Source: an uncultured Thermoleophilaceae bacterium (GTDB taxonomy: Bacteria; Actinomycetota; Thermoleophilia; Solirubrobacterales; Thermoleophilaceae). Taken from it: DNA of 64,000 nt. The stretch lies in NCBI GenBank assembly GCA_963715995.1, contig OY970283.1, positions 2,866,411 to 2,930,410 on the forward strand. Direction: 5' to 3'. Position 1 is the first letter of the stretch; the number at the start of each line of letters is the position of its first letter. Below are positions 1 through 64,000 of the stretch, piece after piece. Under the pieces are notes generated by a model. The model was not told where the DNA came from and made no database searches. It worked only from the letters and a program-made list of their open reading frames with translations. The position numbers and the translations under genes were made by a program.

Positions 1-424
1 CGGGCTCGCCGGTGGGATTCGCACTCGATTGCAGGATCGGGATCGACACGTCGGCCAGCAGCGCGAGCTTCTCGTCCAGCTTCGGCACGCGCAGGCCCAG
101 GCGCCCAGGCTCGGCCCCGCACGCCAGCGGGAAGCGCGTCGAGGGGTTCGGAAGGAGGACGGTGACGGCACCTGGCAGCAGCCTGCTGAGCGCCGCGCGC
201 GTGTTGGGCCGGATCTCGGGCAGCGCCGCCATGGCGCGCTCGAGATCGAAGAAGAGGACGGCCGCCGGGCGGTCAGGCGAGCGGCCCTTGATCCAGTACA
301 GCCGGTGGGTGCCCTCAACCGAGTCGGGGTGCGTTCCCAGGCCGTAGACCGTGTCGGTCGGGAAGATGGCGAGCCCGCCGCCCGATGCGACCTGTTCGAA
401 TGCTGCGACCTCTTCCGGCGTCAC
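1..424 (-). CDS. tsaC: L-threonylcarbamoyladenylate synthase (TsaC/Sua5/YwlC family), 5' part; gene runs off the left edge
   Basis: Not in ORF track (open at window edge). My translation from GTG 424 reads [33 protein letters not shown]...ILQSSANPTGEP, carrying the family signatures. GTGA overlap with the prmC stop. Classic prfA-prmC-ywlC synteny. Confidence 0.8.
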   Translation of the reverse strand, partial: MTPEEVAAFEQVASGGGLAIFPTDTVYGLGTHPDSVEGTHRLYWIKGRSPDRPAAVLFFDLERAMAALPEIRPNTRAALSRLLPGAVTVLLPNPSTRFPLACGAEPGRLGLRVPKLDEKLALLADVSIPILQSSANPTGEP

Positions 425-1206
425 GGGATCGACCCTAACGTCACACGGTCCCTGCCTGTCAGATCCTTCAACGTCTCACCGCCCACGAGCAGCGCGCGCA
501 CCGCCTCGGCCTGAGCCGGGGCGTGCTCGAGCGCCAGCTGCGTGCCGGCCGGCGCCGTCGCGACCAGCAGCCTGATGGCGTCCAGCCCGTCTGCGCCCGC
601 CGTCAGCGCCGAGCGCGGCTCGTAGAGCCTGATCTCGGGCTGGAGTCGGGGCCACTCGTCGTCGCGCACGTATGGCAGGTTGGCCACCACCAGCTCGACG
701 TCGTAGCGCGGCTCGGCCCCGAGCTCCACGGTCAGCCCGAGCCGCCCCGCGTTCGCGCGGGCCACGTCGAGGGCCGCGGCGGATGTGTCGGAGGCGCTCA
801 GCTTCATGTCCGGGCGCTCCTGCTTGACCGCGAGCGCGATCGCGCCCGAGCCGGTGCCGAGGTCGTGAACGCGTGCCCCCTCGTCCATCGCGACCGCGCA
901 CTCCACGAGCAGCTCCGTCTCCGGGCGCGGGATCAGCACGCGGCTGTCCACCGCCAGCTCGATGTGGCGAAACGCCTGGCGCCCGAGGATGTAGGCGACC
1001 GGCTCGCGCATCGCGCGCCGCCGGATGCGCTCGCCGATCAGGCGCGCCGCCGAGCCCGGGATCGGCAGCGACGGGTCCGCGATCACCGCCGCACGCGGCA
1101 CGCCGAGCGCGTCGGCGATCAGCAGCTCGGCGTCGAGCTTCGGCGTTTCGCACCCGGCGGCGGTGAGCGCATCGACCGCCGCGCCGACCGCGTCGCGAAC
1201 GGTCAG
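421..1206 (-). CDS. prmC: release-factor glutamine N5-methyltransferase PrmC/HemK
   Basis: ORF 421..1101 has the GTGSG SAM motif and NLPY (VVANLPYV). The in-frame upstream sequence [35 protein letters not shown] is a typical PrmC N-domain with no ATG/GTG/TTG. The start is therefore probably CTG 1206 (CTGA overlap with prfA stop, GAGGG 6 nt upstream). Confidence 0.85.
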
Positions 1207-2255
1207 CTTCCGCCCTCTGCCGCCTCGTCCATCCGCAGCCGGCGCTCCTCGTCGGAGAGCGCGGCCGTGAAGTCGTCGAGGCCGCCGGCGAGGATCGCCG
1301 GCAGATCGTTCTTCGTGACCTTCACGCGATGATCGGTCACTCGATCCTGGGGAAAGTTGTAGGTGCGGATCTTCTCGGCCCGCTCGCCGCTGCCCACCTG
1401 CGACAGCCGCGCCGCCGCCATCTCCGCGTCCTGCTCGGCGCGCGCGCGCTCCAGCAGGCGCGCGCGCAGCACGCGCATGGCCTTCTCACGGTTCTGGAGC
1501 TGTGACTTCTCGTCCTGCATCGACACCACGATCCCCGACGGCTTGTGCGTGATGCGCACCGCCGAGTCGGTCGTGTTCACCGACTGCCCGCCCGGGCCGG
1601 AGGAGCGGTAGACGTCTATCTGGAGGTCACCCTGGTCGACGTGGACGTCGACGTCCTCGGCCTCCGGCAGCACCGCGACCGTGGCCGTGGAGGTGTGGAT
1701 GCGGCCCTGCGACTCGGTCTCCGGCACGCGCTGCACGCGATGGGTCCCGCCCTCGTACTTGAAGACCGAGTACGCGCCGTTGCCCTTGATCGCGAACGTG
1801 AAGTCGCCGTCACCCACCGACAGCTCCTCGACCTTGAAGCCGCGGCGCTCGGCGTAGCGGATGAGCATCCGGTAGAGGTCGCCGGCGAACAGGCCCGCCT
1901 CGTCGCCGCCCGTGCCCGGGCGGATCTCGACGATCACGTCCTTCTCGTCGGCCGGGTCGGTCTCGACCATCGACAAGCGGATCTCCTCGGTCAGCTCGTC
2001 CAGGCGCTGCTCGGAGGTCTGGAGCAGCTGGCGCAGCTCAGGGTCGTCGCCGTCGGCCAGCAGCTCGCGCGCGCCCGCGGCGTCGTCGGCCGCGTGGAGG
2101 TACTCGTTTGCGAGCTCGTGCGCCTTCTCGAAGCGGCGGTACTCCCGGCCTGCCTCGGCGTAACGCTCGCGGTCGCCCATGACCTCGGGGTCGACCATCT
2201 GCTCCTGTAGCTCGGCGAAACGGCGTTCTATCTGCGCAACGAGGTCATCGATCAA
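1203..2255 (-). CDS. prfA: peptide chain release factor 1
   Basis: GGQ motif ([10 protein letters not shown]) and RF1-type P-x-T (RVPETESQ). Only the last 350 codons of ORF 1203..3035 are RF1-like. TTG 2255 is preceded by GGAGG, with a TTGA overlap onto the upstream stop. Confidence 0.9.
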
Positions 2256-3232
2256 GCCACGACCTCCATGCCGATCCTGTCCTCGTCGGACGCGGCCTTG
2301 GGGTTCTCGACCGCGAGCACGGCCTCGAGCGCGGCGATGGCCACCGCGAGCTGGGTCAGGTCGGGCTCGCGCGTGGTCAGCTTCTGAAGCTGCATTCCCG
2401 GCCACATCAGGATGCGCGCCCAGCGCTTCGCGCGGTTCTTGCCGAACAACTTGATCAGCTCGAATGCCAGGCCGGCGACGATCGGGATACCGACCACGCG
2501 CGAGATCAACAGGACCTCCCAGCTCGGGCGGCCGAGCGGGGCGAACACCACGATCGCGACGATCATGACGATGAGCAGGAAGCTCGTGCCGCAGCGCGGA
2601 TGAAGGCGCGAGAACTGCTGCGCGTTCTCGGGCTGGAGCTCCAGCCCGGCCTCGTAGCACGAGATGGTCTTGTGCTCGGCCCCGTGGTACTGGAACACGC
2701 GCTGGAGATCCTTCATCCGTGCGATCAGCCACAGGTAGCCGAGGAAGATCGAGATGCGCACGAGCTTCTCGATGACCACGAAGGCCAGGCCGCTCTCGTG
2801 ACCGCCGACCGCCTTCACGAGCAGGCCCGGCAGCACGAAGAAGAGGCCGACCGCGAACAGCACGGCGAAGATGACGGTGCCGGTCCAGGTGCCCTTCCCG
2901 ATCTCCTGCTCCTCCTCGGGCATCTGCGCGTTCGCGGAGATCTCGAGTGCCTTGAAGCCGATCGTGAGCGACTCCGCCAGAGCGACCACGCCGCGCACGA
3001 TCGGCAGGCGGTAGACGCGGTGCTTCTTCACCCACGAGACGAGCGGCTCGGATGTGACGGCGATCTCGCCCGTCGGGACGTCGCCGGGCTCCTGCTCCGG
3101 GGCGGGCTTGCGCACGGCGACGGCCCAGGTGGAGACGCCGCGCATCATCACGCCCTCGAGCACGGCCTGACCGCCCACGGGGGCGTCCTTCACAGCCTCC
3201 AGCTTCGGCCGCGGGGCCGCTTCGGTGCTCAC
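2252..3232 (-). CDS. DUF1385 (YqhQ-like) membrane protein
   Basis: VLEGVMMRG...[13 protein letters not shown] motif plus several hydrophobic helices. Conserved neighbour of prfA/prmC. Start placed at GTG 3232 (VSTEAAP...), uncertain. Confidence 0.75.
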
Positions 3233-3261
3233 GGGCTCAAGGCTAGCTTGACGGAGGCTCG

Positions 3262-3996
3262 CTACGGGCAGGCGAAACGCTGCGCGTTGTCGTTCTCGAA
3301 CGACTCGCCGATCGAGTTGTCCGGGTCCGCGGTCACGCGTACGCCGTGGCTGCACGGGGGCCCGGTGAACGAGACGGAACGGGTCTCCCCCGCTGCGAGT
3401 TCGTTGAGCGTGACGGTGTCGAGCACCGCCTTGTCGACGGCCAGCTGGACGTCCACCTGATCAGCCGCCACCTTGCCCTGGTTCGAGACATCCACGCGGT
3501 ACGTGCGCGTGTCGGCGGTCGGGCCGGGCTTCTGGCTCAGGTCGCCGACCACGATGTTCGGAAGCGGCCCGTGGCAGGCCGAGCTGTCGCGCGTGTCGGT
3601 GTCGAGCACCGCCCCCGACGCCGAGAGCCAGCGATAGGTCACGTGCGCGCGATAGGCGCCGCCGACGTGCAGGCCGTCGACGGTCTGGCGCCATGCGTAG
3701 CGGTTGACTCCCGCCGCCGAGGTGTGCCACTGACGCAACGAAGGCAGGTCGAGCTTGGTCCACGACGAGGTGCGGCCGAGGCGCTCGAGCACCTGGAAGC
3801 GGATCTGCATCTTCGATGCGCCGGCGATCGTGTCCATCCGCGCGAAGAAGGTCGCGGTACGGGCGCTGCCCGTGACGTCGCAGGCCACGACCTTGGTCAC
3901 AGGCCCAGGCGCCGCGGGCGCGTCGGCCCGGCGCGCGGCAAGGCCGGCGGCCGGGAAGGCGCCCAGGGCAGCGAGGATCAAGGCGATGCGCAGCAT
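3262..3996 (-). CDS. secreted protein with C-terminal CARDB-like domain
   Basis: Signal peptide MLRIALILAALGAFPAAGLAA. The C-terminal pattern VDVSNQGKVAA...VQLAVD...LAAGETRSVSF...VTADPDNSIGESFENDN is typical of CARDB folds. Confidence 0.6.
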   Translation of the reverse strand: MLRIALILAALGAFPAAGLAARRADAPAAPGPVTKVVACDVTGSARTATFFARMDTIAGASKMQIRFQVLERLGRTSSWTKLDLPSLRQWHTSAAGVNRYAWRQTVDGLHVGGAYRAHVTYRWLSASGAVLDTDTRDSSACHGPLPNIVVGDLSQKPGPTADTRTYRVDVSNQGKVAADQVDVQLAVDKAVLDTVTLNELAAGETRSVSFTGPPCSHGVRVTADPDNSIGESFENDNAQRFACP

Positions 3997-4043
3997 CAGT
4001 GCTCAAACAATCGGCACGAACGCGAGTTGCGTTGGAAAGCTGC

Positions 4044-4259
4044 TCAGCGCGCAGCGGCGCCGCGGCGCGCCTGGCGGCGGCGGAAACGCTCCACCCGGCC
4101 ACCGGTGTCCACGAGCTTCTGCTTGCCCGTGTAGAACGGGTGGCAGTTCGAGCAGATCTCGACGTGGATCTCCGCCTGCGTGGAGCGAGTCGTGAACTCG
4201 TTCCCGCACGTGCAGCGCACGTGAGCCTCTACGTAATCGGGGTGAATCTCAGCCTTCAT
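4044..4259 (-). CDS. rpmE: 50S ribosomal protein L31 (Zn-ribbon type)
   Basis: [22 protein letters not shown]...[13 protein letters not shown], 71 aa, at the 3' end of track ORF 4044..5027. The rest of that ORF is antisense to gpsA. Confidence 0.9.
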
Positions 4260-4267
4260 CGCACTAT

Positions 4268-5356
4268 TCAGGATAGCGAGGGGCGTCTCGTGCGCCTGCG
4301 CGCGCGCAGGCGTCTGAACCAGCCCGCCACGCGGCGCCAGAAGCCGCCGTTGAAGCGCGCGGGCTCGGGCTGCTTGGTGCGCACGAGCGCCACCCAGTCG
4401 TCCAGCGGGAGCGTGCCGTCGATCAGCTTCGCAAGCGCCGAGATGACGGGTGCGTCGACGTCTGCCGCCTCGCACGCGCGCGCCAGCAGCGACACGGTCT
4501 CGAGCGCCTCCGAGACCTGGCCCAGGCGCACCGGCACCTCGCTCGCAGGCACGCCCTGGGCCAGCAGCTCGCCGGCCGCCCGGTTGCGGCTGGACGGCGC
4601 AAGCGCGGTTGCCATCAGGTCGCCGATCCCGGCGCGGCCGACGAACGTCGCCGCGAGCGCGCCCTGCACCTCGGCCAGCGCGAGCACCTCGGCGAAGACG
4701 TCGCCCGCGGCCATGCCAGCCGCGTTGAAGCCCTGCTCGATCGTGGCGCCGGCCGCCAGCGCGGCGGCGTTCTTGGCCGCGCCGGCCAGCTCCACGCCAA
4801 CGGGATCGTTCGACACCTCGCACACCGTCCCCGCCTGCTGGAAGGCGTCGGCGATCCGGTGCGCGAGCCCCTCGGAGTGCGATGCGGCGACCAGGCCGGC
4901 GCCGGACTCGACCATCTCGCGCGCGTGCGCGGGGCCTCCCAGACACGCGACGCGCCCGGGCGAGAAGAGGCGCTCGAGATAGATGGTCGGCGGCAGGCCG
5001 TCGGGCGGCACGAGGCCCTTGGAGCACGACACGATCCCGGCGTGACCCGGCAGGTCCTGCGCCGCCAGCGCATCACCCGCCGAGCCGAGTGCGGCCGAGG
5101 GCACGGCCAGGAAGACGGCGTCGACGCGGCGAAACTGCCCTGCGTCCGGATCGAGCGCGCGCACGCGCAGGCCGCCGGGCAGCTCGACGCCCTCGAGGTA
5201 GTGGCTGTTGACCCGCTCCGACTCGAGCGTGGCCGCCTGCTCGCCGGTCCGCGTGTAGAGGGTCGTGCGCACGCCCGAGCGTTCGAGCAGCACCGCGATC
5301 GCCGTGCCGAAGGAGCCGGCGCCGATCACGGCCGCGCGTCGGATCGGGTGACGCAT
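4268..5356 (-). CDS. gpsA: NAD(P)H-dependent glycerol-3-phosphate dehydrogenase
   Basis: N-terminal Rossmann motif [24 protein letters not shown], and the C-terminal GpsA-like NRxxG region ([11 protein letters not shown]). Confidence 0.88.
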
Positions 5357-5384
5357 CGGTGCTGTTTCTACACGCCCGCGGCAG

Positions 5385-5750
5385 CTATGAGCGCTTCATC
5401 AGGAACGTGCCCACGGCTGCGGCCAGGCTCGCTATCACCGACACGGCCCAGATCTCCATGAACACGTCGAGCACACGCGCCGGCGTGGAGATCGGGTTGA
5501 CGATCTGCGACGACACCGTCAGGAGCTGCGTGGTGGTCCAGAAGATCGCGGAGCCGAAGGTCTTGATCTGCGTGCCCTTCTGGTCGTGCTCGAACATCAG
5601 CGCGAGCGCCGCGCAGACCAGGTCGATGCCGACCGTGTAGAGGACGATCGCCACGACGTGATCGCGCAGGCGGCCGTGCGGGCGGGTCTCGGCGCTGGCG
5701 ACCCGCCTGAGCTCAGCCCCGGTTTCGCGGAGCACGCGTGTGACGTACAT
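5385..5750 (-). CDS. small ion-channel-like membrane protein (Ion_trans_2-like pore, no canonical TVGYG)
   Basis: Two TM helices flank a pore-loop-like FGSAIFWTTTQLLTVSSQ segment. Function not established. Confidence 0.45.
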   Translation of the reverse strand: MYVTRVLRETGAELRRVASAETRPHGRLRDHVVAIVLYTVGIDLVCAALALMFEHDQKGTQIKTFGSAIFWTTTQLLTVSSQIVNPISTPARVLDVFMEIWAVSVIASLAAAVGTFLMKRS

Positions 5751-5788
5751 CGACCGGATTTGACCGGGCGCGCCCGACGGAACAGTGG

Positions 5789-7315
5789 TCAGCCGGCCTT
5801 GGCCAGGTACTGATGGCCGGCCTTCACCACGACGTTGCGCTTCTTGACCAGGTCGCGCACCGTCACCGCGCCCTTCGTCACGCGCACGAGCGTGCCGTCG
5901 CAGCGGTCGTCTGTCAGCCAGGTGGTGCCTCTGATGGTCGCGCTTGCGAAGCGGCCCTTCGTGCGGAACGGGCCGCTACCCGAGCCCCACAGGTGGCGGA
6001 TCGACTTCTTGCTGAGCTTCCTGCTCCTGGCAGCGGTCGCGACCGAGCCAGATGCGGCACAGCGCTTGAAGCTCCCACCGACCAGGGCGAGCTCAGCCAC
6101 GCCGCCGCCGTTCGCCAGCTGCGTGATCTTGAAGACGCCTTCGTAGAAATCGGAGCTGAACACCTTGCCGGTCTGGTCGGCGATCGAGATCCGCACACGC
6201 CCCGCGCGCGCATCCACCACCGCGCCCGGCTGGATCTGCGCCGGGCTCGTGAGCGGCGCCGATTTGCTCGACCCCGGTTGCTGCACGGTCACCGACCCGC
6301 CGGTCGGGCGCATGTCGATCTGCTGCGCGAACACGGGCGCAGGTGGCGGCGGAGGCGCAAGCTCGACCCGGCCGACCTTGTTGCCCGCCGCTTCGGTGAA
6401 CCAGATGTTCCCATCGGATCCGGCGCGGATTCCCTCGGGCCGGCTGGCGGCGGTCGGCACGTTGAACTCGCTGATCGCGCCACCGGGGCTGATGCGCCCG
6501 ATGCGGTTGCCCTGGAACTCCGTGAACCAGATCGCGCCGTCGGGGCCCGTGACCAGCTCGTGCGGAACCGAGCCGGCATTCGGCAGGACGAACTCGGTGA
6601 TCTGACCGGACGGCGTGATCCGCCCGACGCGGTTGCCGCTGTACTCGCTGAACCACACGTTCCCGTCTGGTCCCGGCGCGGTGATTCCCGGCTGGCTGGC
6701 GGCGGTCGGCACGGTGAACTGGGTGATCCGCCCGCTCGGCGTGACACGGCCGATGCGATTCGAGCCGGCCATTGCGACCCAGAGATTGCCGTCAGGACCC
6801 AGCGAGATCCCGTTCGGGACCGAATTCGCAGGCGACACAGGGAACTCCGTGATCCTCCCCGAGGTGGTGATCCGGCCGATCTTGTTGCCGCGGCTCTCGG
6901 TGAACCAGACGTTGCCATCAGGTCCCGCCGTGATGCCCTCCGGGCCGGCGCCGCCCGTGGGGATCGGGTACTCCGCAAGGAGCTTCCCGGCAGTGCTCAT
7001 CTTGGCGATGCCGTTGGCGCTGAACTCGGTGAACCAGATGTTCCCGTCCGGGCCCGGCGCGATCTCGTCCGGGCCGCGCCCGGCGGCGAGCCGGAACTCG
7101 CGGATCGAACCCGCGGGCGTGACGCGCGCGATCTTGTGCGCGCTGAACTCCGTGAACCAGTAGTTGCCGTCTGGCCCGAGCGCCGAGCTGTTCAGGTTCG
7201 CGGCGGACGTCGGGACCCGGAACTCGGTGATGTCGCCCACCGCCGCGCGCGCTGCGAGCGGCCCCAGAACGAGCCCGCAGCACAGCACCAGGGCGACGGC
7301 GATTCGGGCGCGCAC
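5789..7315 (-). CDS. secreted 7-bladed beta-propeller protein, virginiamycin B lyase (Vgb)-like repeats, with extra C-terminal domain
   Basis: Signal peptide, then seven ~42-aa repeats with GPDGN(I/V/L/Y)WFTE(F/S) and ITEF motifs. About 170 further residues follow a PPPPPAP linker. Confidence 0.7.
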   Translation of the reverse strand: MRARIAVALVLCCGLVLGPLAARAAVGDITEFRVPTSAANLNSSALGPDGNYWFTEFSAHKIARVTPAGSIREFRLAAGRGPDEIAPGPDGNIWFTEFSANGIAKMSTAGKLLAEYPIPTGGAGPEGITAGPDGNVWFTESRGNKIGRITTSGRITEFPVSPANSVPNGISLGPDGNLWVAMAGSNRIGRVTPSGRITQFTVPTAASQPGITAPGPDGNVWFSEYSGNRVGRITPSGQITEFVLPNAGSVPHELVTGPDGAIWFTEFQGNRIGRISPGGAISEFNVPTAASRPEGIRAGSDGNIWFTEAAGNKVGRVELAPPPPPAPVFAQQIDMRPTGGSVTVQQPGSSKSAPLTSPAQIQPGAVVDARAGRVRISIADQTGKVFSSDFYEGVFKITQLANGGGVAELALVGGSFKRCAASGSVATAARSRKLSKKSIRHLWGSGSGPFRTKGRFASATIRGTTWLTDDRCDGTLVRVTKGAVTVRDLVKKRNVVVKAGHQYLAKAG

Positions 7316-7336
7316 CCCTCGAAGGTAACCCTCGCG

Positions 7337-9058
7337 CTAGGTGATTTGGTAATTCGGCCCTTCGCCGCCCTCGGGCGGTGTCAGCCTGCCGCCCTTGGCG
7401 GTGATCGCGCCGCACTGCACGCAGTTCGACGCGTTCACGTGCACCTCGACCGGCGTGTCGTCGGCCAGGCCGCCGTTCTCCATCTGCTCGCGCACATCGT
7501 CCGAGAGCTCGTAGACCTGGGCGGGGCACATGTTCTCCCACATGTACGCCACGGCCAGCGGCACGTTCTTCTGGACCCGGATGTGCGAGGGAGCGTCGTC
7601 GCGCGAGGCGTTGCCCGTGGCGAAGACCGACGAGAGCTTGTCGAAGTACATCTTCCCGTCCGGCTTCGGATAGCGCTTGTTGCGATTGCCGATGAAGACG
7701 TCGACCGACGCGTCGTCGTGCGTGTGGAGCTTGCCGGGCGGCAGCTTGCCGCCGGAGAGCTCGGCCGCGTTGGCCAGCGCCCCGCCCATGAAGAAGCCGC
7801 GGGCGAAGACCTGACGCATGTTGCGCGAGCGGTAGATGTCCGACTCGATCTCCGAGTCCGCCACCGCGCGGTCGTACGCCGACAGGTCGTCGGTCGAGCC
7901 TTCCTTCAGCGCCTTGACGATCGCCTCGGCGGCGTGCATCCCGGCATGCATCGCCAGGTGGACGCCCTTCAGCTTCGGCACGTTGACCATGCCTGCGGAG
8001 TCGCCCGCCATGACCATGCCGGGCACCGACAGCGCCGTTGGCATCGCCCAGTAGCCGCCCGACGGCAGCGTCTTCGCGCCCCACGCGATCCGCTTCCCGC
8101 CCTCGAGGATGTCCTTGATCATCGGGTGGGTCTTGTACTCCTGGAGCACGTCGTGCACCGAGAAGGTCGCGTCGCGGTAGTCCAGGCCGGCCACGAACCC
8201 GATCAAGACCTTGTCCTCGCCCATCGGGTAGACGAACGAGCCGCCGAACTCGCGGTACTTCGCGCGCAGGCGCAGCGGCCAGCCCATCGAGTGGATCACG
8301 CGGTCGAGCGGCTTCTTGACCTCCCAGACCTCCTTGACCCCGAGCTCCCACTGCTGCGGCTCGCCCGAGCCGAGGTCGAAGTGCCGGATCGCGGCACCGG
8401 CCAGGTGCCCCTGAGTGCCCTCGGCCAGCACCGTCACGCGCGCCTGCACGTCGGAGCCCGGCTCGTAGTTGCCAAGCGGCTTGCCATCCGGGCCAAGGCC
8501 CTTGTCGCCGGTGCGCACGCCGCGCACGCGCCCGTCCTCGACCACCAGCTTGTAGGCCGCAGTCTCGGGGAGGATGTAGACGCCGGCGTCCTCGGCGTGC
8601 TGTGCGAGGAAGCGGCCCAGCTGGGCCACCGACGTGACGTGGTTGCCGTGGTTGCGGAACGGCGGCGGCGTCGGCACCAGGGGTATCGCCCGCTTCCGCG
8701 TCATGAAGTAGACGCGGTCCTTCGCCACCGGGCCGAACGTGGGCCAGTCCTTCTCGTCCATGTCCGGGAACAGCCGCTGCATCGCGGAGGGGTGCATCAT
8801 CGCCCCGCTCATCAGATGCGAGCCGGGCGTGCGCCCCTTCTCGATCAGCGCCACCGGCACCTCGCCGAGCGACTCGAGCAGGTGCTCGTCCTCGGCCAGC
8901 AGCTGCATCAGCCGGTTCGCGCACGCAAGCCCGGCAGGGCCGCCACCGACGATGGCGACCCCGACCTCGATGCGCTCGTCCTCGGCGTCCTCGAAGCCGC
9001 CGATGAACTCCTTCTCGGACTGGACCGGCGGCGGGAACTCGATCGGAGCGATACCCAT
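7337..9058 (-). CDS. electron-transfer flavoprotein:quinone oxidoreductase (ETF-QO/FixCX-like)
   Basis: FAD motif VAIVGGGPAGLACA and a C-terminal ferredoxin-like Cys cluster (CPAQVYE...ASNCVQCGAITAKG). Directly downstream of etfBA. Confidence 0.85.
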   Translation of the reverse strand: MGIAPIEFPPPVQSEKEFIGGFEDAEDERIEVGVAIVGGGPAGLACANRLMQLLAEDEHLLESLGEVPVALIEKGRTPGSHLMSGAMMHPSAMQRLFPDMDEKDWPTFGPVAKDRVYFMTRKRAIPLVPTPPPFRNHGNHVTSVAQLGRFLAQHAEDAGVYILPETAAYKLVVEDGRVRGVRTGDKGLGPDGKPLGNYEPGSDVQARVTVLAEGTQGHLAGAAIRHFDLGSGEPQQWELGVKEVWEVKKPLDRVIHSMGWPLRLRAKYREFGGSFVYPMGEDKVLIGFVAGLDYRDATFSVHDVLQEYKTHPMIKDILEGGKRIAWGAKTLPSGGYWAMPTALSVPGMVMAGDSAGMVNVPKLKGVHLAMHAGMHAAEAIVKALKEGSTDDLSAYDRAVADSEIESDIYRSRNMRQVFARGFFMGGALANAAELSGGKLPPGKLHTHDDASVDVFIGNRNKRYPKPDGKMYFDKLSSVFATGNASRDDAPSHIRVQKNVPLAVAYMWENMCPAQVYELSDDVREQMENGGLADDTPVEVHVNASNCVQCGAITAKGGRLTPPEGGEGPNYQIT

Positions 9059-10039
9059 CTACGAGCCCTTCTTGTCCTTGATCGCGGCCGTGAGCTTGGG
9101 GACGATCTTGTGCAGGTCGCCCACCACGCCGAGGTCCGCGAACTCGAAGATCGGCGCGTTCTGATCCTTGTTGATCGCGACGATGTTCTCGGAGCCCTGC
9201 ATGCCCACCTTGTGCTGGATCGCGCCCGAGATGCCCAGCGCGAGATAGAGCTTCGGCGCGACCGTCTTGCCGGTCTGGCCGATCTGCGCCGCGTACGGGT
9301 ACCAGCCGGCGTCGACCACCGCGCGGGTGGCTGCCACCGCGCCGCCAAGCGCATCGGCGAGCGGCTCGGCCAGCTCCTGGAAGCCCTCGGCCTTGCCCAG
9401 GCCGCGGCCACCGCCCACCAGCAGGTCGGCGTCCTCGATGTTCACGTCGGCGCCGCGCTGCTCGCCGCGAGTGCGCATCTTGGCCTTGGTCGACCAGGGC
9501 GAGAGCTCCACGTCGACGTCGGCGACCTCTGCATCGCCGGAGCCCGATTCGGTGAGCTCGAACGCGTTCAGCCGGCCGATGATCACGGCGGGGCCGCCCT
9601 CGCGGTAGGCCACGTCGACGATCGCCGAGTCCTGAAGGATCGGGCGCTCGGCAACGAGCTTGCCGTCCTGGGCCTTGACGCTCGTGACCTCCATCGTCAC
9701 GCCGCCGCCCAGCCGGGCGGCCAGGCCGGCACCGATCTCGAAGCCCAGCAGGCCGCCGCCGAACAGCGCGTAGTCGTAGCCGTTGTCCTCGACCAGCTTG
9801 GCCATGACGTCCACGACCGGAGCGCCGAGGCCTTCGGGCGCCTTCGCGCGCCAGACCTTCGTCGCCCCATACTTGCCGAGCGACTTCGCCAGGTCGTCGG
9901 AGACGTCCTCGCCGACGACGACGGCGTGTGCCTCCGCGCCGATCTCGCCCGCGAGCTTGGCCGCCTCGGAGACGGCGCCGAGCGAGTTCTTGTTGAACTC
10001 GCCCTCGTAGTGCAGTACGTACGTGAGGATCCCGCTCAT
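9059..10039 (-). CDS. etfA: electron transfer flavoprotein subunit alpha
   Basis: C-terminal FAD-binding signature PKLYLALGISGAIQHKVGMQGSENIVAINKDQNAPIF. Overlaps the etfB stop. Confidence 0.9.
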   Translation of the reverse strand: MSGILTYVLHYEGEFNKNSLGAVSEAAKLAGEIGAEAHAVVVGEDVSDDLAKSLGKYGATKVWRAKAPEGLGAPVVDVMAKLVEDNGYDYALFGGGLLGFEIGAGLAARLGGGVTMEVTSVKAQDGKLVAERPILQDSAIVDVAYREGGPAVIIGRLNAFELTESGSGDAEVADVDVELSPWSTKAKMRTRGEQRGADVNIEDADLLVGGGRGLGKAEGFQELAEPLADALGGAVAATRAVVDAGWYPYAAQIGQTGKTVAPKLYLALGISGAIQHKVGMQGSENIVAINKDQNAPIFEFADLGVVGDLHKIVPKLTAAIKDKKGS

Positions 10040-10830
10040 CCGAGAAGCTTCCTTTCTTCGAGCCAGGCCACGATCTGCTGGACCGTCTCGTCCGTGTCCT
10101 CGTCCTCGATGATCTTCCCGGCCGACTTCTCCGGCGGCGGGTTGATGCCGAGAACCTCAGTCTTCGAGCCGGACTCGCCGACCTTGTCGCCCTCGATGCC
10201 GACGTCCCCCGCCGACTTCGTGTCGAGCTGCTTCTTCTTCGCGCCCATGATCGCCTTGAGCGACGGGTAGCGCGGCTCGTTGATGGCGTCGCCGACCGAG
10301 ATGACTGCCGGCAGCTCCACCTCGACGGTGTCGTAGCCGTACTCGGCCTGGCGCTCGCAAACGAGCGCGCCGCCCTCGACGTCGATCTTGATGACCTGCG
10401 TGAGTGACGGCATCTTCAGGTGGTCGGCCACGATCGCGCCGATCGTGTAGCACTCGCCGTCATCCGACTGCTGGCCCAGCAGGACCAGGTCGGGCGCCTC
10501 AGACTCGAGCACCTTCGCGAGCGCGTAGCCGGTCGCGGCCACGTCCGATCCCGCCAGCGACTCGTCGGTCAGGTGCAGCGAGCGGTCGGCTCCGAGCGAG
10601 ACGGCCTTGTGCAGCGCGCGGAACGCGCTCTCGGGCCCCATCGTCACGGCGATGATCTCCTCGACCTCGACCGAGCCGCCCTCCTTGATCTGCATCGCGG
10701 CCTCGATCGCGTGCGTGTCGAAGGGGTTCAGGTTCTTTTCCCCGCTGCGGTCGAGGCGCTTGGTCCCTGGGTCCATGCGCTTCTCCACCGCGGCGTCCGG
10801 CACCTCTTTCACCAGGACGCAAATCTTCAA
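10036..10830 (-). CDS. etfB: electron transfer flavoprotein subunit beta
   Basis: MKICVLVKEVPD...NPFDTHAIEAA...VTMGP...LLGQQSDDGE. TTG start 10830 with AAGGAG 8 nt upstream. Confidence 0.9.
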   Translation of the reverse strand: MKICVLVKEVPDAAVEKRMDPGTKRLDRSGEKNLNPFDTHAIEAAMQIKEGGSVEVEEIIAVTMGPESAFRALHKAVSLGADRSLHLTDESLAGSDVAATGYALAKVLESEAPDLVLLGQQSDDGECYTIGAIVADHLKMPSLTQVIKIDVEGGALVCERQAEYGYDTVEVELPAVISVGDAINEPRYPSLKAIMGAKKKQLDTKSAGDVGIEGDKVGESGSKTEVLGINPPPEKSAGKIIEDEDTDETVQQIVAWLEERKLLG

Positions 10831-10872
10831 AGTGGTCTCCTTTGTTGGTACGGCGAGCGGGATGTTACCCCG

Positions 10873-10892
10873 CTGATTGACTCGTCAATCAG
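10873..10892. promoter_or_regulatory. perfect 9+9 bp palindrome CTGATTGAC-TC-GTCAATCAG, candidate operator in the etfB promoter region
   Basis: Seen directly, 43-62 nt upstream of the etfB start. On the etf strand it contains the -35-like TTGACG, with TAACAT 15 nt downstream. It overlaps the stop codon of the B12-binding subunit gene. Confidence 0.3.
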
Positions 10893-11299
10893 TCCGTGTT
10901 GACGTTGGTCCGCAGGAAGTCCACGATCTCCTGCGTCGGCGAGCCCGGAGTGAACACCTCGGCTACACCGAGCTCCTTCAGCTGCGGGATGTCGTCATGC
11001 GGGATCGTCCCGCCGACGACCAGCACAACCCCCTCCGCCCCCTGCTCCTTCAGGAGCGCGGCGACCTTGGGCACGAGCGTCATGTGCGCGCCCGAGAGGA
11101 TCGACAGGCCGACTGCGTCGGCGTCTTCCTGGATCACCGTGGCGGCGATCTGCTCCGGCGTCTGGTGCAGCCCGGTGTAGATCACCTCCATTCCGGCATC
11201 GCGCAGAGCGCGGGCGATGATCTTCGCCCCCCGGTCGTGCCCGTCCAAGCCCGGCTTCGCGACAACGACCCGGATCTTGCCTCTGGATGCGGCTTCCAC
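10889..11299 (-). CDS. icmB: B12-binding small subunit of acyl-CoA mutase (methylmalonyl-CoA mutase family, ICM-type partner)
   Basis: [36 protein letters not shown] carries the DxHxxG cobalamin-binding motif. Start uncertain: GTG 11299 or TTG 11338. Confidence 0.75.
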
Positions 11300-11322
11300 G
11301 GCGGGGCGGGATGCTACCCGGC

Positions 11323-12642
11323 ATGCGGCGGCGGCCAACTCCCGGGCTCATGCTGCTCGGGGTCGTGCTGCTCGGCGCCCTGGCGCTGCGGCTCGTCGCG
11401 ATCGGCGACCCGCTGTCGAACGACGAGGGCTACACCTGGGTCGTCACCTCGGCGCACGCGCCGGGCCTGCTGCTGGACCGCCTGGCGGCCTACGAGAACA
11501 CGCCGCCCCTCTACTACCTGCTCACGTGGCCGCTGCCGGACGCCGGCGTTGCGTGGCTGCGGATCGTCGCGGTGCTGGCCGGGACGGGTTGCGTGGCCGC
11601 GGTCTGGTGGGTCGCGCAGGTCACACGATCGACATTTGCGACGCATAGCGTCGTCGATGTCGATCGCGTGGCGATCTTCGCCGCCGCGGCACTCGCGGTC
11701 GCGCCGTTTGCGGTCTCGTACTCCGACTACGCGCGCGGCTTCGTGCTGGCCGATCTGGCGCTGGTGGTGGCGCTCGGGGCGGCGCTTCGCGAGCGCTGGT
11801 GGCTGTACGCGCTGGCGGCGACGGTGGCGCTCTACAGCGAGTACGACAGCGCTCTGTTCCTGATCGCGCTGGCGCTTGCGGTCGGGTGGCGCCGGCGCGC
11901 CGTCGCGCTTCGGGTGCTTGCGCCGATCGCGGCCCTTGCGCTGTGGCTGCCGGAGGCGCTCCGCGACAGCGCCACCAAGGTGTCACCCACGTATCCGGCC
12001 CCGAGCTCGGCGAGCCTGCGTGACACGCTCGTACGGCTGACGTTCGGCGAGCACGGGACCGCCCACGCCACCAGCGTCCGCTGGCTCCAGCTCCTCGTGG
12101 TCGCAGCAGTTTGCGCATGGGCATACACAAGGGCTCCGAAGGTGCTCGCGACATTGGCGGGCGGCACGCTCGCGCTCCATGCGGTCACGGCCTGGATCGG
12201 GCCGGACGTCTTCGCCCCCCGCTACCTGACCGAGCTGATCCCGCTCACGGCGCTCACCCTCGGTTACGCGCTCGCCGGCCTGCGCGCGCGCGAGCTGCGG
12301 GTGGCAGCGGCGGTTGCGATCGCGGTGCTCGGCGCCGGCGTGGCCGTCAGGCGCACGGGCGGGAGCGACGAGCCGGACGGGGCGCGGGTCGCACACGAGG
12401 TCGCACCGCTTGCGCGCGGCCGCGTCGTGCTGACCAACAGCGCGGTCGTGGACTACTACCTGCGCGACCTCCACCCGCGCCTCGACCGCCCGTTCGGGCT
12501 CGGGCCGGGGCTCGAGGCAGGCTGCGCAGGCCGCTGCCTGATCATCGACGACGCGCGCGTGGCCGGCGGCCCGCGGCGCGGCCCCGGGCCGTCACGGCAC
12601 TACGGGCCGATCTACGTGCGGGTGCTACCGGGAGCTACTTGA
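11323..12642 (+). CDS. polytopic membrane glycosyltransferase, GT-C fold (ArnT/PMT/GT39-like)
   Basis: N-terminus [29 protein letters not shown]...[10 protein letters not shown] is typical of 4-amino-arabinose/mannosyl transferase-like enzymes, with about 10 TM segments. Start is ATG 11287, 11311 or 11323. Confidence 0.55.
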
Positions 12643-12940
12643 CCTTGACGACGGTCTTCATCGACGAGTGGACCTGGCAGATGATCGTGAAGGTGCCCTT
12701 CTTCGAGAACTTGTGCGTGTAGGTCGTGCCCTTCTTCGACACGACGTGCGAAGTGAACCCGGGACCCTTCACGTTGTGCGGCTGGCCATCGCTCCACGTC
12801 CACCTGACCGAGCCGCCCTTCCTGATGGTGATCGTCTTCTTGGCACCGACATGCCACGACACGCCCGTTGCCGCGAAGGCGGAGGCGGCAAGCACGGCCA
12901 GGACGACGGAAACAGTTACGAGTGCTGCGATTCGGCGCAT
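12635..12940 (-). CDS. secreted cupredoxin (plastocyanin/azurin-family blue copper protein)
   Basis: Signal peptide. Candidate type-1 Cu ligands are H (GQPHNV) and C-x2-H-x2-M (IICQVHSSM). 101 aa. Confidence 0.65.
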   Translation of the reverse strand: MRRIAALVTVSVVLAVLAASAFAATGVSWHVGAKKTITIRKGGSVRWTWSDGQPHNVKGPGFTSHVVSKKGTTYTHKFSKKGTFTIICQVHSSMKTVVKVK

Positions 12941-12949
12941 GTGTAGAGC

Positions 12950-13594
12950 CTAACCCGAGACGAGTTCCTTGAACTCGGGTTCTTCGCGCAGGGACAACAG
13001 ATCGTCGTCGGTCGCGGCCCAGCCGCGCACCTCCGGCTCGCGCTCGATGGCGCGGCGGAGCGCGGCGAGCGCGGGCTCCGAGTTGCCCGCCACGGCCTCC
13101 CAGCAGGCCAGCTCGTAGAGGATGCTGGGACTGGTTGGCCACGCCTCGAGGCCCTCGTCCAGCAGCTTGCGCGCGGCGTCCCGATCGGTCTTCTTCAGCT
13201 GCGAGGCGCGGAAGGTCCATTCCCACGCCGACGGCTTGAACACCGGCGGCCCGCCGAAGCTCAGCACGGTCGTGCCCGGCTCCTGCGCGACCGCGTGCCG
13301 GTGAGTGGCCGTGTCCGGCACGAACACGTAGGTGCCGGCCGGCGCGTCGTGCTCCTCGCCGTCGAGGATGAAGCGGGCGCGTCCCGTCGCCACGAAGTAG
13401 AGCTCCTGGTGGCCGAGCTCGGGGCTCTCGGTGTGCGGCTCGACCACGTCCTCGCCGGCGGCCTCGGCCGTGTACGCGTTGGTGCCGAACGCCTCGATGC
13501 CCAGCGTCAGCCGCACGGGGCGCCAGGTGAGGGTGCCCGGGCCGGGCACCGCCTCGACGTCCTCCAGCCGGATGACTTTCGGGGCACGCGTCAG
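12950..13594 (-). CDS. cupin-domain protein with C-terminal helical (TPR-like) region
   Basis: Cupin core [22 protein letters not shown]...[14 protein letters not shown]. Start ambiguous: CTG 13594 (CTGA overlap with mutase stop), GTG 13549, or track start 13678. Confidence 0.5.
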
Positions 13595-15186
13595 AAGACC
13601 GGCGTCTCCGTGTAGGTGCCGAACACGCGCTGGAGCGATTCCACGATCTCGCCCTCGCTGCAGTGCGCCCGCGCGCATTCGAGCAACGGGTCCATGAGGT
13701 TGACGTCGCCCGCGGCGGCTTCGCGCAGCGTTGTCAGGGTGCTTTCCACCTTGTCGGCGGCGCGCGCAGCCTTGACCGCCTGGACGCGGTCGACCTGCTT
13801 GCGCTCGAGCCCGGGCGCGATCCGCAGGATCTCGAGCGGCGGCTCGTCCCCGACCTCGTAGCCGTTCACGCCGACGATGATGCGCTGGCCGGACTCGACC
13901 TCTTCCTGATAGCGGAACGAGGCCTCGGCGATCTCGCGCTGCGGGTAGTTCTGCTCGATCGCGGCGACCATGCCCCCGAGCTCGTCGATCGTGGCGAAGT
14001 ACTCGTAGGCCGCCGCCTCCATCCGGTCGGTGAGCGCCTCCACGAAGTACGCGCCGCCGAGCGGGTCGGTGGTGTTCACGACTCCGGTTTCCTCGGCGAT
14101 TATCTGCTGGGTGCGCAGCGCCACGCGGACGGCCTCCTCGGTAGGGAGCGCCAGCGCCTCGTCGAACGAGTTGGTGTGGAGCGACTGCGTGCCGCCGAGG
14201 ATCCCGGCAAGTGCCTCGATGGCCGTGCGCACGATGTTGTTGAGCGGCTGCTGCGCGGTCAGCGACACGCCGGCCGTCTGCGTGTGGAAGCGCATCAGCA
14301 GCGAGCGCTCGCTCTTCGCGCCATAGGTGTCGCGCAGCTCGCGTGCCCAGATGCGGCGCGCGGCCCGGTACTTGGCGATCTCCTCGAAGAAGTCGATGTG
14401 GGCGTTGAAGAAGAAGCTCAGCCTTGGAGCGAAGTCGTCAACGTCGAGGCCGCGCTCGATCGCCCGCTCGACATAGGTGAAGCCGTCCTTGAGCGTGAAC
14501 GCAAGCTCCTGCTGGGCGGTCGAGCCGGCCTCGCGGATGTGGTAGCCGGAGATCGAGATCGGGTGCCAGCGCGGCATGTGTCGCGAGCAGTACTCGACCA
14601 TGTCGGTGACCAGCCGCATGGCCGGCTCGATCGGGAAGCACCACTCCTTCTGAGCGATGTATTCCTTGAGGATGTCGGTCTGGATCGTCCCGGCCAGCTG
14701 CTCGGCCGGGACCCCCTGGCGCTCAGCCGCGACGACGTAGAACGCAAGCATCACGGCAGCCGGGGCGTTGATGGTCATAGAGGTCGATATGTCACCCATC
14801 GGAATGCCACGGAAGAGCGTCTCCATGTCGTCGAGCGTGTCGATCGCGACGCCCTCGCGGCCCACTTCGCCGAGCGAGCGCGGATGATCCGAGTCGTGAC
14901 CCATCAGGGAGGGCATGTCGAACGCTGTGGAGAGGCCGGTCTGCCCGTGGTCGAGCAGGTAGCGGAAGCGCTCGTTGGTCTCCTCGGCAGTGCCGAAGCC
15001 CGCGAACTGCCGCATGGTCCAGAGACGGCCGCGGTACATCGACTCGTAGACGCCGCGCGTGTATGGGAACTCCCCGGGCAGGCCGATCGTGTCGAGGTCG
15101 GGCAGGTCGGCCGCGGTGTAAAGCGGCTTCACCTCCTCCCCGGAGATCGTGGTGTGCAGAACATCCCTTCGCGGGGCGACAGCCAT
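13591..15186 (-). CDS. icmA: acyl-CoA mutase large (catalytic) subunit, methylmalonyl-CoA mutase family with isobutyryl-CoA-mutase-type signature
   Basis: [27 protein letters not shown] and [16 protein letters not shown] place Phe and Gln where MCM has Tyr89/Arg207. ATG 15186 (MAVAPRRDV); the upstream 81 codons of the track ORF are non-homologous. Confidence 0.85.
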
Positions 15187-15210
15187 CGGACGGCAGTCTA
15201 GGCGCGCCGG

Positions 15211-16143
15211 ATGCGGGGTATTCCAGGACAAGTGCGTGGATTGAAAAAGGCAATCGAGCGCGGCCAGTTCCAGCTCTTCTACCAGCCAAAGGCCGACCTG
15301 AGGACGGGTCGCATCGTCGGCGTTGAGGCGCTCGTGCGCTGGAACAACCCGCGCAAGGGCCTGCTCGGCCCTGCCGAGTTCGTGCCGGCCGCCGAGCGCA
15401 GCGACTCCGCCATCCGCGCCCTCACGCATTGGACGCTCGATGCCGCGTGCCAGCAGGTGCGCGCATGGCAGCTCGAGGGCCTTGACCTGACCGTGGCCGT
15501 GAACCTCTCGCCGCGCGTGCTCGACGTGGGGCTGGCCGACGAGGTCAACACGGTGCTCAAGAAGTGGGACGTGCCGCCCACGCTCGTCCAGCTCGAGCTG
15601 ACCGAGACCGCCGTGTTCGCGATGTCGGACCAGGAGCTCGTGGCGGAGAGCCTGGACCAGCTCTCGGACATCGGCCTGGTGCTGGCACTCGACGACTTCG
15701 GGACCGGCTACTCGTCACTCGCCCGCCTGCGCGACCTGCCGATCCACAAGGTGAAGATCGACCGCTCGTTCGTGTCGCAGATGGACGAGAAGCCGCAGGA
15801 CGCGCTGATCGTCCGCGGCGTCATCGCGCTCGCGAAGAGCCTCCATCTGCGGGTGGTAGCCGAGGGCGTCGAGTCAGAGCCCGTGTGGCGGCGGCTCTCA
15901 GACCTCGGCTGCGACGTGGCGCAGGGCAACTACCTGAGCCGGCCGCTGCCGCCCGCCGAGCTGGTCGCGTGGGTGCGCCAGTGGCAGGAGCTCTACGAGG
16001 AGGCCCACCGCATGGCCGACGAGCTGCTCGAGCGCCGCATGGGCCCGAACGACCGCCGCTCGGGCCCGTCTGATCGCCGCGACGAGTACACGGGCCAGGG
16101 CCGCTTCAAGCGGCGCCGGGGCGACCGCGCGCACTTCGCGTAG
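15211..16143 (+). CDS. stand-alone EAL-domain c-di-GMP phosphodiesterase
   Basis: QLFYQPK...GVEALVRW...ELTE...[10 protein letters not shown]...KIDRSF...AEGVE...QG motifs. The start could be GTG 15232. Confidence 0.8.
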
Positions 16144-16166
16144 GGAGGGCGGCGGGTGCCGCCGCC

Positions 16167-17546
16167 TCAGTCGCTGAAGCGCCCTGCCAGGACTGCCGCC
16201 GGCTCCGGTACGTCGTAGAAGTAGCCCTGGCTCACGTCGCAGCCGAGCGCTCGTGCCTGGTCTGCCTGTGCTTCGGTCTCGACGCCCTCGGCGATCGTCG
16301 TCAGGCCCAGCGTCGAGGCCATCATCGCCACCGCGCCGACGATCGCGGAGTTGCGCTCATCGTCGCCCAGGCCCGTGATGAACGAGCGGTCCACCTTGAG
16401 CGCGTGCAGCGGCAGCATCTGCTTGAGCTGCGCGAGCGAGGAGATGCCAACGCCGAAGTCGTCGACCACGACCTTGACGCCGAGCTTCTTCAGCTCGGTC
16501 AAGGTGGCCATCGTGACGGCTGGGTCGCGCGTGACCGTGGTCTCGGTGACCTCGAGGCAGAGCGCCTTCGGCGGCAGCCCGCTGTCGAGCAGCGCGCGCC
16601 TGACCACGTCGACGATGTCGGGCTGCGCCAGCTGGCCCGCCGAGATGTTCACCGCGATGTCGATGTCGGCGCCCTCGCGCCGCCAGGTTGCGACCTGATC
16701 GCAGGCCTCACGCAGGACCCACTCGCCGATCTCCATCATCAGCCCGGTCTCCTCGGCCAGCGGCACGAACTCGGCCGGCGAGAGCAGGCCACGCTCGGGG
16801 TGCTCCCAGCGAACGAGCGCCTCCAGCGCCACGACCTTGTCCTGGGCGTAGGAGACCTGCGGCTGGTAGTAGACACGCAGCTCGTCCTGTGCCAGCGCAC
16901 GGCGCAGGTCGCTTTCGAGGTCGAGCCGCGCCACGATGCGCTCGCGCAGCGCGTCGTCGAACACCTCCACGCGTCCGGGGCCGCCCTCCTTCGCGCGGTA
17001 CATCGCGGCGTCCGCATCACGTAGCAGCGTCTCGGCGGTGACATCGGGGCCGGCGCCGAGCGCCACGCCGACCGACGCGCTCACGTGCATGTCGCGGCTG
17101 CCCAGCTTGAAGGGGTCGGTGGTCGCCTCGACAACGCGCTGGCCGACCGTGACGGCATCGCGCGCCTCGCCGATGTCCTCGCAGAGGACGACGAACTCGT
17201 CGCCGCCGAAGCGGGCAATCGTGTCGCTTGGGCGCACCGCGTGCAGCAGCCGGCCGGCGAGCTCGACCAGCAGCTGGTCGCCCGCCGTGTGGCCGAGGCT
17301 GTCGTTGACGACCTTGAAGTTGTCGAGGTCGATGAACAGCACCGCCAGGCTCATGTCGCTGCGCCTGAGGCGCGCGAGAGCCAGCTCCAAGCGATTCAGG
17401 AAGAGCGTGCGATTCGGGAGATCGGTCAGCGGATCGTGGAGGACACGATGAGCAAGACCGTCATTGCCGTCAGTTGGTGGCTTCCGTGCCGTGCTCCCAT
17501 TATCTGTGAGCACGGCGCCAAATGCGAGGTCCGAGATAGCCACCAC
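16167..17546 (-). CDS. GGDEF-EAL bifunctional c-di-GMP protein
   Basis: DPLTDLPNR, RFGGDEFVV (intact GGDEF), then EALVRW, EVTE, DDFGVG, KVDRSF and EGVET. No obvious sensor domain. Confidence 0.85.
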   Translation of the reverse strand: MVAISDLAFGAVLTDNGSTARKPPTDGNDGLAHRVLHDPLTDLPNRTLFLNRLELALARLRRSDMSLAVLFIDLDNFKVVNDSLGHTAGDQLLVELAGRLLHAVRPSDTIARFGGDEFVVLCEDIGEARDAVTVGQRVVEATTDPFKLGSRDMHVSASVGVALGAGPDVTAETLLRDADAAMYRAKEGGPGRVEVFDDALRERIVARLDLESDLRRALAQDELRVYYQPQVSYAQDKVVALEALVRWEHPERGLLSPAEFVPLAEETGLMMEIGEWVLREACDQVATWRREGADIDIAVNISAGQLAQPDIVDVVRRALLDSGLPPKALCLEVTETTVTRDPAVTMATLTELKKLGVKVVVDDFGVGISSLAQLKQMLPLHALKVDRSFITGLGDDERNSAIVGAVAMMASTLGLTTIAEGVETEAQADQARALGCDVSQGYFYDVPEPAAVLAGRFSD

Positions 17547-18279
17547 CCATACCTAGCAGCCCGATGCCTGCCGCACCGCCTGCCAGCCGGAGCCGCCGGC
17601 CGAGGCGATCGAAGCGCATGATCTCCCAGCCTTCCTCGCGCGCAACCCTCGCGAGCTCCGAATCCGGGTTGACAGCGACCGGGTGGCCCACAGCCCGCAG
17701 CATCGGAAGATCCGACTCGGAATCGGAGTAGGCCCAGGACTCGGCAAGGTCGAAGCCCTCTTCCCCGGCCACCCCGCGAATCGCCTCAGCCTTGCCGTCG
17801 CGATAGGTGAACGGTCCCTCGGGCTTGCCCGTGTAGACGCCGTCGCGGACCTCTGAACGGGCCCCGATCGCGCCGTCGAACACGAGCACCCGCGCCAGCA
17901 GCTCGGCGATCTCCTGCGACGCGGCGGTGACGATGTACACGGGCCGGCCGGCGTCCTGGTGGCGATAGGCCACCTCGAGCATCTGCGGGTAGACGCGCGG
18001 CAGGATGCCCGCGAGCACCTGCGGCGTCAGCCGGGCAAGGTCGACCACGCGCCGTCCGGCTATGGCCTCGTAGACGCGGCGCCGCAACTGGTCGGTCGCC
18101 TCGTCGGTCGAGCCCTGGAGGCGGAAGCGCACGTTCGCCATGACGTCGCGCCCCATCTGGCGCTTGGACAGCTGCCCCGCGTTGTAGGACGCACGCGCGA
18201 AGTGGAAGGCCGACGAGCCCTCCATGAGCGTCTTGTCCAGGTCGAAGAAGGCTGCGCCGCGCGCAGGCTCAGCCGCCAT
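17500..18279 (-). CDS. HAD-IB family hydrolase (SerB-like) with C-terminal membrane anchor
   Basis: AAFFDLDKTLMEG (DxD motif)...YIVTAASQE...AYSDSESDLPML. ATG 18279, 11-nt overlap with the thiolase stop. Confidence 0.7.
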   Translation of the reverse strand: MAAEPARGAAFFDLDKTLMEGSSAFHFARASYNAGQLSKRQMGRDVMANVRFRLQGSTDEATDQLRRRVYEAIAGRRVVDLARLTPQVLAGILPRVYPQMLEVAYRHQDAGRPVYIVTAASQEIAELLARVLVFDGAIGARSEVRDGVYTGKPEGPFTYRDGKAEAIRGVAGEEGFDLAESWAYSDSESDLPMLRAVGHPVAVNPDSELARVAREEGWEIMRFDRLGRRLRLAGGAAGIGLLGMGGGYLGPRIWRRAHR

Positions 18280-19456
18280 TGACCTCGAGGATGATCGCGT
18301 CGCCCTGGCCTCCGCCCGAGCAGATCGCGGCAACCCCGAGTCCACCGCCCCGGCGCCGGAGCTCGTGCACGAGCGACCCGAGGATCCGCGCGCCCGACGC
18401 GCCGATCGGGTGCCCGAGCGCAATCGCGCCGCCGTTCACGTTCACCTTCGACTCGTCAACGCCGAGCATGCGCACCGAATTGAGCGCAACCGACGCGAAC
18501 GCCTCGTTGATCTCGAACAGGTCGATGTCGTCCACCGACAGGCCGGCCTTCTCGAGCGCGAGCTTGGTCGCGTTCGCGGGCGTGCGCGCGAGGTAGGGGA
18601 AGTCGTCGGCCACAGCCGCCTGAGCGACGACGGTGGCCAGCACCTCGCGCCCGTTCGACTGCGCCCACTCGTCGCTCGACACCACGAGCGCGCCGGCGCC
18701 GTCGTTCACGCCCGGCGAGTTGCCGGCCGTGTGGCTGCCGTCCTTGCCCGTCAGGCCGGGAAGCTTGGCCAGCGTCTCGAGCGTCGAGTCACGCCGGGGC
18801 GCCTCGTCGATCTCCACAACCGTCTCGCTCTTCCTCGACTTGACCGTGACGGGAACGATCTCCTCGGGCAGCCGGCCCGCATCGGTGGCCTCGACAGCCA
18901 GCTCGTGGCTGCGCAGCGCCCACTTGTCCAGGTCGGCGCGCGTGATCTCGAGCTCGTCGCCGACCTCGGTGGCCTCGACGAACATCTGCTTGCCGGTGAA
19001 CGGGTTCGTCAGCCCGTCGTGCACCATCGCGTCGAGCATCTTCGCGTCGCCCATCCGGTAGCCGAAGCGGCCCTGCGTCAGCAGGTACGGCGCGCCCGAC
19101 ATCGACTCCATGCCGCCGGCCACGATCGGGCCCGCGATGTCGCCCGCGCGCACGTATTGGTCCGCCAGGCCGACCGCGCGCAGGCTCGAGGCACACACCT
19201 TGTTGATGGTCTCCGAGGGCACTTCCTTGGGAATCCCGCCCTTGATCTGCGCCTGGCGTGAGGGCACCTGGCCCTGGCCGGCCTGAAGGACCTGGCCGAA
19301 AACGACGTGTTCGACCTGGTCGGGCGCGACGCCGGCGCGCTCGAGGGCGCCGCGGATGGCCGTGCCGCCGAGCTCGATCGCGTCGACCGAGGCGAGCGCG
19401 CCGCCCATCTTCCCGAACGGGGTGCGGGCTGTGCCGAGAATGACTGTCTTGGGCAT
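18269..19456 (-). CDS. acetyl-CoA C-acetyltransferase (thiolase II)
   Basis: MPKTVILGTARTPFGKMGG..NKVCASSLRAV...NVNGGAIALGHPIGASGAR...AAICSGGGQGDA active-site signatures. Confidence 0.9.
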   Translation of the reverse strand: MPKTVILGTARTPFGKMGGALASVDAIELGGTAIRGALERAGVAPDQVEHVVFGQVLQAGQGQVPSRQAQIKGGIPKEVPSETINKVCASSLRAVGLADQYVRAGDIAGPIVAGGMESMSGAPYLLTQGRFGYRMGDAKMLDAMVHDGLTNPFTGKQMFVEATEVGDELEITRADLDKWALRSHELAVEATDAGRLPEEIVPVTVKSRKSETVVEIDEAPRRDSTLETLAKLPGLTGKDGSHTAGNSPGVNDGAGALVVSSDEWAQSNGREVLATVVAQAAVADDFPYLARTPANATKLALEKAGLSVDDIDLFEINEAFASVALNSVRMLGVDESKVNVNGGAIALGHPIGASGARILGSLVHELRRRGGGLGVAAICSGGGQGDAIILEVNGG

Positions 19457-19509
19457 GCGGGCCAGGATAGTGACGGGCCGCAGCACGCCGCGGCCCGTCT
19501 CCTAGTCCG

Positions 19510-20157
19510 TCAACCGAGCTCGCGTACCGGCATGACGATCCGGCCGAACGTTCTGTTCGTGACGCCGGCGAACGACGCGTACCAAGCCGCCGCCGCGGTC
19601 GCGATCCCGAGCCAGCCGCCCGCCTTCACGATCGACTCGGTGCCGTTCGCCTCTCCGATCCCGAGGACGATGAACGTCGCCGCCAGGAGCAGGAACACGA
19701 GGTTGACAGCCACCGACACGCGGAACGAAGCGATCCACATGTAGGTCGTGAAGATGCCCCACGCGATCAGGTAGAGGCCGACCGACGCACCCAGGTGCGC
19801 AGCCGGGATCTTCGCCGCGTGGAACTGCTGGAGCACGAAGAACGAGATCCAGAACGCCCCGTAGGACGTGAATGCCGTTGCTCCGAACGTGTTGTTGTTG
19901 CGGAACTCCCACATGCCGGCCAGGAGCTGAGCGATCCCGCCATAGGCGAGCGCAAGCCCCAGCACGACCGGGAGGCCCTTGTCGCTGACCAGGCCCGCGT
20001 TGAAGAAGCTCAGGACGAAAGTCGTGAGCGCAAACGCGGCGAGGCCGAGAGGCGCCGGGTCACCTATCGCCGGAGCGAGCGGGACGACGCCTCGTCCTTC
20101 TGGAACGACACCTTCTCCGTTCGCCGTGTGACGAACCGTAGTGGCTTCCATGTACAT
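19510..20157 (-). CDS. GPR1/FUN34/YaaH (SatP) family acetate/succinate transporter
   Basis: DPAPLGLAAFALTTFVLS signature (NPAPLGL-type) and six TM helices. Lies next to the thiolase. Confidence 0.75.
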   Translation of the reverse strand: MYMEATTVRHTANGEGVVPEGRGVVPLAPAIGDPAPLGLAAFALTTFVLSFFNAGLVSDKGLPVVLGLALAYGGIAQLLAGMWEFRNNNTFGATAFTSYGAFWISFFVLQQFHAAKIPAAHLGASVGLYLIAWGIFTTYMWIASFRVSVAVNLVFLLLAATFIVLGIGEANGTESIVKAGGWLGIATAAAAWYASFAGVTNRTFGRIVMPVRELG

Positions 20158-20232
20158 CCCTCCTTCGTCAAGGCGGGGGTACCCGAGGTTTCCCGGACTA
20201 CACTCGCGCGCTTGGCGATCGAGGTCACGACC

Positions 20233-21603
20233 ATGACGGAGGGTGGCTCGGCGGACACGCGCGTGGTGCCCGTGTTCGAGGGCGAATCACTCGCCGGGCC
20301 GCTCCAGGCGCTCGTCGAGTCGGGCGAGGCGAAGGCCGCGCCGAAGAAGACCGCCGTCTTCCACGAGGACGGCCGGCGGGTGATTCTCGCCAGCGCCGGC
20401 AAGCGCGAAGGCGCCGACGCCGAGCGGCTCAGGGTTGCCGCTGCCGCCGCAGCGGCGCGCGCGAAGGAGATCGGGTCGACCGGTCTGGCCTGGGAGGTGC
20501 CCGACGTGCCGGGTGCCACCACCGGGATCGTGCAGGGCACGCTGCTGAGCCTGTACTCGTTCGACACCTTCAAGTCGAAGAAGGACGGCGACAACGGCAT
20601 CGCCGCGCTCGAGCTGGTGGGCGGCGCCGACGACGAGGCGGCTGAGGCGGTTGTCGAGGCCGAGGCGCAGAACGCGGCGCGCGATCTCCAGAACCTGCCC
20701 GCCAACGTGGCCACGCCCGAATTCCTGGCCGACCGCGCGCGCAAGCTCGACGGCGTCGAGGTCGAGGTGCTGGGCCGCGACCAGATCGTCGCGCGCGGCA
20801 TGGGCGCGCTCGCGGCCGTCGCGCAGGGCTCGTATGCCGAGCCGCAGCTGATCGTCATCCGCTACGACGGTGGCGGTGGTGGCCCCCACCTCGGCTTCGT
20901 CGGCAAGGCCGTGACCTTCGACTCCGGCGGCATCTCGATCAAGCCTGCGGGAAAGATGCACGAGATGAAGTTCGACATGTCGGGCGGCGCCGCCGTGATC
21001 GAAGCCATGGGCGCGATCGCCCGGCTCGGCCTCCCGGCCAAGGTCACCGCCGTGGTCGGCGCCTGCGAGAACATGCCGGGCGGCCGCTCGATGCGCCCCG
21101 GCGACATCGCCACGGCGATGAACGGCGTGACGATGGAGGTCAACAACACCGACGCCGAGGGCCGGATGGTGCTGGCCGACGCACTCGCGTTCGCGGTCGA
21201 GCAGGGCGCCGAGCGCCTGGTCGACCTCGCCACGCTCACGGGCGCGATCCTTGTCGCCCTCGGCCACACCTACTGCGGCTACTTCTCCAACGACGACGAC
21301 TGGATGGCCACGGTCGACGCCGCCGGAACGGCCACGGGCGAGATCGGCTGGCGCCTGCCGCTGCACCCCGAGTTCGAGGAGGCGACGAAGGGCCGCTATG
21401 CCGACCTCCAGAACGTCTCCGAGGCCCGCGACGCAGGCTCGATCTACGGAGCCGAGTTCCTGAAGCGCTTCGTGGACGGTCGCCCGTGGGTGCACATGGA
21501 CATAGCCGGAACCGCGTGGGGCATGAAGCGCAACTACGTGGGCAACGGAGCGTCCGGCTTCGGGGTGCGCACGCTGGTCGAGCTGGCGCGAACCGCCAGC
21601 TGA
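20233..21603 (+). CDS. pepA: leucyl aminopeptidase (M17)
   Basis: GKAVTFDSGGISIKP, MKFDMSGGAAV and NNTDAEGRMVLADAL signatures. ATG 20233; the upstream part of track ORF 19795.. is antisense to the transporter. Confidence 0.85.
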   Translation: MTEGGSADTRVVPVFEGESLAGPLQALVESGEAKAAPKKTAVFHEDGRRVILASAGKREGADAERLRVAAAAAAARAKEIGSTGLAWEVPDVPGATTGIVQGTLLSLYSFDTFKSKKDGDNGIAALELVGGADDEAAEAVVEAEAQNAARDLQNLPANVATPEFLADRARKLDGVEVEVLGRDQIVARGMGALAAVAQGSYAEPQLIVIRYDGGGGGPHLGFVGKAVTFDSGGISIKPAGKMHEMKFDMSGGAAVIEAMGAIARLGLPAKVTAVVGACENMPGGRSMRPGDIATAMNGVTMEVNNTDAEGRMVLADALAFAVEQGAERLVDLATLTGAILVALGHTYCGYFSNDDDWMATVDAAGTATGEIGWRLPLHPEFEEATKGRYADLQNVSEARDAGSIYGAEFLKRFVDGRPWVHMDIAGTAWGMKRNYVGNGASGFGVRTLVELARTAS

Positions 21604-21606
21604 GGG

Positions 21607-22209
21607 CTACGCGGGGATCTCGCCGTCGCGCATTGCGACGGCGATCGCCTGCGCACGCGTCCGCGCGCCCAGCTTGTTCATCGCGTTGCGCACGTGCGTG
21701 CGCACCGTCTCCGGTGAGATGCCGAGCTGATCTGCCGCCAGCGTGGTCGTCAGGCCCATCGCCACCAGCCGCAGCGACTCCTGCTCGCGCTGCGTGAGCT
21801 GCCCCGCGCGGCGTGGCCGTGCTGGGCGCGCGGCTCGCCTGTCCTGGCCGGGCTCGGCGAAGTAGGCGCCGACGTGGACGCCCGTGACCACGTTCGCGAA
21901 CGCGCCGTAGCGCACCGCCAGGCGCCCGCCGTCGGGACGCAGCAGCACGATCCGCGCCGTGGCCAGGCCGGCCACCCGCAGGTCGCGCCAGCGCATCTCG
22001 ATGCCGGGCCGCGATTCCGGAGCGAGGATCTCGTCGATCAGCAGGCCGGTGGCGTTCGCAGGCTCGTAGCCCGTGAGCGCGCACCAGCGGGGATTGACCC
22101 GCACGATCTTGCGGTCGTCGTCGGCGGCGAGCAGCGCGACGGGAGCGCTCGCGAAGAAGGCCCAGAGCATGTCGGCCTCGTCCTCCGGCATCCACGGCGA
22201 TGTGCTCAT
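21607..22209 (-). CDS. PAS-LuxR family transcriptional regulator
   Basis: PAS-like N-terminal half (IVRVNPRWCALTGYE) and a C-terminal LuxR HTH (LTQREQESLRLVAMGLTTTLAADQLGISPETVRTHVRNAMNKLG). ATG 22209. Confidence 0.75.
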   Translation of the reverse strand: MSTSPWMPEDEADMLWAFFASAPVALLAADDDRKIVRVNPRWCALTGYEPANATGLLIDEILAPESRPGIEMRWRDLRVAGLATARIVLLRPDGGRLAVRYGAFANVVTGVHVGAYFAEPGQDRRAARPARPRRAGQLTQREQESLRLVAMGLTTTLAADQLGISPETVRTHVRNAMNKLGARTRAQAIAVAMRDGEIPA

Positions 22210-22241
22210 GACCCGACCCGACAGCAGGTCCGGCCCTTCCA

Positions 22242-22739
22242 TCAGCTTCGCGCCGTGGCGCGCTTCGCGGGCTTCGCGCGCGTCTTGCGGGCCGCCACCG
22301 CGCCTTCGCTCTCGATGTGGCGCTTCAGGTTCTCGAGCATCGAGCGAATGTTGCCGCGCACCATCGGCGCTGACAACTGGTCGCTGAGCCAGCCGAGCAG
22401 GCCACCGGGAGCGTGGTAGCTCAGGCGGAACATCACGCTCGTGCGGTTGGGACCACGCTCGCGCAGGCGCCAGCGACCGCGCTGGTCGAGGCCCATCACG
22501 CTCGTCCAGGCCATGTCCCCCGGCTCGTCGAACTCGACGACCTCCACCAGGCCGCCAACCTGCGCCGAGCCCACGCGCATGAGCATCCGGTAGCGCGCGC
22601 CGCAGCCGCGCTTCTGCCGCCCCTCGACATCCCAGCGGGTGATGCCGCTGAAGAAGACGGTGTAGTTCGCGGGATCGGTGATGTAGGCCCACACGTTCTC
22701 GCGTGGGGCGTTGATCACGAGTTCGCGTTCGACGCGCAT
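22242..22739 (-). CDS. SRPBCC (polyketide cyclase/dehydrase-like) family protein
   Basis: MRVERELVINAPRENVWAYITDPANY is the typical START/SRPBCC N-terminus. 165 aa. Confidence 0.6.
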   Translation of the reverse strand: MRVERELVINAPRENVWAYITDPANYTVFFSGITRWDVEGRQKRGCGARYRMLMRVGSAQVGGLVEVVEFDEPGDMAWTSVMGLDQRGRWRLRERGPNRTSVMFRLSYHAPGGLLGWLSDQLSAPMVRGNIRSMLENLKRHIESEGAVAARKTRAKPAKRATARS

Positions 22740-23701
22740 CAGCCGATGAAGGGGAAGCGTCGCTCTGCGGCCAGCTCGTCGAGCTTGCCCTGCATCTCCG
22801 AGAGCACGTGGCGGTTGATCTCGCTGACGTCGGGGTCCTGCCCGAACTGGTCGCGCAGGTAGATCGGCGGCAGCACCTCGACCGTGATCTTGGCCGGCAG
22901 CGGGATGTGGCCCAGCATGTCACCGATGTTCAGCCCCCACGGGATCGCGAGCGAGATCGGCAGCACCTTCAGCCTGAACGCCCGGTCGATGCCGAGCAGG
23001 CGCGCCAGCCGCTCGCCGCGGCTCAGGAAGATCGAGGTCTCCTGGCCACCGATCGCGACCACGGGGACGATCGGCACGTCGTTGTCGAGCGCCAGGCGGA
23101 CGTAGCCCTTGCGGCCGTTGAAGTCGACCTTGTTGGCATCCCAGATCGGGCGATGAACCTCGTAGTCGCCGCCGGGATAGACGAGCAGCGCGGCGCCCGA
23201 CGCGAGCGCCTTGCGCGCGTTGTCGTGACTCGCCGCGACGGTGCCGAACTTGCGCAGCCTGCTGAGGCCCGGCATAGCGAGCACCAGGTTGTGTGCCAGC
23301 TGGTAGAAGGCACGCTCGACGCCGAAGTAGGTGTAGAAGGCCAGCGTGAAGACCGTGGTGTCCGGTGTGAGGTTGCCGCCCGAGTGGTTGCCGACGAGCA
23401 GCACCGGGCCGTCGGCGGGGATGTTGTGCAGGCCGCGAACCTCGCCGCGGAAGTAGAAGCTCGCGAGCATCCAGGCGCCGGGCAGCTGCTCGCGGATGTA
23501 GTCGGGATCGCGCTCGTCCAGATCCGCGCGCGGGATGCGCGAGACGAGGGCATTCGTGATCGCCTCGACCAGCCCTGGCCGCCGCGGCGCGGCGCGCTGG
23601 CCGCCCGAGTGATGCGCCGGGCCCGCCTTGCCGTTGGCGGAGGCGCTGCCGTTCGGCGACGAGCGCTGGGCAGCGCGGCGCGTTGTGCCCTTCTCAGCCA
23701 T
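22739..23701 (-). CDS. phospholipid/glycerol acyltransferase (PlsC/LPLAT superfamily)
   Basis: PVLLVGNHSGGNLTPD and VYPGGDYE blocks resemble LPLAT motifs I and III. Start is ATG 23701 or 23719. Confidence 0.55.
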   Translation of the reverse strand: MAEKGTTRRAAQRSSPNGSASANGKAGPAHHSGGQRAAPRRPGLVEAITNALVSRIPRADLDERDPDYIREQLPGAWMLASFYFRGEVRGLHNIPADGPVLLVGNHSGGNLTPDTTVFTLAFYTYFGVERAFYQLAHNLVLAMPGLSRLRKFGTVAASHDNARKALASGAALLVYPGGDYEVHRPIWDANKVDFNGRKGYVRLALDNDVPIVPVVAIGGQETSIFLSRGERLARLLGIDRAFRLKVLPISLAIPWGLNIGDMLGHIPLPAKITVEVLPPIYLRDQFGQDPDVSEINRHVLSEMQGKLDELAAERRFPFIG

Positions 23702-23761
23702 GGCTGAAGCATCCCACATGGGTGAACCTGCGCGGCCGAGTGAGTCCTTGGCGCCCGTGAA

Positions 23762-24826
23762 TCAGGCGGCGGCCCGGGCTGCCGGGCCGATCGGCGGCCA
23801 GGTGGCCGGATCGCCGGGCGGGCGGGCAACCTTGTGCGGCTCGCCGGGCGGCAGCCCGTCGAGCAGCGCGGCCACCTGCGGCTCGTGCAGCTGGCGCGCC
23901 ACCGTCTGGCGAGCCATCTCCAGCACGTCGTGGCGGCCCCGGCGCCGCATCAGGTTGCGGCCCATCAGCGCCAGGTCCTCGGCCAGCGGCTGCACCAGGA
24001 CCACCTCGGTGCCCTGCGCGCGCACCTTCTTCGCCTCGTAGCCCAGGCGGCGCCCGGCGGCAGAGCGCACGCTGCCCGCCACGACGTCGAGTGGGTTGAA
24101 GGACCGCGGCGACTCCAGCGACGAGGTCGGGTTCATGCAGATGACCAGGTCGAGCTCGCGGCCGGCGAGCAGGTCGAGGTTCGAAACCGAGTAGACGCCG
24201 CCGTCCACGTAGCGGCGCCCGTCGATCACGACCGGGCGGTAGAAGCCCGGGATCGCACACGACGCCGCCACCGCGTCGGCCAGCTCGGCCGTCGGCTCAT
24301 CCTCGCGGCCGAACGGCACCCGTCGCCCGCTGCCGTAGTCGCAGGCCACGACCCAGGTGCCCGGGTGGTCGCTCCAGCCGTGGGGCACGACGCGCCGGAT
24401 CACGTCCTTGATCGAGTCGTTCGACACCAGCCCGACCGGCAGCCAGGCGGCCATCGCGGCCGCCGGCGTGTAGGCATTCGGGCGCCGGAGCGCAGCGAAG
24501 CCGAGGCGCAGCGAGCCAGGGCCGAAAGGCGGCAGCCCGCGGTGCAGCTTGAAGTCGGCGCCGCCCGAGCGCGAGGCCGCCGCTGCGGGGTTGCCGTCGG
24601 CATCGACCAGCCCGTCGAACGACTCGCCGGCGGAGTGGGCGACCATGAACCACGGCGGGACGCCCGAGGCAAGCAGCGAGCCCATCACGGAGCCGGCGGA
24701 GGTGCCGACGATGTAGTCGGCGGAGCTCGGATCCCAGCCCGTCTCCTCGGCGATGGCCGCCAGGCCACCGCTCAGCCAAGCGCCCCCGAGGACGCCGCCG
24801 GCACCGAGCACGAGCCCGACTCTCAT
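23762..24826 (-). CDS. patatin-like phospholipase
   Basis: Oxyanion GAGGVLGG, nucleophile GTSAG (GxSxG) and catalytic Asp in YVDGGV. Confidence 0.8.
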   Translation of the reverse strand: MRVGLVLGAGGVLGGAWLSGGLAAIAEETGWDPSSADYIVGTSAGSVMGSLLASGVPPWFMVAHSAGESFDGLVDADGNPAAAASRSGGADFKLHRGLPPFGPGSLRLGFAALRRPNAYTPAAAMAAWLPVGLVSNDSIKDVIRRVVPHGWSDHPGTWVVACDYGSGRRVPFGREDEPTAELADAVAASCAIPGFYRPVVIDGRRYVDGGVYSVSNLDLLAGRELDLVICMNPTSSLESPRSFNPLDVVAGSVRSAAGRRLGYEAKKVRAQGTEVVLVQPLAEDLALMGRNLMRRRGRHDVLEMARQTVARQLHEPQVAALLDGLPPGEPHKVARPPGDPATWPPIGPAARAAA

Positions 24827-24845
24827 CCGTTCAGGGTAGCCGCGA

Positions 24846-25751
24846 TCAGGACGAATTCAGTGTCGGATCACGGTAGACCGGCTTCGTCCAGGGTGGCGCG
24901 ATGCCGCCTTTCTTCGGCGTGTAGGTCGAGTGCGGAAGGGTCTCGAGCGGTACGAGCGCGATCCCGGGCGCCGTGGTCGCGCGCTCGTGCAGGCCCTGCC
25001 CGGGCCGCAGCGGCTTGTAGGTCATGTGAACGCCCCAGCGCTTCAGGTGCGGTGCCGAGTCGAGCGGGACATGGCCCGCGTGGCTGCCGCGCGACACGCG
25101 CGTCCAGCCGGTGCTCGGCCCCCACTGGTTCTTGCACCAGATGTGCTTGCACCACTGCCAGTGGCCGTGGGCGGAGGCACGGACGGCCACCCGCCCGTGA
25201 CCATCGATCCGCACTTCGAAGGACTCCCAGTCGTCCGGGTGGTCGGCCGGGTCGTGGATCCCGAGTGTGTGCAGCAGCCCGTGTGAGTGCAGGAAGGTCG
25301 AGGGCGAGTCCGGGTAGTAGAGGAAGTACTCGATGTAGGTCATGCCGGCTCGGTGCACCACGCGCGTGAAGGCGGTCGCCTGCATGCCGCCGCGCGCCGA
25401 GCGGTGGACGTCGAGATCCGGGTCGTCGGGGGCGTCCGAGCAGCGGTGCGAGCGGCAGTGCCTGTAGTCGACCGGCAGCGTGAGCGTGCCCGGCTCGTAG
25501 ACGATGCTGGGCGCGTGCTCGCGCACGAGCGCGGCGTCACGCTCACCGTAGGCGTGCCGCAGCTCAGCGTCACCGGCGTGGCAGTCGCCGCGTACCGCGC
25601 AGACGAGCACCCGCGCCAGCGCGGACCCGAGCGGGCGCCCGTCGACGGCTGGGACGAACGCGATCGCGGCGGTCAGGGCAAGCGACACGAGCAGCAGCAG
25701 GCCGATCCACTCGACGCTCGCCTGCCCGCGTTCACCGCTCATGGACCGCAC
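24846..25751 (-). CDS. hypothetical His/Trp-rich protein with TadE/Flp-like N-terminal leader
   Basis: N-terminus GERGQASVEWIGLLLLVSLALTAAIAF resembles TadE/pseudopilin leaders. I do not recognise the rest. Confidence 0.5.
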   Translation of the reverse strand: MRSMSGERGQASVEWIGLLLLVSLALTAAIAFVPAVDGRPLGSALARVLVCAVRGDCHAGDAELRHAYGERDAALVREHAPSIVYEPGTLTLPVDYRHCRSHRCSDAPDDPDLDVHRSARGGMQATAFTRVVHRAGMTYIEYFLYYPDSPSTFLHSHGLLHTLGIHDPADHPDDWESFEVRIDGHGRVAVRASAHGHWQWCKHIWCKNQWGPSTGWTRVSRGSHAGHVPLDSAPHLKRWGVHMTYKPLRPGQGLHERATTAPGIALVPLETLPHSTYTPKKGGIAPPWTKPVYRDPTLNSS

Positions 25752-25807
25752 CGTAGGCGCGGCCGAGTGACGTGTGGGTTACGAGCGTTACGCTGCCGCA
25801 CCGCCTC

Positions 25808-26942
25808 ATGAACTTCGACCTCACAGACGAGCAGAAGAACATCCAGCGCCTGGCGCGCGACTTCGCGCAGGGGGAGGTGAAGCCCGTGGCCGAGGAGCTC
25901 GACCGCACGAAGAGCTTCCCCTACGAGATCGTCGCGAAGCTGGCCGAGCTGGGGCTGATGGGGATGCCGTTCCCCGAGGAGTACGGCGGCGCCGGCGCCG
26001 ACAACCTCTCCTACGCGCTCGCGCTCGAGGAGCTCGGGCGGATCGACTCGTCGGTGGCGATCACGGTCGCCGCCCACACCTCGCTCGGCACCTGGCCGAT
26101 CTACGCGTTCGGCGCCGACGACCAGAAGCGCGAGCTGCTGCCGGCGCTCTGCGCGGGCGAGCGGCTCTGGAGCTTCGGCCTGACCGAGCCGGAGGCCGGC
26201 TCCGACGCCGGCAACACGCGCACAACGGCCAAGCTCGAGGACGGCGACTGGGTGATCGACGGGGCCAAGCAGTTCATCACCAACGCCGGGACCGACATCT
26301 CCGGCGGCGTGACGATCACGGCGCGCACGGGCGACGGCGAGATCTTCGAACATCATCGTCCCGAAGGACACGCCCGGCTACGAGGTCGGCGAGCCGTATC
26401 GCAAGATGGGCTGGAACGCATCGGACACGCGGCCGCTCGCGTTCGATGGGGCGCGCGTGCCCGAGGAGAACCTGCTCGGCCCGCGCGGCATGGGTTTCAA
26501 GCAGTTCCTCCAGACGCTCGACGGCGGCCGTATCGGCGTGGCCGCGATGAGCGTCGGCCTTGCGCAGGGAGCGCTCGATGAGGCGCTGTCCTACGCCAAG
26601 GAGCGGCGGGCCTTCGGCCAGCCGATCGCGAAGTTCCAGGCGATCCAGATGAAGCTGGCCGACATGTCGACCGAGATCGAGGCGGCGCGGATGCTGACCT
26701 ACCACGCGGCATGGCTGAAGGACCAGGGGCGCAACTTCACGCTGACCGCCGCGCACGCGAAGCTCAAGTCCGGGCGACTGGCTGTGCGCGCGACCGAGGA
26801 GGCGGTGCAGATCCACGGCGGTTACGGCTACATCGAGGAGTACCCGGTGTGCCGCTTCTACCGCGACGCGAAGATCCTGACGATCGGCGAGGGCACCGAC
26901 GAGGTGCAGCAGATGGTGATCGCACGGGCGCTCGGCGCCTGA
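25808..26942 (+). pseudogene. acyl-CoA dehydrogenase with a +1 nt frame interruption near 26345
   Basis: The N-part (MNFDLTDEQ...GLTEPEAGSDAG...TARTGDGEI) is in the frame of ORF 25772..26581. The C-part (SNIIVPKDTPGYEVGEPYRKMGWNASDT...QIHGGYGYIEEYP...IGEGT) is in the +1 frame (ORF 26406..26942). Confidence 0.85.
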
Positions 26943-28309
26943 AGAGCGGCCGCGGCACGGCGCTTGCGATATGGCTGGTGCTGGCGGCGGCCTACGTGTC
27001 GACGCTCGGCATGGACTCGGTGCCGGGCCACGACTACGGCGGCGACGAGCCGCACTACCTGCTGGCGGCGCGTTCGCTGGCCAAGCAGCACAACCTCGAC
27101 GTGCGCGACGACTACGCCGCGCACGCGTTCCGCGACTTCGACGCAGCGCCGCCGAAGCCGCAGGGCGTCATCCGCGACGGTGCCCGCTACGAACCGCACT
27201 CGATCGGGCTGCCGCTGCTGGCTGCGCCGTTCTACGCGCTCGGCGGGCCGAAGGCCGTGGAGTGCCTGATCGCGGCGCTGCTCGCGGCCGCGCTTGCGCT
27301 GTCCTACCTGCTCGCGCGACGGGTCGTGCCCGACCCGTGGTGCGCGTTCGCCGCGCTGGCCCTCGGCCTCTCGCCCCCGCTGGTCGCGCATGCGACCGCC
27401 GTCCTGCCCGAGCCGGTGGCAGCCGCCGCGCTGGCCGGCGCAGCGGTGTGTGCCGCACGCCTTCGCGACGGCCCGTCGCGCGCCGCCGCGTTCACCTGCT
27501 TCGTCCTCCTTGGCTCGCTGCCCTGGCTCGGGATCGTCTTCATCCCGCCGGGGCTCGTGATCGCGGCCGCCGCGGTGCGGTCGCTGCGACGGGCCGGCCG
27601 GCGGCTGCTCGCGCTCGGCAGCACCGAGGTGGCCTTCTTCTCGCTGGCTCTGCTCGTAGGGCTGAACGAGGCTCTGTTCGGCGGGCCGACGCCGCACGCA
27701 GCCGACGCGCCGGGCGTGAGCGCGACCGGCGCGGACTCGGTGGCGGACTACCTTGGCCGCTGCTGGCGCGTGGTGGCGCTGTTCCTCGACCGTGACTACG
27801 GGCTCATCCGCTGGGCGCCCGTTACCGCGCTGATCTTCGCCGGCGGCTGGGTGCTCTACCGCTCCGCGCGTGAGCAGTTCGCGCGCGCGATCGCCGGACT
27901 TGACGAGGAGCACTGGCTCGCGCGCCTCTGCGGCCTCGCGGCGCTGACCACGCTCGTCACGGCCGCCCTGTTCGTGCCCTCGCTGCGGGCGGGCTTCCCT
28001 GGGCGCGCGCTCGTTCCGGTGCTGCCGCTGGCGCTCCCGCTCGTGGCGCTCGGGCTGCGGCAGGCGCCGCGGATCGGCGGCCTGCTGGCGCTGCTCGGCC
28101 TGGCCGGATCGGTGTGGCTGTGGATCGACACGCGCGGCGGTGGCGGCCTCATGAGCCACCGCCCCGAGGCGCCGTGGGGCCCGCTCGACCAGGTCTTCCC
28201 GGTCTTCAACGGCGGGGCCTGGCCCTACGTTCTGCTCGCAGCCGTCGTGGCGGCCCTCGCCGCGCCGGTGCTGCGCGAGGAGCTCGATCTGCGCCGCCGC
28301 CTGGGCTAG
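26939..28309 (+). CDS. polytopic membrane protein, GT-C-like glycosyltransferase candidate
   Basis: Many TM helices. N-terminal loop DYGGDEPHYLLAARSLAKQHNLDVRDDY. No canonical start near the first TM helix; possibly CTG 26939 overlapping the ACAD stop. Confidence 0.45.
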   Translation: MKSGRGTALAIWLVLAAAYVSTLGMDSVPGHDYGGDEPHYLLAARSLAKQHNLDVRDDYAAHAFRDFDAAPPKPQGVIRDGARYEPHSIGLPLLAAPFYALGGPKAVECLIAALLAAALALSYLLARRVVPDPWCAFAALALGLSPPLVAHATAVLPEPVAAAALAGAAVCAARLRDGPSRAAAFTCFVLLGSLPWLGIVFIPPGLVIAAAAVRSLRRAGRRLLALGSTEVAFFSLALLVGLNEALFGGPTPHAADAPGVSATGADSVADYLGRCWRVVALFLDRDYGLIRWAPVTALIFAGGWVLYRSAREQFARAIAGLDEEHWLARLCGLAALTTLVTAALFVPSLRAGFPGRALVPVLPLALPLVALGLRQAPRIGGLLALLGLAGSVWLWIDTRGGGGLMSHRPEAPWGPLDQVFPVFNGGAWPYVLLAAVVAALAAPVLREELDLRRRLG

Positions 28310-28357
28310 GAACCGCATCGAACGCAGGGCTCGCGTGTCTAGCCTGCTGCGCTCTTC

Positions 28358-30178
28358 GTGCCCCTTCGCACGCTCACATTCCTAACGGCACTGGTCCTCG
28401 CCCTCGGCGCGGCTGCTCCTGCCATGGCCGCGGGCAAGCCGTGGTACCAGGACGGGCCCGGCGGGCGCATCCTGCTCGGCGGCAGCTGGCTCTACCGCGC
28501 GGACCCGGCCGACCAGGGCGTGGCCGGCGGCTGGGCAGCGCAGACAGACACGGTTGGCTGGTCGGCCACAACCGTGCCGAACGCCTGGAACGCGGGCGAC
28601 GACTCGGCCGCGAGCATGGCCGGCAGCGTCGGCTGGTACCGGCGTGATTTCACGGTCCCGGCGAAGCCGGCCGGCGCGAGCTGGATCGTCCGCTTCGAGT
28701 CCGTCAACTACTACGCGACGGTGTTCCTGAACGGCCGCCAGATCGGCCAGCACGAGGCGGCCTCGATCCCGTTCGACATCCCGCTGGCCGATCTCCAGCC
28801 AGGCGTCAACCACCTTGTCATCCGCGTGGACAGCCGCCGTGACCGCAACAGCCTGCCCCCAGGCCCGACCGGCGGCTGGTTCAACTACGGCGGGATCCTG
28901 CGCGAGGTCTACCTGCGCCCCGTGACGGGGGTCGACATCTCGGAGCTGCTCACGCGGCCGATCGGCGCAGACAGGCTGCTGGTGCGAGCGACGATCACCA
29001 ACCCGGACGGCCGCCTGCGAGCCGCGCGGGTGAATGCGCTGGTGGCAGGCCTGCCGGTGTCGCTCGGCACCGTGCGCGTGGGCGCCGGGGCGAGCCGCTC
29101 GCTGTCGAAGACCGTCACGGTCAGCAACGTGCGCGAGTGGGCGCCGCGCTCGCCGTCGCTGTTCGAGGTCACGGCGGTTGCCTCGGCCAAAGGCAAGACG
29201 CTTGCCACCTACACGGTCCATACCGGGCTGCGCACCCTCGCAATCCGCGGCGACGGCCGCATGACGATGAACGGCCTGGCGCTGAACCTGCGCGGCGCGG
29301 CCATGCACGAGCAGACGCCCGCGCGCGGCGCGGCGCTGCTGCCGGCCGACCACGCGCGCCAGATCAAGCTCCTCGAGAGCGCCGGCGCCGACCTGACGCG
29401 CGTCCACTACCCACTGTCGGAGGACTTCCTCGAGCGCGCCGACCGCGCCGGGATCGCGGTCTGGGAGGAGATCCCCTTCTACCAGCTGTCCGAATCGGCG
29501 ATGCGCGACCCGCTCGTGCGCCAGAAGGGGCTGGACTACCTTGCGGCCGCCATCAAGCGCGACGAGAATCATCCGTCGGTGATCGCCTGGAGCATCGGCA
29601 ACGAGCTGCCGGCCACACCGGGGCGCGGGCAGAAGGCGTACATCCGCGACGCGGTCGCGCTCGCGCACCGGCTCGACCCGACGCGCCCGGTGGCGCTGGC
29701 GCTGGCCGGCTACCCCGTGAAGAACTACCTGCCGGCCTACGCGCCGCTCGACGCGCTCGGGATCAACGACTACTTCGGCTGGTACCCGGGCCCGACCGGG
29801 CAGATCGAGAACCGGGCGGCGCTCGGGCAGTTCCTCGACCGCGCCCATGCGAACTACCCGCGGAAGGCCTTGTTCGTGACGGAGTTCGGCGCCGAGGCCA
29901 ACCGCGCCGGGCCGCGCGACGAGAAGGGCACCTACGACTACCAGAAGGAGTTCATGCGCTTCCACCTGGCCACCTACGCGAAGCGCCCGTGGCTGAACGG
30001 GGCGATCGTGTGGACGCTCCAGGACTTCAAGGTGCGTCCCGACTGGACCGGCGGCAACCCGCAGCCGGACGCGCCCTGGCTGCGCAAGGGGCTGCTCGAC
30101 CAGAACGGCAGCCCGAAGCCTGCCTACGCCCCGACGGCGCGCACCTTCAAGCGCGCGAAGCCGCTGGTGGCGCCGTGA
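28358..30178 (+). CDS. secreted glycoside hydrolase family 2
   Basis: Signal peptide ending APAMAAG. NHPSVIAWSIGNE (acid/base region) and LFVTEFGAE (nucleophile region) are typical of GH2. Confidence 0.8.
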   Translation: MPLRTLTFLTALVLALGAAAPAMAAGKPWYQDGPGGRILLGGSWLYRADPADQGVAGGWAAQTDTVGWSATTVPNAWNAGDDSAASMAGSVGWYRRDFTVPAKPAGASWIVRFESVNYYATVFLNGRQIGQHEAASIPFDIPLADLQPGVNHLVIRVDSRRDRNSLPPGPTGGWFNYGGILREVYLRPVTGVDISELLTRPIGADRLLVRATITNPDGRLRAARVNALVAGLPVSLGTVRVGAGASRSLSKTVTVSNVREWAPRSPSLFEVTAVASAKGKTLATYTVHTGLRTLAIRGDGRMTMNGLALNLRGAAMHEQTPARGAALLPADHARQIKLLESAGADLTRVHYPLSEDFLERADRAGIAVWEEIPFYQLSESAMRDPLVRQKGLDYLAAAIKRDENHPSVIAWSIGNELPATPGRGQKAYIRDAVALAHRLDPTRPVALALAGYPVKNYLPAYAPLDALGINDYFGWYPGPTGQIENRAALGQFLDRAHANYPRKALFVTEFGAEANRAGPRDEKGTYDYQKEFMRFHLATYAKRPWLNGAIVWTLQDFKVRPDWTGGNPQPDAPWLRKGLLDQNGSPKPAYAPTARTFKRAKPLVAP

Positions 30179-31164
30179 GGCAGCGCATCGCCGCGGCGAC
30201 ACTCGCCCTCGCGGCGCTGCTCGCCGCGACCGCCGTCGCGGCGCCGCCCGCGCGCGTGACGATCGTGGCCGTCTTCGATCCCATCACCTACGGCGAGAAC
30301 GCCTTCGTGAACGGGCAGCTCGTCGACGATGGACAAGCGGGGCAGCCGGTCGCCCTCGAGCAGTCGCCTCCCCCCTACACCGACTGGGCGCCCGTGGCGC
30401 AGACCACGAGCGACGCCCAGGGCTACTACAGCTTCAAGCTGCATCCAAGCCAGACGATGCAGTACCGCACGAGCTCGCAGGGAACCCCGAGCGAGAAGAC
30501 CGTCCAGGTGAACCTGGCGCCGCGGATCGCGTTCAGCGCGGCGGCGGCCGGCAAGTCGAGCGTGCGCTTCAGCGGCACCTTCGGCCCGGCACTGCTCGGC
30601 CAGAGCGTCGCGATCCAGCGACGCGATTCGCACGGCGCGTGGACCACGATCGCCACGGCCACCCTGCGCAAGGGCGCGACTTTCGGCGGCCGCCTGCGCG
30701 CACGCCACACGATCACGCTGCGCGCGTTCTTCGCAGGCGACGTCGCACACCTGCCCGGCGCGAGCCCGGCCGCGACCGTCGCGCGGGGCAGCGCGCCGAC
30801 GAAGGCGGCGCGGGCGGCGGCGACGAGGGCTGCACGCGCCGCGGCGGCGAGTTGCCGCGCGCCACGCGTGACGAAGGTGGTCGCGACACCGCAGACGCTG
30901 CGGGCCGGAAAGAAGCTGAAGCTGCGCGTGACGGCAGCAATGCCGAGCGGGCGCATCTACGCACTCGATGTCCGCTGGGGCACGGCAGGCCAGCGCGACC
31001 ACTTCACGTTCGCGCCGGCAGCACGCAGGCCGACGTTGAGCAGCGACTTCTTCCACGTCTACGACGACGCCGGGAGCTACACCGTCACCGTCAGGGCGTA
31101 TGGACGTGCAGGCCGCTGCAAGCGAAGCTCGCCACCGCTGCGGAGGACGCTGCGGGTGGCGTAG
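30175..31164 (+). CDS. secreted protein with C-terminal PKD-like domain
   Basis: GTG 30175 (GTGA overlap with the GH2 stop). Signal peptide AALLAATAVAAPPA. The C-terminal FFHVYDDAGSYTVTVRAYG is a PKD-type motif. Confidence 0.55.
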   Translation: MRQRIAAATLALAALLAATAVAAPPARVTIVAVFDPITYGENAFVNGQLVDDGQAGQPVALEQSPPPYTDWAPVAQTTSDAQGYYSFKLHPSQTMQYRTSSQGTPSEKTVQVNLAPRIAFSAAAAGKSSVRFSGTFGPALLGQSVAIQRRDSHGAWTTIATATLRKGATFGGRLRARHTITLRAFFAGDVAHLPGASPAATVARGSAPTKAARAAATRAARAAAASCRAPRVTKVVATPQTLRAGKKLKLRVTAAMPSGRIYALDVRWGTAGQRDHFTFAPAARRPTLSSDFFHVYDDAGSYTVTVRAYGRAGRCKRSSPPLRRTLRVA

Positions 31165-31433
31165 GGCCGCGGCGCCGTGGGTCAGGGCTGCGGCGACGCG
31201 TTTCCGCGGAAACTACCCCAGGGCGGGGACATGGCGGTGCTTTCGGGTGGCGCTTTCGGGTCGCGGTGCGCTCTCCGCCCACGTGTCAGGGCTCGGGCGG
31301 CGTGGTTCGCGAGCACCGACCCTCCGTTGGGCAACCAAGAGGGATCGGTGCTCGCTCGCGAAGCCGCTTTTGGTCTCGCTGTGATCAGTTGTGGTCGCGT
31401 GGCGGACCTGAGTGACCACAGCGGCTCGGGTTT

Positions 31434-31557
31434 CGGGAGCAACCGTCAATTGGTGTCGCATAGCGACAGTTATTGACGGTTGCGGCGCGATCGAGGGGAG
31501 CAACGTTCAATTCTTCCCGCATAGCGGGAACTATTGAACGAAGCGAGCGTTCGAGGG
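31434..31557. repeat. two tandem ~62-nt units, each a 37-45 nt hairpin of identical architecture
   Basis: 31439-31483 is GCAACCGTCAAT-TGG-TGTCGC-ATA-GCGACA-GTT-ATTGACGGTTGC. 31504-31540 is CGTTCAAT-TCT-TCCCGC-ATA-GCGGGA-ACT-ATTGAACG. Confidence 0.8.
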
Positions 31558-31642
31558 ACGAAGCGGCCGGCGCGAGAGCGCAAGCGCCACTCCAGCCACC
31601 CCTTGGCCGAGGCAGTTTCCGAACCGCAGCGAGGGGACGGCC

Positions 31643-31742
31643 GGCGGCAGAGCGGGAAGGCGGGCGGCAGGGCGGGGCGGGCGGCGGCAGGGCGGGGCGG
31701 CTGGCGGCAGGGCGGGACGGCTGGCGGCAGAACGGGGCCGAC
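31643..31742. repeat. 5 x 20-bp G-rich tandem repeat (GGCGGCAG-N12)
   Basis: GGCGGCAG recurs at 31643, 31663, 31683, 31703 and 31723. The + strand meets the G3+N1-7 x4 quadruplex pattern. The - strand is strongly C>G. Confidence 0.8.
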
Positions 31743-31783
31743 GGATAGCAGAACGGCGGCAGCGCACACGCGCCGCCACACCC

Positions 31784-32734
31784 CTACACAGCGTCGTCCA
31801 GCAACCGCTGCGCCGCACTGGCCGGATCCAGGCGCCGCGCCACGACCTCGTCGAGCAGTTCCTGGAGCTGCTCGTCGCCGCGCACCGACTCCTCGAGCCG
31901 GCGCCTCAGCCTGACGGTCGCCAGCTCCATCACCTCGTTGCGCAAGTTGCGCCGCCGACGCTCGTCGAGCGTCCCCTCGGCCTCGATGTGCTCGCGGTGC
32001 TGGGCGATTCGCTCGGCCAGCTCCTCGATCCCCTCCCCTGCCGACGCCTTCGTACGCACGATCGGCACGCGCCAGCTGGTCTTCGGGCCGAGCGACAGCA
32101 CGCCGCGGATCTCGCGGACCATCGTGTCGGTGAGCGGATGCTCGGCCTTGTTGACGACGATCACGTCCGGGATCTCCATGACCCCGGCCTTGAGCGCCTG
32201 GATCGAGTCGCCGGAGCCGGGCATCAGCGCCAGCACGACCGTGTCGGCGTGATCGATGATGTCCACCTCGGCCTGGCCGACGCCGACCGTCTCCAGATAG
32301 ACCTCGTCCTTGCCGGACGCGTCCATGAGGAGCGCCGCCTGGAGCGTTGCCTCGCTCAGACCGCCGAGCGATCCGCGGCTGGCCATCGATCGGATGAAGA
32401 CGCCCGGGTCCAGGAAGTGCTCTGTCAACCGGATCCGGTCGCCCAGCAGCGCGCCCTGGGTGAACGGGGACGACGGGTCGATCGACAGGACCGCCACGTC
32501 GCGGTCGCGCTCGCGCGCGTCCGCCACCAGGCGGCCAATGATCGTCGACTTGCCCACCCCCGGCGGCCCGGTGAAGCCGATGACGGCCGCCTTTCCGGTC
32601 TTCGGATAGACCTGCCTGACGAGCTCCCAGCCCTCGGGGTCGTCGTCCTCGACCAGCGAGATCGCCCGCGCCAGCGCCCGCTTGTCGCCCGCAAGCAGCG
32701 GCCCGACGAGCTCGGATGCGGTCCGGCGAGGCAT
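31784..32734 (-). CDS. meaB: methylmalonyl-CoA-mutase-associated GTPase (MeaB/ArgK family)
   Basis: P-loop GFTGPPGVGKST and VVNKAEHP (NKxD-like). ATG 32734; the upstream 66 codons of the track ORF are antisense to csbD. Confidence 0.85.
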   Translation of the reverse strand: MPRRTASELVGPLLAGDKRALARAISLVEDDDPEGWELVRQVYPKTGKAAVIGFTGPPGVGKSTIIGRLVADARERDRDVAVLSIDPSSPFTQGALLGDRIRLTEHFLDPGVFIRSMASRGSLGGLSEATLQAALLMDASGKDEVYLETVGVGQAEVDIIDHADTVVLALMPGSGDSIQALKAGVMEIPDVIVVNKAEHPLTDTMVREIRGVLSLGPKTSWRVPIVRTKASAGEGIEELAERIAQHREHIEAEGTLDERRRRNLRNEVMELATVRLRRRLEESVRGDEQLQELLDEVVARRLDPASAAQRLLDDAV

Positions 32735-32765
32735 GGCGCGTGAATGTACGGGGTAGGCCTGGGAC

Positions 32766-32939
32766 ATGGGTGATGGAGCAGTAGACAACGCAAAGGGCAA
32801 ACTCAAAGAAGCAGCGGGCGACCTGACCGACGACAAGGACCTCAAGAACGAGGGCAAGGTCGACAAGGCATCAGGCACCGTGAAGGACAAGGTCGGAGAT
32901 GCAGCCGACGCCGCGAAGGACGTAGTCGGCAAGGACTAG
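32766..32939 (+). CDS. csbD: CsbD-family general stress protein (57 aa)
   Basis: Not in ORF track (<60 aa). My translation is MGDGAVDNAKGKLKEAAGDLTDDKDLKNEGKVDKASGTVKDKVGDAADAAKDVVGKD*, the characteristic CsbD repeat pattern. Confidence 0.8.
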   Translation: MGDGAVDNAKGKLKEAAGDLTDDKDLKNEGKVDKASGTVKDKVGDAADAAKDVVGKD

Positions 32940-32941
32940 GC

Positions 32942-35491
32942 CTACTCGTAGGCGAGCGCCTCCAGCACGTCGAGCCGCGAGGCGCGGCGTGCTGGAGGTA
33001 TCGCCGCGAGCACCCCAGCCAGCGCTGCGAGCACGAGGAACGTGAGGATCGATCCGATCGGGATCGTCAGCACGAAGCCCTCGTCCGCGATCGGTCGTGA
33101 GACGACCAGGGCGAAGAAGATCCCGAGCACCGATCCGAGGATGGCCCCGATCAGCGCGGTGATCACCGACTCGTAGCGCACGAGCCGCCGCACCTGGCGG
33201 CGCGACATGCCGACCGCGCGCAGCAGGCCGAGTTCGCGCGTGCGCTCGTGGATCGTCAAGACAAGCGTGTTGACGATGCCGAAGATCGACACGATCACGG
33301 CCAGCGACAACAGGGCGTAGATCAGCCCCAGCAGCTGGTTGAAGCCCTGGCTCTGGCGCTTCTTCAGCTCCTGCTGGTCGAGCGAGTCGACGGTCGGGAA
33401 GCTGCGGTCGAGCAGCCGCTCGATGCGCTTGCGCTCGGCCGGCGCATTCACGCCGCGGTCGAGCGTGACGACGCCGACCGAGTCCTGACGCTCACCGAAG
33501 TCACGCGTCACCTGTGCCAGCGGCACGATGATGTCCCCCAGGAAGTTCGCCTTGTCCTTGACCGTGCCAACCACGCGCAGGCTGATGTGGCGCGCGGTTG
33601 GGGTGGTCACGCGCAGCGTGGAGCCGAGCTTCAGGTGGTGCTGGCGGCCGAACTTCTCGTCGAGCACCGCCTGCCCCGGCTGGAGGCCTGTCAGCGTGCT
33701 CGGCGAGCCCTTCTGCCAGTCGAGCACGATGCCCTTCTGGGCGGTCTTCGGGTCGAGTCCGAGCACCTCCCTGTTGCCGCCGATCCCGGCGACCTTGCCC
33801 TCGCTCAAGCGCCATGGCGACACGACCGCGACGCCGGGCAGGCGCGCGACCTCGCGCGACGCTGCGGGCGGGATCGGTGAGAAGCCATCGCTGTTCTGGA
33901 GGATCACGTCACCGCGGAAGCTGCTGTCGATCGTGTTGTTGATGCCGGCCTTGAGGCCGGCTGCGAACACGGAGACGAACGTGACGAGCGCCAGGCCGAT
34001 CATCAGCGCCGATGCCGTGACGGCGGTGCGGCCGGGGTTGCGCATCGCGTTCTCGCGCGCAAGCCGGCCGGTGATCCCACGCAGGCGGACGAGCGGAGCG
34101 CTCGCCAGGCGCGCGAGCGGCGGCACCAGCCGCGGGCTGAGCATGGCCGCGCCGATGAACACCACGATGGTGCCGACGCCAACCAGCGTCAGGGCCGTGT
34201 TCGAGTCCTTCACGCCGAGCACGCCGTAGGCCATCAGCACCGCGCCGAGCAGCGCCAGAGCCGAGCCGATCGCGAAGCGGCGACCGCTGCCGGTGACGGG
34301 AGCTCCCGAACCCTCGCGCAGCGCTTCCAGCGGCGCCACGCGCGTTGCGCGGATGGCGGGAAACAGCGAGGCCGCCACGGTCAGCACGACTCCGACGACC
34401 GCGGCGGCGATGACGGTGCGTGCGAGCAGGACCGTGCCCGACGACGGCAGGTCCACGCCGATCGCCTTGAACAGGCCGTCGATGCCCTTCGCGTAGCCCA
34501 CGCCGGCGAGCAGCCCCACCGCCGAGGCGAACACGCCGATGGCGAGCGCCTCGCTGAAGACCGCCGCCAGCACCTGGCGCCGCGACGCCCCGAGCGTGCG
34601 CAGCATCGCGAACTCGCGCGTGCGCTGCGCGACCGTGATCGAGAACGTGTTGAAGATGATGAAGCCGCCCACGAACAGCGCGATGAAGCCGAACGCGAGC
34701 AGGATCGTCGTCAAGAAGCTGAAGTTCTTCTTCTGGTCGGCCGACTGCTTGGCCGCCTGCTCCTTCCCGGTGCGAACGTCGAGGAGCTTCGGAAGCACGG
34801 CGCGTATGCGCTTCTTGAGCGTCTGGTCGGAGGTGCCGGCCGAGTTGCCGACCTCGATCGACTGCAAGCGGCCGAGGTTGCCGCTCAGCACCTGCGCGTC
34901 GTGGAGGGTGACCTCGGCGATGCTGGCGCCACCGAAACTGGACACGTCGCCGTAGCGCGCGATCCCGACGAGCTTGAACGTCCTCGCCGGCACGTGGCCG
35001 GCGATCCCGATCCGGTCGCCGACGACGAACTTGTGGCGGTTGGCCGTGTACTTGTCGAGCGCGACCTCACCGTCGTGGCGCGGCGGGTGGCCCTTCACGT
35101 AGGTGAAGGGGCTCATCGAAGGCGGCACGACCGAGGTGATGAAGTTGGGCGCGCCGTGGGTGGAGATCGGCTTGTGGTTCTTGCCGAGGATCGAGCCCTG
35201 GTCGAAGATGCCGCCGACAGCCACCTTCACGCCCTCGACGTTGCGGACCTTCTGGAGCAGCTTCTCCGAGAACGGCGGCGGCTGCTCGTCCTGCGCGATC
35301 GTCTCGTGCGGCGTGACCTCGACCGCGATGCCCTTCTCGCCCTGCTCGAAGATGTGCTGGAACGAGCGGTTGATCGTGTCCGTCAGGACATAGCTGCCGG
35401 AGATCATCGCCACGCCCAGCAGCACCGCGGTCGCGGTGAGCATTGCGCGGACCTTGCGCGCGGCGAGCCCGCGCAGGACCAGCTTCGTCAT
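32942..35491 (-). CDS. ABC transporter permease, FtsX/MacB-like with duplicated module
   Basis: 849 aa. Two FtsX-type 4-TM modules with large extracytoplasmic loops. Overlaps the ATPase gene stop. Confidence 0.8.
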   Translation of the reverse strand: MTKLVLRGLAARKVRAMLTATAVLLGVAMISGSYVLTDTINRSFQHIFEQGEKGIAVEVTPHETIAQDEQPPPFSEKLLQKVRNVEGVKVAVGGIFDQGSILGKNHKPISTHGAPNFITSVVPPSMSPFTYVKGHPPRHDGEVALDKYTANRHKFVVGDRIGIAGHVPARTFKLVGIARYGDVSSFGGASIAEVTLHDAQVLSGNLGRLQSIEVGNSAGTSDQTLKKRIRAVLPKLLDVRTGKEQAAKQSADQKKNFSFLTTILLAFGFIALFVGGFIIFNTFSITVAQRTREFAMLRTLGASRRQVLAAVFSEALAIGVFASAVGLLAGVGYAKGIDGLFKAIGVDLPSSGTVLLARTVIAAAVVGVVLTVAASLFPAIRATRVAPLEALREGSGAPVTGSGRRFAIGSALALLGAVLMAYGVLGVKDSNTALTLVGVGTIVVFIGAAMLSPRLVPPLARLASAPLVRLRGITGRLARENAMRNPGRTAVTASALMIGLALVTFVSVFAAGLKAGINNTIDSSFRGDVILQNSDGFSPIPPAASREVARLPGVAVVSPWRLSEGKVAGIGGNREVLGLDPKTAQKGIVLDWQKGSPSTLTGLQPGQAVLDEKFGRQHHLKLGSTLRVTTPTARHISLRVVGTVKDKANFLGDIIVPLAQVTRDFGERQDSVGVVTLDRGVNAPAERKRIERLLDRSFPTVDSLDQQELKKRQSQGFNQLLGLIYALLSLAVIVSIFGIVNTLVLTIHERTRELGLLRAVGMSRRQVRRLVRYESVITALIGAILGSVLGIFFALVVSRPIADEGFVLTIPIGSILTFLVLAALAGVLAAIPPARRASRLDVLEALAYE

Positions 35492-36186
35492 GAGCTCTCG
35501 TCCCGCACGACGAGCCCGTCGACAAGCTCGATGCGGCGGTCGGCGAACGATGCGGCGCGGTCGTCGTGGGTGACCATCACCACGGCCTGGCCGAAGTCGT
35601 CGACCGCGGTGCGCAGGAGCTGCAGCACCTCGTCGCTGGTCTTCGAATCGAGATTGCCCGTCGGCTCGTCGGCGAAGACCACGGCCGGACGCGACACGAG
35701 CGCGCGCGCAACAGCCACGCGCTGCTGCTGGCCGCCGGAGAGCTCCGAAGGCCGGTGCTTGCGCCGGTCGGCGATGCCGACGGTCTCCATGAGCTGGTCG
35801 ACCCAGGCGCTGTCCGGCTTGCGGCCGGCGATCGACAGCGGCAGCAGCATGTTCTCCTCGGCATTCAGCACCGGCACGAGGTTGAAGAACTGGAACACGA
35901 AACCGATGCTGTCGCGGCGCAGCTGCGTGAGCTCGCCGTCGTCCATCTTGGTGATGTCGCGGCCGTCGATCACAACCGTGCCGGAGGTCGGGTTGTCGAG
36001 CCCGGCCAGGATGTGCATGAGCGTCGACTTGCCCGAGCCGGACGGGCCCATGATCGCGCTGAAGCCGCCGCGCGGGAATTCGAGGGAGACGCCGCGAAGG
36101 GCGTCGACCGCCGCGTCGCCGGTGCCGTAGCGCCTGGTGACGTCGCTCGCTGAGACGATCGCATCAGAGGACATGGATGCGAACAT
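35488..36186 (-). CDS. ABC transporter ATP-binding protein (MacB/LolD type)
   Basis: Walker A GPSGSGKST, signature LSGGQQQR, Walker B VVFADEPT. Start is ATG 36186 or 36174. Confidence 0.9.
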   Translation of the reverse strand: MFASMSSDAIVSASDVTRRYGTGDAAVDALRGVSLEFPRGGFSAIMGPSGSGKSTLMHILAGLDNPTSGTVVIDGRDITKMDDGELTQLRRDSIGFVFQFFNLVPVLNAEENMLLPLSIAGRKPDSAWVDQLMETVGIADRRKHRPSELSGGQQQRVAVARALVSRPAVVFADEPTGNLDSKTSDEVLQLLRTAVDDFGQAVVMVTHDDRAASFADRRIELVDGLVVRDESS

Positions 36187-36291
36187 AGCCACGTGGTTCA
36201 GCTCCTCGAGGCGCCGCGCACCGATGTGCCGGTCGAGATCAGGCGCGCGCCGGCCCCTTCGCACGGCGGCCTGCCCGCGTTGCTGCGCTTC

Positions 36292-36871
36292 ATGGCGGCC
36301 CACGGGATGCTCAACCTCAAGTACGGGCGGCTGCTCCTGCGGATCCTGCTGCGCAAGCTGCGGCTCCGCAGCCGGCTCGATCTGGACGGCATCGCCTTCG
36401 TCGGCCCGGGGGTCGTGCTCCAGGTCGGAAAGGGCGCAAAGCTCGAGCTCGGCCGCTGGGTGTGGATCGGGCACGGAACGAAGATCCGCGCGCACGAGGG
36501 GCTCGTGTCGATCGGGGCTAAGACCGTGATGGGCCAGGAGTGCACGATTTCGTCGTTCCAGCACGTGAAGATCGGCCGCGAGTGCGTGATCGCCGACCGC
36601 GTGATGTTCATCGACTTCGACCATGGCGTGGTCGAGGTCGAGCGGCCGATCCGGCTACAGGGCATCTACAAGCGCGACGTGAACATCGGCAACAACGTCT
36701 GGATCGGCTACGGCGCATGCATCCTGCGCGGCGTCACGGTCGGCGACAACGCGATCATCGGGACCAACTCGGTGGTGACCAAGGACGTGCCAGGCCAACG
36801 CCGTCGTTGGCGGCCTTCCCGCGCGGATCATCCGCATGCGCCCGCATCCGAACCGCATGCGCTGGGAGTAA
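36292..36871 (+). pseudogene. hexapeptide-repeat acetyltransferase with a +1 nt frame interruption near 36793-36796
   Basis: LbH repeats (VNIGNNVWIGYGACILRGVTVGDNAIIGTNSVVTKDVP) then lose frame. The +1 frame continues NAVVGGLPARIIRMRPHPNRMRWE* to TAA 36869-36871. N-terminal start uncertain (36193 or 36292). Confidence 0.75.
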
Positions 36872-36882
36872 GCCGGGCGGGC

Positions 36883-37389
36883 TCAGGCCGGCGAGACGTA
36901 CTCGCCGGACTCGCGCCGCTTGCGCGCCTCTTCCTCGTTTTGCTTCCCGGCCGCGGCGCGGCGCGTGGAATCGGACGAGCGCCGCATGAGGTCGGCCAGC
37001 AACTGCGCGATCAGGCCGTAGAGCAGCAGCGCCAGCCCGCTGTAGAGGATGCGCTTGACCCATGGCCGCGAGCCCTTGGCGATCCAGGTGAACGGGCTCA
37101 TGATCACGTCGCCAACGTCGTCGATGAACTCGCGCGCCGAGGTGTGCTGGCCCTCACGCGCCCGCTCGACTGCCTTCGGCGGATCAGGCGCCGAGATGTC
37201 GACCACCGTCACGCCCGCCGCGGCCGGCTCGCCCTTCGGGGCGACGTCGGTGGTCGCGTTCACCTTCGAGCTGTCGCGCACCTCGTCGGACAGGAACCCG
37301 ATCAGGCCGATGAAGACGAACAGCACCGCGACGATCGACGCGAGGCGGACGAGCCGCGACAGTGACTCGAGCAGAGGAAGCCTGGGCAT
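36883..37389 (-). CDS. hypothetical membrane protein
   Basis: ATG 37389. Two TM helices (LASIVAVLFVFIGLIGFL, ILYSGLALLLYGLIAQLL) and a charged C-tail. The remainder of track ORF 36883..37896 is antisense to GH57. Confidence 0.5.
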   Translation of the reverse strand: MPRLPLLESLSRLVRLASIVAVLFVFIGLIGFLSDEVRDSSKVNATTDVAPKGEPAAAGVTVVDISAPDPPKAVERAREGQHTSAREFIDDVGDVIMSPFTWIAKGSRPWVKRILYSGLALLLYGLIAQLLADLMRRSSDSTRRAAAGKQNEEEARKRRESGEYVSPA

Positions 37390-37430
37390 CCTCACGATCG
37401 TAAACCGGCGGACGGTCGCACGGCGGGCCT

Positions 37431-38867
37431 TCAGGGCAGGACGAGCGGCGAGAGGTCGAGGAACGGCTGGAGGCCGCGCACACCGGGCTCGGGCTCCGGC
37501 TCGGCCGGCGCCAGCGCTGCCGCGACCGCCGCGGCGTGGTCGCCCACCCGCCGCAGGGGATAGTCGCCCGCCTGGTCGTTGGTGACCTGGAACGCCCAGT
37601 CGCTCGACTGGAGCGCCAGCAGCTCGCGCGTGGCGCGTTCCAGGCGCTGGGAGCGGCCGAGCCTGGTGGCCGCGGCGACCACGGCCAGCTCGGCGTTGCG
37701 CTGGGCGAACGCGATCTCGGCGACGGCCGGTGAGTCCCACGTGCGCATCGTCTTCGGCGTGCCCCACGACGACGCGGCCAGCTCGCGCTCGACCGGCGCG
37801 GAGTGTTCGAGCGCATCGGAAACCGTACGCAGCGCCACGCCCTGTGCCGCCGCCTCGTCGATCACCGCCGCCAGCCAGGCCGGCCCCTCGTACCACCAGT
37901 GGCCGAGCAGCTCGGTGTCGAGCGCGCAGCAGACGAGCCCGGCGCGGCCGCGCTCGCTCTCGTAGGCGTCGAGGCGCTCGGCGACGCTGGCCACGAAGTC
38001 GCGCGCGTGCTCATGGGTGAGCGCGAGGGCATCGGCGTGGCGGTAGGACTCGCCGGCCGTGTTCCAGGGCCGCAGGTCGTAGCGCGTGCGCTGGTGGTAG
38101 TCGCGGTAGCGCGAACTTGCGGGATAGCCGTCGTCCATGTCCCAGACGAGGCAGATCGTCTGCCAGTCGATCGGCACCGCCACGACGCCCTCGGGCGTGC
38201 GCACCGGCTCGAGGTTGTCGAGCGAGCCGCGGCCGAGCTGATCGGTCTGGTCGACGCAGAAAGCGTGCACGCCGCGTTCGGCAAGGTCGCCCTCGAGCCC
38301 AGGCCGGTAGGCGCACTCGGGCAGCCAGAAGCCGCCACGCCAGCCGTCGAAGCGGCGCTGGTGGCTCTCGATCCCGGCCGCGAGCTGAAGTGCCGTGCCG
38401 ACACGCGTGGCCAGCAGCGGCAGCACCGCGTGGGTGGCAGCCGAGGTCCACAGCTCGGCGCGGCCGAGGCCTGTCAGCGCGCCGAGCAGGTCGCGCCCCG
38501 CCGCCTCGAAGGCCACAGCGGCGCGCTCGTAGTCGCCGGCCGCGCGGCGCAGCTCTGCCGCCAGCTCGGGCTCGCCCCCGGCCTCCAGCTGCTGCGCGTC
38601 CTCTGCGTGCACGAGCGGGCGAAGCTCGCGCAGGAAGGTCAGGTAGCGATCGCCCGCGTCACCGTCGCGCAGCGCCTGGAGCTGGTCTGCCAGCACGGGC
38701 GTGACCGTCAGCGTGACCGGCGCGTCGGCGAGCAGATCCAGCAGTGGCGTGTAGCTCGACGCCACCGCCTCGAACAGCCATTCCTCGCCGAACGGCCAGG
38801 TGTCGAAGCCCTCCACGTACGGCATGTGCGAGTGCAGCAGCAGGCACAGCGACCCGCTGCGACTCAC
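37431..38867 (-). CDS. glycoside hydrolase family 57 (alpha-glucan branching-enzyme-like)
   Basis: N-terminus SLCLLLHSHMPYVEGFDTWPFGEEWLFEA is the GH57 signature. GTG 38867 in a GTGA overlap with the upstream methyltransferase stop. Confidence 0.8.
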   Translation of the reverse strand: MSRSGSLCLLLHSHMPYVEGFDTWPFGEEWLFEAVASSYTPLLDLLADAPVTLTVTPVLADQLQALRDGDAGDRYLTFLRELRPLVHAEDAQQLEAGGEPELAAELRRAAGDYERAAVAFEAAGRDLLGALTGLGRAELWTSAATHAVLPLLATRVGTALQLAAGIESHQRRFDGWRGGFWLPECAYRPGLEGDLAERGVHAFCVDQTDQLGRGSLDNLEPVRTPEGVVAVPIDWQTICLVWDMDDGYPASSRYRDYHQRTRYDLRPWNTAGESYRHADALALTHEHARDFVASVAERLDAYESERGRAGLVCCALDTELLGHWWYEGPAWLAAVIDEAAAQGVALRTVSDALEHSAPVERELAASSWGTPKTMRTWDSPAVAEIAFAQRNAELAVVAAATRLGRSQRLERATRELLALQSSDWAFQVTNDQAGDYPLRRVGDHAAAVAAALAPAEPEPEPGVRGLQPFLDLSPLVLP

Positions 38868-39631
38868 GGCCGCAGTACCGCGAGGAAGTCGAGTGCGCCG
38901 TCGAGCTGGCGCCCGCCCAGGCGGAAGTCCCGCACCGAGATCGCTGGTGTGAACCAGTCGTAGAAGCGCTTCGTGATCCCGAGCTTGGGGTGAAGCGAGT
39001 CCCAGCCGGCGCGGATCGCCAGCTCGTGCGCACGCAGCTTGCGTGCGTGGAAGAGCCCGTACATCTCGACGCTGCCGAAGGCCGACTCGCACAGCCCGCG
39101 GAACTCCTCGGCGCGGTACTCGCGGATGTGCCACGGGTTGCCCGAGCGCTCGGCGCCCTTCGGCGCCAGCGTCAGCACGTTCGGCGTGGAGACGTAGGCC
39201 ACGCCGCCCGGGCGCAGCAGCGAGCGGAAGTGCTCGAGCGCGGCCTTCGGGTCCTGCAGGTGCTCGATCGTCTGGAGGAACACGATCGCGTCACACGGCT
39301 GCGAGTAGGTCTCGACCAGGTCGCGCTTGAAGGAGAGGTTCGCGCGCCGGTAGCGCAGGCGCGCGTGCTCGTGCGCCTCGGGGTTGGCGTCGACCCCGGT
39401 CACGCGGGCGGCCCGCTTGGAGAGGATGTCGCTGCCGTAGCCCTCGCCGCATGCCATGTCGACGACCTCGAGCCCGGCACAGCGGCGCGCGATCCAGTCG
39501 TAGACCACGACGTGGCGCCGGTACCAGTAGTTCTCCTCGGGCACGTCGGGCAGCGTCCGCTCACCCGTCAGCGCCAGCGGAGGCACACCGGGAGGCTGAT
39601 CGCGCTGTAGGTACTCCACGGCCGAGTCCAA
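38864..39631 (-). CDS. class I SAM-dependent methyltransferase
   Basis: Motif I VVDMACGEGYGS, then AIVFLQTIEHL and LRPGGVAYVS. Start is TTG 39631 or GTG 39619. Confidence 0.75.
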   Translation of the reverse strand: MDSAVEYLQRDQPPGVPPLALTGERTLPDVPEENYWYRRHVVVYDWIARRCAGLEVVDMACGEGYGSDILSKRAARVTGVDANPEAHEHARLRYRRANLSFKRDLVETYSQPCDAIVFLQTIEHLQDPKAALEHFRSLLRPGGVAYVSTPNVLTLAPKGAERSGNPWHIREYRAEEFRGLCESAFGSVEMYGLFHARKLRAHELAIRAGWDSLHPKLGITKRFYDWFTPAISVRDFRLGGRQLDGALDFLAVLRP

Positions 39632-39663
39632 GAGGCGGGCGACTATAGTCCGCCGCCGCCGCC

Positions 39664-40566
39664 ATGCCGGGACCGTCTGCCGAGCGCATTCTGGACGTAA
39701 ACGTCCGCTATCACGACCTCGCTTCCGAGTCCTACGACTCGAAGTGGGGCATCGACTATGGCGAGAAGGGCGCGCAGCAGGTGCTCGGCAAGATGCAGAA
39801 GGCACTGGGCCAGCCGCTGCGGCCGATGGGCCGCGGGCTGGAGATCGGCGCGGGCACCGGCTACTTCTCGCTCAACCTGCTGCGCCACGGAATCCTGAGC
39901 GAGGTCACGTGCACCGACGTGTCGCCCGGGATGCTCGATGCGCTGTCGGCGTCGGCACGGCGCATGCACCTGGACGTGGAGACCGCGGTCTGCGACGCCG
40001 AGAGCCTCCCGTTCGAGGACGGCAGCTTCGACGTGGTCTTCGGGCACGCGGTGCTGCACCACATCCCCGACCTGGAGCGCGCGTTCTCGGAGTTCCGGCG
40101 CGTGCTCAAGCCCGGCGGGCTGGTCGCGTTCTGCGGCGAGCCCTCGCGAACGGGCGACCGCCTGGCGACCTACCCCAAGCGCGCGGCGCTGGCTCTCTCC
40201 CCTCTGTGGCGCCGCGCCATGCGCGCACGTCGCCACCGCGGCAGCGACGGCAGCTGGGGCAAGGACGAGGAGGCCTCGCTCGAGCCCTACGTGGACGTCC
40301 ACGCGTTCACGCCGGAGGACCTCGAGTCGGCCGCGCGCGCGGGCGGCTTCGAGAACGTGCGCATTCGCGGTGAGGAGCTGGCCGCCTCGTGGTTCGGCTG
40401 GGCGAACAGGACGCTCGAATCGACGGCCGAGCCCGCCGACGTGCCGTGGTTGTGGCGCCGCTACGCGTTCCACGGCTACCTGGCGCTCCAGCGGGTGGAT
40501 CGCGCGCTGCTCGAGCCCTACCTGCCGCCGGCGATCTTCTACAACCTGCTGATCAGCGCTTCCTGA
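39664..40566 (+). CDS. class I SAM-dependent methyltransferase
   Basis: Motif I GLEIGAGTGYFS, then FDVVFGHAVLHH and LKPGGLVAFCGEP. Confidence 0.8.
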   Translation: MPGPSAERILDVNVRYHDLASESYDSKWGIDYGEKGAQQVLGKMQKALGQPLRPMGRGLEIGAGTGYFSLNLLRHGILSEVTCTDVSPGMLDALSASARRMHLDVETAVCDAESLPFEDGSFDVVFGHAVLHHIPDLERAFSEFRRVLKPGGLVAFCGEPSRTGDRLATYPKRAALALSPLWRRAMRARRHRGSDGSWGKDEEASLEPYVDVHAFTPEDLESAARAGGFENVRIRGEELAASWFGWANRTLESTAEPADVPWLWRRYAFHGYLALQRVDRALLEPYLPPAIFYNLLISAS

Positions 40567-40572
40567 CCGGCG

Positions 40573-41682
40573 TCAGGCCGCCGCGACCTTGGTCAGCGCG
40601 CCGGCGAACAGCTCCATCTCCTCGTCGGTGCCGACGGTGACCCGGATCGCTCCCGGTGCTCCGAATGCGCGCAGCGCGCGCACGATGAAGCCCGCGTGCA
40701 GCAGGCGGTCGGCCAGGCCGTCGCCGTCGCCGCCGGGCACGTCGGCATAGACGAAGTTCGCGTGCGAGCGGATCGGGTCGAGGCCGGCGGCCGCGAGCTG
40801 GTCGTAGAGCTCGTCGCGCGCCGCGCGGGTGTGGGCGATGCGCCGCGCGACGGCCTCGGTCTCGTGCAGCGACGCCAGCGCCGCCTCCTGCGCCGGCTGG
40901 TTCACGTTGAAGATCGGGCGCACGCGGTTGAGCGCGTCGGCGATCGCGGGCGGCGCGATCGCGTAGCCGATGCGCACCGCAGCGAGCCCGTAGACCTTCG
41001 AGAACGTGCGCAGCACGCAGACGCGCTCGTGCCCCTCGCGGATCAGCGCGACGCCGTCGGGCTCCTGCTCGGCGTACTCGGCGTAGGCCTCGTCGAGCAC
41101 GCACAGCACTCCCGCCGGCAGCGACTCGACGAGCGAGCGGACGTCCTCGCGGGAGACGAGTGTGCCGGTCGGGTTGTTCGGGTTCGCCAGGTAGACGAGC
41201 TTCGCCGCGCCCGTGCCGCGTGAGCGCCGATCCGGGCCGCAGGCGGCCAGCAGGGCGTCGAGGTCGCACGCGCGCTCGTGCATCGGCACGGTGACCGCGT
41301 CGGCAGCAGCGGCCGCAGCGGCCGTCGGATAGCTCTGGAACGACGGCCACGGGAAGACCGCGCGGTCGCCCGGGTCGAGCGTCGCCAGCGCCGTCAGCCG
41401 GATCAGCTCGTCGGCGCCGTTGCCGAGCACGATCTGCTCGGCCGCGACCCCGTAGCGCTCGGCGAGTGCCTCACGCAGGCGGGTGGCCCCGGCGTCCGGG
41501 TAGCGGTTCAGCTCGCGCGCTGAGGCCTCGAAGGCGGCAACGGCGGCGGGCAGCGGGCCGAACGGCCCCTCGTTCGACGCGAGCTTGATCATCCGCTCGA
41601 GCCCGAGCTGCTCCTGGAGCTGGCGCATGGGCGGCTGCGGCTTGTACGGCTCGACCTGCGCCAGGATGCGGCGTAGAGGCAT
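40573..41682 (-). CDS. hisC: histidinol-phosphate aminotransferase
   Basis: IKLASNEGPFGP, YPD, and FSKVYGLAAVRIGY (PLP-lysine region). ATG 41682. Confidence 0.85.
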   Translation of the reverse strand: MPLRRILAQVEPYKPQPPMRQLQEQLGLERMIKLASNEGPFGPLPAAVAAFEASARELNRYPDAGATRLREALAERYGVAAEQIVLGNGADELIRLTALATLDPGDRAVFPWPSFQSYPTAAAAAAADAVTVPMHERACDLDALLAACGPDRRSRGTGAAKLVYLANPNNPTGTLVSREDVRSLVESLPAGVLCVLDEAYAEYAEQEPDGVALIREGHERVCVLRTFSKVYGLAAVRIGYAIAPPAIADALNRVRPIFNVNQPAQEAALASLHETEAVARRIAHTRAARDELYDQLAAAGLDPIRSHANFVYADVPGGDGDGLADRLLHAGFIVRALRAFGAPGAIRVTVGTDEEMELFAGALTKVAAA

Positions 41683-41699
41683 GGGCGTAGGGTACGTGC

Positions 41700-42320
41700 G
41701 TGCCCGACGTCCTCGAGCGTTTTCCCCTCTTCCCGCTTGGGCTGGTGCTGCTCCCACAGGAGGTCGTGCCGCTTCACATCTTCGAGACGCGCTACAAGAC
41801 GATGGTCGCCGAGTGCATGGCCGGCGACAGCCGGTTCGGGATCGTGTGGCTGGCCGACGACGGCCTGCGCGACGTTGGCTGCACCGCCGAGATCACGCGC
41901 GTGATCGAGCAGTTCGACGATGGCCGCATGAACATCCTGGTCGAGGGCGTGCGCCCGTTTCGCCTGCTGCGCCGGATCGACGACATGGCGTACCCGGCCG
42001 GCGACATCGAGCTGCTCGAGGACTTCGAGAGCGAGGGCGACCCGGAACTGGCCGCCCGGGCCCGCGCCCGGTACGCCGAGCTGATCGAGAGCGCGACCGA
42101 GGAGGCGCCCGACCCCGACGAGATCGACGGGCTCGACGCATACGGCATGGCAGCCACCGTCGAGCACCCGCCGGAGGCGAAGCAGGCGCTGCTGGAGCTG
42201 CGCGCCGAGAACGACCGCCTGCGCATGGTCGACGAGATGTTCCGCACCGCGATGAAGCGCGTGGCCTACGCCGAAGAGGCCGCCGAGCGGGCGCAGACGA
42301 ACGGCTCCGTCCCGCACTGA
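41700..42320 (+). CDS. LON substrate-binding (N-terminal) domain protein
   Basis: FPLFPLGLVLLPQEVVPLHIFETRYKTMV is the LON N-domain signature. 206 aa, no ATPase or protease part. Confidence 0.75.
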   Translation: MPDVLERFPLFPLGLVLLPQEVVPLHIFETRYKTMVAECMAGDSRFGIVWLADDGLRDVGCTAEITRVIEQFDDGRMNILVEGVRPFRLLRRIDDMAYPAGDIELLEDFESEGDPELAARARARYAELIESATEEAPDPDEIDGLDAYGMAATVEHPPEAKQALLELRAENDRLRMVDEMFRTAMKRVAYAEEAAERAQTNGSVPH

Positions 42321-42541
42321 GGCGCCCCATCGTCACGGTCGATGCCCGCGGACTCGCCTGCCCCCTGCCGCTCGTGAAGACGAAGGTCGCCATGGAGGCG
42401 CTCGCTCCCGGCGACCGGCTCAGCGTGCTGGCGACCGACCCCGAGGCGCCTATCGACCTGGCGGCCTGGGCCGAGGACGAGGGCCATGCGTTCACGGAGC
42501 GCGCTCCGGGTGAGTTCGAGCTGACGAAGCGCTCGCCGTAG
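42317..42541 (+). CDS. TusA/SirA-family sulfur-carrier protein
   Basis: VDARGLACPLPLVKTK carries the CPxP active-site motif. There is no canonical start; CTG 42317 (CTGA overlap with the preceding stop) is the only nearby candidate. Confidence 0.65.
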   Translation: MRRPIVTVDARGLACPLPLVKTKVAMEALAPGDRLSVLATDPEAPIDLAAWAEDEGHAFTERAPGEFELTKRSP

Positions 42542-42550
42542 CGCCGGGTC

Positions 42551-44077
42551 CTACTCGACCACGACCGCCGCGCCGCCCCTGCGCGGGTCGCCGCCGCCCG
42601 AGAGCTCGCCGGTCTCGGGATCGCGCGCAGCAGCCTGGACGCCGCCGAAGTAGAGGTTGCGCTCGTGCCAGCGCTGAACCTTCCAGCCGCTTCGCTCGAG
42701 CGAGTCGAGTGCGCGCGGATCGACGCCTGGCTCGGCATCCACCAGGCCGCGTTCCAGGTGAAGGCGTGGCAACTCGACCGCGTTCTCGGCCTTCAGGTTG
42801 AAATCGACGATGTTCAGGATCGTCTGGAGGATCGCCGAGCGGATCCGGTTCGAGCCGGCCGAGCCCAGCACGATCTCGGGCCTGCCGTCATCGTGGAGCA
42901 CGACCGTCGGGGCCATCATGCTCGGAACCCGGGTCCCGCGCGCGTGGCGGTGATGGCCGAGCGGGTTCAGGTCCTCCTCGCCGAGCATGTTGTTCAGGTG
43001 GATACCGGTGCCGGGCACGACGACGCCGGACGACGATCCGCTCGAGCACGTCACGCTCACGCAGCAGCCGTCAGAGTCCATCGCCGAGATGTGGGTGGTC
43101 GAGCCGAGTCGCGACTCGACCTCGCCCGCCACCGAAGCGAGACCGTCCTTGGCCAGGAAGCGCTCGAGATAGCCCTGACTGTGCAGAGCGATCGAGAACT
43201 CCTCGGTACGCGCCTTGTTGGTCTCGTCCATCACCTCGACCAGCGCCCGCAGATCGCCCGGTCGTCCGACTCGCTCCAGCAGATCGAGCGAGTACGCGAT
43301 CAAGATGCCACCCGACGACGGCGGCGGATTGGTCAGGATGTCGCGACCGTGGTAGGTCGCGTGCGCCGGCGTGCGGTCGATCACCCCGTAGCTCGCCAGG
43401 TCCTCGCGCGTGATCAGGCCGCCGCGGTCAAGCACCCAGTCGCTCACGGCCACCGCGACGTCGCCCGTGTACGCGAAGCCCGGCCCCTCGCGGCCCAGCC
43501 GCGAAATCAGGTCACCGAGCTCGGGGTTGCGCATCGTCTCCCCGCTCTCGAGCAGGCGCCCATGCGGGGCGAACCAGGCGCGCCCCTCGTCGGTCGAGAG
43601 CACCATCGAGCCGAGGATCTGGATCAGATAGCCCTGAATCGGCGTGATCTCGTGCCCGTCGCGAGCCACTCGCGCCGGCTCCTCGGCCAGGTCTGCGAAC
43701 GACAGCGTCCCGAAGCGCTCGAGCGCATTCGCCACGCCGAGCGGCGTGCCGTAGACGCCGCACGAGGCCGGGCCCGCGTGGAAGGTCTGGGTCACATCGT
43801 CGGTGAAGGCGACGTCGAACGCGGTCAGCTCGCCGGCTTCGCGATCGGATCCCCGCCCGGGGGCCGCGACGAAGAAGTCCAGCAGCACGTTCTCGCCTGC
43901 GGCCGTGTGCACCAGCATGAATCCGCCGGCGCCCGGGCCTGTGAGCAGTGGCTCGCAGACCCACGACATGAGGCACGCGGCTACGGCGGCGTCAACCGCA
44001 TTGCCACCCTCGCGCAGGACGCGAGCGCCAGCCTCCGCGGTCAGCGGGTGACCGGCAGCAATGACCCCCTTCGCCAC
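42551..44077 (-). CDS. ggt: gamma-glutamyltransferase family protein
   Basis: GGNAVDAAVAA, autoprocessing/nucleophile region GSTTHISAMDSDG, and GSAGSNRI. GTG start 44077. Confidence 0.8.
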   Translation of the reverse strand: MAKGVIAAGHPLTAEAGARVLREGGNAVDAAVAACLMSWVCEPLLTGPGAGGFMLVHTAAGENVLLDFFVAAPGRGSDREAGELTAFDVAFTDDVTQTFHAGPASCGVYGTPLGVANALERFGTLSFADLAEEPARVARDGHEITPIQGYLIQILGSMVLSTDEGRAWFAPHGRLLESGETMRNPELGDLISRLGREGPGFAYTGDVAVAVSDWVLDRGGLITREDLASYGVIDRTPAHATYHGRDILTNPPPSSGGILIAYSLDLLERVGRPGDLRALVEVMDETNKARTEEFSIALHSQGYLERFLAKDGLASVAGEVESRLGSTTHISAMDSDGCCVSVTCSSGSSSGVVVPGTGIHLNNMLGEEDLNPLGHHRHARGTRVPSMMAPTVVLHDDGRPEIVLGSAGSNRIRSAILQTILNIVDFNLKAENAVELPRLHLERGLVDAEPGVDPRALDSLERSGWKVQRWHERNLYFGGVQAAARDPETGELSGGGDPRRGGAAVVVE

Positions 44078-44112
44078 GCAAGCGTTTGTAACAAAGCGGG
44101 GCCGAACTGCAC

Positions 44113-44296
44113 GGTTTCCGTCGGCTTGCCCTGGCGCCTCGATGTGGAAACTGCGGCGGCCAAGGCGTGGCTGAAGCGGCGCTTGCGCTCGTCGCGCGGC
44201 GTTTTGGTCGCTCCACCTGCGCCGACTGTGACGTTAACCCCCGATAGCGCGCATAACTTCACAGTCACCACCAAAAGCGGCAGCTAGACCGAGCAC
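44113..44296. repeat. composite intergenic repeat, copy C (inverted, truncated, no minisatellite)
   Basis: 44146-44187 equals the reverse complement of the copy A right module (37/42). Hairpin 44224-44266. 44270-44281 ACCAAAAGCGGC equals the reverse complement of 31364-31375. Confidence 0.65.
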
Positions 44297-44328
44297 AGAG
44301 CCGCTCGAGCGATGACCCGAGCGCTGCC

Positions 44329-45729
44329 CTACCGGCTCGGCGGCACGTACTCCGGGATGCGCAGGTCGCCCAGGGTTGCCGCTGGGCGGCTTGTCCTGCG
44401 CACGCGGGGCTCTGCGTCGGCCGGGATCCGCTGCGGCGTGTGCACCGCGGGGCGCTCCGTTCGGCGCACCTGGCGGTCGCCATAGCCCGTCGCCACGACC
44501 GTCACCCACACCTGGTCGACGACCTTCTCGTCGACCATGGCGCCAAAGATGATGTTGGCGTCGGGGTGCGCGGCCTCGGCCACCGCCTTCGCGGCCTCGT
44601 TGACCTCGAACAGCGAGAGGTCGCGGCCGCCGGTGATCGAGAGCAGGATCGAGCGTGCGCCTTCCACGGACGTCTCGAGCAGTGGTGACTCGACGGCGTG
44701 TCGGGCTGCATCGACCGCGCGGTGCTCGCCAACGCCCATGCCGATGCCGAGCAGCGACTGCCCGGCGTCGGACATGATCGTGCGCACGTCCGCGAAGTCG
44801 AGGTTGATCAGGCCCGGGAGCGTGATCAGGTCGGAGATCCCCTGCACGCCCTGGCGCAGCACGTCGTCGGCGAAGCGGAACGCCTCGACCATCGACGTCT
44901 TCTTGTCGAGCACCTGGAGCAGGCGAGCGTTCGGGATCGTGATGAGGGTGTCCACCGCGTTCGCAAGCTCGGCGACGCCCCGGTCGGCCTGCTCGGCACG
45001 CCGCATTCCCTCGAACGGGAACGGCTTCGTGACGACACCGACGGTGAGCGCCCCGATCTCACGCGCGATCTGCGCGACCACGGGCGCCGCGCCCGTGCCG
45101 GTGCCGCCGCCCGAGCCGGCTGCGACGAACACCATGTCCGAGCCCTTGAGCAGTGCCTTGATCTGGTCGGCGGACTCGAGCGCGGCCTCGCGTCCCAGCG
45201 ACGGGTTCGATCCCGCGCCGAGGCCCCGCGTGAGCTCGCCACCGATGTGCACGAGCTCCGAGGCGCGCGACGTCTGAAGCGACTGCATGTCCGTGTTGAG
45301 CGCGATGAACTCGACGCCCTCGATGCCAGCCTCGATCATCCGGTTGACCGCGTTCACGCCGGCGCCACCGACGCCGACCACGCGCAGGACCGGATGGGCC
45401 ACGCTGTTGGGAGTGGAGATCGCACGCGGCTCGTCACGGCCGTAGCGCGGGCGCGAGACGGGCTCGCGCTCCATCATGTTGTTCGGGATGTCCGGGCTGA
45501 AGACGTCGCGCAGGCGCTGGTCGTAGGCGCGCGGCGCAGGCGTCTCGCGCTCGACGCGCGGTGCCGGCGGCGGCGGGAGCTCGATGCGCTCCGGCTCCTC
45601 GCGTGGCGGCTCGGCAGGAGCGGCTTCGGCGCGCGGCGCCTCCGTCTGCTCCTCGTCAAGCTCGGCTGTCGACCGGAACAGGGCCGAAAGCGGGCCTTCC
45701 CGCATGCTTGCCCGCTTACCGCGATCCAT
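44329..45729 (-). CDS. ftsZ: cell division GTPase FtsZ with ~100-aa N-terminal extension
   Basis: [16 protein letters not shown]7/tubulin signature [22 protein letters not shown], and a C-terminal peptide DLRIPEYV. The ORF start ATG 45729 lies 14 nt inside parA. Confidence 0.9.
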
Positions 45730-46603
45730 TCCCCAGCACCTCCTCAGCCAGCCGTCGGTAGGCGAAGGCCGCCTTCCCGTCGGGGTCGTACTTGAGCACT
45801 GACATTCCCTTCACCGGAGCCTCCGCAAAACGAACCGTCTTGGTTATGCGCGAGGCGAACACCCGGTCTCCGAAGTTCTCCTCGAGGATCTCGATCGCCT
45901 CCTTGGCGTGCACCGTGCGCGTGTCGACGAGCGTCGGCAGGATCCCCTCGATCTCCAGGTCCGGGTTCAGGTCTTCCTTCACCATCGCAACGGTGTTCTG
46001 GAGCTGGATGAGCCCCCGCATCGACAGATACTCGCACTGCACGGGGACGATCACCTTGTTCGACGCGGTGAGCGCGTTGATCGTGATCAGCCCGAGGCTC
46101 GGCGGCGTGTCGATGCAGATGAAGTCGTAGTCCTCGAGGATCGGGGCGAACGCCTTCTGCAACGAGCGCTCACGGCCGATCTGGGTGGACATCGCGATCT
46201 CCGCCCCGGCGAGGTCGATCGAGCTGCAAGCCACGTCGATCTCGCGCTTGCGGATGACCTCACGGATCGAGACGCGGTTCACGAGCACGTCGTACATCGA
46301 CAGCTCGAGCGAGTCGGGGTCGATGCCCTGGCTCATCGTCAAGTTGGACTGTGGGTCGAGGTCGACGCACAGCACGCGGTGCCCTTTCTCGGCAAACGCC
46401 ACCGCCAGGTTGAGCGTGGTGGTGGTCTTCGCCACGCCCCCCTTCTGGTTCGCGAACGAGATCACTTGTGCCTTGGGACCGCCCGAGCCGGCGCTTGGCG
46501 CCTGATCGGGAGTCGCGCGCGGCACCGCCGAAGCGTTGATCACGGACGAAGGTGACGGCGGAAATGCCGGCGGACTGGAACTCTTTCGTTCGAACAGGCC
46601 CAT
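45716..46603 (-). CDS. parA: ParA/Soj-family ATPase (orphan, no parB in window)
   Basis: Deviant Walker [15 protein letters not shown], then DLDPQSN and CIDTPPSLG. ~45-aa Pro/Ser-rich N-extension. ATG 46603 (start uncertain). Confidence 0.85.
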
Positions 46604-46629
46604 ACGGGGGTCTCTATTCGGATGGACAG

Positions 46630-47508
46630 GTGGCTTTCCTTCTAGACAAACGGCTGGTTTTCGTGACGGGCAAGGGCGGCGTCGGCAAGACGACGGTCGC
46701 CACGTGCCTCGCACGGGTGGCCGCGGACCGTGGTCAGCGGGTGATCGTGTGCGAGATCGCGAGCGACGAGCGGGGGCACGACGAGGTCGAGATCGCGCCC
46801 GGCATCCACTCGATCGCGGTCGATCCCGAGCACGCGATGCGCGAGTACCTGAGCGACCAGGTGGGCGGCGCGCTCACCAAGGTCATGACCTCCAGCCGCA
46901 TCTTCACCTACCTGGCCGCAGCCGCTCCGGGCATGCGCGAGCTGCTCACGATCGGGAAGGTCTGGGACCTCGCGCAGCTGGACCAGCGGCGCACGGGCAA
47001 CACGCCGTACGACCTGGTCATCCTCGATGCGCCGGCCACCGGGCACGCGCTCGGGATGCTGCGCACGCCGCGCACGTTCCGCGACGTCGCGCGCGTCGGG
47101 CCCATCTCCCGCCAGGCGGGGCGCATCGACACCTTCCTCAGCAACCCCGACCTCACAGGCATCGTCGCCGTGGCCGCGCCGGAGGAGATGCCGGTGAACG
47201 AGACGATCGAGTTCATCGCCGCACTCGGCGAGGAGATGCACATGCAGCCGGACGCGGTGGTGGTGAACGGCGTCTATCCCGACCGCTTCAAGGACGCGGA
47301 GATCGCGGCGATCGAAGCGGTCGGCGTGGACACGCCGGCGCTGGCCGCGGCGCTCTCGTCGCACCGGCGCGCGCGCCACCACCGCAACCAGGTGCGGCGC
47401 CTGCGCCGCCGAGCGCGCGCGCTGACGCTGCCGTTCCTGTTCCGGCCCGAGCTCGACGACGCCGACCTGGATGAGCTGGCGCGCGTGCTCGCGCGGGGGC
47501 TCGGATGA
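46630..47508 (+). CDS. ArsA/Get3-like ATPase (first of pair)
   Basis: P-loop VTGKGGVGKTTVA and LVILDAPATGHALGML. Start placed at GTG 46630 to avoid overlap with divergent parA (track start 46552). Confidence 0.75.
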   Translation: MAFLLDKRLVFVTGKGGVGKTTVATCLARVAADRGQRVIVCEIASDERGHDEVEIAPGIHSIAVDPEHAMREYLSDQVGGALTKVMTSSRIFTYLAAAAPGMRELLTIGKVWDLAQLDQRRTGNTPYDLVILDAPATGHALGMLRTPRTFRDVARVGPISRQAGRIDTFLSNPDLTGIVAVAAPEEMPVNETIEFIAALGEEMHMQPDAVVVNGVYPDRFKDAEIAAIEAVGVDTPALAAALSSHRRARHHRNQVRRLRRRARALTLPFLFRPELDDADLDELARVLARGLG

Positions 47509-48563
47509 GCATCCAGGCGCTGATCGACGAGGTCGACATCTGCGTCTGCGCGGGCGCGGGCGGTGTCGGCAAGACCTCCACGTCGGCGGCGATCGCGCTC
47601 GGCGCGGCGCAGCGGGGGCGCAAAGCCGCGGTCCTGACGATCGACCCGGCGAAGCGCCTGGCGAATGCGCTCGGGCTGGAGCGCCTGGGCAACGAGCCGC
47701 GGCGCGTGCGCGGCGTGGAAGGTGGCGGCGAGCTCTGGGCCATGATGCTCGACCCCAAGCGCACCTTCGACGAGCTGGTCGAGCGCCACGCCTCAGACGA
47801 GCGCACGCGCGACGCCGTCCTCTCGAACCGGATCTACCAGGAGCTGTCCAGCGCAGTGTCGGGCTCGCAGGAGTACATGGCCATGGAGAAGCTCTACGAG
47901 CTGCACCAGGACGGCCGCTTCGACCTGCTCGTGCTCGACACGCCGCCCACACGCAACGCGCTCGACTTCCTGGACGCGCCCGAGCGGCTTTCGCGCTTCA
48001 TCGACTCGCGCTCGCTGCGCTTCTTCCTGTCGCCCGGGGTGAAGCTGCTCGGTCGCGGCAGCGGCCTGCTGTTCGCGGTGCTCCAGCGCGTCACGGGCAT
48101 CGACCTGCTGCGCGATCTGTCGGAGTTCTTCCAGTCGTTCGGCGACATGTCCGAGGGGTTCCGCGCGCGCGCCGTGCAGGTGCACGAGCTGCTGGCCTCG
48201 GACGCCGCCACGTTCGTGCTGGTGGCATCGCCGCGCCGGGATGCGATCGACGATGCCGTCTTCTTCCACGATCAGCTCGCGCTGCGCGCAATGCCGTTCG
48301 GCGGCGCAGTGGTGAACCGCTTCCACGACGTGCGTGGAAGCTCGGGCAAGGTCGACCTGGCCGCGGCGCTCGGCGCGGAGCTCGCGGGCAAGGTCGAAGC
48401 CGCCTACAGCGACTACAAGGCGCTCTCCGATCGTGACCGCGCCAACCTCCGGCGCCTGACCGAGCGCGTGGCGGGAGAGCCCGTGATCGTCGTGCCCGAG
48501 CTGGACGGCGACGTCCACGATCTGGACGGGCTCGCCGCCATGGTCGAGCACCTCTTCGGTTGA
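47505..48563 (+). CDS. ArsA/Get3-like ATPase (second of pair)
   Basis: P-loop CAGAGGVGKTSTS, TIDPAKRL and LVLDTPPTRNALDFL. ATGA overlap with the preceding gene. Confidence 0.8.
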   Translation: MSIQALIDEVDICVCAGAGGVGKTSTSAAIALGAAQRGRKAAVLTIDPAKRLANALGLERLGNEPRRVRGVEGGGELWAMMLDPKRTFDELVERHASDERTRDAVLSNRIYQELSSAVSGSQEYMAMEKLYELHQDGRFDLLVLDTPPTRNALDFLDAPERLSRFIDSRSLRFFLSPGVKLLGRGSGLLFAVLQRVTGIDLLRDLSEFFQSFGDMSEGFRARAVQVHELLASDAATFVLVASPRRDAIDDAVFFHDQLALRAMPFGGAVVNRFHDVRGSSGKVDLAAALGAELAGKVEAAYSDYKALSDRDRANLRRLTERVAGEPVIVVPELDGDVHDLDGLAAMVEHLFG

Positions 48564-49747
48564 TCCGCCGCCACGCAACGGCCGCCGCGCTCCTTGCGGT
48601 CGTGGCAGCCGCGGCGCTGCTGTCGCTGCGCGCGCCGCTCGGCCTCGACTACGAAGGCGGGTCGACAACCGGAACGGACTCCGCGGCCCCTCAGATCGAC
48701 GCACTGATCGCGGGCCACCTGCATCGCTTCGTCTCGCCGCAGGCCGCGCAGGGGCCGGTGTCGCTGGTGCTGCGCGCGCCGTTCGCGGCCGTCGCAGGCT
48801 CGGGCCACCAGCTCGCTCGCTACCGCCTGGGCGTCTTCGCGTGCCTGCTGGCGCTTGGGCTCGCTTCACTGCTCGTGGCCCGCGCCATGGGCCGCCGCGG
48901 CGCCGGGCGCCGCGAGCAGGTCTTCGTCGCCGGGCTCATCCTGCTCGGGCCGGCGGTGTTCGACAGCGTCAAGTTCGGCCATCCCGAGGATCTGCTGGCC
49001 ACGGCACTCCTCATCGCCGCGGCCTTCGCAGCAGCCGCGAGCTCGGTGGCGCTCGCGGCGATCGCCTGCGGTCTGGCGATCGCCACCAAGGCCACCGCGC
49101 TCCTCGCGCTCGTCCCGGTCGCACTGGCGGCGTGCTCAGCCCGCGTGCGGGTCGGCCTTGCGACGGTGGCAGTGGCGGCGGTGGCGATCGCCCCGGTGGC
49201 GCTCGCGAGCCCGGGCTCGTTCAGGCGCGCGGTGCGGTTCGCGAACGAGTCGTCACTGATCCATCCGGCTGACATCTGGTGGCCGTTGTCGTCGCGCACC
49301 CGGCTGGTCTCGGACGGAGTGACCCTGCGCCGCGTGCGGGCACCGTACGTGCCTGGCGTCGTGCACCACGCGGTGCGCCCGTTCCTGATCGCACTCGCCG
49401 CCGGCCTGGCGCTCCTGGCTGCTCGCCGCCGGGAGCTCGACCTGGCCGACGTCTTCCTCGCGCTCGCGCTGGTGATGCTGCTGCGCTGCGTGCTCGACCC
49501 TGGCGACAACCGCTACTACCACGCGCCGTTCGCGATCTTCCTCGCCTGCTGGGAGGGCCTGCGCCACGGGCGCCTGCCGGTGATCGCGCTGGCGGCGGCG
49601 GGCCTCACGGCAACGGTGCCTTCGGCGTTCGGCCCCCATCGTGACCTCGTGAGCCTGCTCTACCTCGCGTGGGCGCTGCCCGCGAGCGCGTGGATGGCCT
49701 GGGAGCTGCTCCGCAGACCCACGCGACGGGGCCTGGCCCCGTTGTGA
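48560..49747 (+). CDS. polytopic membrane protein (DUF2029/GT87-like glycosyltransferase candidate)
   Basis: About 9 TM helices with an extracytoplasmic loop after TM1. Overlaps the ArsA-like gene stop. The family call is weak. Confidence 0.45.
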   Translation: MIRRHATAAALLAVVAAAALLSLRAPLGLDYEGGSTTGTDSAAPQIDALIAGHLHRFVSPQAAQGPVSLVLRAPFAAVAGSGHQLARYRLGVFACLLALGLASLLVARAMGRRGAGRREQVFVAGLILLGPAVFDSVKFGHPEDLLATALLIAAAFAAAASSVALAAIACGLAIATKATALLALVPVALAACSARVRVGLATVAVAAVAIAPVALASPGSFRRAVRFANESSLIHPADIWWPLSSRTRLVSDGVTLRRVRAPYVPGVVHHAVRPFLIALAAGLALLAARRRELDLADVFLALALVMLLRCVLDPGDNRYYHAPFAIFLACWEGLRHGRLPVIALAAAGLTATVPSAFGPHRDLVSLLYLAWALPASAWMAWELLRRPTRRGLAPL

Positions 49748-49788
49748 GGGTCTGGTGAACTGTCGGAACCACGACTGGAGGACGTCGC

Positions 49789-50439
49789 ATGAAGATCGCA
49801 ATCCCCATCTTCGACAAGGTCACCGCGCTCGACGCAATCGGCCCGTACGAGGTTCTCTCGCGCCTGCCCGGAGCGGAGCTCAAGTTCGTCTCGTTCGAGC
49901 CCGGCCTCGTGAAGACCGACAACCGCATGCTCTCGCTTCAGGCCGAGGTGTCGCTGGAGGACTTCGCCGACCCCGACGTGCTGGTGTTCCCGGGCGGCTT
50001 CGGAACGCGCCCGCTGATGAGCGACGACCGGATCCTCGACTGGGTCCGCTCCGTGCACGAGGGGACGCAGTGGACGACGTCGGTCTGCACCGGATCGCTG
50101 GTGCTCGGCGCCGCCGGGCTGCTCGACGGGCTCGAGGCAACCACGCACTGGGCTGCGATGGACACGCTGGCGTCGACCGGCGCGCGGCCCGTCAGCCGGC
50201 GCGTGGTCGAGCAGGGCAAGATCGTGACCGCGGCAGGCGTCTCCTCCGGCATCGACATGGCGCTGATGCTGGCCGGCCGGATCGCCGGCGACACCGTGGC
50301 CCAGGCGATCCAGCTCGGCATCGAGTACGACCCGCAGCCGCCCTACGACTCGGGTTCGCCCGAGAAAGCGCCGGCTGACGTGCTGGAGCTCGTGCGCAAC
50401 ATCGAGGCCGCGCAGGACGGCGAGCCGGCCCCGGCTTAG
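49789..50439 (+). CDS. DJ-1/PfpI family protein
   Basis: Nucleophile-elbow region WTTSVCTGSLVLGAAGLL, then ATTHW and AAGVSSGIDMAL. Confidence 0.8.
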   Translation: MKIAIPIFDKVTALDAIGPYEVLSRLPGAELKFVSFEPGLVKTDNRMLSLQAEVSLEDFADPDVLVFPGGFGTRPLMSDDRILDWVRSVHEGTQWTTSVCTGSLVLGAAGLLDGLEATTHWAAMDTLASTGARPVSRRVVEQGKIVTAAGVSSGIDMALMLAGRIAGDTVAQAIQLGIEYDPQPPYDSGSPEKAPADVLELVRNIEAAQDGEPAPA

Positions 50440-52058
50440 ACGGGAGCCGAGTAGTCGCCGGGATCGTCCAGATCCCAGGCGAAGTCGTCGATCACCAGCG
50501 CCGTCTGCTCGTGCGCGCGGGTGGGCTGGGGGCTGTCGTTGATCACGTCGACCAGCCGCGTCACGCTCGGCTCGGCCTCCGGTGGCACCAGCGCGACCGG
50601 ACGCACGAACTCGCGCACCGCATGGCGCTCGCGGTGCGGCACGGCGGCAGGCGTGGGACCCGGACCGGCATCGGTGCCCGGCGAACGGTGCTCGGGCGGA
50701 AGCGACTGCTCGGTCGCCGGATCCTCGAACGTCGTGGGCGGGTCGAACGCGGGCGCGGCGACGACCCCAACCGGCTCCGGGCGCGCTTCCCGCGCGTGTA
50801 TCTGGATCGGCTCGCTGCCCAGCAGCAGCTCGTCGGCCATCGACGCCAGCCCCGGCTTCAGGTAGCCGCAGACCACGTCGCGCAGCAGCGCCCGCAGGTG
50901 CTCCTCCATCTCCGCCACCAGCTGGCGGCCGGACTGGATGCCGCGCGGCGGCGCCCAGGCGTCGATCGGGACGCCGTCGATCAACGCCAGCTCCAGCTCC
51001 AGCGCCGCTTCGACGTGCGACATCAGCAGCTCCCGGTTCGGCTCCTCGGCGCACAGCGCGGCGAGCCGTCGGGCCAGCGTCGGCTGTCCGGCCTCGTCGA
51101 CCGCGTCGAGCAGGCCGCGCAGCGCCAGCAGGTAGTCCGACAGCGCCTCCGCGTCGGATGTGCGCTCGCAGCCCATGTCGAAGCGGGCCAGCGCCCACGC
51201 CAGCGGGCCGGCCGGGTCCCAGTCGGCCACCATCGTGGCGAACTGCCTGAAGCTCTCCTCCTCCTCGGCGCCCAGCGCCCATGCGCCACCGCGCGCGGGT
51301 GGAGCAGCTTGTAAAGCAACCTGACGCCACGGACCGTCGTCGGCACGCGCCCAGCCGGTGCTGGGAAGGGCAACCGAGCCGCTGCGCCACAGGCGGAAGG
51401 CGGTGACCAGCCGCCGCAGCTGCCAGCGCGCCTCCGGGATCGGCAGCTGTGCGTCGACGGGCAGCTCGCCCTCGATCAGCGCAACCACGTTCGGCACGAC
51501 GCGCCCACGCTCGATCTCCGACGTGCTCGACGCCCATACGGCTTCAGGTGGCGCGCCCGACAGGTCGCCGCGCACCAGGACCACTCCGCCCAGCTCCACG
51601 CGGTCGCGCTCCATCACGAGCCCCGGCAGCGGCGCCGCGATCGCCGCCTGGAGCACGCCCTCGTACAGCGCCCGCTCGACCTCCTCGTAGACGCGCTCGA
51701 AGCGCTCCTCGGGGAAGGCAAAGCTCGTAGCGTCCTCCCAGATGCGCTCGAGCATTGCGAGCAGCGCGGGCTCGGCGTCCGCATCTGCGGCCAGACCCTG
51801 CACCCGCAGATACGCCGCCGAGCCCATGCCGAGCTCCTCGGCCGCCGCCCCAAAGCTGTCGAGCGTGCGAAGTTGCTGCCAGCGCTCGCTCACGAAGGTC
51901 GCGATCAGCGGGCGGTAGCGGTACAGAACGGAGCGACCCGTCGAGCGCTCGTCGAGCTCGAAGGCAACCTCGGCACCCGCCTCGATGTCGGTCGAGAGGG
52001 CGCGGGCGGAGTCGAGAGCAAACGCACGGAGCGCGTCGTGCAGGCGGCGGTTACGCAT
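50436..52058 (-). CDS. hypothetical protein (540 aa, acidic disordered C-tail)
   Basis: Long ORF with normal composition, ending in a 4-nt overlap with the convergent DJ-1 gene. I recognise no motifs. Confidence 0.6.
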   Translation of the reverse strand: MRNRRLHDALRAFALDSARALSTDIEAGAEVAFELDERSTGRSVLYRYRPLIATFVSERWQQLRTLDSFGAAAEELGMGSAAYLRVQGLAADADAEPALLAMLERIWEDATSFAFPEERFERVYEEVERALYEGVLQAAIAAPLPGLVMERDRVELGGVVLVRGDLSGAPPEAVWASSTSEIERGRVVPNVVALIEGELPVDAQLPIPEARWQLRRLVTAFRLWRSGSVALPSTGWARADDGPWRQVALQAAPPARGGAWALGAEEEESFRQFATMVADWDPAGPLAWALARFDMGCERTSDAEALSDYLLALRGLLDAVDEAGQPTLARRLAALCAEEPNRELLMSHVEAALELELALIDGVPIDAWAPPRGIQSGRQLVAEMEEHLRALLRDVVCGYLKPGLASMADELLLGSEPIQIHAREARPEPVGVVAAPAFDPPTTFEDPATEQSLPPEHRSPGTDAGPGPTPAAVPHRERHAVREFVRPVALVPPEAEPSVTRLVDVINDSPQPTRAHEQTALVIDDFAWDLDDPGDYSAPV

Positions 52059-52104
52059 GCAGGCGCATTCGCCATTTTCGAGATGGGTCCTGCTACGAGG
52101 GGGC

Positions 52105-52425
52105 TCAGGTGGCCAGGGCGGGGACGGCGTCGAGCCACTCGCGCCCGTACTGGCGCATGTCCTCGATGATCGGCACGAGCGCCCGGCCCTTCTCGGTCAG
52201 CGAGTACTCCACGCGCGGGGGAACCTCCGAGAACGTCCGGCGCTCGATCACGCCCTGCTCCTCGAGCGCGCGCAGGCGCAAGGACAACGTTCGCGGCGAG
52301 ATGCCCTCGAGCGAGCGCTCGAGCTCACCGAACCGCGAGCGACCCTCTGACAGGTCGCGGATCAGCAGGATGGTCCACTTGCCGGCAAGGATCTCGGCGC
52401 ACGCGCTGACGGGACAGCACTCCAT
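52105..52425 (-). CDS. HxlR-family (MarR-like) transcriptional regulator
   Basis: CPVSACAEILAGKWTILLIRDL...GISPRTLSLRLRALEEQGVIER...PPRVEYSLTEKG. Confidence 0.85.
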   Translation of the reverse strand: MECCPVSACAEILAGKWTILLIRDLSEGRSRFGELERSLEGISPRTLSLRLRALEEQGVIERRTFSEVPPRVEYSLTEKGRALVPIIEDMRQYGREWLDAVPALAT

Positions 52426-52445
52426 GACTTCAGAAAGTGTAGTGG

Positions 52446-52997
52446 TGGGTGGCGCGCTCGGGCAGGGCTTCCGACGTGTTAGGGCTCAGGCGGCGTGGTT
52501 CGCGAGCACCGACCCTCCGTTGGGCAACTAAGAGGGATCGGTGCTCGCTCGCGAAGCCGCTGTTGGTCTCGCTGTCTCGGTTCGCTCGTGGCGCCGCGCT
52601 TCTGGTCGCGAGTTTCACGTTAAGCCGCGTATATCGGCTCAATGTGAAACTCGGGCTTCGAGTGGCAGGTTGACCACGCGGTTCGCGGGTGAAGGTGCCA
52701 CTCGGGCATCGAGTGTGACCTCGACCACGCTATACGTGGTTAACGTCACAGTCGCCGGTCAGTGAGCGCGTTTGCGCGGGTTCGAAGGCCGGCGGGGGCG
52801 AGATGGCCGGCGAGAGAACGCAAGCGCCAGACCAGCCACCCCTTGGCCGAAGCAGTTTCCAAACCGCGGTGCCAGAGCGGGGGGCGGAGAGCGGCGAGGG
52901 GACGGCCGGCGGAGAGCGGCGAGGGGCCGGCGGGCGGCAGAGCGCCGAGGGGACGGCTGGCGGCAGAACGGGACGGCCGGCGGAGAGCAGCGACGAG
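52446..52997. repeat. composite intergenic repeat, copy B
   Basis: Same module order and orientation as copy A. Left module 52446-52578 includes a 47-nt hairpin at 52502-52548. Hairpins at 52610-52652, 52659-52704 and 52714-52750. Right module 52805-52868. Minisatellite 52883-52997. Confidence 0.8.
52883..52997. repeat. G-rich tandem repeat, units of 25/25/26/20/~19 bp (GGCGG(A/C)(G/A)AG...)
   Basis: Units start at 52883, 52908, 52933, 52959 and 52979. Related to, but with a different period from, the copy A minisatellite. It ends 6 nt from the AIM24 stop codon. Confidence 0.75.
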
Positions 52998-53002
52998 CCG
53001 AG

Positions 53003-53722
53003 CTACCCGCCCAAGCTCTTCAGCAACCCGCCCGCGCCGCCGCCGCCGCCCATCGGCGACACGCTCACGCGGCCTTCGCTCGGCTGCACGAGCACCCAGC
53101 CCGTCCCTTCGAACGCGACCTGGATCGACTCGCCCGAGCCGCGGCCTATCAGCGTCTTCACGTTGATGTCGGTCTTCATCGAGGTGCGCACCCCTGACGA
53201 CCACGTGATCGCTGCCTGCGGATCGGCGAACGTCGGCGCGTCGCCCACGTCCAGGAGCACCGGCGGCCCGTCCGAGAGCAGCGCCACGAAACCGGTTCCC
53301 TTCAGCGAGACGTTGAAGAGGCCGCCCGTCAGCAGGCCGCCGGCCCCCTCCACGCGCGTGATGTCCCAGTCGATGCCGGCGTCGAACGCCAGCAGGTTCG
53401 CCCCGTTGCACGTGATCTGGTCGTCGTCCAGGCGCAGGATGTGGATCTCCTGCGCCTGCTCGGCCAGGAACAGCTCGCCCGACCCGGTGCACTTCATGAA
53501 CTTCACGTCCTCGCCCGTGGTCATCTTCTTCACGAGCCTGGCCATCCCGCCTGCGCCGGCGTGCTCGAACTTGACCTCGCCCTGGTAGGCGACCATCGAG
53601 CCGAGCTTGGCCTGGATCGTGACGTCGCGCAGCGAGACCTTGAGCAGCTTCGAGTTCTGGAGCGCGAACGACTCCGTCGACTGGGTCTCGGCGAATTGCT
53701 GGAGCGCCGCTTCCGCAGGCAT
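53003..53722 (-). CDS. AIM24 (DUF124) family protein
   Basis: GSMVAYQGEVKFEH...FMKCTGSGELFLA...WSSGV...G-rich tail, the typical AIM24 beta-rich pattern. Confidence 0.7.
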   Translation of the reverse strand: MPAEAALQQFAETQSTESFALQNSKLLKVSLRDVTIQAKLGSMVAYQGEVKFEHAGAGGMARLVKKMTTGEDVKFMKCTGSGELFLAEQAQEIHILRLDDDQITCNGANLLAFDAGIDWDITRVEGAGGLLTGGLFNVSLKGTGFVALLSDGPPVLLDVGDAPTFADPQAAITWSSGVRTSMKTDINVKTLIGRGSGESIQVAFEGTGWVLVQPSEGRVSVSPMGGGGGAGGLLKSLGG

Positions 53723-53725
53723 CGC

Positions 53726-54844
53726 CTAGAAGACGCTCTGCTCGACGTTGTCGACCGAGCCCGACGCCGAGCCACCGGCCGCGACCATGAGCTTGAAGTC
53801 ATGTGGCGAGGTGGCCATCGACAGCGCCTCCTCCATCGTGATCCGCTCGGCCTGGAGATGCCCGAGGAGCGCCTGGTCGAAGGTCTGCATGCCGTAGTAG
53901 GCACCCTCGGCGATCGCCTCCGGAAGGTTCCCGGTCAGGTCCGGATCCATGACCATGTCCTTGATCCGCGCGGTCGCCTTCAGCACCTCGCAGACCGCAA
54001 CCCGCCCCTGGCCGTCCGCCGTCCGGGCCAGCCGCTGCGAGATGACGCCCTTGAGCGTGCCGGCCAGCATCGCTCGCGCCTGCGGCTGCATGTGGGGCTC
54101 GAAGAAGTCGATGATGCGGTTGATCGACTCCGGCGCGTCGACCGTGTGAAGCGTCGAGAGCACGAGGTGCCCGGTCTCGGCCGCCGACAGGGCGGTGCGC
54201 ACCGTCTCCTCGTCGCGCATCTCGCCCACGAGGATCGTGTCCGGGTCCTGGCGCAGCACGCGCTTGAGCGCCGCCTTGAACGAGAGCGTGTCCTGGCCGA
54301 CCTCGCGCTGGTTGATGATCGACTGCTTGTCGCGGTGCAGGAACTCGATCGGATCCTCGATCGTGACGATGTGCTTCGCCTGCGTGGTGTTCATCCGGTC
54401 GATCATCGCGGCGAGGGTGGTGGACTTGCCCGAGCCGGTGGTGCCGGTGACCAGGATGATCCCGCGCTCCTCGTCGGCCAGGTCGTTGATGACCGACGGC
54501 AGGTTGAGCTCCTCGACCGTCTTGATGTCCGAAGGGATCGCGCGGAACACGAACGAGATCGAGCCGCGCTGGTGGAACGCGTTGACGCGGAAGCGCCCCG
54601 CGCCCTGCATGCCGAACGAGAAGTCGAGCTCGCGCTCGCGCTGGAACTCGTCGCGCTTCGCTTCGTCGGTGACCATGAGCCGGAAGACGTCCTCGGTGTC
54701 GTTCGGCATGAGCTTGTCGGTGCCCGGGATCGGCTCCAGCCGCCCGTGCAGGCGGATCAGGGGCGGCGAGGGGACCTTCAGGTGCAGGTCCGAGCCACCG
54801 GTTTCGATGACTCGCTTGAGCGCAGCTTCGAGATCAAAGGCCAT
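53726..54844 (-). CDS. pilT: type IV pilus retraction ATPase PilT family
   Basis: GGSDLHL, Walker A GTTGSGKSTT, Asp box TIEDPIEF, Walker B ILVGEMRD, His box LSTLHT. Confidence 0.85.
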   Translation of the reverse strand: MAFDLEAALKRVIETGGSDLHLKVPSPPLIRLHGRLEPIPGTDKLMPNDTEDVFRLMVTDEAKRDEFQRERELDFSFGMQGAGRFRVNAFHQRGSISFVFRAIPSDIKTVEELNLPSVINDLADEERGIILVTGTTGSGKSTTLAAMIDRMNTTQAKHIVTIEDPIEFLHRDKQSIINQREVGQDTLSFKAALKRVLRQDPDTILVGEMRDEETVRTALSAAETGHLVLSTLHTVDAPESINRIIDFFEPHMQPQARAMLAGTLKGVISQRLARTADGQGRVAVCEVLKATARIKDMVMDPDLTGNLPEAIAEGAYYGMQTFDQALLGHLQAERITMEEALSMATSPHDFKLMVAAGGSASGSVDNVEQSVF

Positions 54845-54899
54845 TGCGGCCTAGGGTAACTGCGAATCCGGCCGTGCGAAAGGGCGCGGGAGGCGCTGC

Positions 54900-56006
54900 T
54901 CAGGCCACGTCGCGGAGCTTCTGAGCCTCCGCAAGCGACTGGAGCTTCTTCAGCGACTGATTCTCGATCTGGCGGATCCGCTCGCGCGTGACGTTGAAGG
55001 TGCGCCCGACCTCGTCGAGTGTGCGCGGATGCTCGCCGCCGAGCCCGTAGCGCAGCTCCAGAACGCGCCGCTCGCGGTAGCTCAGGTTCTCGAGCGCCTC
55101 GCGCAGGGCTTCCTTCGTGAGGATCTCGGCAGCACGCTCGTAGGGCGACTCGGCCCGCTCGTCGGCGATGAACTGACCGAACTCTGACTCCTCCTCGTCG
55201 CCCACCGGCTTCTCGAGCGAAACGGGGGCCTGGGCCGAGCGCTTGATCGAGTCGACCTCCTCCGGGTCGATCCCGGTGGCCTCGGAGATCTCCTCCGCCG
55301 TGGGCTCGCGACCGAGCTCGGTGACGAGCTTCCGCTCGGCGCGGCCGATCTTGTTGAGCTTCTCGACGACGTGCACCGGGATGCGGATGGTGCGCGCCTT
55401 GTCGGCAAGCGCACGCGCGATCGCCTGGCGGATCCACCAGGTGGCGTAGGTGGAGAACTTGAAGCCCTTGCGGTAGTCGAACTTCTCGGCGGCGCGCACC
55501 AGGCCGAGCGTGCCCTCCTGGATCAGATCGAGGAACGGCAGCCCCTGGTTGCGGTAGTTCTTGGCGATCGAGACCACCAGGCGCAGGTTCGACTCGACCA
55601 TCTTCTGCTTCGCGTCGAGGTCGCCGCGCTCGATGCGCTTGGCGAGGTCGACCTCCTCCTGGGCGGTGAGCAGCCGGACCTTGCCGATGTCCTTCAGGAA
55701 CAGCTGGAGCGAGTCGGTGGTCATGTCCGGCCGCAGGTCCAGCGTCGGCGAGGCCTTCTTGCGCGAACGGGACTTCGTGGGCTCGGGCGCCGCGAGCTTG
55801 GCGGCCTGTGCGAAGGGGTGGTCGTCCTCGACCAGCTCTATCTCCGCGCGCTCGAGGACCAGGTGGATCTCCTCGATGTCGCCCTCTTCGAGCTCGATCT
55901 CGGTCAAGGCCGTCGCGATCTGCCCGAAGGTCAGGAGGCCAGCCTCCTGGCCTCGTGCGACGAGCATCTTGACCTCGTCCAGTTCGTGAAGCTCTCCGAC
56001 AGTCAT
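54900..56006 (-). CDS. rpoD: RNA polymerase sigma-70 factor, group 1/2 (RpoD/SigA-like)
   Basis: Region 1.1-like N-terminus, then regions 2-4: [56 protein letters not shown] and [19 protein letters not shown]. Confidence 0.9.
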
Positions 56007-56249
56007 GTAGTTACTCGTCGCTCCTTGATGCAGTCAGCGGTCGCGCAAGGCTTCCGGGCCAGAACCTCGACGGAGGCGGGGCCTCCCCGAAAGCCTATAC
56101 AGCGGTGTCTGCGATTCGGAACATCCTGTTCCCGTTGAGAACGAACGCCCAGATGGCCGGCAGGCCTGCCTACCCCTGTGAGCACATCGTTCAAACTCGA
56201 ACATTCAACGAGGGCAGAGGACCGTTTCTTCGGTGATCGCTATATTCCT

Positions 56250-56398
56250 CGGCGCCTAAGCACTGGGGACGGTCCCAGAGCACGGGGGAACCATTGCGGT
56301 CTGTGGCCTGCCAGCCTGGACCGCGGGGGCGAATCGAGCGCATTGCCGCGCTCGTAGGGACCTTGGTCCCGAGCCCGACAGCTCACCTCGTCGGCGCC
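56250..56398 (+). promoter_or_regulatory. c-di-AMP riboswitch (ydaO-yuaA class) in the 5' leader of the RlpA-like gene
   Basis: P1 CGGCGCC (56250) pairs with GGCGCCG (56392). Conserved blocks are GAGCACGGGGGAACCA, CGCGGGGGCGAATC and GUAGGGA...CCCGAGCCCGACAGCUCACCUCGUCGGCG. They match the B. subtilis ydaO blocks as I recall them. Confidence 0.75.
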
Positions 56399-56411
56399 GA
56401 TTCAACACAAC

Positions 56412-56861
56412 ATGTTTCGACCGAGCGCGACAATCGCTGCGCTCACGGCGGCCGTTCTCGCGGCTTCCGTGACGCTCCCCGCCGCGGCGTCCACCCCGAC
56501 GTCCACCGGCGGCACCTCGCCGACCCCTGCTGCGAGCGGCGACACGAGCTCGCAGTCGGCCCAGGCCGCCTCGGCCGACTACCGCCCGGCGCGGGCCACC
56601 TGGTACGGCCCCGGCCTATACGGAAACCGCCTGGCGTGTGGCGGAAAGCTCACGCACAGCACCCTCGGCGTCGCCCACAAGAGCCTGCCATGCGGCACGA
56701 AGGTCGCGCTCAAGTACCACGGCCGGACCATCGTGGTCCCCGTGGTCGATCGCGGCCCATACGCGCGCGGGGTGAGCTATGACCTCACCGAAGCCACGGC
56801 CCGCCGCCTCGGCATGACCGAGACGAGCCGCGTGGCCGCTGCACCGCTCGACGACAACTGA
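56412..56861 (+). CDS. secreted RlpA-like double-psi beta-barrel (DPBB) cell-wall protein
   Basis: Signal peptide, Thr/Ser/Pro linker, then ATWYGPGLYGNRLACGGKL...HKSLPCGTKVAL...VVPVVDRGPY...DLTEATARRLG. Confidence 0.8.
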   Translation: MFRPSATIAALTAAVLAASVTLPAAASTPTSTGGTSPTPAASGDTSSQSAQAASADYRPARATWYGPGLYGNRLACGGKLTHSTLGVAHKSLPCGTKVALKYHGRTIVVPVVDRGPYARGVSYDLTEATARRLGMTETSRVAAAPLDDN

Positions 56862-56901
56862 GCGGGCTACTACTACCTAAAAGCGAGTATCACCCGGGCT
56901 A

Positions 56902-56931
56902 GTGACATCGTGTCCCATGAGGGGGTAGTCT
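56902..56931 (+). promoter_or_regulatory. candidate sigma-70-type promoter giving a leaderless mRNA for the response regulator
   Basis: GTGACA (56902-56907), 18 nt spacer, TAGTCT (56926-56931). The ATG at 56938 lies 6 nt after the -10, and no Shine-Dalgarno is visible. Confidence 0.3.
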
Positions 56932-56937
56932 GAACAC

Positions 56938-57558
56938 ATGGCTGCAACCACGCTTCGTGTGTTGGTGGTGGACGAGCATCCGGTTGTCCGTCAGGGCGTC
57001 CGGGCACTGCTGGAACACGGACTCGCCGGAGCCGAGGTGACCGACGCGTCGAGCCTCCAAGGAGCGCTCGACGACATGGGCGGCAGTCAGCCGGACGTGA
57101 CCATCGTCGACCCCTGGCGGGCCGGCGGTGACCTCGAATCCGTGCTCTCGACGCTGACGAGCAAGTTCGGCTCCGCGATCGTGGTCTTCACCGCCGACGG
57201 CGGCGCACGTCTGCTCTCGGACGCGCTGAAGGCGGGCGTCAAGGGCTACGTGCGCAAGGACTCGCCGGGCGAGGACCTCGTCCGCGCGATCCAGGCTGCG
57301 CGCGACGGCGACTTCTACGTCGACCCCGCGCTGTCCTCGACGATCGTGCTCGACGACGGCGACAAGACGCTCAGCGACCGCCAGCGCGAGATCCTCCAGA
57401 TGCTCGCCGACGGGATGCAGACCGACGCTGTGGCCACCAAGCTCGGCCTCTCCACCGAGACGGTGCGCACGCACACCAAGCGCATCCTGGCCAAGCTCGG
57501 GGCGGACACACGCACCCAGGCTGTGGCCATCGGCATCCGCACCGGCCTGATCGAATAA
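56938..57558 (+). CDS. orphan NarL/FixJ (LuxR-type) response regulator
   Basis: Receiver domain (VLVVDEHP, TIVD, KAGVKGYVRK) plus C-terminal HTH LSDRQREILQMLADGMQTDAVATKLGLSTETVRTHTKRILAKLG. No kinase gene adjacent. Confidence 0.85.
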   Translation: MAATTLRVLVVDEHPVVRQGVRALLEHGLAGAEVTDASSLQGALDDMGGSQPDVTIVDPWRAGGDLESVLSTLTSKFGSAIVVFTADGGARLLSDALKAGVKGYVRKDSPGEDLVRAIQAARDGDFYVDPALSSTIVLDDGDKTLSDRQREILQMLADGMQTDAVATKLGLSTETVRTHTKRILAKLGADTRTQAVAIGIRTGLIE

Positions 57559-57615
57559 GCCGGCCGGCCGACGCGTGGAGATTGAACTCCTGTGACGGGC
57601 GGGTAAGTTCCCCCC

Positions 57616-58305
57616 GTGCGCCAGCGCGACCCGCGCAAGCTGCTGCCGGCCAACCGGCCGCTGCCCGCCCGCGTGAAGATCGTGCACGTTCCGGAGCAGG
57701 GCTACGAGCCCGACGGCAGCGTCACGACACGCCAGGAGGCTGAGCTCACGCTCCCGCGTGAGACGCTCGACCGACTCTGGACATCGGTCAACCTGGAGAA
57801 CCTCGCCCGCACCTATTGGGCCTATCTCACGCGTTTCTTCCTCGGTCTGCTGAAGGTGCGCTACGGCGAGGACTGCCGCGAGATCGTCGCACTCGGCTTC
57901 ATCGTCCTGCTGCGCTTCCACAAGCCGGAGTACGAGACGAGCGAGACGCGTGGGTGCGTGACCTGGCGGATCAACAAGGGCTTCCTGGTCGCACCCGGCG
58001 GCCGTGACAAGGGCCACCTGCGCATCTGCGTCGAGCGCCAGGAGAGCAAGAGCGACTCCGACGACGTCAGCGTGCTCGTGTCCTCTGAGGTCGGCGCGTT
58101 CGTGCCGACGCTCACCTTCACCGGCTTACGCGCCCTCAGCGGCTTCGGGCGCTGGTTCTACCGCCAGACCCAGCTGCGCGTCCACGTGATCGTCACGCAC
58201 GGCTTCCTGCGCTCGCTCGGCAACCTCGAGCTCCAGGAGTCGCAGATCGGATCGCTGCGCGTGTCGCCCCCGGGCGAGCCGACGGCGACCGAGCCGGTCG
58301 CCTAG
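57616..58305 (+). CDS. hypothetical protein
   Basis: 229-aa ORF ending in a 4-nt overlap with the convergent glpX. No recognised motifs. Confidence 0.5.
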   Translation: MRQRDPRKLLPANRPLPARVKIVHVPEQGYEPDGSVTTRQEAELTLPRETLDRLWTSVNLENLARTYWAYLTRFFLGLLKVRYGEDCREIVALGFIVLLRFHKPEYETSETRGCVTWRINKGFLVAPGGRDKGHLRICVERQESKSDSDDVSVLVSSEVGAFVPTLTFTGLRALSGFGRWFYRQTQLRVHVIVTHGFLRSLGNLELQESQIGSLRVSPPGEPTATEPVA

Positions 58306-59315
58306 CCCAGGCGAAGGTCGCCGACCAGCTGGCGCAGCTTCTCGCGATCGTGGCGCGCGCTGATGCGGCGCACGGTGCCAGAGCGCGAGCGCGTCACGAG
58401 CGACTCGGTGGTGGCTCCGCGCGGGCCTTCGTAGCGCACGCCCTGGAGCAGATCACCGTCCGTCACGCCGGTGCACGCGAAGAACTGGTTCTCGCCGCCG
58501 CAGAGGCGGTGCTTGTCGAGCACCTCGTCCAGGTCGTAGCCCTGCTCGATCGCGGCGTCGCGCTCCTCGTCGTTGCGCGGCCAGAGGCGGCCGATCATGC
58601 CGCCGCCCATCGCCTTGATCGCACACGCCGAGAGCACGCCCTCGGGGGTGCCGCCCACGCCGTAGAGCAGGTCGACCGGTGAGCCCTCGGTGGCCGCCAC
58701 CAGCGCGCCGGCCACGTCGCCGTGGAGGATGAAGCGGATGCGCGCGCCGGCCTCGCGGACCTCGCGGACGGCGTCGTCGTGGCGCGGGCGGTCGAGCATC
58801 ATCACCATCACGTCGCGGATGTCAGTGCCCTTCGCGTAGGCGACCTGGCGCAGCGTGTCCTTCAGCGAGCGCTCGAACGCGCCCTCGAGCACGTGCTCGA
58901 CGGACGGCGCGCAGACCATCTTCTCCATGTAGTAGATCGGCCCGGGGTTGAACATCGTGCCGCGCTCTGACAGCGCGATCGTGGCCAGCGCGCCCGGGAA
59001 TCCCTTCGCGCACAGCTCGGTACCCTCGAGCGGGTCGACGGCGATGTCGACCTCCGGCGGCGAGCCGTCGCCGATCTTCTCGCCGTTGTAGAGCATCGGG
59101 GCCTCGTCCTTCTCCCCCTCCCCGATCACGACCAGCCCGTCCATGCGCACGGTGTCGAGCATCAGTCGCATCGCGTCGACGGCGGCCTGATCGGCGGCCT
59201 CCTTCTCGCCGCGCCCGATCCAGCGTGCCGCGGCGAGCGCCGCGTACTCGGTTGTCCGTACGAGCTCGAGCGCGAGGTTGCGGTCGACAGCCGCGCGCTG
59301 CTCGGTCGCGCTCAA
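58302..59315 (-). CDS. glpX: class II fructose-1,6-bisphosphatase
   Basis: LELVRTTEYAALAAARWIGRGEK..AVDAMR...VIGEGEKDEAPML...DIAVDPLEGT...ACTGVTDGDLL. TTG 59315 in a TTGA overlap with the upstream stop. Confidence 0.88.
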   Translation of the reverse strand: MSATEQRAAVDRNLALELVRTTEYAALAAARWIGRGEKEAADQAAVDAMRLMLDTVRMDGLVVIGEGEKDEAPMLYNGEKIGDGSPPEVDIAVDPLEGTELCAKGFPGALATIALSERGTMFNPGPIYYMEKMVCAPSVEHVLEGAFERSLKDTLRQVAYAKGTDIRDVMVMMLDRPRHDDAVREVREAGARIRFILHGDVAGALVAATEGSPVDLLYGVGGTPEGVLSACAIKAMGGGMIGRLWPRNDEERDAAIEQGYDLDEVLDKHRLCGGENQFFACTGVTDGDLLQGVRYEGPRGATTESLVTRSRSGTVRRISARHDREKLRQLVGDLRLG

Positions 59316-60211
59316 AGCACGCCCGGCGGCTTGCGGTCGCGCGCCTGCTCGGCCTGGCGCAGCACGCCGGCCGCGCAGATCCCGGCCGCGCCGAGCAAGC
59401 CGATGAACCAGCCGAGCTTGAGCGAGATCTCCGAGTCCGGCCCGCCGGGCTTCCCGAGGATGATCCCGTTCAGGAAGATCAGGACGAACGCCGTCATCCC
59501 GACGATCATCGTCACCTCGCCGGGGCGCCAGGTGAGCGCGTGGCCGCGCGCGATGATCCAGCCGAGGATGAAGGGCGCGCTGCAAGCCGCGACCAGCAGG
59601 ATGTCAAGCAGCTTGAAGGTGGCGAAGGCATCGAAGGTGCCGCGGTGGCCGTTGATGTTCGCGTTCGGGTTGGCGCTCGTGCCGTACCACTTCAGGAACA
59701 TCGAGCCGAACAGAACCGCCGAGCCGGCGAAGCCGTAGTACTCGCCCGGCAGCCAGAGCGAGAAGTCCAGCTTGAACTTCTCCGGCGGCCCCTTCTCCTC
59801 ACGCGCCGAGCGCGCACCGGCGCCGAAGGCGGCCAGGATGGCGCCGACGACGGCCGTGATCGCCACGAGCACGATCGGCGGGTTGGGCAGCTTCGCCAGC
59901 GCATGGTCGCCCGTCAGCTGGTGCATCAGGACGATGCCGCCGCCGAAGAACGCGCCGCCGATGAAGCCGCGCACCGCCCCCTCGCGCCCGCTGCGGTGCT
60001 CGAAGCCTCCGACGTAGCCGCCGATTCCGGCGACCACCTGGAGCGCGATGTAGGCCGTCTTCGAGTGTCCGAGCACGTAGCCGCAGACCAGGCCGAAGAC
60101 GCCTGGGACGAGAACTACGAGGAGAAGGCGAAGCGCAAGCGGCCGATCCAGCAGGTAGACGGGACGCGTGAAGGTGTGCCGTTCCTCTCCCTGGACGGAC
60201 GAAGCCTCCAT
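59312..60211 (-). CDS. hypothetical polytopic membrane protein
   Basis: ATG 60211 (MEASSVQGE...). About 7 TM helices. The longer track ORF 59312..61078 is antisense to the SDR gene. Confidence 0.55.
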   Translation of the reverse strand: MEASSVQGEERHTFTRPVYLLDRPLALRLLLVVLVPGVFGLVCGYVLGHSKTAYIALQVVAGIGGYVGGFEHRSGREGAVRGFIGGAFFGGGIVLMHQLTGDHALAKLPNPPIVLVAITAVVGAILAAFGAGARSAREEKGPPEKFKLDFSLWLPGEYYGFAGSAVLFGSMFLKWYGTSANPNANINGHRGTFDAFATFKLLDILLVAACSAPFILGWIIARGHALTWRPGEVTMIVGMTAFVLIFLNGIILGKPGGPDSEISLKLGWFIGLLGAAGICAAGVLRQAEQARDRKPPGVL

Positions 60212-60250
60212 CGGGCCGGAAACGTACACCGTTTCGTACTGTCTCGCCGC

Positions 60251-60997
60251 ATGAAGATCGAAGGCTTGGGTGCACTTGTCGTCGGCGGCTCCTCCGGACT
60301 CGGCGCCGCCACCGCCGCCGCGCTGCGCGAGCGCGGCGCAAACGTGGTCATCGCCGACCTGAAACCGCCGCCGGAGGACGACGGCCTGGCGTTCTTCGAA
60401 ACGGACGTGCAGGACGAGGAGAAGGTCAAGGCAACCGTCGAGGGCGCGGTCGAAGCGCTCGGTGAGATGCGCTTCTGCGTCAACTGCGCCGGGGTCGGCT
60501 GGGCCGAGCGCACGATCGGCCGCGAGGGACCGGCCAACCCGCTGCCGTTCGAGATCACGCTCGGCGTGAACCTGATCGGCATGTACCGCGTGCTGCGTCA
60601 CGCGGCATGGGCGATGTCCACCAACGACCCGGACGAGGACGGGAACCGCGGCGCGTTCGTCATGACGGCGTCGATCGCCGCCTACGACGGTCAGATCGGG
60701 CAGACGGCCTATGCGGCCTCGAAGGCCGGCATCGTCGGCCTCACGCTGCCCGCCGCCCGCGACCTCGCACGCGTGGGCATCCGCGTCTGCACGATCGCGC
60801 CGGGCACCTTCGACACGCCGCTTCTGGCGGCGCTCCCCGAGGAAGCGCGCACCGCGCTCGGCGCAGCCATCCCCCACCCCTCGCGCCTCGGCCAGCCGCG
60901 CGAGTTCGCCCAGCTGGCGATCCAGATCGCCGAGAACCAGATGCTGAACGGCGAGACGATCCGCCTCGACGGCGCACTGCGGATGCCGCCCAAGTGA
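60251..60997 (+). CDS. SDR-family oxidoreductase (3-hydroxyacyl-CoA dehydrogenase type-2-like)
   Basis: VVGGSSGLGAATA (TGxxxGxG-type) and catalytic YAASKAG. ATG 60251. Confidence 0.8.
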   Translation: MKIEGLGALVVGGSSGLGAATAAALRERGANVVIADLKPPPEDDGLAFFETDVQDEEKVKATVEGAVEALGEMRFCVNCAGVGWAERTIGREGPANPLPFEITLGVNLIGMYRVLRHAAWAMSTNDPDEDGNRGAFVMTASIAAYDGQIGQTAYAASKAGIVGLTLPAARDLARVGIRVCTIAPGTFDTPLLAALPEEARTALGAAIPHPSRLGQPREFAQLAIQIAENQMLNGETIRLDGALRMPPK

Positions 60998-61908
60998 GGG
61001 CCGCCCTGATCCAGACGATCGGCGAGCCGCCGGTTGTCGGCGACGTGCCCGAGCCCGAGCGCGGCAAGGGGCAGGCACTGATCGAGGTGACGGCCGCGGC
61101 CGTCAACCCCATTGACATCTCGATTTCCACCGGCCGCTTCTACGGCGGCTCGCCCGACGTGCCGTACGTGATGGGCCGCGAGGCCGTTGGCCGCGTGATC
61201 GAGGGCGACTCGCTCGAGCCCGGCACCGAGGTGTGGTTCCAGCCGGTCGGCGGCGCGTTCGCCGAGCGCGCGCTGGCCGACGAGCAGCAGGCGATCCCGC
61301 TGCCCGGCGGCACCGACCACGAGCTCGCGGCAGCACTCGGCATCGCCGGCCTGACCGGGTGGCTGGCCGTTGAGTGGCGCGCGAAGGTCACCGGCGGCGA
61401 GAACGTGCTCGTGCTGGGCGCCACCGGCGTGGTCGGGCTGGTCGCGGTTCAGGCGGCAAAGGCGCTCGGCGCCGCCCACATCGTCGCTGCCGGCCGTGAC
61501 GCCGACGCGCTGGAGGCGGCCCGCGAGGCGGGCGCCGACGCGGTCGCGCCGCTCGGCGACGGCTTCGCCGAAGCCGCACCGGGCCCGTTCGACGTGATCA
61601 TCGATCCGCTCTGGGGCGAGGCCCTCGAAGCGGCGATCCCTGCAGCCGCCCGCTTCGCCCGGATCGTGCAGCTGGGCCAGTCAGCCGGGCCTGAGGCGAC
61701 GCTGCGCTCGGGCGACGTCCGCGGCAAGTCGTTGTCGATTCTGGGCTTCACGCTCGGCCACGTGCCGCAGGAGGTCATGAGCGCCGCGTATCCGAGGCTG
61801 CTGGCGGACGTGAAGGTCGGTTACGAGGCGATTCCGCTCGACTCGGCAGCCGACGCTTGGCGACGCCAACAGGACTCTCCGCACAGAAAACTCGTCCTCG
61901 TCCCGTAG
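60994..61908 (+). CDS. MDR-family (quinone oxidoreductase/zinc-type ADH-like) protein
   Basis: AAAVNPIDI and NAD motif VLVLGATGVVGLVAVQ. GTG 60994 in a GTGA overlap with the SDR stop. Confidence 0.7.
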   Translation: MRAALIQTIGEPPVVGDVPEPERGKGQALIEVTAAAVNPIDISISTGRFYGGSPDVPYVMGREAVGRVIEGDSLEPGTEVWFQPVGGAFAERALADEQQAIPLPGGTDHELAAALGIAGLTGWLAVEWRAKVTGGENVLVLGATGVVGLVAVQAAKALGAAHIVAAGRDADALEAAREAGADAVAPLGDGFAEAAPGPFDVIIDPLWGEALEAAIPAAARFARIVQLGQSAGPEATLRSGDVRGKSLSILGFTLGHVPQEVMSAAYPRLLADVKVGYEAIPLDSAADAWRRQQDSPHRKLVLVP

Positions 61909-61945
61909 GCTCACGCCGCCGCCAGACCACAAGGAGACCTTTCGC

Positions 61946-63166
61946 ATGCCTGAAGCAGTCATCGTCGACGCCATCCGCAGCCCGATCGGGCGCGCCTTCA
62001 AGGGATCGCTCACCGGCATCCGCCCGGACGATCTCGGCGCGTACGTCGTGGATGCCCTGCTCGACCGCAACCCCGACGTCGACCCCGGATCGGTTGACGA
62101 CCTGATCTGCGGCTGCGGGCTTCCGCAGGGCGAGCAGAGCTACAACATCGGCCGCGCTATCTCGATGCTCTCGCGCCTGCCCGTGCACGTGACCGGCGCG
62201 ACGGTTGCGCGCTACTGCGCGTCGAGCCTGAACGCGATCGCGATCGCGGCCGATGCGATCAAGGCCGGCAACGCCGACACCTACATCGCGGCAGGCGTTG
62301 AGCACGTCTCGCGCGTGGGCATGTGGTCCGAGGACGGACTTCCCCAGCTGTTCGGCGCGCTCAAGGCGAATGCCCCGGAAGCCATGCAGGACCAGATCCC
62401 GATGCCCGACTGGAAGAACCCGAAGCTGAACGGCGAGGACGGGCGCCCCGACCTCTACATCGCGATGGGACAGACCGCCGAGAACGTGGCCGAGAAGTAC
62501 GACGTCAAGCGCGAGGACATGGACCACTACGCGCAGCGCTCACAGGAGCTGGCGGTCCAGTCGCAGGAGTCGGGCTTCTTCGACAACGAGATCGTGTCGA
62601 TCGAGGTCGGCGAGACGAACGTGTCGAAGGACGACGGCCCGCGCGCGAGCTCGACCTACGAGAAGCTGGCCGAGCTGAAGCCCGCCTTCCGCGAGAACGG
62701 CCGCGTGACCGCTGGCAACTCGTGCCCGCTGAACGACGGCGCGGCCGCAGTGCTGCTGACTTCTGACGCGCGCGCACAGGAGCTGGGGCTGAAGCCGCGG
62801 GCACGCGTTCTGGGCTGGGCCACCGGTGGCCTGGAGCCGGAGCTGATGGGCGTGGCGCCGATCGAGGCCGTGCGCAACGTGCTCAAGAAGGTCGGCATGA
62901 CGATGGCGGACATCGACGTGGTCGAGCTGAACGAGGCGTTCGCGGCCCAGGTGATCCCGATCATGGACGAGTGCGACATCCCGCTCGAGAAGCTGAACAC
63001 ACACGGCGGGGCGATCGCGCTCGGCCACCCGTTCGGCATGACCGGGGCGCGGATCATGTCGACCCTGCTGAACGTGATGCAGACCGACGACAAGCAGATT
63101 GGCCTGGAGACGATGTGCGTCGCAGGCGGCCAGGGCTTCGCCATGGTCGTCGAGCGAATCAACTGA
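61946..63166 (+). CDS. acetyl-CoA C-acyltransferase (thiolase I/FadA-like)
   Basis: IVDAIRSPIGRAFKG, active-site VARYCASSLNA, NTHGGAIALGHPFGMTGAR and MCVAGGQG. Confidence 0.9.
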   Translation: MPEAVIVDAIRSPIGRAFKGSLTGIRPDDLGAYVVDALLDRNPDVDPGSVDDLICGCGLPQGEQSYNIGRAISMLSRLPVHVTGATVARYCASSLNAIAIAADAIKAGNADTYIAAGVEHVSRVGMWSEDGLPQLFGALKANAPEAMQDQIPMPDWKNPKLNGEDGRPDLYIAMGQTAENVAEKYDVKREDMDHYAQRSQELAVQSQESGFFDNEIVSIEVGETNVSKDDGPRASSTYEKLAELKPAFRENGRVTAGNSCPLNDGAAAVLLTSDARAQELGLKPRARVLGWATGGLEPELMGVAPIEAVRNVLKKVGMTMADIDVVELNEAFAAQVIPIMDECDIPLEKLNTHGGAIALGHPFGMTGARIMSTLLNVMQTDDKQIGLETMCVAGGQGFAMVVERIN

Positions 63167-63237
63167 GAATGGCCTAGGCGGACAGCCCTCGATCTGTACC
63201 ATCCGGCGTCGCCCGTCGCGCCTGGGGGCCCCTTTCT

Positions 63238-64000
63238 GTGAACACGTCAAACACCGCCCAATCCGAGGGGCCGTCCGGCTACCCGCAAGCAGCGACACTC
63301 GAGTTCCGTGAGGTCGTGAAGCGCTATCGCGGGCAGGAGCGCCCAGCGGTGGACCACCTGTCGTTCGAGGTGCCGGCCGGCGACATCTGCGTGCTGGTCG
63401 GACCCTCCGGCTGCGGCAAGACGACGGCCATGCGGATGGTCAACCGCATGATCGAGATCACCGAGGGCGACATCCTGCTCGACGGCAAATCGGTACGCGG
63501 CCGCAAGCCGCCCGAGCTGCGGCGCGAGATCGGCTACGTGATCCAGCAGGTCGGCCTGTTCCCGCACCAGACGATCGGCGAGAACGTGGCGACGGTGCCG
63601 AAGCTGCTCGGCTGGGACAAGCACCGGATCCGCGACCGCGTCGACGAGCTGCTCGATCTGGTCGCACTCGACCCCGGTGAGTACCGCGAGCGCTACCCCG
63701 CCGAGCTCTCCGGCGGCCAGCGCCAGCGCGTCGGCGTCGCGCGTGCGCTCGCCTGCGACCCGCCGCTGATGCTGATGGACGAGCCGTTCGGCGCGATCGA
63801 CCCGATCAACCGCGGGCGCCTCCAGAACCAGTTCCTCAGGCTTCAGGAGCAGATCCGCAAGACCGTCGTGTTCGTAACGCATGACATCGACGAGGCACTG
63901 AAGATGGGTGACCGGATCGCGATCATGAAGGAGGGCGGCGTGCTGGCCCAGTACGCCACGCCGCAGGAGCTGCTCGAGTCGCCGGCCGACGAATTCGTCG
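63238..64000 (+). CDS. ABC transporter ATP-binding protein (glycine-betaine/osmoprotectant OpuA/OpuC type), 3' end beyond window
   Basis: Not in ORF track (open at edge). My translation from GTG 63238 gives ...LVGPSGCGKTT..., YVIQQVGLFPH, LSGGQRQRVGVARAL, LLMDEPFGAIDP. Confidence 0.8.
   Translation, partial: MNTSNTAQSEGPSGYPQAATLEFREVVKRYRGQERPAVDHLSFEVPAGDICVLVGPSGCGKTTAMRMVNRMIEITEGDILLDGKSVRGRKPPELRREIGYVIQQVGLFPHQTIGENVATVPKLLGWDKHRIRDRVDELLDLVALDPGEYRERYPAELSGGQRQRVGVARALACDPPLMLMDEPFGAIDPINRGRLQNQFLRLQEQIRKTVVFVTHDIDEALKMGDRIAIMKEGGVLAQYATPQELLESPADEFV

Follow-up and report, generated by a model that had tools for sequence, protein, structure and literature searches.

The 545-nt block at positions 52446-52990 (+) of the window, the 64-kb stretch of DNA analysed here, is probably one copy (copy B) of a lineage-restricted family of non-coding composite interspersed repeats. 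The family was previously unseen, and the kind of repeat it represents is ordinary for bacteria. Three copies of the element lie inside the window, two of them (A and B) in plus and one (C) in minus orientation. As judged from matching sites in relatives, comparison shows that the copies were added to intergenic spacers beside stop codons after the split from the nearest sampled relatives.

Copies A and B share their modules and differ in their centres

The original prediction had aligned copies A and B by hand, counting 98/102 identical positions between 52474-52575 and 31281-31382 and 45/49 between 52819-52867 and 31579-31627, and a direct count reproduced both figures exactly. Machine alignment by blastn, MAFFT and a repeat finder agreed with the hand counts. 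A blastn search of the intergenic region against the window gave 95.2% identity over 105 nt for the module 1 region (E 1.7e-43) and 76.5% over 196 nt for module 2 and the G-rich repeats (E 3e-33). The homology of the two copies also spans both termini and the G-rich tandem repeats. The stretch between the modules had been described as unalignable and as consisting of stem-loops, and both observations were borne out. The global alignment score of the two centres (196 nt in A, 243 nt in B) was just 2.5 standard deviations above shuffled sequences, their best local alignment score (23) was lower than the shuffle maximum (28), and both centres folded far better than shuffles (RNAfold z on the plus strand, -6.3 for A and -6.8 for B).

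A third copy, C, also emerged from the repeat finder and blastn; it is shorter and occupies 44107-44328 on the minus strand. When the window was searched with nhmmer --max, the profiles built for the two modules and for the hairpin unit recovered A, B and C only.

The settings claimed for copies A and B were likewise correct. Copy B lies between the stop of AIM24 (53003-53722, PF01987) and the start of hxlR (52105-52425, PF01638), both on the minus strand and both confirmed by Pfam; read in the direction of the element, it runs antisense to both genes. Copy A lies between convergent genes, namely MeaB (-), identified by Pfam, whose stop is at 31784, and a secreted protein (+) that ends at 31164. 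Copy C is bordered by ftsZ (Pfam FtsZ, stop 44329) and by the gene for gamma-glutamyltranspeptidase (GGT; Pfam, start 44077). Orientation relative to the adjoining genes is not constant among the three copies. Pfam assigned the remainder of the window to housekeeping genes. Among named sequences, the nearest homologues of AIM24 and FtsZ belong to MAGs labelled 'Thermoleophilaceae bacterium'. Seven 126-nt direct repeats at 6347-7199 were rejected as a further element, since they are coding repeats that correspond to the beta-propeller blades of a Vgb-lyase/NHL-type protein (5789-7336, -).

The element is a composite of modules and hairpin cassettes

Comparison of the copies shows the element order to be left terminus, module 1, hairpin cassette, module 2, optional G-rich repeats and right terminus. 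The borders of copy B were set by the empty sites in five related loci (L003-L007) and by homology to A and C. Its left terminus (52446-52487, +) begins TGGGTGGCGCGCTCGGGCAGGGC and is common to copy A (31245-31266 and 31171-31202) and copy C (44300-44328, reverse complement), where it abuts the ftsZ stop. The segments 52446-52468 in B, 31245-31266 in A and the reverse complement of 44300-44328 in C follow the consensus G-G-C-R-S-CGC-K-Y-TCGGG. Copy A was assigned to 31245-31751 (+) and may reach left to 31165. A second, more diverged left-terminus-like stretch at 31171-31202, within the segment 31165-31244, suggests nested or duplicated ends. The same extra left part of copy A contains a perfect palindrome of 14 nt, GTTTCCGCGGAAAC, with TAC after it (31197-31214).

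Module 1 forms a long hairpin (about -50 kcal/mol), after which A and C read GCCGCTTTTGG and B reads GCCGCTGTTGG. In copy B the hairpin is 76 nt long (52488-52563, +; RNAfold -48.4 kcal/mol) and sits in a block, 52471-52575, that is 95% identical to copy A over 105 nt; the corresponding hairpin of A is at 31295-31370 (+). The sequence 3' of module 1 reads TTTTGG in A and C and TGTTGG in B. Copy C carries a reduced module 1 in which the upper stem is cut to 18 nt and which ends GCTGCCGCTTTTGG at 44268-44284 (-).

Between module 1 and module 2, copy C has one hairpin unit, copy A two and copy B three. The units of B are ~45-nt hairpins of the beta type (52609-52653, 52659-52704 and 52710-52754, +) with a period of ~50 nt and the linker GGGCWTC, and they are followed by an extra 40-nt hairpin of another type (52754-52793, +; RNAfold -23.0 kcal/mol). 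Copy A carries a hairpin at 31386-31424 (+) and two units of the alpha type (31439-31483 and 31500-31544, +), and copy C a single beta hairpin (44223-44267, -).

Module 2 of copy B (52805-52875, +; nhmmer E 2.8e-21) has as its core CGCAAGCGCCnnnnCAGCCACnCCTTGGCCGnnGCAGTTTCC at 52819-52860; the cores of A and C are at 31579-31620 (+) and 44146-44187 (-). In copy B, G-rich tandem repeats with periods of 25 and 20 nt follow (52868-52974, +; four to five copies by TRF). This tract is 58% G, 24% C and 2% T, and is C-rich on the AIM24 mRNA strand. Copy A has about five G-rich 20-nt repeats (31630-31735, +), and TRF found none in copy C. The right terminus of copy B, GGCCGGCGGAGAGCAG (52975-52990, +), matches A at 31736-31751 (+) and the reverse complement of 44107-44125 in C, the copy that lies on the minus strand, with the consensus GCCGRCGGA-N2-7-GCAG.

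Kinship among the copies is not uniform along the element. Module 1 groups A with B, and the hairpin subtype links B with C (18/21 identical positions in the 3' arm). The module 2 of C has its nearest match in A (88%), with B further off (79%). This mosaic kinship suggests exchange among a larger number of family members than the three visible here.

The element is non-coding and folds strongly on both strands

Open reading frames over the elements have flat GC1-3, with GC3 of 0.67-0.74 vs 0.89-0.95 in the neighbouring genes. Reading frames are broken between A and B, and stops differ in most frames. A concatenated six-frame translation of modules 1 and 2 found no protein homologues among 5.8 billion clusters. 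We rejected a protein-coding gene on these three grounds: the element is non-coding. If it moves, it must therefore be moved in trans.

The next possibility is that the copies are multi-copy structured non-coding RNA genes, either small RNAs or cis-acting RNA modules, that were duplicated and kept for an RNA function. Under this reading, module 2 would serve for recognition as a single strand and module 1 would be a hairpin resembling a terminator, a role consistent with the TTTTGG found 3' of module 1 in A and C. The folds are very stable, and the hairpin units carry compensatory double changes, in the beta units of copy B at stem positions 4, 6, 7 and 8. Among the beta units, the same stem positions read TTTCAC/GTGAAA, GGCA/TGCC and GTGAC/GTCAC. 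These compensatory changes within each hairpin subtype indicate that pairing was kept while the sequence drifted. Module 2 is conserved in sequence rather than in structure; covariation is absent from it, and it includes an invariant small hairpin, GCCA-CCCCU-UGGC, with a C-rich loop. Summed hairpin energies also favour the element strand over the opposite one (122.8 vs 109.7 kcal/mol in A and 157.4 vs 140.1 kcal/mol in B), but G-richness alone can explain this bias. The minus strand moreover folds equally significantly (RNAfold z = -7.65 for the centre of B), and G.T and A.C mismatches in the hairpin units number 4 vs 3, which gives no strand signal. Strand assignment from G.U pairs was dropped as ambiguous.

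Searches for a known RNA or for a promoter also spoke against an RNA gene. At gathering thresholds, no Rfam family matched the element, and permissive Rfam scans of A and B returned chance-level matches only (E above 1). Simple promoter and terminator scans found neither in A or B; the copy C region has one terminator-like site (44183-44199, +), opposite to the orientation of C, which is no more than shuffles yield. Finally, centres that are wholly different, in an element absent from every sampled relative, would be unusual for a functional RNA. Taken together, we consider a conserved RNA function unlikely as the explanation of the family.

Several more specific identities were tried and rejected. 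ARAGORN found no tRNA in support of a tRNA-derived origin. A sigma-54 promoter on the reverse strand of module 2 (TGG-N9-TTGC) fits A and B, and its GG is lost in C; to our knowledge, Actinobacteria generally lack sigma-54. Neither GTTAACG nor GTTATTG, the candidate integron attC sequences, fits GTTRRRY. The half-sites of parS seen in hairpin B_h1 are not shared by the other units, and a G-quadruplex motif is canonical only in A.

The sole Rfam match in the window, outside the element, was a c-di-AMP riboswitch at 56243-56411 (+) (RF00379, 57.5 bits, E 1e-10). It overlaps the 5' end of the stop-to-stop ORF 56358-56861, and most likely lies just upstream of this DPBB_1 / lytic-transglycosylase-like gene. 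Such a riboswitch with a lytic-transglycosylase-like gene is a typical actinobacterial pairing.

The family appears confined to the source organism or its very close kin

An exact search with the module-2 core pattern CAGCCACNCCTTGGCCGNNGCAGTTTCC gave 0 matches in 596 Gb of species-representative genomes and 0 matches in JGI metagenome contigs. Related loci were collected from Thermoleophilaceae-related metagenome contigs (95 loci, 711 kb in all), and neither nhmmer, with the profiles of both modules and of the hairpin unit, nor blastn found a copy in them. Several of these loci share a match of 22-25 nt to module 2 near MeaB; it lies in a coding region and was dismissed as chance. No copy was found in plasmids or phages (blastn, distant mode) or in viral contigs (two patterns), and an AIM24-based search of genome contigs retrieved no relatives. 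These negatives confine the family, as far as is visible, to the source organism or very close kin, and with no copy outside the window the size of the family rests on three copies. Our literature search found no description of small interspersed repeats in Thermoleophilia.

Two of the related loci contain hairpin repeats that are unrelated to the element. In L077, two ~45-nt hairpins (ACGTGGAAAATCTC...) lie at 10960-11075, just past the MeaB-matching region, and in L058 three tandem 80-nt hairpin-bearing units lie at 3960-4200, ~450 nt downstream of the MeaB match. From these sequences, intergenic hairpin repeats look common in Thermoleophilia-like contigs, each family being local.

Relatives lack the element at all three sites

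The original prediction had proposed an empty-site comparison of orthologous loci. We ran it for all three copies and found relatives without the element at each site. At site B, the distance from the AIM24 stop to the hxlR ATG is 20-40 nt in L003-L007, whose AIM24 proteins are 93-96% identical to that of the window, where the distance is 577 nt. In the window, the 545-nt element and a 12-nt native spacer, CGACGAGCCGAG (52991-53002, +), separate the hxlR motif from the AIM24 stop; the spacer resembles the L003/L004 spacer GGCGAGCGAGC. The native motif upstream of hxlR, CCACTACACTTTCTGAAGTC (52426-52445, -), lies outside the element and is present at the empty sites: it is exact in L005, where the empty junction reads TGA CCACTACACTTTCTGAAGTC ATG, has one or two changes in L003, L004 and L007, and is more diverged in L006. 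The empty sites at the three loci, together with the varying orientation of the copies, support the claim that the element constitutes a separate unit and does not act as an hxlR leader. It had also been called autonomous. This description is accurate as to its independence of any neighbouring gene, but it does not extend to the element's own capacity, which includes no coding sequence.

The sequence upstream of the hxlR ATG reads ACTACACTTTCTGAAGTC in the window, L003-L005 and L007, and comprises a TANNNT -10-like hexamer (TACACT; TATCCT in L006) and a 10/12 palindrome, ACTTTCTGAAGT. By these features it is probably the core promoter and operator of hxlR, with a near-leaderless start. In L001 (10721-12390) and L002 (2401-4420), whose AIM24 is 89% identical, the AIM24-hxlR spacer holds a different insert of ~1.6 kb with a 650-aa BNR-repeat gene on the opposite strand. 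The spacer appears, from these contigs, to be a recurrent spot of insertion or variation.

At site A, where 619 nt separate MeaB from the secreted-protein gene in the window, L009, L010 and L012 are without the element. By blastn synteny, the interval in these three loci is ~830-960 nt shorter than that of the window and so too short to hold the element. The junction was read in L010 alone (MeaB 88% identical); there the stops of MeaB and the convergent gene overlap (CTAG). The secreted protein of the window has an extra C-terminal extension of ~126 aa (30785-31164, +) that ends ...FFHVYDDAGSYTVTV and is PKD-like by eye; the L010 homologue is without it.

At site C, the order ftsZ-GGT is kept, and the spacer measures 43 nt in L090 and L091 and 25 nt in L092-L095 vs 251 nt in the window. 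L090 is an NCBI Thermoleophilaceae MAG and L091 a JGI contig, with FtsZ 89% identical. L003 also has no element 3' of ftsZ; its downstream gene differs. The empty sites in relatives at all three loci indicate that all three copies are additions in the source lineage. Orthologous genes of the window and its nearest relatives are 82-89% identical in DNA. Module 1 of A and B, at 95%, exceeds this range. The copies therefore arose after the split or were homogenised later.

GTAG lies at or near the left borders, and no target duplication was found

Comparison of filled and empty sites revealed no target-site duplication at B (L003-L007) or C (L090-L093). Nor did we find clear terminal inverted repeats: in copy B, the best match of the left end to the reverse complement of the right end is 5 nt. 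In copy A, the left end matches the reverse complement of the right end at 17/22 positions, offset from the termini.

Each of the four stop codons in contact with an element reads G-TAG (31161-31164, 31784-31787, 44329-44332 and 53003-53006, on the gene strand) vs 3/35 for the other genes of the window, and a further GTAG (52438-52441) stands outside the left border of B. The tetranucleotide lies 0, 0 and 3 nt outside the left borders of C, A and B. It is already present at the empty sites of C (L090) and of B (L003-L007 except L006); the relatives' AIM24 orthologues end in TGA, as does FtsZ of L003. GTAG also forms the foot of REP sequences, where RAYT enzymes cut. Since the regularity was noticed post hoc, we treat it as a lead and not as a test.

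These borders raise the possibility that an HUH/Y1 enzyme (RAYT or IS200/IS605-like), with its gene in another part of the genome, mobilises a hairpin-ended element in the form of single-stranded DNA and inserts it beside GTAG without target duplication. Termini that are not inverted, the lack of target duplication, the abundance of hairpins and the pre-existing GTAG with its excess of G-TAG stops would all fit such a route. On the other hand, three of the cases are simply TAG stops after G, the offset in B is 3 nt, and the individual hairpin units are not preceded by GTAG. Furthermore, no transposase or RAYT-like gene, and no other such enzyme gene, was found in the 64-kb window, and no REP or REPIN approaches the element in size or composite build. 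We therefore regard this route as very unlikely.

Presence and absence alone give no direction of change, and the AIM24-hxlR spacer is variable, as the 1.6-kb insert of L001 and L002 attests; nevertheless, the idea that the sequence is ancestral (intergenic or regulatory, such as a leader of hxlR), kept here and deleted in the sampled relatives, is so improbable that we set it aside, because it needs independent clean deletions at three unrelated loci in many relatives, because the copies share 95% identical modules despite unrelated flanking genes, and because the conserved hxlR motif is intact outside the element.

Proposed spread and consequences

We thus return to an interspersed repeat added in the source lineage; its absence from the matching sites of relatives makes it an ordinary kind of bacterial "junk" repeat. 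Mobility is deduced here from presence and absence alone. Spread would be passive, effected by an enzyme encoded elsewhere in the genome or by recombination that copies between family members. The mosaic pattern, with a shared module 1, a shared subtype and differing centres, supports spread in trans or by recombination.

Once inserted, the element would be co-transcribed with its neighbours. In A and B, the G-rich array directly follows the stop codon of the minus-strand gene. The mRNA past the MeaB and AIM24 stops accordingly runs through ~120 nt with 58-59% C, 24-25% G and 2% A, and then into the hairpins. This C-rich tract resembles a Rho-loading tract, and together with the hairpins it may act as a barrier to transcription or RNA decay. 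At copy B, hxlR would then be cut off from the pilT-AIM24 transcript upstream, its own conserved motif being left intact. Copy C has the opposite orientation and no C-rich tract; a barrier thus cannot be the whole story.

A more novel interpretation is that the family represents a new class of hairpin-array mobile DNA. A single-strand HUH transposase encoded elsewhere would target GTAG, often as a G-TAG stop, and the cassettes would be kept palindromic by the enzyme or a replication fork reading folded single strands; alternatively, module 2 would be a co-opted functional RNA or protein-binding site. We judge this proposal quite unlikely.

Under the preferred reading, that of an ordinary interspersed repeat, the family by itself opens no long-standing question. 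Small interspersed repeats are well catalogued in few model bacteria only, and this family is a clean example, with defined borders at three filled sites, each of which has matched empty sites. Its build is composite and combines hairpin cassettes that can be exchanged with a short-period tandem array inside the element. Elements of this sort break up metagenome assemblies, give false ORF calls in high-G+C genomes and can rewire operons: 545 nt of hairpins now part hxlR from AIM24.

Comparison with known repeat elements

MIRU-type repeats were rejected, as the periods of 20 and 25 nt are not multiples of 3 and GC3 is flat. MITEs (such as Correia, ERIC, RUP and Nezha) resemble the element in being small, non-coding, multi-copy, strongly folded and intergenic, with presence and absence that differ among relatives. 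In contrast to the A+T-rich MITEs, the element is G+C-rich, and our search revealed neither of the two defining marks of a MITE, terminal inverted repeats or target-site duplications, so membership was rejected.

The BIMEs of E. coli are the next closest to the element after BOX, although it is not a member of them and shows no sequence relation to them. REP/BIME sequences consist of extragenic palindromic units joined by conserved linkers, form mosaic clusters beside stops without target duplication, have GTAG at their border and have been proposed as barriers to transcription or RNA decay. The element likewise has palindromic units and linker motifs in a mosaic beside stops, GTAG at its border, no target duplication and a proposed role as a barrier. 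Its units differ in being complete hairpins of ~45 nt, all in one orientation, preceded by TCGAG or GGGAG instead of a GTAG foot. Nothing in REP sequences corresponds to the long module 1 or to module 2, and no RAYT gene was seen in the 64-kb window.

The closest analogue in build is the BOX element of Streptococcus pneumoniae, a composite intergenic repeat of the form boxA-boxBn-boxC that is highly folded, found near gene ends and restricted to its species (PMC3049150). The element shows the same arrangement of fixed 5' and 3' modules around a variable number of tandem middle units, each able to fold by itself. The likeness extends to high base pairing, location near gene ends, probable co-transcription and restriction to one species group (PMC3049150). 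No sequence relation to BOX is apparent: the plasmid and phage collections yielded no similarity, and the element has ~70% G+C and is actinobacterial. It is also much longer (220-545 nt or more), its middle units belong to two subtypes whereas BOX has one conserved boxB, its end modules do not pair as inverted repeats, and it has an extra G-rich short-period tandem array. The element is thus analogous to BOX in build and is not a member of that family.
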